The position numbers were made by a program, and so were the translations under genes. Shown here in pieces: positions 1-20,000 of a stretch of DNA of 20,000 nucleotides. The stretch is from an uncultured Candidatus Sumerlaeota bacterium (GTDB lineage Bacteria > CAYMEV01), in the NCBI GenBank assembly GCA_964389675.1, contig CAYMEV010000009.1, forward strand, positions 108,310 through 128,309, given 5' to 3'. The notes below the pieces were generated by a model. The model was given only the letters and a program-made list of their open reading frames with translations. It had not been told where the DNA came from and did not search any database. The stretch's first letter is position 1. Every line of letters begins with the position of its first letter.

Positions 1-814
1 ATGCCCCTGCTCCCTCCTTTATATGTATATCGAAGCTGAAATTGCTTCCAAGTATATTTTCACCAAGAAAACCTCTCTCTTCTGAGTCCTTTATTGCCTT
101 TTTAAGCCTGGCGACAGCTTTGGGATATTCAGCCCTGATATATATATAGCCTTCATCAGCACCAATTGCATAGGCACAGATTGTCATACCCTCGAGAATG
201 CTGTGCGGGTCCCCCTCCAGTGTGCTTCTGTCCATGAAAGCACCAGGATCGCCTTCATCAGCATTACATATAACATATTTTTTATCTCCCCTGTTCTTCC
301 TGGCAAAGCTCCACTTAAGCCCGGTAGGGAATCCTCCACCTCCCCTTCCCCTGAGGCCTGATTCCTTGATCTCATTAATGACATCATCATATGACATGCT
401 GCCTAATACCTTTTTCAACGCCTGATAGCCTTTATCATGAATATATTCATCAATTGATTCAGGGTCTATAACGCCTGACCTTCTCAGGACAATCTTTACC
501 TGCTTTTTAAAAAAGCTGTCATGACTGGTTTCCATTCTATCAGAATGCACAATAAACTCTGTGACAGGAACATTATCAACCAGGTGGCTCTGAATAATTT
601 TGTCCAGTTTTTTTTCGTCAAGATTACCGTATATATAGTCTCCCTGATCATCAATAATCTCGACTAATGGCTCATTATAGCACATGCCTATACAGCCGGT
701 ATGCATCAGATCAATCTTACCTTCCTTTATCAACGGGTGCATTGACAGTTTTTCGTATAATACGCCTGCCCCTGCAGATACTCCGCAGCTTGACAAACCA
801 ACTTTAATTTTCAT
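1..814 (-). CDS. nuoF: NuoF/HydB-type NADH-binding flavoprotein subunit with N-terminal thioredoxin-like [2Fe-2S] domain; 3' end runs off the window
   Basis: Not in the ORF track because it is truncated. Manual translation from ATG at 814 gives MKIKVGLSSCGVSAGAG...TGCIGMCYNEPLVEI...SGLRGRGGGGFPTGLKW...YVICNADEGDPGAFMDRSTLEGDPH...YIYIRAEYP...HIKEGAGA, with canonical NuoF FMN/NADH motifs. Start overlaps the nuoE stop by 11 nt. Confidence 0.95.
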   Translation of the reverse strand, partial: MKIKVGLSSCGVSAGAGVLYEKLSMHPLIKEGKIDLMHTGCIGMCYNEPLVEIIDDQGDYIYGNLDEKKLDKIIQSHLVDNVPVTEFIVHSDRMETSHDSFFKKQVKIVLRRSGVIDPESIDEYIHDKGYQALKKVLGSMSYDDVINEIKESGLRGRGGGGFPTGLKWSFARKNRGDKKYVICNADEGDPGAFMDRSTLEGDPHSILEGMTICAYAIGADEGYIYIRAEYPKAVARLKKAIKDSEERGFLGENILGSNFSFDIHIKEGAGA

Positions 815-1310
815 TTTTATCACCTGCCTCTTTTTCTTCCTGCTTATAATAGCTGTCTATTATCTTTTTCAGCTGCTTTGGGGTAAGCCTGCCGTAGGTC
901 CTGTCATTTATCATGATCACAGGTGCAAGTGAGCAACACCCCAGACATGCTACAGTAAGAAGAGTGAACATTCCATCCTCAGTTGTCTGGCCGTCTTTGA
1001 TATTCAGTATGCTTACCAGTTCATCGTAAATCTGCTCTGAATTGTTAATATGGCAGGCTGTCCCGTCGCAGAGCCTGATCACGTTTCTGCCAAGTGGGAT
1101 AAGCCTGAACTGGCTGTAGAAAGTTATCACTCCATATATGTGGCTTCTGGATACCTTAGTCCAGAGAGATATCTCGTCAATAGCCTTTTCAGGTATATAC
1201 GAGAATTTTTCCTGAATATACTGTAGAAGAGGGATGACTGACCGTGGACTGCCTTCAAAACCTGCTTTCTGCACATAATCAGCTATATTTGCCGATATTT
1301 CCTGTTCCAT
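804..1310 (-). CDS. nuoE: NuoE/HydC-type [2Fe-2S] subunit (24 kDa-like)
   Basis: LIPLLQ-like IPLLQYIQ, GVITFYSQF, CDGTAC and CLGCCSLAP motifs. SD GGAGG upstream. Confidence 0.95.
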   Translation of the reverse strand: MEQEISANIADYVQKAGFEGSPRSVIPLLQYIQEKFSYIPEKAIDEISLWTKVSRSHIYGVITFYSQFRLIPLGRNVIRLCDGTACHINNSEQIYDELVSILNIKDGQTTEDGMFTLLTVACLGCCSLAPVIMINDRTYGRLTPKQLKKIIDSYYKQEEKEAGDKNEN

Positions 1311-1356
1311 AGCATAAAACCTCCTGCAAAATTTAGCAAAGCCTTTGTCTGACTAG

Positions 1357-1394
1357 GTTATAGAATTTTATAACATTTTTTTGATATATTTCAA
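1357..1394 (-). promoter_or_regulatory. Candidate sigma70 promoter of the nuoEF-like operon with an overlapping palindromic operator
   Basis: Minus strand TTGAAA (1394-1389), N16, then TGt-extended TATAAA (1372-1367). An 18-bp near-palindrome GTTATAGAATTTTATAAC lies at 1357-1374. Confidence 0.45.
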
Positions 1395-2674
1395 AAATAA
1401 ATCATGGAGATAATTTCAAAGAGCTTATTTTTGATGCTGATTTTCGAGCTTTTCATCAACCTGTCTAATTCGCCTATACTGAGTATTATGTTTTTGAGTT
1501 TACTGCTTTTATGCCGCGCTGCCCAGATAAATACCTGATAAGCCCTGTAGGGATGAGAAGCAAGTATGTTTAAGCTTCTGTTCTGTACCCAGGAATCCTC
1601 TTTTTTCAGCTGTTCTACAAGATATTCATAGGTTTTTGATTTAAAAACATTATATCCTTTTTTTTCAATATCCTTCAGATTGTACCTATTAATAAGCTCT
1701 TTCGCAAAAATGGCGTGGTGCAGATGAGAGACCATCTGCGGCAAAAGTATGAAAATGAAACTATCTATGTCGATTCCGTCAATAAGTACATTTCCCTGCA
1801 TTATATCAGTAACTATACCGTATGCAGTATTTAAATCAGAATCAAATATCTCATTAATAACATAGAATATATCAACAGTTGACTCTTTTTTAACAATTTC
1901 AGCAACCGCCTGCTCATTGATCAGGCGGTCCTTTAACAGAGACCTTAGCTTTACCAGCTCGTTCTTTATTGCATCAATCTTATTTGATGTAAATTCACAA
2001 AGCAGGGACACAGCTTCGTCTGTAATCCTTATGTTTTCCTTGTCTGCATATTCTATGATAAAGCTTTTTACTGAGGGAGACACAGTCTGGTATCCATAAG
2101 CCTTTTTCCCTCTGATCAGATTGATGCATGTACAGCAAGCAGACATGTCCCTCATTTTTGCCTTATTGTCTTTTCCAGATATGAGTATGAACAGTAGATT
2201 ATGATCACTGGAATGCTCATGCAGGAATTTTTCGATATCTACAGAAACATCTGACATATCTAAATCCAGAAGGTTCAGTAGCTTTTCTCTTTTTGAGAAT
2301 ACAGCAATGCCGTCAAGGCCAAGCTGTTTGTATGTGTTTTTATCCATCCTGTTTACTGCATTATCGATAAAATCATCCAGGTCTGAATCTGCAGTCAGCT
2401 TCTCTATGAATTTCAAAGCCCCAGCAGGGTTTTTATCCATGTTTATGCCTTTTGATACCCTTTCCTTGTCCTCAGCAAAAAGGTTCTCTATAATAAATGC
2501 CCTTTTTATTCTTATCAGAGGATTTGAAGAGATGGCAAAAAGGAGGCTTTTTATACCTGTTTTAGTAATATCATATTCAAGTATCTGCTTTACATCAGGA
2601 TACATTGATTCAATCTTATTTTTAAGCAATTCAATGCTGTCTGTTTCAACAATGTGGATAAAGCTATTCTTCAT
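1391..2674 (-). CDS. holA: DNA polymerase III subunit delta (long form)
   Basis: Central and C-terminal HolA pattern: ITDEAVSLLCEF...IKNELVKL, DIFYVINEI, HPYRAYQV, LDRLMKSS. At 427 aa it is longer than a typical HolA. Confidence 0.75.
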   Translation of the reverse strand: MKNSFIHIVETDSIELLKNKIESMYPDVKQILEYDITKTGIKSLLFAISSNPLIRIKRAFIIENLFAEDKERVSKGINMDKNPAGALKFIEKLTADSDLDDFIDNAVNRMDKNTYKQLGLDGIAVFSKREKLLNLLDLDMSDVSVDIEKFLHEHSSDHNLLFILISGKDNKAKMRDMSACCTCINLIRGKKAYGYQTVSPSVKSFIIEYADKENIRITDEAVSLLCEFTSNKIDAIKNELVKLRSLLKDRLINEQAVAEIVKKESTVDIFYVINEIFDSDLNTAYGIVTDIMQGNVLIDGIDIDSFIFILLPQMVSHLHHAIFAKELINRYNLKDIEKKGYNVFKSKTYEYLVEQLKKEDSWVQNRSLNILASHPYRAYQVFIWAARHKSSKLKNIILSIGELDRLMKSSKISIKNKLFEIISMIYF

Positions 2675-3668
2675 CTTGTATTTTTCTGATTTCTTTCAGC
2701 TTCAGGTTCTCCTTGTTAAAGAAAATGAATCCTACAAGAATCATGGGAAGCATCTGGCTTATATGCAGTACTATGGCAAATGATCCGATGCTTGACAGAT
2801 TTTTTGAATATACCTTCAATGCATATTTTGCTGCTGCATGATAGGGGCCTATATAGCCCGGGCTTGAAGGGAGGGTTATGCCAATAGCAACGAGAATAAC
2901 TGTGAGCATTGCAGCCCTTAAAGGCAGCCCTTTAAGGTCCTCAAAACAGAAAAATGCATAATAAGCATTGAATATTACAGGTACCCAGATCAAAAAAGAA
3001 AGCAGTATCAGCCTCAGGAGGAATATGGGCTTTTTTATTGAATGGGAAGCCTCCAGAAATCTTTTTAAAATACTTTCAGCTTTTTCCTTTCCATGGTCAT
3101 TCAAAAAGAATAATATCTTCCTGAAGATACGGCAGAACAGATCTTCTTTAATAAGGATTATAAAGAAAACCACAAAGGGCAGTGTTGCAAGCACGGAACC
3201 GAACATCAGGGTCTTCTGGAGCTCAGGGGACATGGAATCGTTTTTAATTAAGGTTATAATGAAGAATAATATAAAGATGACCAGCATGAAGAAAAGATCA
3301 AGTATCCTTTCCAGGAAAACAAGGCCTATCGATGTTGAAAATGTGGCCTTTGTCTTATCATTGATGGTCCGCGCTTTCAATACCTCACCCAGCCTTGCCG
3401 GCAGGACTCCGTTTCCGAAATAGCCTATCATTATCGCAGAAAAGGCATCCCAGAAATGCAGATTCACCTTTTTCTGAGCCATGACCTTAAACCTGTAAGC
3501 CCTGAAAAAAAGGCTTGCCCACAATGCTATCTGTGAAGGGATAAGCCACCAGTAATTTGCTTTTTTCAGCGCATCTTTGATCTCTCCGAAATCCATATTG
3601 TAAAATGTAATATAAAGAAAGATGGCGCTGATAAGAAGCCCTATAATAAGCTTAATATTCTTTCTCAT
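2664..3668 (-). CDS. UPF0104 / lysylphosphatidylglycerol synthase TM-region (flippase-like) membrane protein
   Basis: Multiple TM helices. Motifs RAYRF, IGYFGNGVLPARLGEVLKA, ERILD and LPSSPGYIGPYH. Confidence 0.9.
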   Translation of the reverse strand: MRKNIKLIIGLLISAIFLYITFYNMDFGEIKDALKKANYWWLIPSQIALWASLFFRAYRFKVMAQKKVNLHFWDAFSAIMIGYFGNGVLPARLGEVLKARTINDKTKATFSTSIGLVFLERILDLFFMLVIFILFFIITLIKNDSMSPELQKTLMFGSVLATLPFVVFFIILIKEDLFCRIFRKILFFLNDHGKEKAESILKRFLEASHSIKKPIFLLRLILLSFLIWVPVIFNAYYAFFCFEDLKGLPLRAAMLTVILVAIGITLPSSPGYIGPYHAAAKYALKVYSKNLSSIGSFAIVLHISQMLPMILVGFIFFNKENLKLKEIRKIQDEE

Positions 3669-5050
3669 GTTGCAAAGATCTTTTCGGGATTCATTATGCC
3701 CTTAGGGTCAAATATCCCTTTTATTTGTCTCATTATTGATATTTCTTTTTCATTATACTGATACTTCAGGAAATCTCTCTTTGTGATTCCGATTCCGTGT
3801 TCTCCTGATATGCTTCCATCAATGCTGATCACATAATTGAATATTTCTTCCAGGCATTTTTCAGCCCTCTTGTTTTCCTCTTCCGAATCCTGCTTCAGTA
3901 TCAGGTTCGCATGTATGTTGCCATCCCCGAAATGCCCGAAATTAACAATGTCTATATCATGCTTTGATGCAATCTCATATATCCTGTCAATAGCATCGGG
4001 TATCTGTGATATGGGAACTACAATATCCTCATTTATCTTCCTTTTGCCAAGTTTGACGATTGCAGGTGAAACAGACCTTCTCAGCGCCCAGATTTCATCC
4101 TCGGAAATTCTTTCGTCAGGGAAGATTATGTCCAGCATGTCTTTCCTGTCAATTAGATTGAATATCCTTTCTTCCTGATGGAGAATGGAGCTCTTGTCAC
4201 CATCCCATTCCAGCAGAATGCACGCATCTACATTATCATTATCAGCGATATTAAAATTGCCCGGCTTTTTTGCAAACTGGAATGCCTTTTTATCCATAAA
4301 TTCAAGGCAGGAAGGGATTATGCCTGCTGATCTTATTGCAGTTACAGCCCTTGCTGCCTGTCTTTTATCATTGAAAAGGATAAGGCATATTCTCTTTGCT
4401 TCCGGCAGGGGAATAAGTTTTAGGCAAATTTTTGTAACAACTCCAAATGTACCTTCTGAACCGGTAATCAGGGATGTCAGATCATAACCGGCAACATTCT
4501 TTATTGTTTTTGAACCTGCTTTTATCAGTATTCCGCCGGGAAGAACAAGGTTGAGACCAAGGATATATTCTTTGGTGGTCCCATATTTCACAGCCCTGGG
4601 GCCTCCCGCGTTTTCAGCAACATTTCCACCAATTGTTGAAAATTCCATGCTTGCAGGATCAACAGGGTAAAAGTAGCCAAATTGCCGTGCATACCTGTTT
4701 ATATCAGCTGTTATGACTCCCGGTTCCAGTTCCATAAGAGAAGAATCCCTGTCAAAACCTATAATTCTGTTCATCCTGGAAAGGCATAAGAGAATTCCGC
4801 CACGGAGAGGCACACTGCCACCGGTAAAGCCTGCTCCGCTTCCCCTCGGGGTGACAGGGATCATATTATCATCTGCATATCTTAGAATCCCGGCCACATG
4901 TTCTTCTGTTTCCGGAAATACAACATATTCAGGGGGGCTTTCAATTCCTGTAGCATCATAACTGAATGTTTTTTTATACAAAGGGTCCGTTTTGACATTA
5001 TCCTTGGAAACAATACTACATAAATCCCTATAGATCTTATTTGATTTCAT
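3665..5050 (-). CDS. FAD-linked oxidoreductase, GlcD / D-2-hydroxyacid dehydrogenase family
   Basis: PRGSGAGFTGGSVP, DPAS...STIGGNVAENAGGPRAVKYG, GHFGDGNIH, GSISGEHGIG and C-terminal DPKGIMNP. Confidence 0.92.
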   Translation of the reverse strand: MKSNKIYRDLCSIVSKDNVKTDPLYKKTFSYDATGIESPPEYVVFPETEEHVAGILRYADDNMIPVTPRGSGAGFTGGSVPLRGGILLCLSRMNRIIGFDRDSSLMELEPGVITADINRYARQFGYFYPVDPASMEFSTIGGNVAENAGGPRAVKYGTTKEYILGLNLVLPGGILIKAGSKTIKNVAGYDLTSLITGSEGTFGVVTKICLKLIPLPEAKRICLILFNDKRQAARAVTAIRSAGIIPSCLEFMDKKAFQFAKKPGNFNIADNDNVDACILLEWDGDKSSILHQEERIFNLIDRKDMLDIIFPDERISEDEIWALRRSVSPAIVKLGKRKINEDIVVPISQIPDAIDRIYEIASKHDIDIVNFGHFGDGNIHANLILKQDSEEENKRAEKCLEEIFNYVISIDGSISGEHGIGITKRDFLKYQYNEKEISIMRQIKGIFDPKGIMNPEKIFAT

Positions 5051-6233
5051 TTAAGAACGATCTGACCCTTTCCATTCCCTTCTCTATGGTATTCATATCT
5101 GTTGCATAGCTGAATCTGATATGATTATCCATACCGAAGGCAGCACCAGGAATAGCAGCGACCCCGCTGCTGTCCAGTAGAACAGATGCAAATATTTCTG
5201 AACGCTCATTTGCGGGTTTTATACCCAGTCTGTCAAAATAGTAAGAGAAATCCGGAAAAACATAGAATGCAGCCTTCGGCCTTTTCAGTTTCACATTCTT
5301 ATCGGAGCTCAGGCTGTCGTATATATAATTCCTCCTCTTTATATACTGAGTTTTCCATTCATCAAGAAAATCAAAATCCCCTGTGATAGCACTCAGTGCA
5401 GCCTTCTGTGCAAAGGATGTCGGGTTACTCAGTATCTGTCCCTGAACCTTGTTTCCGGCATTTATTATCTCCGCTTCCGCGATGGCATATCCGATTCTCC
5501 ATCCGGTCATGGAGAATGTTTTGGAAAAACTGTCGATTATAATGCTCTTTTCCTTTATTTCTTCTGAAAGAGAGGCGATGGATATATGCTCCAGGCCATC
5601 ATAGATCAGCTCGCAATAGGTTTCATCGGATATTACATATAGATCATTCCTCAAAGCTATGTCTGCTATCCTGCACAGCTCATTGTAGGTAATAAGCTCT
5701 CCAGTTGGATTAGATGGCGAATTAATAATTATTGCCTTGGTATTCTTATTTATCTTGGACACAAGGTCATCAAAGTCTATTTCAAAACCATTTTCAGCCC
5801 TGCTCTCTACATAAACAGGCTTGCCTTTTACCAGATTCACAATAGGAGGGTAAGAAACCCAATATGGCTTTATTATGAGTACCTCGTCACCCTCCTGGAT
5901 CAATGTAAAAAGCACATTAAATATTGCAGGCTTTGCCCCTGAACTTACCAGAACATTCTTTAACTCATACTCTACATTCTTCTTTCTTTTTGTATAGTCT
6001 GCAATTGCCGACCTGAGTTCCGGTATTCCTGCTGTTGCTGTATACTTCGTAAATCCCTCGTCAAGAGCCCTTTTACATGCTTCTACAATATATTCCGGAG
6101 TTCTGAAATCAGGTTCGCCTACAGTGAATGAGCAGATATCCCTGCCCTTTTTCTTAAGCTCAATTACCTTCGAGTTGATCTTGAGTGTCTCTGATTCCTT
6201 AATATTATTAATCCTTTTTGCTAGTGTAATCAA
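5037..6233 (-). CDS. PLP-dependent class I aminotransferase (aspartate aminotransferase-like)
   Basis: GEPDF, NSPSNPTG, SDETY, SFSKTFSMTGWRIG (PLP Lys) and IRFSYA. TTG start with SD GGAGG in the trxB 3' end. Confidence 0.93.
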   Translation of the reverse strand: MITLAKRINNIKESETLKINSKVIELKKKGRDICSFTVGEPDFRTPEYIVEACKRALDEGFTKYTATAGIPELRSAIADYTKRKKNVEYELKNVLVSSGAKPAIFNVLFTLIQEGDEVLIIKPYWVSYPPIVNLVKGKPVYVESRAENGFEIDFDDLVSKINKNTKAIIINSPSNPTGELITYNELCRIADIALRNDLYVISDETYCELIYDGLEHISIASLSEEIKEKSIIIDSFSKTFSMTGWRIGYAIAEAEIINAGNKVQGQILSNPTSFAQKAALSAITGDFDFLDEWKTQYIKRRNYIYDSLSSDKNVKLKRPKAAFYVFPDFSYYFDRLGIKPANERSEIFASVLLDSSGVAAIPGAAFGMDNHIRFSYATDMNTIEKGMERVRSFLNEIK

Positions 6234-6237
6234 TTAA

Positions 6238-7155
6238 TTACCTCCTGATGCTTTCTAAATACTTTATGGTGTCCAATGCTGCCATGCATCCGGTACCAGC
6301 AGCTGTAATAGCCTGTTTGTACACCGGATCAGCAACATCCCCGCATGCAAAAACCCCTTTGATATTAGTCTTTGTATAATTGCCTGTCCTTACATAGCCA
6401 TTATCATCAAGTTCTACCTGCCCTTTGAATACTTCAGTATTAGGGTTATGCCCTATCGCAACGAATAGACCGTCAAAATCCAAAATTCTGCTTTTATCTG
6501 TTTTTGTATCCCTTATTCGAGCACCTGTTACAAAATTCTCCCCTAAAACCTCATCGACAACGGAATTCCACTGTATATCAATCCTGTCTTCATTAAAAAC
6601 CCTCTCTGCCATTATTTTACTTGCCCTGAGCTGATCACGCCTGTGTATCAGGTAAACCTTCTCTGCAAACCTTGTAAGATAAAGAGCTTCTTCACAGGCG
6701 GTATCTCCGCCTCCTACCACTCCGACAACTTTTCCTTTATAGAATGGGGCATCACAGGTTGCGCATGAGGTAACCCCTCTGCCTATAAACTTTTTTTCAG
6801 AATCCAGGCCCATCCATTTTGACGAAGACCCTGTAGCAATAATCAAGGATCTTGTTTCAATAATCCTGTCATCAACCAAAACTGTAAAAGGATCTGCAAA
6901 TAGATTGACTGCCTGAACATCACTTGTTATGAAACGTGCATTGAACTTTAAGGATTGCTTCCTTATATTCTCAATAAGCTTTGGCCCATCTATCCCATTT
7001 GGGAAGCCAGGGAAATTTTCAACAGTTGTGGTTATAACAAGTTGTCCCCCAGCACTTAATCCCTCAATGATCAATGGATTAAATCCGGCTCTTGCAGTAT
7101 ATAGCCCGGCAGTCAGGCCTGCAGGCCCCCCTCCGATTATAATTACTTCTTCCAT
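6238..7155 (-). CDS. trxB: Thioredoxin-disulfide reductase
   Basis: IIGGGPAG, ENFPGF, CATCD active site, GGGDTA NADPH motif, HRRD and FACGDV...QAITAAG. Confidence 0.97.
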   Translation of the reverse strand: MEEVIIIGGGPAGLTAGLYTARAGFNPLIIEGLSAGGQLVITTTVENFPGFPNGIDGPKLIENIRKQSLKFNARFITSDVQAVNLFADPFTVLVDDRIIETRSLIIATGSSSKWMGLDSEKKFIGRGVTSCATCDAPFYKGKVVGVVGGGDTACEEALYLTRFAEKVYLIHRRDQLRASKIMAERVFNEDRIDIQWNSVVDEVLGENFVTGARIRDTKTDKSRILDFDGLFVAIGHNPNTEVFKGQVELDDNGYVRTGNYTKTNIKGVFACGDVADPVYKQAITAAGTGCMAALDTIKYLESIRR

Positions 7156-7194
7156 CAGGCAATCTCCTTTATCTTAATAAAACAGCTGTTTTGG

Positions 7195-8094
7195 TTATAT
7201 CTTAAAAAGCTTTTCAAAATGATTCTTAATATTAGAATTTTTATCTACCTTTAATGATATATTATCCTTTGTCCCTGACATAATTGGGGTTACACCAGGG
7301 CCATGGCCTGATATTCTCGAGTCTCCATGTATTACCACTCCAATGCTGACAGAACCTTTATTGTATCCAAAACCCTGTTTGCAGTTCTGGTCCATTAATG
7401 CAACTATATTGCCGAACCTGAGGTCCTTAAAATCCTCTCTTACCTCACCATTATGCGAAGTTGTCTGTATATCGTAATCCCCGACATTTGTATGTCCTGT
7501 TCCTATACCGGAACCCATAAGCTCAGGAGGTACTATATGAGTGACAGGGACCTCAATTCCTCCATCCTTTTCCTCTATACCCAATGAAAGGAAAAGATCC
7601 GGGTCAACCTTCTGCAGCTTTATATCCGGATAATCAATAAGCCTGAGGCCAATACCGTAGGAATATATGGCAATCTTATCACCGATAATAAGGTGCCTGA
7701 TTATATCCTCATCAAAATATACGTGTATGTCATCAATTCCTGCATGATTACCGGTTACAATACCCTTTTTTCCTTTAAGCTTCAATTCATCATTGTCCAG
7801 CGCAGCTGAAACAATTACCGCCCTGTTCCCAATACACGGAAGCACATTAAGAGGAAGCTGTATGTCTTTTTCCTTCGACCTGAGCGATACTCCAGGTTCC
7901 AGGTGGTCAACCCCTTCCCATCCGTAAACATTATCTCCGGTTTTTACATTATATATGACTCCGCCAAGGCCATTTGCAAGGCTCTGTTTTCCTTGAAAAT
8001 CTATTACATCGAGGCTGCGTCCCATTGTATAAGGCGCACATATATCACCTGTTACTGATACCCTGACCAATCGTTCTGCATTAATTCTTAACAT
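7195..8094 (-). CDS. Conserved protein of unknown function, DUF4438-like
   Basis: Recognised family motifs: GGVIYNVKTGD, DHLEPGVS, CIGNRA, MGSGIG, GDYDI, DLRFGNIVA and HGDS..GHGPGVT. Confidence 0.8.
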   Translation of the reverse strand: MLRINAERLVRVSVTGDICAPYTMGRSLDVIDFQGKQSLANGLGGVIYNVKTGDNVYGWEGVDHLEPGVSLRSKEKDIQLPLNVLPCIGNRAVIVSAALDNDELKLKGKKGIVTGNHAGIDDIHVYFDEDIIRHLIIGDKIAIYSYGIGLRLIDYPDIKLQKVDPDLFLSLGIEEKDGGIEVPVTHIVPPELMGSGIGTGHTNVGDYDIQTTSHNGEVREDFKDLRFGNIVALMDQNCKQGFGYNKGSVSIGVVIHGDSRISGHGPGVTPIMSGTKDNISLKVDKNSNIKNHFEKLFKI

Positions 8095-8101
8095 TGCTGA
8101 T

Positions 8102-9562
8102 CTATTCTCCTTTCTTATTATAAATTTGGTTTTTCAGGCTTTTGAACCTGTCTTTTCCGCAGGCAAGCCTGAGTGCTGAAAGATCCTTTGCTTTCAGTCT
8201 CTCTAATATTTCATTAGATAGATAACGTATTTCCCATTGGCTATGTTTATCAGACCTCAATCTGAAAAAATTATACAGTGACTTCATGTCGAACCTGCAC
8301 AGAACTCTTCTTGAGCTGCAGTTCAACATGAAATAATCCCTGTATAACGGATTGCAATCCTCAATATCATAATAAATATCCCTGAAGAGATTGACTGTAT
8401 CTAAAAACATCTCCCTGGAAGATTCCGATTCAATAAGGATAGACGGCAGTATAACCGGGTTTTCCCAACTGTAATCCTGTGCAATAATCATAGATTCCCT
8501 GTGCCTCTTGAGCTGGGCAAAACACGAAGCTGATACCAGAGCTTCAAATTCAACGGCAGCTGATTCAAATTCCCTGGGCATCATATGGTAAAAATCAATA
8601 TCCCTGAATATATCATCAAAAATAGAGGCCCTCTCTTCGCAGGTTATCTCAGTTGCCCATCTATAAGCCTCACTGTAGGGAATTGAAGATCTTTTGAACC
8701 GGTATGAAGCAAGTATCTTTGTGTCTATGTCCTCATACAATCTTATTTTTTCAACTGCAGGAAGAAACTGCTGTTTTAGGTTCTTTGACCTTTCCCCGCA
8801 TGGGGTTTTGATGCTGTCTGTGCTGGAGTGCTGGCAATATGCCCTGTCCGGGTCAGTGTATTTTATGACGCTTGGAGCAACTTCCCGGGTAATCCCAAGC
8901 AGCTTTCCGGACAGATCGTCCAGCTCATCAATTCCCTGAGAACATAAAAAAGAAATCAGGTATTCAAGGGCCCTGGCATTTATTGTCATCCCAACCTGGG
9001 ATTTAGTGCAAAGAGGCAGTATATACCTTGCATCTTCTTTAATCTTCTGCATAAGTACTTTTTGTTCCTGTTTTCTATATTGATCCTTTGTCCTTTCAAA
9101 AACATCATTGATTATGCCGCTGTAGCATTCATAGGCTTTCTGGAATGCAGCTTCAATACGCTTGATCAATCCTTTATCCCTTATTACAGATGGTATATAA
9201 AAATCCCTGCCAAATGTGACATATCTCTGGCTTTTTTCTGTAAATGATCCGTATTTCACACTCTCCAGGTATTCGAGTGCAAGCCGGCTTATGCCAAGAA
9301 TATCTATATTGAAGACAGAGTGTTCAGCTACCGATGAATGGCCAAAGTCAAAGATCAGTTTCTGATTAAGCTCCCTCGCCTTTTCAATATTCTTCAGTGC
9401 TTCTTTCCTTAGTTCAGGGATGGTCTTTGCAGATCTTGAGATCTTGGCATAGGCACTTGAGAAGACCTCAGGGGTGAATAAATGCCTATACTCTTCATCA
9501 CAACCGCCAAACAGCTCTCTGGCAACATTATATCCTGCTAATTTTACATCCAGTTTACACAT
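8102..9562 (-). CDS. thyX: FAD-dependent thymidylate synthase, tandem two-domain form
   Basis: Domain 1: GHSSVAEH, SFTEKSQRY, EDARYILP, TINARAL. Domain 2: QLKRHR, LRSDKHSQWEIR. At 486 aa it is about twice the length of a single ThyX. Confidence 0.92.
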   Translation of the reverse strand: MCKLDVKLAGYNVARELFGGCDEEYRHLFTPEVFSSAYAKISRSAKTIPELRKEALKNIEKARELNQKLIFDFGHSSVAEHSVFNIDILGISRLALEYLESVKYGSFTEKSQRYVTFGRDFYIPSVIRDKGLIKRIEAAFQKAYECYSGIINDVFERTKDQYRKQEQKVLMQKIKEDARYILPLCTKSQVGMTINARALEYLISFLCSQGIDELDDLSGKLLGITREVAPSVIKYTDPDRAYCQHSSTDSIKTPCGERSKNLKQQFLPAVEKIRLYEDIDTKILASYRFKRSSIPYSEAYRWATEITCEERASIFDDIFRDIDFYHMMPREFESAAVEFEALVSASCFAQLKRHRESMIIAQDYSWENPVILPSILIESESSREMFLDTVNLFRDIYYDIEDCNPLYRDYFMLNCSSRRVLCRFDMKSLYNFFRLRSDKHSQWEIRYLSNEILERLKAKDLSALRLACGKDRFKSLKNQIYNKKGE

Positions 9563-9580
9563 GGTTTTTTCTCTTAATGA

Positions 9581-9608
9581 TTTATAAGTGATGTATGATA
9601 AAAGTCAA
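9581..9608 (-). promoter_or_regulatory. Candidate promoter of the thyX-holA operon
   Basis: TTGACT (9608-9603), N16, TATAAA (9586-9581). Lies just downstream of a terminator and 18 nt before the thyX ATG. Confidence 0.5.
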
Positions 9609-9610
9609 AT

Positions 9611-9647
9611 ATAAAAAAAGGGCTATGCATAATTATGCATAGCCCTT
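9611..9647 (-). terminator. Rho-independent terminator of the lipoprotein gene
   Basis: Perfect 30-bp palindrome AAGGGCTATGCATAATTATGCATAGCCCTT (9618-9647), running into a U-tract on the minus strand, about 20 nt after the stop at 9670. Confidence 0.9.
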
Positions 9648-9669
9648 AAAGCCTATATGAAGCGCAGTG

Positions 9670-10326
9670 TTATTCCTGCGGTACTTCCTCTGTTTCTTCT
9701 TCAGGATCTGGTTTTTGAGTTCTTTCAGGGTATTCATCGACAAACTGCTTATTAATATTGTATTTTATAAGAGCTACCCCTTTGTTTTCATTAAGAGAGA
9801 TAAATACAAGCTTATCAGGATCCATCTCAATCATATACTTCATTATATAATAAGGTGTCTGATTCTCATCCAGCTTTTTCTCCAGTCCCCCTACAGGATT
9901 ACCGAGAACATACACTACATCCTGGTCTGTCATACCCTTAGCAATCCGCTGAATCTCCTCTTTGGTAACATCCCCCTTATCAAGGCATATCTTCTCCATC
10001 TCAAGAAGTTCATTATTCTTTTCATCATATTTCAGCCCCTGATGGACAAATTCAAGTGCCTGATCATATCTTCCGTTGTCAATCCAGCCCTTTGCAAGGT
10101 TCTTGAAACCGTCAACAAAAAGATTGACAGCTTTTTTGTAGGCAGAAAGCTCTTTCGGTGTTTTCTTTATGAAGCCTTCAAGCTCAGCCATGTATTTGGC
10201 CTGGTCTGTATTCTTCAGTACAGCTATCTTTTTTAGCTCTTCGTTAGCTTTATCTTCCTGTGACTGGCAGTTAAACATAAAAAATACCATGGACAGGACG
10301 ATAAATAAAACGGTAAATCTTTTCAT
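9670..10326 (-). CDS. Lipoprotein with a TPR-like segment and a SmpA/BamE-like domain
   Basis: Signal peptide MKRFTVLFIVLSMVFFMFN-C. TPR-like LAKGWIDNGRYDQALEFVHQGLKYDEKN. SmpA-like IAKGMTDQDVVYVLGNP. Acidic tail. ATG at 10326 is preferred over GTG at 10335 on SD (GAGGGG) spacing. Confidence 0.65.
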   Translation of the reverse strand: MKRFTVLFIVLSMVFFMFNCQSQEDKANEELKKIAVLKNTDQAKYMAELEGFIKKTPKELSAYKKAVNLFVDGFKNLAKGWIDNGRYDQALEFVHQGLKYDEKNNELLEMEKICLDKGDVTKEEIQRIAKGMTDQDVVYVLGNPVGGLEKKLDENQTPYYIMKYMIEMDPDKLVFISLNENKGVALIKYNINKQFVDEYPERTQKPDPEEETEEVPQE

Positions 10327-10375
10327 ATAATTCACCCCTCTATTAGGTTTTTTTTAATTCATATTCTTAAAGATA

Positions 10376-10403
10376 ACAATATCATAATTTTTATGCATGT
10401 CAA
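10376..10403 (-). promoter_or_regulatory. Candidate promoter of the lipoprotein gene
   Basis: TTGACA (10403-10398), N16, then TGa-extended TATTGT (10381-10376). Confidence 0.55.
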
Positions 10404-10450
10404 CCCAAAGATGTAATAAACAGGAATAGCTGATATAGTTATGAAATGCT

Positions 10451-10756
10451 TTATTCTGCTTTTTCAGTCTTGCTTTCTTTTTGCATTGTATCTTTGATCA
10501 GGGGAACTATCTTTCTTGATATTCTTGATTTTTTCCTTGCTACAGTGTTCTTGTGAAATATTCCCTTTGTAACTGCTTTGTCCAGGGACCTTATTGTGTC
10601 CCTGTAGTCTTCTAAAAGCTGTTCTTTATCCGTAGCTTCCGGATTCAGCATAAGCTTTTTTATCTTCGTTCTCACCGCAGTCCTGAACATCTTATTTCTC
10701 ATTCTTCTAACCTGACTCTGGTTAAAAGACTTTTTTGCTGATTTGCTATGAGCCAA
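10451..10756 (-). CDS. rpsT: 30S ribosomal protein S20
   Basis: MAHSKSAKK...RNK.FRTAVRTKIKK...LDKAVTKGIFHKNTVARKKSR. TTG start with strong SD GAGGAGG. Confidence 0.97.
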   Translation of the reverse strand: MAHSKSAKKSFNQSQVRRMRNKMFRTAVRTKIKKLMLNPEATDKEQLLEDYRDTIRSLDKAVTKGIFHKNTVARKKSRISRKIVPLIKDTMQKESKTEKAE

Positions 10757-10858
10757 TCCAATCTCCTCCTCAATAATATGTAATATTAAATTGTAATTTC
10801 ATTTCATATATGTTATATATTGCGATAGTCAAGAAAAAAACTGAATAAAAGATCCTGA

Positions 10859-11605
10859 ATGAAAAAATTTATTTTATTTTTAATCATATTAATTAATCTC
10901 CATATATATGGATATGGCCCCGATTTCTCAGTGAAAACAAGGATTATTGACACATATATCGCTGTCATGCCCCCCTTATTTTCATCTGTACTTGAGAAAA
11001 ACAAAAGTATAATAATTGAGTCTTTTACCAGTCAACTGTCAATGCTTGAGAATCAATACCCGGTAATAGATGAGGGTGCATATAATTCAATAATTAAAGT
11101 GCTTGAGGGTATAAAGAATGAACAAATCACAAAGATAAGAAAAAGGCCTAATTTCAAAGATATATCTAAAATATATGGCCTCCTTGCAGCATATTCATTC
11201 TACCTTAATAATCCCATAAGCTATCTTGATCTGGAGGATAAACACAAATCATTGCTTGCAGACCAGTATTACAGATTAATGAGCCATAACAACAGGAAAT
11301 TCAGGATATTCTTTTACGGGTTTTATAATGATGATGCTATTTTAGGCATAGAACTGCTGAAGGAATTCTCCGGAAAGCTTCTAAGATCATTTATGAAAGA
11401 TGATTACAGTATATACCCCTTCCTGCATTTTGACGAAAGGAGCATTCCTTTCGGAATTGTCCAGATGCATCTTAATTCCTCCTTCTCTTTTACTACAATG
11501 TATTGGTTCAGCATATGGAAGGACTCCGGAGGCTATATAAAAGACAGCCCTTACTATAATAAATCACCGGCTCAGACGGGGCACTTCCTCGCCATTATTG
11601 ACTGA
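10859..11605 (+). CDS. Secreted hypothetical protein, possibly a degenerate phospholipase C / S1-P1 nuclease fold
   Basis: Sec signal peptide MKKFILFLIILINLHIYG. Helical pattern with MPPLF, YGLLAAYSFYLNNP, FDERS..FG and W..IWKDSGG. The fold call is recalled similarity only. Confidence 0.5.
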   Translation: MKKFILFLIILINLHIYGYGPDFSVKTRIIDTYIAVMPPLFSSVLEKNKSIIIESFTSQLSMLENQYPVIDEGAYNSIIKVLEGIKNEQITKIRKRPNFKDISKIYGLLAAYSFYLNNPISYLDLEDKHKSLLADQYYRLMSHNNRKFRIFFYGFYNDDAILGIELLKEFSGKLLRSFMKDDYSIYPFLHFDERSIPFGIVQMHLNSSFSFTTMYWFSIWKDSGGYIKDSPYYNKSPAQTGHFLAIID

Positions 11606-13319
11606 AAAGCCCGGGATTCACCCTGTGTCCAGTTGCTTTTTCATAACCGTAAGCTACCTGAAGCAGAAGCCTCTCGTCGCCCTTTGAACCGACAAATGTC
11701 ACGCCTATTGGCTCCCCGTCGCCCTTATAGCCTGCTGGCACACATATGGCAGGATAGCCTGCAGCTGCATATATATATGACATATGATTGCTTAAAGAAA
11801 AAAGCAGGGTGAGGCCATTATCAGCCAGAAGATTGTCAATGACATCACCTGCAGCCTTCCTGTTTGATTCAGCAAGAGATTCAATCTCATCAGCTGTTGA
11901 ATTATTATTCTCAGATGCTGTTAGCAGCTCCTGTCCGAAAGGCATTCTTTCTTCAGGATTTTCAAGATTGAATTCAATAATCTGGGCAAGTGACCTGCAT
12001 TTCTGGCCTCTGGCAAGATTTTCCAGATAACTGTTAATACCGGATCTAAACTGATATTTAAATACAGACAGCACATCAAGCTTATCATAAATGGATTCAT
12101 CCATCTCAATAAAAAGTACCTCAGCTCCTGCCTTTTTAAGCTCACCAGCAATTCGAAGCTGTATAATCCCTTCACCTGTCCTGTAATAATACTGCCTCAT
12201 CAGATCATTCCCGACCAGTCCAAGGCGCATTCCTTTCAGTGGCTTGCCTGAAGGCTCTGACAATCTGTAGTCTGTCATGATTTCACTGCAGGAAGATGTA
12301 GCAGGGTCTGCCTTATCAATTCCTGCAATGACAGATAACATCAGTGCTGCATCCCTTACAGATGATGTTATAGGCCCTGCAGTATCCTGCGCCTCTGCAA
12401 TCGGGATAATGCAATCACGGCTTACAAGACCCAGTGATGGCTTTAATCCTATTACTGAGTTCTGGCTTGCCGGATATACTATTGACCCGGATGTCTCCGT
12501 TCCTAATGCCAAGGGAGACAATCCCATAGCTACAGCTGCTGCAGATCCTGAACTTGAACCACCAGCATCAAAACGGCCGTAGGGATTTACAGTCTGTCCT
12601 CCAAGGGATGAGAACCCATTTGAGGAATTCTCAGACATAAAATTTGCCCATTCGCTCAGGTTTGTTTTTGCAAGTATTATGCCTCCTGATTGTTTAATCC
12701 TGGATACAATAAATGCATCCCTTTTGCAAAAGCTGTTTTCCAGAGCTATTGCTCCTGCACTTGTCGGCTGGCTGTCTGAAGTACCTATATTGGCCTTGAT
12801 AACCACAGGAATACCAAAAATGGGGTATTTTCCCATCTCATCCCTTTTGCTGTCCCAATAACTTGCTTCTTCCAGAGAGTTTTTATTTACCGAGAGAATT
12901 ATATTCATTCCCCTTTCCTGTGATCTTCTCATCTTCAGGAGATAATAGGTTACCACATCGAGCACTGTTATTTCTTCAGAAAATTTCAGCTCAAATCTTT
13001 TAGAGAAAAAGGGAAACGGGCTTCTCCACACAATTCGGCCCTTAATTTCATTATCCCGGTAAAGATTCAAAATATCATGAGCATCTTTCCCATGAAAGAT
13101 ATGATCATAGATTTTCTCCTTCCTTTCTGCAAAATGGTCCAGTTCTTCTCCGCAGAAGCTGAAATCAGCCTGCTTAGCCTTAAAGGAAGATGCCTTTGGG
13201 GAATATTGAAGCATTACCTGTTCTGCAATCCATTTGTCTGCAATTCTTATTTCATCCCCAAGGACCAGACTTGAGATTATAAAGGATAAAATAAGGGTTA
13301 TAATATATGATTTTTTCAT
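11595..13319 (-). CDS. Amidase signature family protein, secreted
   Basis: Signal peptide. GIPVVIKANI (catalytic Lys), KTNLSEWAN, GGSSSGS and GTETSGSI (Ser-cisSer-Lys triad). SD AAGGAG. Confidence 0.93.
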   Translation of the reverse strand: MKKSYIITLILSFIISSLVLGDEIRIADKWIAEQVMLQYSPKASSFKAKQADFSFCGEELDHFAERKEKIYDHIFHGKDAHDILNLYRDNEIKGRIVWRSPFPFFSKRFELKFSEEITVLDVVTYYLLKMRRSQERGMNIILSVNKNSLEEASYWDSKRDEMGKYPIFGIPVVIKANIGTSDSQPTSAGAIALENSFCKRDAFIVSRIKQSGGIILAKTNLSEWANFMSENSSNGFSSLGGQTVNPYGRFDAGGSSSGSAAAVAMGLSPLALGTETSGSIVYPASQNSVIGLKPSLGLVSRDCIIPIAEAQDTAGPITSSVRDAALMLSVIAGIDKADPATSSCSEIMTDYRLSEPSGKPLKGMRLGLVGNDLMRQYYYRTGEGIIQLRIAGELKKAGAEVLFIEMDESIYDKLDVLSVFKYQFRSGINSYLENLARGQKCRSLAQIIEFNLENPEERMPFGQELLTASENNNSTADEIESLAESNRKAAGDVIDNLLADNGLTLLFSLSNHMSYIYAAAGYPAICVPAGYKGDGEPIGVTFVGSKGDERLLLQVAYGYEKATGHRVNPGLFSQ

Positions 13320-13357
13320 ATTCTTCTCCTTAAACCATTACTGATCTATTCAAATTG

Positions 13358-13386
13358 ATTATACAAAATCCCCTGTAAAGACACAA
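13358..13386 (-). promoter_or_regulatory. Candidate promoter of the amidase gene
   Basis: TTGTGT (13386-13381), N17, TATAAT (13363-13358). Confidence 0.5.
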
Positions 13387-13549
13387 TTTTTTTATCTTTA
13401 ATTCCTGTTAAATATTCTGTATTATAATTAAAATCATTATTTATTGCTTATTCTTTTGGCTTGACTATTATTTTTTTAAACCATTTGGATCAATATAATG
13501 TCATAAAATAAACAAAGATGATTGATTAAAATAAATAAAGGAGATTTCT

Positions 13550-14116
13550 ATGAAATACCGGATTTTGCTGACACTTTCTGTCTTATTGCTGATAACTGCT
13601 TTTTGGAGCTGCTCTACCATGCAGGAGCATCCTTCAGGAAAAAGGGTCGCCTTTGAAGTAGGGGCGATCGCTCCCAATTTTGAGGCAAAGGATCTTGATG
13701 GAAATATATATAATCTATGGGACCTTAATGGAAAAAAGGTCATACTGAGCTTCTGGGCTACCTACGATGCAAGATCAAGGCTTCAGCTTGATGATTTTCA
13801 GGAATTCTACAACAGAATGGATAAAGATAAGGCAGTACTCCTTGGCCTGACCTTCAAGGAACAGGAAGGCGATATAATCCCCCTGCTTCAGAGAAGACTG
13901 ATAAATTATCCAAATATAGTCGACAGGCATGGCCGAATTGGAAGATATTACGGAATTACAATAATAGAAAATGTTGATGAGTTTGGCCATCAGATAATTG
14001 ATCCGGATTCTGCAAGAAGCTTTCCAGTTACAGTCTTTATAAATGAGGACAGCACTATCGAGAAAATAATATCTGTGCAGATCAGCCCCCAGATGCTTAA
14101 TGAATTTGCAATGTAG
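13550..14116 (+). CDS. TlpA/ResA-like redoxin-fold lipoprotein lacking the CxxC motif
   Basis: Lipobox FWS-C. GAIAPNFEAKDLDG..GKKVILSFWATYDARSR, NYPNIVD and cis-Pro motif FPVTVFIN. SD AAGGAG. Confidence 0.85.
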   Translation: MKYRILLTLSVLLLITAFWSCSTMQEHPSGKRVAFEVGAIAPNFEAKDLDGNIYNLWDLNGKKVILSFWATYDARSRLQLDDFQEFYNRMDKDKAVLLGLTFKEQEGDIIPLLQRRLINYPNIVDRHGRIGRYYGITIIENVDEFGHQIIDPDSARSFPVTVFINEDSTIEKIISVQISPQMLNEFAM

Positions 14117-14195
14117 CATTAAAGCTGTTGCATCTTGACAGATTTTGCTTTCAGAAGGGGATAAATCAGAAATAGCAGGCTTTAAGAGATAAAAA

Positions 14196-15293
14196 CTATC
14201 TTTGCATTGATTCTACATAATCTGGAAACAGGTATTCAATCAGCTTAAAAAGAAGTCCGGCTGAATGGCTCTTGTCATCCTTGTCAAGCCGGTTGACATT
14301 GATAATTATTACTGCGTTTTTTAACGGCATATAAAACATCTCAGAAGAAAATCCAAATATTGTGCCGTTATGACCCCAGAAACCGCCTATATCAAGTATT
14401 CCAAGGCCATATCGTACCCATTCAGGGCTTTTGTCCATCGGCAATGCCTTCATTTGCTGTTCATGAGTTTCTGCTGTCAGCAGAGACCCGTCATAAAGCG
14501 CCTGGACAAAAATCCACATATCGCTCATACATGATATTACCGCACCACCTGTATGTGGCACTGAAGGATTAAGCTCAGTTACATCCCTGAAACTGTCATT
14601 TTCGAAAGAATATCCCCTGAGTGTGCCCGGGAGGGTATTTACAGTCGGGTATACTGTTTTCTCAAGCCGAAGTGCAGAAAATATATGCTCATCAAACTCT
14701 GATTCAATGGAATTTCCCGTCACCTTTTCAATAATAAGCCCAAGTATACTGTAGTTGACATTACTGTAGACAACCTTTTCACCAGGGGTAAAAAAGCTGT
14801 CTGATTTCATTCCGGACATTTCGACAGCTTCTGAAATCGAGAATTCCATATCAAGATCTTCATACCATTTTGAAAGGAACTCATGGTCGGCAAAATCTGT
14901 AATTCCTGAATTCATATTTAACAGCTGCCTTATCGTTATAATATCTGAGTTCGGAAATTCGGGCAGATATTCTGAAAGGCTGTCATCCAGGCAGATCAGC
15001 CCTTCATCATGCATCTGCAGAATTCTCAGGGCTGTAAATGTTTTTGAGATGCTTGCAATACGGAATGGCTGATTTATTTTGCGAATTATGTTATTGTCTA
15101 TATCAGCAAACCCGAAAGCTTTATGGTAGTTCATTTCTCCATTGATCCATATCAGCACTTCTGCACCCGGTATATTATTAGAATCTATATAAGTCTTTAT
15201 AATTTCATCTAAAGGATCCACATTGTCCCTTTTTTGCTTCTGGCATGAACACATCATAAGGAAAATAGAAAATATAATCAGTATATTTTTCAT
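14196..15293 (-). CDS. Serine hydrolase lipoprotein, beta-lactamase class C / D-peptidase family
   Basis: Lipobox MCS-C. FRIASISKT (SxxK), LLNMNSG, YSNVNY (YxN) and WGHNG. Confidence 0.92.
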   Translation of the reverse strand: MKNILIIFSIFLMMCSCQKQKRDNVDPLDEIIKTYIDSNNIPGAEVLIWINGEMNYHKAFGFADIDNNIIRKINQPFRIASISKTFTALRILQMHDEGLICLDDSLSEYLPEFPNSDIITIRQLLNMNSGITDFADHEFLSKWYEDLDMEFSISEAVEMSGMKSDSFFTPGEKVVYSNVNYSILGLIIEKVTGNSIESEFDEHIFSALRLEKTVYPTVNTLPGTLRGYSFENDSFRDVTELNPSVPHTGGAVISCMSDMWIFVQALYDGSLLTAETHEQQMKALPMDKSPEWVRYGLGILDIGGFWGHNGTIFGFSSEMFYMPLKNAVIIINVNRLDKDDKSHSAGLLFKLIEYLFPDYVESMQR

Positions 15294-15334
15294 TAACTGC
15301 CCCTTTCCGGCTTTTTTATCCGCTTCTATAACGT

Positions 15335-17059
15335 CTATGATGACAGGTAGGAATCAAATACAAGCCTTTTATTCCCAAGATGTTCATATCTATAATCTCT
15401 GTACCTGTTCACTCTTGAAAGTATTATATCCAGATTCTTTCTTTTTTTAAGAATTATTTTAATGCTTTCAGCACTTATTTCTATTCTTCCTGCATTGGAG
15501 AGGCAGGTATCAAAGATTTCTTCATCTTCCATATACATATCCATATCCCTGATAAAAAGCCTGTATATATTGTGCGAAAGAACTGTCATTAAAAAATCAA
15601 ACCTGACATCAATATCCATCGATAAATAATCCTTATTGAGATGAAAAAGCATAATCTGCTTTTTTACCGGTTTTTTATTCAGGTATTTCTCAAAATATAT
15701 CTGTGCTATTCTCTTCTTTTCAGTAAAAAAATCGTTTGTCAGAATTGATACCTTTGCTGAACTGTTCCTGTACAGGATATTAAGGTGCCTGAGCTTATGC
15801 TCTACCGGACTGTCTATTGGATTATATCCCGGATATAGAAGCTTCTCTTCATATACAAATATTTCAGGATTTCTTTCTTTGGAATTTTCATATAGATGAA
15901 TATGGCTCATCAGAGGCAGATCAAGGTCCTTTCCAGTTGTCTTCCCGCCTGCCGTGGGATAAAACCTGTAGAACCTGATTCCATGCCTGTTCAGCTTTCC
16001 GAGATTTTCATGATCTGCCAATGAATAGTCAAAAGCCATGTATTTTGCAAAACTTTTTTTATCCTCAGAACGGCCGTACAGTTCTGCAAACATAAAGGCT
16101 TCCCTGTACAAATCCGGATAACTGCCCGGGTCTTTATACAGATCAATTATCTCCGTTTCGCTGTCATAGGAAAAAACAAGCAGTCTTTCTGTCAGCTGCT
16201 TTTTGCTGTATTCTGAAGGCATCCTCCAGCAGGGTATATTTATGGTATCTATGGTCACATGGCTCCCTAAAAGGCCCTTTTTAAGCCATAATGAGTGCAT
16301 CTTGACCAGGAGATCAAAAGTATATTTATTTTGCAGCTTCTCAGAATAGGATGTAAACCAGTATGGTCTGGGAAGGACTGATAGCCCTGCAAACAACCCC
16401 AGTCCCCTGTCCATGGAAAAAAGCTCTTCAGAGCTTTGCCTGTTCAGTTTGGACAGTTTCAGCGCAAGAAATGACATTATTATAGACATTTTTGAAAATC
16501 CGGGCATATCAGGCAAAATAGAATCATTTATGATTTTATCTATCCCGTATAGCTTAACATAGGGTATTAAAAGAAGTATACCGATATTTGAGCTTTGAAA
16601 GGCCTCCGGGGAAAAATCCAGGCTTATGCTGACTGACTCTTTTACAGCAGTTTTTTCAGACCTCTTTCTTTTTTTAAGCTTCTGAAAGCCCTCTTTTTTT
16701 AATAATCTGTAGCAATAGCTTTCTGATACCACACAGCCCCTTGCATCAAGTATGGACTTTATCTCCTGGATGGAGAAACCCTCTTTCCTCAGTGAGATAA
16801 TCTCCTTCTTTATGTCATCGCTTATCCTTTTTGTTCTCTTTCCGGGTGATTTAACCTTGAAAAAATAATCATCCCGGGGATTAGTTTTCAAAAAAGCCTT
16901 GAATTCTCGCAGAAGAGAATAGAAAGATGACTGAGTATAGCCATATTTTTCTGCTACAACGGATGCAGGCAGATTATTCAGGTAATACTCCCTGAGTGCT
17001 TCATATTTCTTCTGTGAAGCGCTTCTGTATTTTCTGAAATATTCTTTCGGCTGAACCAT
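15335..17059 (-). CDS. Transposase-derived protein (two HTH regions plus a degenerate DDE core), probably non-catalytic
   Basis: N-terminal QKKYEALR...VAEKYGYT HTH and a second HTH IISLRKEGFSIQEI...SESYCYRLLKKEGF. Motifs DRGLGLFAGL.VLP, AFDY, ILTND, FHLN, V.FD..MT.L.HNIYR and LGNKRL.F are typical of a large, poorly classified IS4-superfamily-like DDE transposase group. No terminal repeats seen. Confidence 0.75.
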   Translation of the reverse strand: MVQPKEYFRKYRSASQKKYEALREYYLNNLPASVVAEKYGYTQSSFYSLLREFKAFLKTNPRDDYFFKVKSPGKRTKRISDDIKKEIISLRKEGFSIQEIKSILDARGCVVSESYCYRLLKKEGFQKLKKRKRSEKTAVKESVSISLDFSPEAFQSSNIGILLLIPYVKLYGIDKIINDSILPDMPGFSKMSIIMSFLALKLSKLNRQSSEELFSMDRGLGLFAGLSVLPRPYWFTSYSEKLQNKYTFDLLVKMHSLWLKKGLLGSHVTIDTINIPCWRMPSEYSKKQLTERLLVFSYDSETEIIDLYKDPGSYPDLYREAFMFAELYGRSEDKKSFAKYMAFDYSLADHENLGKLNRHGIRFYRFYPTAGGKTTGKDLDLPLMSHIHLYENSKERNPEIFVYEEKLLYPGYNPIDSPVEHKLRHLNILYRNSSAKVSILTNDFFTEKKRIAQIYFEKYLNKKPVKKQIMLFHLNKDYLSMDIDVRFDFLMTVLSHNIYRLFIRDMDMYMEDEEIFDTCLSNAGRIEISAESIKIILKKRKNLDIILSRVNRYRDYRYEHLGNKRLVFDSYLSS

Positions 17060-17065
17060 ATTTAA

Positions 17066-17093
17066 TCTATATAATTACAGCCGAAAAGGTCAA
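17066..17093 (-). promoter_or_regulatory. Candidate leaderless promoter of the transposase-derived gene
   Basis: TTGACC (17093-17088), N16, TATAGA (17071-17066), 6 nt, then ATG (17059). No SD sequence. Confidence 0.45.
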
Positions 17094-17171
17094 TATATTT
17101 GTATATTCAGTTATTTTTTCTTGTTTTTTTTTTAACACAGTATATTTTTTAGCTGAAATACGGGCTATATT

Positions 17172-18614
17172 ATGAAAATTGAAAAGATTTTATTGATCAA
17201 TCCGCCATACAGCTATGAAAAACAGCTTGGCTTTCTATCGCACAATTCCCCAAAGGTACCTCCAATGGGGCTTTTATCCATAGGTTCCTATGCTAAGCAT
17301 AATGGATATTCTGTCAGGATACTGGATGCCCAGACCCTTAATCTGAATGACAATGACATTTTGACCGAAATCAAATCCTGCAGGCCTGATCTTGTAGGGT
17401 TTACAGCCGTTACACTTAATATATCCGATGCATCACGCCTTGCAAAGAAGATAAAGGATAATTATCCCGGAATAATTACTGTAGTTGGCGGGATCCATGT
17501 AAGCGCACTTCCGGAAAAGACACTGGGAAAATACCCCTATTATGATTATATTGTACTGGGGGAAGGTGAAATAACCTTTTATGAGCTTCTAAATGCTCTT
17601 AATCAGGACCTTGATATCCATAATGTTGCAGGGTTAGCCTACCTTGATGAACATGGCAGATATTTCAGCACCGGAGCAAGGAAATTCATAGCCGACCTTG
17701 ATTCTCTGCCTGCTGAAGACTGGGAATTAATAGAAGGTCTGAACAGGACATACCATCCTGCACTTCCCCTTATCAAAAAGCTTCCAAGTGCCACTCTTAT
17801 AACAGGAAGAGGCTGCATAGGCAGGTGTATTTTCTGCTCCACTAATTTCCTTGAGGGGAAAAAGCTCAGAATATTTTCTGCTGACAGGGTTTTAAGCAAT
17901 ATAGATATTTTATACAATAAGTATGGTATAAGGGACATCAGCTTTTATGACGTTAATTTCATGGTTAACAGGAAAAGGTTCTTCAGGATCACAGAGACCA
18001 TAAAAGAAAGATTCCCTGAGCTTACATGGTCAGGGTATGCAAGAGTGGACTGTGTCGATCTGGAAATGCTCAAACAGGCAAAAAGAACAGGCTGCTATCA
18101 TATAAGCTATGGGATTGAGTCAGGAAATGAGGAAATTCTCAGGTTTATAAAGAAGGGCATAACAAAGGATAAAGTAAGGCAGGTGATAAACTGGACGAGA
18201 CAGGCAGGTCTCACGACAAGAGGCCTGTTTATGTTCGGCCATCCCACCGAAACCAAAAAAACCCTGCAGGATACACTTGATTTCATCCTTGAGCTGAAGC
18301 TTGATGATTTTCATTCAACACTATTTACACCCCTGCCCGGCACTGATATTTATTATACAGCATCTGAATATGGTCAGTTCAATGAAGACTGGGATAAAAT
18401 GAATATATTCAACTGCCTTTTCATCCCTGAAGGCCTTGATAAAAAGACCCTGGAAAAATATCAGAAGAAGGCATATACATCCTTTTATTTAAGGCCCGGG
18501 GCCTTACTGAACAAATTAAGGAATTTGATCACCAACAGGTATGGCTTAAAGATACTGTTCTACGGAGGATTGTCAATGCTGTACCTGATGTTCTCAAAAA
18601 GGAATAACGGCTGA
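17172..18614 (+). CDS. Cobalamin-binding radical SAM protein (BchE / class B methyltransferase-like)
   Basis: N-terminal B12-binding domain (LLINPP, PPMGLLSI, VGGIHVS, GEGE). CxxxCxxC in GRGCIGRCIFC. GIESGN, FMFGHP.ET and TPLPGT. Confidence 0.93.
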   Translation: MKIEKILLINPPYSYEKQLGFLSHNSPKVPPMGLLSIGSYAKHNGYSVRILDAQTLNLNDNDILTEIKSCRPDLVGFTAVTLNISDASRLAKKIKDNYPGIITVVGGIHVSALPEKTLGKYPYYDYIVLGEGEITFYELLNALNQDLDIHNVAGLAYLDEHGRYFSTGARKFIADLDSLPAEDWELIEGLNRTYHPALPLIKKLPSATLITGRGCIGRCIFCSTNFLEGKKLRIFSADRVLSNIDILYNKYGIRDISFYDVNFMVNRKRFFRITETIKERFPELTWSGYARVDCVDLEMLKQAKRTGCYHISYGIESGNEEILRFIKKGITKDKVRQVINWTRQAGLTTRGLFMFGHPTETKKTLQDTLDFILELKLDDFHSTLFTPLPGTDIYYTASEYGQFNEDWDKMNIFNCLFIPEGLDKKTLEKYQKKAYTSFYLRPGALLNKLRNLITNRYGLKILFYGGLSMLYLMFSKRNNG

Positions 18615-18656
18615 TATAACCAGCCCTGTATGTACCGCCGTTCTGCTTAAGTTTCC

Positions 18657-18688
18657 GAGGGCAACAGCGCCGTGCTGCTGTTACCCTC
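18657..18688. other. GC-rich stem-loop between convergent genes
   Basis: Minus-strand RNA GAGGGUAACAGC, 8-nt loop, GCUGUUGCCCUC: a 12-bp stem with one U.G pair. No U-tract on either side. Confidence 0.65.
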
Positions 18689-18694
18689 TGCTTC

Positions 18695-20000
18695 CTACTC
18701 CTCGACCAGGTTTACAACTACATAAAGCACATCCCCGCCGATTCTCTCATATTCATTTTCAGAAATTTTCTTTTCCAGATAGAGCTCATGAACAACATAA
18801 CTGCATAAGGATTCAGGAAAGGTCATTGTCACTGTCTCTTTATGCAGATCGGGAAGATCAGATATCGGAATGGTCCAGTTCCAGGCAGGGCTTACCTTAT
18901 CCAGGGTATTTTGAATTTGCACCCTTACATCTTTTGTTTTATCATACAGGTAATAGACAGGTTCCTGCAGGTCCTCCCATGTCCCGTTGTTTATTACCTT
19001 AAAATCAATGCTGTAGGAAACTCCCATGTCCTTAATTATAGGATACCTTTCCATGCACCTGATGGCATTATTTTCAAAATAGCTTCTCCTGTAATCATCT
19101 GGATATGTATAATACATACCGTATTTCCAGTCCTGTTCTTCATCAAAAAACCTCTCATTTATACAGTTATTGAATTCAACAAGGTTATCTTGATTAAATA
19201 CAGGAGCATCGTAATTTATAATGGAGGAATACTTGTTATTATATCCTGCCCCGAATAGCGAGGCTATACCTGCGATCCGTTCAACCCTGTCCGCATTCTG
19301 GTCATAGTGATTGTCCGTATCTCCGTCGCTATCAATTATAAAAAAACTGGACACATTCTCTAATCCCTGTTGCTGGTACCAAGTATCCTCTCTTGTCCTG
19401 TTAAGTGCATCAAGAATATAATCCTTCTCAGCATTTTCCCATGCTGTATAGTCTCCATTATATGGAGGGCCGTCGGGGTCATCAAGCTGCCAGTTATCAT
19501 AATCGCCTGCAGTATTAGACGCATGGATAGATACAATGTCTATCATCCTGTCTGCTCCCTGGTCCAGAAGAAACAGGCCTCTTCTGGCATAAGGCTCTCC
19601 TTGGGCATTAAATGCCACCAGCGCTTTGGGCCTTTCTTCCTTTATCCATTTAGCGATCTGATAGCTCCATCTTGCTGAGAGGTTGTAGGGCTGACGATTG
19701 GTTTGGGCTATTACTTTTTTAGGCTCATTCTCTATCTCAAATATTACATTCCAGCAGTCATCAGGTATACTATGAACTACCCTCTTTACATAATCCCGCT
19801 GTATTCCTCCCAATGCATTCAAACGCTTATCCTTAAATTCTATATATGTTCCGAACATATCCTCCTGCCATTCCCAGATATTATAAAAGCATTTGTCTGT
19901 CTCTTCATCAATTTCTTGATCTTGAGGATATGGAGACCCAGTTCGCGGAAGATATGCGTCCGTTACATAATTATTTCTCTGAGGGTTCCATGCTGAGTAT
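18695..20000 (-). CDS. Putative glycoside hydrolase-like (GH-A / GH5-like TIM barrel) protein with C-terminal beta-sandwich; 5' end outside the window
   Basis: The frame stays open upstream of ATG 19858 to the window edge (YSAWNPQRNNY...WEWQED). QRDYVKRVV...NVIFEIENEP resembles a GH-A acid/base motif, followed by DIVSIH. The C-terminal beta-rich region begins YSIDFKVINNG. Confidence 0.55.
   Translation of the reverse strand, partial: YSAWNPQRNNYVTDAYLPRTGSPYPQDQEIDEETDKCFYNIWEWQEDMFGTYIEFKDKRLNALGGIQRDYVKRVVHSIPDDCWNVIFEIENEPKKVIAQTNRQPYNLSARWSYQIAKWIKEERPKALVAFNAQGEPYARRGLFLLDQGADRMIDIVSIHASNTAGDYDNWQLDDPDGPPYNGDYTAWENAEKDYILDALNRTREDTWYQQQGLENVSSFFIIDSDGDTDNHYDQNADRVERIAGIASLFGAGYNNKYSSIINYDAPVFNQDNLVEFNNCINERFFDEEQDWKYGMYYTYPDDYRRSYFENNAIRCMERYPIIKDMGVSYSIDFKVINNGTWEDLQEPVYYLYDKTKDVRVQIQNTLDKVSPAWNWTIPISDLPDLHKETVTMTFPESLCSYVVHELYLEKKISENEYERIGGDVLYVVVNLVEE

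Follow-up and report, generated by a model that had tools for sequence, protein, structure and literature searches.

Domestication of transposases is well documented in eukaryotes and, in prokaryotes, for the HUH (TnpA-REP) and TnpB (TldR, Cas12) lineages. Eukaryotic host proteins that derive from DDE transposases include pogo-, Mutator-, hAT- and piggyBac-derived factors. In the Tn5 (IS50)/IS4 superfamily of DDE transposases, one non-catalytic product, the Tn5 inhibitor protein (Inh; PDB 1b7e), acts without cutting DNA. Inh is made from the gene of the active element itself, is truncated at its N-terminus and has no DNA-binding end. PMC2266710 describes a Y-x2-R-x3-E signature around the catalytic Glu as the IS4 hallmark. 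PMC8266576 (see also PMC3333891) presents TnpA-REP (RAYT) as 'the first prokaryotic domesticated transposase', and TldR proteins are introduced in 10.1101/2023.11.30.569447 as nuclease-dead, TnpB-derived transcription factors, that is, transposon proteins inactivated and repurposed as host repressors. In the literature that we searched on transposase domestication, we found no bacterial host gene that had arisen by fixation of a dead DDE transposase with the IS4/Tn5 fold.

The gene described here lies in a stretch of 20,000 nt (the window) from an uncultured Candidatus Sumerlaeota bacterium of sediment (GCA_964389675.1, contig CAYMEV010000009.1, positions 108,310–128,309 of the forward strand). 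We regard it as a well-supported and very likely case of a domesticated DDE transposase in a bacterium. Its product is predicted to share the fold of the Tn5/IS4 superfamily, but differs from Tn5 in reading Y-x2-K-x3-K at the signature, in matching no Pfam DDE family, in being encoded by a single-copy gene without ends or target duplications, and in carrying an extra double helix-turn-helix (HTH) N-terminus of 140 residues that Tn5 does not have. Members of the parent insertion sequence (IS) family are mobile and multi-copy, with ends and duplications, whereas the window gene has none of these properties. Like Inh, the protein is a non-catalytic product of the superfamily; unlike Inh, it is encoded by a separate, fixed host gene, has kept its N-terminus and has lost catalytic residues. 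With TnpA-REP it has in common that it is a single-copy, chromosomally fixed bacterial transposase relative, but TnpA-REP is an HUH/Y1 enzyme still active on REP sequences, while the window protein is DDE-derived, with a dead site and no associated repeats. TldR proteins have a RuvC fold, are RNA-guided and have an experimentally shown function; the window protein, in contrast, has an RNase H-like DDE core and a protein HTH, and is known here from its sequence and a structural model. The pattern is the one seen in the eukaryotic DDE-derived proteins: ends lost, a single copy, syntenic orthologues, a conserved DNA-binding domain and a relaxed or dead core. The features usually taken as comparative criteria for domestication, namely descent, immobility, synteny and constraint, were all found for this gene.

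The gene and its annotation

An initial annotation, made from the nucleotide sequence alone, had described an uninterrupted 574-aa ORF as a candidate domesticated transposase, and the ORF list does contain a frame of that length (Table 1). Homology searches with it returned 629 homologues at E ≤ 0.001, with the best homology reaching E 1e-107; it is therefore not a chance frame. GC3 is 0.41 in the gene and 0.37–0.44 in its neighbours.

The Pfam profile search yielded no significant domain for the window protein and no DDE family match at E ≤ 1, and its orthologue (P0002) had no DDE match at E ≤ 0.1, whereas homologues score 40–51 bits against a gathering cut-off of 23 for the Pfam DDE model. 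There was also no match of the window protein to NCBIfam IS1380 (NF033539, curated cut-off 180 bits), and neither it nor the orthologue bears a name in any annotation source among the homologue matches. The case illustrates how annotation pipelines overlook domesticated transposase genes. The PADLOC defence-system models gave no match for the gene itself, and an Rfam search of positions 13000–20000 gave none either. In read runs X2–X4, the locus was recovered at about 99–100% identity on short, low-depth contigs; the sole difference inside the gene was 16820 G>A, which is synonymous (S80S).

Table 1. Coordinates of the gene, its domains and its surroundings in the window
Feature	Positions	Strand	Description
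574-aa ATG ORF	15335..17059	(-)	derived from an IS4-superfamily DDE transposase with the Tn5 fold; no longer catalytic or mobile
Residues 1-140	16640..17059	(-)	two N-terminal helix-turn-helix modules, most conserved part (HTH matches, model helices, dN)
Residues 141-265	16265..16639	(-)	helical; corresponds to the N-terminal part of Tn5; family motif MDRGLGLFAGL..VLP..WF.SY
Residues 266-510	15530..16264	(-)	former RNase H-like catalytic core and insertion domain; D271, D344, K458, K462 in place of family D, D, R, E; deletions of 4 and 3 aa after the first strand
Residues 511-574 and stop	15335..15529	(-)	small C-terminal alpha/beta domain, well conserved between orthologues
Spacer to hydrolase gene (41 nt)	15294..15334		no right-end repeat, no terminator-like site
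Beta-lactamase-family serine hydrolase	14196..15293	(-)	syntenic, downstream; PF00144, E 9e-51; 67% identical to the G001 counterpart
Divergent intergenic region (112 nt)	17060..17171		shared with the B12-binding radical SAM gene; conserved between species, no IS end
Promoter-like TTGACC-18 nt-TAGATT	17064..17093	(-)	promoter scan; ends 4 nt before the ATG; conserved at the orthologous locus
B12-binding radical SAM enzyme	17172..18614	(+)	syntenic, divergent; PF02310 and PF04055; 76% identical to the G001 counterpart

Parent insertion sequence

The relatives of the window gene belong to a widespread, unclassified insertion sequence of the IS4 superfamily, with 224 confirmed stretches in environmental genomes; homologues at about 35% identity carry PF01609, and the Y-x2-R-x3-E signature is present in the family. 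The parent element, of which an active member is known from Saprospiraceae, measures 2073 bp, has the ends CAYRGATTTTCACGG and generates 5-bp AT-rich target duplications. One closed chromosome contains seven copies that are 99.7–99.95% identical over the 2073 bp, five of them flanked by exact 5-bp duplications. Among the 94 DDE-intact loci with enough flank, both ends were recognized at ≤3 mismatches in 79, at median distances of 290 bp and 35 bp. In the parent IS, the right end lies 33–45 bp past the stop codon. These ends are highly conserved across phyla. An internal, promoter-proximal end-like site (TATCACGGTAAT-type) was found in 33 of 122 active elements. The parent element is thus defined by its ends, its target duplication and an internal promoter-proximal motif that is a putative binding site.

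None of the family members tested reached an NCBIfam IS-family threshold, active relatives scoring 34–71 bits for IS1380 (threshold 180) and 17–26 bits for IS1634 (threshold 100), and a tblastn search of one member (P0010) against plasmids, run to name the family via annotation, produced no match. In size and duplication length, the element resembles the IS1634 row in Table 1 of PMC2266710. Its closest neighbours are the 'emerging families' whose duplications measure ~5 bp (IS1634, ISH3 and IS701) and, by NCBIfam score, IS1380.

Over its full length, the window protein is 33–39% identical to family members and has the same domain order. In the phylogenetic tree, it groups with its orthologue at 100% support, the stem that leads to the two being 1.47 changes per column long, and this pair falls within a clade (39 rows, support 98) of proteins with an intact DDE triad. 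The gene has therefore descended from a transposase of this family.

Loss of the catalytic triad

Read codon by codon on the DNA, D271 in TIDTINIPCW is encoded at 16247–16249 and D344 in MAFDYSLA at 16028–16030, while Y455-F-E-K-Y-L-N-K462 follows SILTNDFF, with K458 at 15686–15688 and K462 at 15674–15676. The proposal that the first two acidic residues are kept, that Lys462 stands in place of the catalytic Glu and that R-W has become K-Y is confirmed both at this level and in the columns of alignment A2 (78 sequences; counts over the 76 members other than the window protein and its orthologue). Column 271 is D in 75/76, column 344 is D in 73/76, column 462 is E in 74/76 and column 458 is R in 73/76 of these members. 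The full DDE triad occurs in 72 of the 76, compared with D-D-K in the window protein and E-S-R in the orthologue, and the Y-(2)-R-(3)-E signature, which the family displays as Y-S-R-R-W-L-V-E, is broken to Y455-x2-K458-x3-K462. To assign the triad, we relied on conservation across the family, on where the residues lie in the secondary structure and on the YREK signature rather than on residue-level superposition on Tn5; a profile-to-PDB sequence search to map the triad onto Tn5 returned nothing significant. The nearby E457 had been put forward as a possible substitute for the catalytic Glu, but it aligns with the first R of Y-S-R-R-W-L-V-E and is N in the orthologue.

The loop after D271 had also been described as shortened, and two deletions, of 4 and 3 aa, do separate the window protein from all 20 DDE-bearing sequences of alignment A1. 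Both deletions are common to the window protein and the orthologue, and the derived states that the pair shares at family-conserved columns include R458K/K, L270I/I, T348A/A, F519C/C and P544D/D. These common deletions and substitutions place the inactivation before the species split.

Observations that count against domestication as the explanation include the continued presence of D271 and D344 in the window protein and the representation of the gene by only two species, both of them metagenome-assembled genomes (MAGs).

Copy number, ends and flanks

The window protein has a single match in its own genome (G000) and a single match in G001, the only other species of the genus. Both MAGs are incomplete (93.8% and 91% complete), so that repeated IS copies could be missing or collapsed in these counts; within them, there are no multiple near-identical copies with shared ends. 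The initial annotation had seen neither terminal inverted repeats nor target duplications next to the gene. This still applies when the ends are defined from real IS copies: family-type ends are missing on both sides of the window gene and on both sides of its orthologue, and there are no duplications. End-like sites number 6 in the window against 4.0 expected and 8 against 3.8 expected at the orthologous locus (L006), with none of them in the flanks, and the best end matches at the orthologue have 5 and 6 mismatches of 15. At 112 nt, the region upstream could not accommodate the left arm of the parent IS, which spans ~290 bp. Across the genome, the end pattern matched once, as it did in the control; that one end-like match (L087) was rejected as an IS end since it sits inside a GIY-YIG-domain ORF, an unrelated gene. 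An inverted repeat (I1, 15271–15293 / 17172–17194, 74% complementary) was likewise discarded, as it falls within the start regions of the neighbouring genes.

That the gene might still encode an active transposase, using non-canonical residues or unrecognized ends, could be argued from the retention of D271 and D344 and from the proximity of E457. We find this hardly credible, given the E-S-R triad of the orthologue and its N at the position of E457, the single copy at the same locus in both species, and the lack of inverted repeats of family-like sequence or spacing.

The immediate surroundings are as first described, with flanks of 41 and 112 nt and a co-oriented serine hydrolase gene 41 nt downstream (Table 1). 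The spacer to the hydrolase gene is 35 nt in G001, and since no terminator-like site is found in the 41-nt spacer, the two genes may be co-transcribed. In the aligned upstream regions of both orthologues, TATTGACCTTT and ATATATAGATT are conserved. No Shine-Dalgarno sequence is visible, and the mRNA may thus lack a leader or have only a very short one. The 112-nt region yielded no candidate operator, and its conserved blocks are all explicable as two back-to-back promoters. The promoter-proximal end-like site of active elements is absent upstream of the window gene, and comparison of the 112-nt region with the 5′ arms of 16 active elements revealed short AT-rich words only (best E 0.006, on the opposite strand). 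A likeness by eye between the conserved ACCTTT...TAAT.ATA and the promoter-proximal site of active elements was dismissed, with 5/12 mismatches, and the 7-nt ATAGATT common to the -10 region and the family end was treated as chance.

Domains and predicted fold

The AlphaFold model of the window protein has a pLDDT of 84.5. Tn5 chains were the top Foldseek matches (E 1.3e-7), and structural alignment placed model residues 162–532 on Tn5 residues 6–469 (Z 16.7, rmsd 5.0 over 333 residues). The IS4-superfamily label given initially is thus right by fold as well as by the PF01609 domain of the homologues, with the qualification that active relatives dominate the alignment behind the model, which thus shows compatibility with the fold without proving it independently. 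A predicted complex for self-association of residues 441–574 scored 0.00, a prediction without verdict.

The two HTH-like regions noted at first were recovered as sub-threshold Pfam matches (HTH_28 at residues 18–55 and HTH_32 at residues 70–120) and as helical bundles in the model (helices 14–59 and 81–122). The N-terminus is similar to that of NCBIfam IS481, and the structural matches of residues 1–140, at Z of about 6, were the bipartite DNA-binding domain of Tc3 and the DNA-binding domains of sigma-54 RpoN, GcrA and ArgR. This region retains 13/13 of the family columns conserved at ≥90% and has the lowest dN between orthologues (0.29–0.30); it matches the family consensus at 52%, against a median of 59% for active members.

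Residues 141–265 retain 17/18 such columns, with a dN of 0.37. In contrast, residues 266–510 retain only 16/39 (4/13, 4/11 and 8/15 in successive parts), and dN rises to 0.71–0.87 across residues 266–440. In the model, this former core comprises strands 267–279 and 340–344 and helix 448–461. Residues 511–574 are 58% identical between orthologues, with a dN of 0.34–0.36 and pLDDT above 90. Constraint is therefore highest at the HTHs of the N-terminus and lowest in what was once the catalytic core, and the earlier suggestion that the DNA-binding half had been kept proves correct. A 99% variant of the orthologue (P0270) has all 5/5 of its differences within 293–383, in the stretch corresponding to the core.

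Orthologue, synteny and selection

Besides the window genome, the gene was present in 1 of 40 other genomes searched, the rest containing only 'same domain' relatives; two species of the lineage are available. The G001 orthologue is 49% identical, has an open frame throughout and retains none of the three catalytic residues. It lies at the same locus, in a collinear block of five genes (radical SAM, window gene, hydrolase, redoxin and amidase) found in both species, with an 11-kb indel in G001.

Between the orthologues, the NG86 method gave dN 0.437, dS 2.92 and omega 0.15, and maximum likelihood gave omega 0.17; as dS is saturated (above 2), omega is only approximate. For the neighbouring radical SAM gene, the maximum likelihood estimates (dS 0.247, omega 0.84) were clearly unstable. 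The window gene evolves at 2–3 times the rate of its neighbours, with a dN of 0.44 compared with 0.15–0.24. Simulated neutral drift left the ORF open in 21/2000 replicates at 0.05 substitutions per site and in 0/2000 at ≥0.1. The window gene is under purifying selection, strongest where the per-domain dN is lowest (HTHs) and weakest where it is highest (core). Selection on a non-catalytic function, as initially proposed, is borne out by the syntenic dead orthologue, the shared derived states, omega, the simulations, the single copy and the absence of ends.

Two explanations without a function for the protein can be weighed at this point. A decaying IS relic, with an open frame left over in the absence of selection, would account for the lost catalytic residues, the lost ends and the failure of Pfam to recognize the DDE domain, but it is very improbable in view of an intact syntenic orthologue at 49% identity and dS above 2, the simulations and the domain-specific conservation; truly decaying copies of the family do carry stops in the single frame of match (1 in L057 and 13 in L154). 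Alternatively, the frame may have been kept open only for transcription and translation into the hydrolase gene, avoiding polarity, as the short spacer in both species, the common orientation and the missing terminator-like site would allow. Such an arrangement would preserve the frame and not the residues, whereas omega of about 0.15, the 13/13 HTH invariants and the domain-wise dN point to protein-level selection, which also leaves this explanation with very little probability.

Proposed role of the window protein

The favoured history is one in which a Tn5-fold DDE transposase of the widespread IS family was the ancestor and one copy became fixed in the chromosome of the ancestor of the genus. 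This copy has shed the IS ends on both sides together with its catalytic residues, and purifying selection has since maintained it as a host gene. The parts that selection has preserved are the two-part HTH region at the N-terminus, the N-domain that resembles Tn5, and the C-terminal domain, with the dead RNase H-like core persisting as a faster-evolving scaffold. Since these three parts are preserved and the core is dead, DNA binding without cleavage is the most likely mechanism; it would be sequence-specific, and the host might use it for a transcriptional regulator or an architectural factor. A conserved promoter of host type would drive its expression, back-to-back with the radical SAM gene, and the serine hydrolase gene downstream may be expressed along with it. 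We infer DNA binding, a regulatory role and target genes from these features, and consider a DNA-binding regulator the most likely role, at close to an even chance.

A different role for a domesticated protein would be that of a trans-dominant inhibitor, conferring immunity against incoming elements of the parent family by blocking their ends or by entering mixed oligomers that poison the transpososome. The closeness of the HTH region to the family consensus, together with its intact invariant columns, means that the ancestral end specificity may persist, and the ends to be recognized are highly conserved in a family that is widespread. The faster evolution of the gene relative to its neighbours would also suit such a role, and the Tn5 inhibitor protein, which is among the fold matches, provides a precedent in the superfamily. 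However, no active relative was found in either of the two incomplete MAGs, and family-type ends are not in excess in the genome, the sole match being the one in the GIY-YIG gene. Known inhibitors of this type are element-encoded and lack the DNA-binding N-terminus that the window protein retains, and since constraint has persisted from a species split for which dS is saturated, the benefit must be steadier than sporadic invasions would provide. We therefore regard an inhibitory role as rather unlikely, and a DNA-binding host regulator as the better reading.

A second inactivated lineage

Two other family proteins, P0122 and P0130, are 39% identical to each other, both intact, and share a D-to-N replacement of the second triad residue. 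P0130 is encoded on a 61-kb contig without ends. As with the window pair, the DDE domain of this lineage is not recognized by Pfam, and Lys in place of the YREK arginine (position 458) occurs only in these four inactivated proteins of the family. The neighbours of the P0130 gene are unrelated to those of the window gene, with no conserved partner gene common to the two lineages, and the genes around them thus offer no clue to a function that both might have.

These data bear on a further non-catalytic role, in which the protein would serve in DNA bridging, synapsis or enzyme recruitment and the Tn5-like body would be as important as the HTHs. The restriction of Lys458 to the four inactivated proteins is a hint that the active-site helix has found a new use in all of them. 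The whole 434-residue Tn5-like body is also free of disruptive indels, its least conserved stretch still being 29% identical between orthologues, and the C-terminal domain is well conserved. Against this stands the lack of a partner gene common to both lineages, and we consider such an accessory role improbable, slightly more so than inhibition; regulation through DNA binding is still the role that we favour.

It is possible, but doubtful, that host proteins in the form of dead transposases have arisen from the IS family repeatedly, in bacteria that are not related to each other. If the origins were independent, the old active-site helix would have been remodelled convergently for a new DNA-handling function shared by both lineages, and bacteria would have an equivalent of the transcription factors that descend from DDE transposases in eukaryotes. 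In an AU test, a single origin of the four inactivated proteins, a group that was named after the tree had been seen, was not rejected (p 0.055, delta lnL 37.8).

Loss of the catalytic site

The residues named in the initial annotation (D271, D344 and the stretch from Y455 to K462) proved to be correctly placed when their codons were checked on the DNA (see the table of features). Pfam gives sub-threshold matches to HTH_28 and HTH_32 on the window protein and no DDE domain, and NCBIfam recognises its N-terminus alone, as IS481/IS3/IS630-like. In a family alignment of 78 sequences, the triad columns of the 76 members other than the window protein and its orthologue hold D (75/76), D (73/76) and E (74/76), with the full DDE triad in 72; the window protein reads D-D-K. 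The signature arginine, R in 73 of the 76, is K in the window protein, which also has 4- and 3-residue deletions after the first strand. E457, proposed earlier as a possible substitute glutamate, falls five residues upstream in a column where the family has arginine, and the orthologue has Asn there.

An AlphaFold model of the window protein (pLDDT 84.5, pTM 0.77; dependent on the family alignment) places D271 in strand 267–279, D344 at the end of strand 340–344 and K462 right after helix 448–461, a predicted topology that is canonical. Its best structural match is the Tn5 transposase (Foldseek E 1.3e-7), and VIA gave Z 16.7 and an rmsd of 5.0 over 333 residues (model 162–532). Searching PDB sequences with a profile returned no match; K462 is assigned to the Glu position on the grounds of family conservation, signature motif and secondary structure. 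The orthologue, from the other species of the genus (G001), reads E-S-R and has lost all three catalytic residues. The orthologue certainly cannot perform canonical two-metal catalysis, and the same very likely holds for the Tn5-fold window protein.

Features of the window and of family loci
Feature	Sequence	Coordinates	Strand	Remarks
Window gene	window	15335..17059	-	ATG ORF, 574 aa
Beta-lactamase-family serine hydrolase	window	14196..15293	co-oriented with window gene	41 nt downstream of window gene; PF00144
B12-binding radical SAM gene	window	17172..18614	+	divergent, 112 nt upstream of window gene; domain search
D271 codon	window	16247-16249	-	read on window DNA
D344 codon	window	16028-16030	-	read on window DNA
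Y455-F-E-K-Y-L-N-K462 codons	window	15697-15674	-	read on window DNA
G001 insertion block	L006 (orthologue locus)	7465-18658		about nine ORFs, ~11 kb; absent from window; sole break in five-gene synteny
Seven Saprospiraceae IS copies	L033, L034, L036, L038, L040, L042, L048	2708-4780 of each		
Internal TATCACGGTAAT-type site	e.g. L018, L029, L033, L047, L065, L074	20-70 nt upstream of transposase ATG		
Decaying family copy	L057	3001-4719		1 stop (matched range, single frame)
Decaying family copy	L154	363-2119		13 stops (matched range, single frame)
P0130 gene	L148	5866-7743	+	

The parent insertion-sequence family

Among the scored candidates, 629 homologues of the window protein were found at E ≤ 0.001. 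Those at 33–39% identity are 577–616 aa long, carry PF01609, often with PF13701, and lie mostly on contigs of ~2 kb, as is characteristic of collapsed repeats. The only close relative among 1.84 billion cluster representatives is the orthologue (597 bits; next match, 301 bits). Genomic loci of the family were fetched (80), and a closed Saprospiraceae chromosome holds seven IS copies, 99.7–99.95% identical across 2073 bp, whose ends, CACACAAATTCACGGGA and CACACATTATCACGGGA, form imperfect terminal inverted repeats. Their 5-bp, AT-rich target duplications are exact in five copies and match at four of five positions in the remaining two. The family-wide consensus end is CAYRGATTTTCACGG; both ends are present at ≤3 mismatches in 79 of 94 DDE-intact loci with enough flank, the start codon lying a median of 290 bp from the left end and the stop a median of 35 bp from the right end.

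The family carries the Y-x2-R-x3-E signature, which, as described in PMC2266710, defines region C1 of IS4-type transposases; the same source gives 5-bp duplications for the 'emerging' IS4-related families. Given these copies, ends, duplications and signature, and since no NCBIfam IS-family cut-off is reached (best IS1380, 34–71 bits vs 180), the parent is a real, active and widespread yet unclassified IS of the IS4 superfamily, and may deserve a name of its own. The IS4 label first given to the window gene was right at the superfamily level. As triad, signature, ends and mobility all fail, the window protein itself is no functional member of the superfamily.

Of 122 active loci, 33 have an internal end-like site (TATCACGGTAAT, ≤2 mismatches) no more than 70 nt from the start codon, against 0/122 in a control stretch and 1/122 on the other strand. 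It is probably where the transposase binds over the promoter of its own element for autoregulation. This promoter-proximal site is absent at both the window gene and the orthologue. Two decaying family copies stand in contrast to the intact window gene. The contigs of two further members, at 34% identity (L012, L013), are short and were binned as Thermoplasmatales archaea, which points either to mis-binning or to a family that crosses domains.

Immobility and age

The window gene is the only family member found in its own genome (93.8% complete, 58 contigs). A close homologue was found in 1 of 40 other genomes searched, that of G001, as one uninterrupted copy at 49–50% identity; the remaining genomes are kin to the window organism at the domain level only, and both carriers (n=2) are MAGs, from a lineage that is uncultured and deeply isolated. 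In the genome collection the window organism is very isolated, with one same-genus species. Both species share the order radical SAM gene, window gene or orthologue, hydrolase, then redoxin and amidase genes, with the G001 insertion lying between hydrolase and redoxin gene; the neighbours are 67–76% identical, the window gene 49%. Contigs from three other sediment-metagenome runs, belonging to separate studies, also carry the window locus at ~99–100% identity.

No family-type end (≤3 mismatches) occurs in the flanks of either gene. At this threshold the window holds six matches (4.0 expected) and the orthologue locus eight (3.8 expected), none of them flanking; near the orthologue even the best candidates differ at 5 and 6 of 15 positions. 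Genome-wide, matches at ≤1 mismatch number one, as for a control pattern, and this sole match was rejected as an IS end, lying inside an unrelated GIY-YIG ORF. The parent element has a left arm of ~290 bp, for which the 112-nt upstream spacer is too short. That the protein is a still-active, non-canonical transposase is contradicted by the data.

Both deletions are common to the window protein and orthologue, as are many identical derived states at family-conserved columns (e.g. L270I, T348A, R458K, S479L, F519C and P544D). In a tree of the 78 proteins (quick search, SH-aLRT only), the pair is a clade of 100% support, whose stem measures 1.47 changes per column and whose tips measure 0.75 and 0.86. 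It is nested within a clade of 39 rows (support 98) made up of DDE-intact transposases with internal branches of 0.06–0.4. By these comparisons, inactivation is older than the species split.

Selection and domain constraint

For the orthologue pair, NG86 gave dN 0.437, dS 2.92 and omega 0.15, and ML an omega of 0.17; with dS saturated, these ratios are rough but clear in direction. The neighbours' omega is 0.058–0.085, the ML estimate for the radical SAM gene being plainly unstable. When neutral point substitution was simulated with the base composition of the window, 260 of 2000 runs kept the frame open at 0.02 substitutions per site, 21 of 2000 did so at 0.05, and none of 2000 at ≥0.1; each of the two lineages has accumulated roughly one substitution for every synonymous site. 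The window gene has a GC3 of 0.41, inside its neighbours' range. A relic still decaying is contradicted by the data.

Constraint by region of the window protein: dN (ML, orthologue pair) and family columns conserved at ≥90% that the window protein keeps
Region	Residues	dN	Columns kept
HTH region	1-140	0.29	13/13
Tn5-like N-domain	141-265	0.37	17/18
Core	266-345	0.87	4/13
Core	346-440	0.74	4/11
Signature helices	441-510	0.44	8/15
C-terminal domain	511-574	0.36	0/2

Regional dN and column retention bear out the initial annotation's impression that the DNA-binding half is better kept than the catalytic core. A small independent check comes from a variant 99% identical to the G001 protein, whose five differing residues all fall within 293–383. 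The core is still 29–37% identical between orthologues, and is therefore relaxed rather than free of constraint. The data also contradict a frame kept open merely to avoid polarity on the hydrolase.

Possible roles

The window protein is old and immobile, and the constraint on it is strongest in the DNA-binding regions. Triad loss, missing ends, single copy, synteny and an omega of 0.15–0.17 support the dead, immobile, constrained transposase derivative initially proposed; in each comparison made for domesticated transposases the window gene agrees with them, and we consider it highly probable that it is one. Such a protein would bind specific DNA without cutting, and the host would use it as a regulator or architectural protein; we put the chance of a host regulator at slightly below even. 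The main rival, a trans-dominant inhibitor of incoming parent-family elements, appears unlikely. In its favour, the HTH region is 52% identical to the family consensus, nearly as much as active members are (median 59%), and different phyla share conserved family ends; against it, neither genome contains an active relative or family-type ends, though MAGs often lose repeats.

The window gene has parallels in eukaryotes. Prokaryotic precedents are TnpA-REP (PMC8266576; PMC3333891), TldR (10.1101/2023.11.30.569447) and the IS110-to-Nop5 link (10.1101/2024.06.21.599552). Among the papers listed by open-access word searches, which are not proof of absence, none reports a bacterial chromosome with a fixed, catalytically dead DDE transposase of the IS4/Tn5 fold.

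A second inactivated lineage

Four other members of the alignment deviate from the triad: P0122 (D-N-T), P0130 (C-N-E), P0125 (D-E-E) and P0128 (D-D-D), all singleton clusters on contigs of 17–63 kb. P0122 and P0130 are 39% identical, share the change of the second D to N and, with the window pair, are the only aligned proteins with K at the signature arginine. P0130 has no Pfam domain, P0122 no Pfam DDE match, and the P0130 locus no family-type ends (best, 5 and 6 mismatches). The tree places the two apart from the window pair; an AU test disfavoured a single origin of the four without rejecting it (delta lnL 37.8, p 0.055), the group having been named after the tree was seen. The P0130 gene and the window gene have unrelated neighbours, those of P0130 comprising ABC-transporter genes and a divergent 1267-aa Metallophos-NACHT-AAA_21 protein. 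The latter looks defence-like.

Expression signals

Although synonymous sites are saturated, conservation between the species extends to the upstream intergenic region. The conserved part includes a block, TTGACC-18-TAGATT, that ends 4 nt before the window gene ATG. No Shine-Dalgarno sequence is visible there, so the mRNA may be leaderless, and no terminator-like site lies between window gene and hydrolase. Similarity of the upstream region to the 5' arms of active elements was not significant, and no separate operator was found in it; all the conserved blocks can be read as two putative back-to-back promoters. PDC-M51A, a candidate defence model of PADLOC, is matched by the divergent radical SAM neighbour (E 8.4e-18), though general radical SAM similarity may be all that this reflects.
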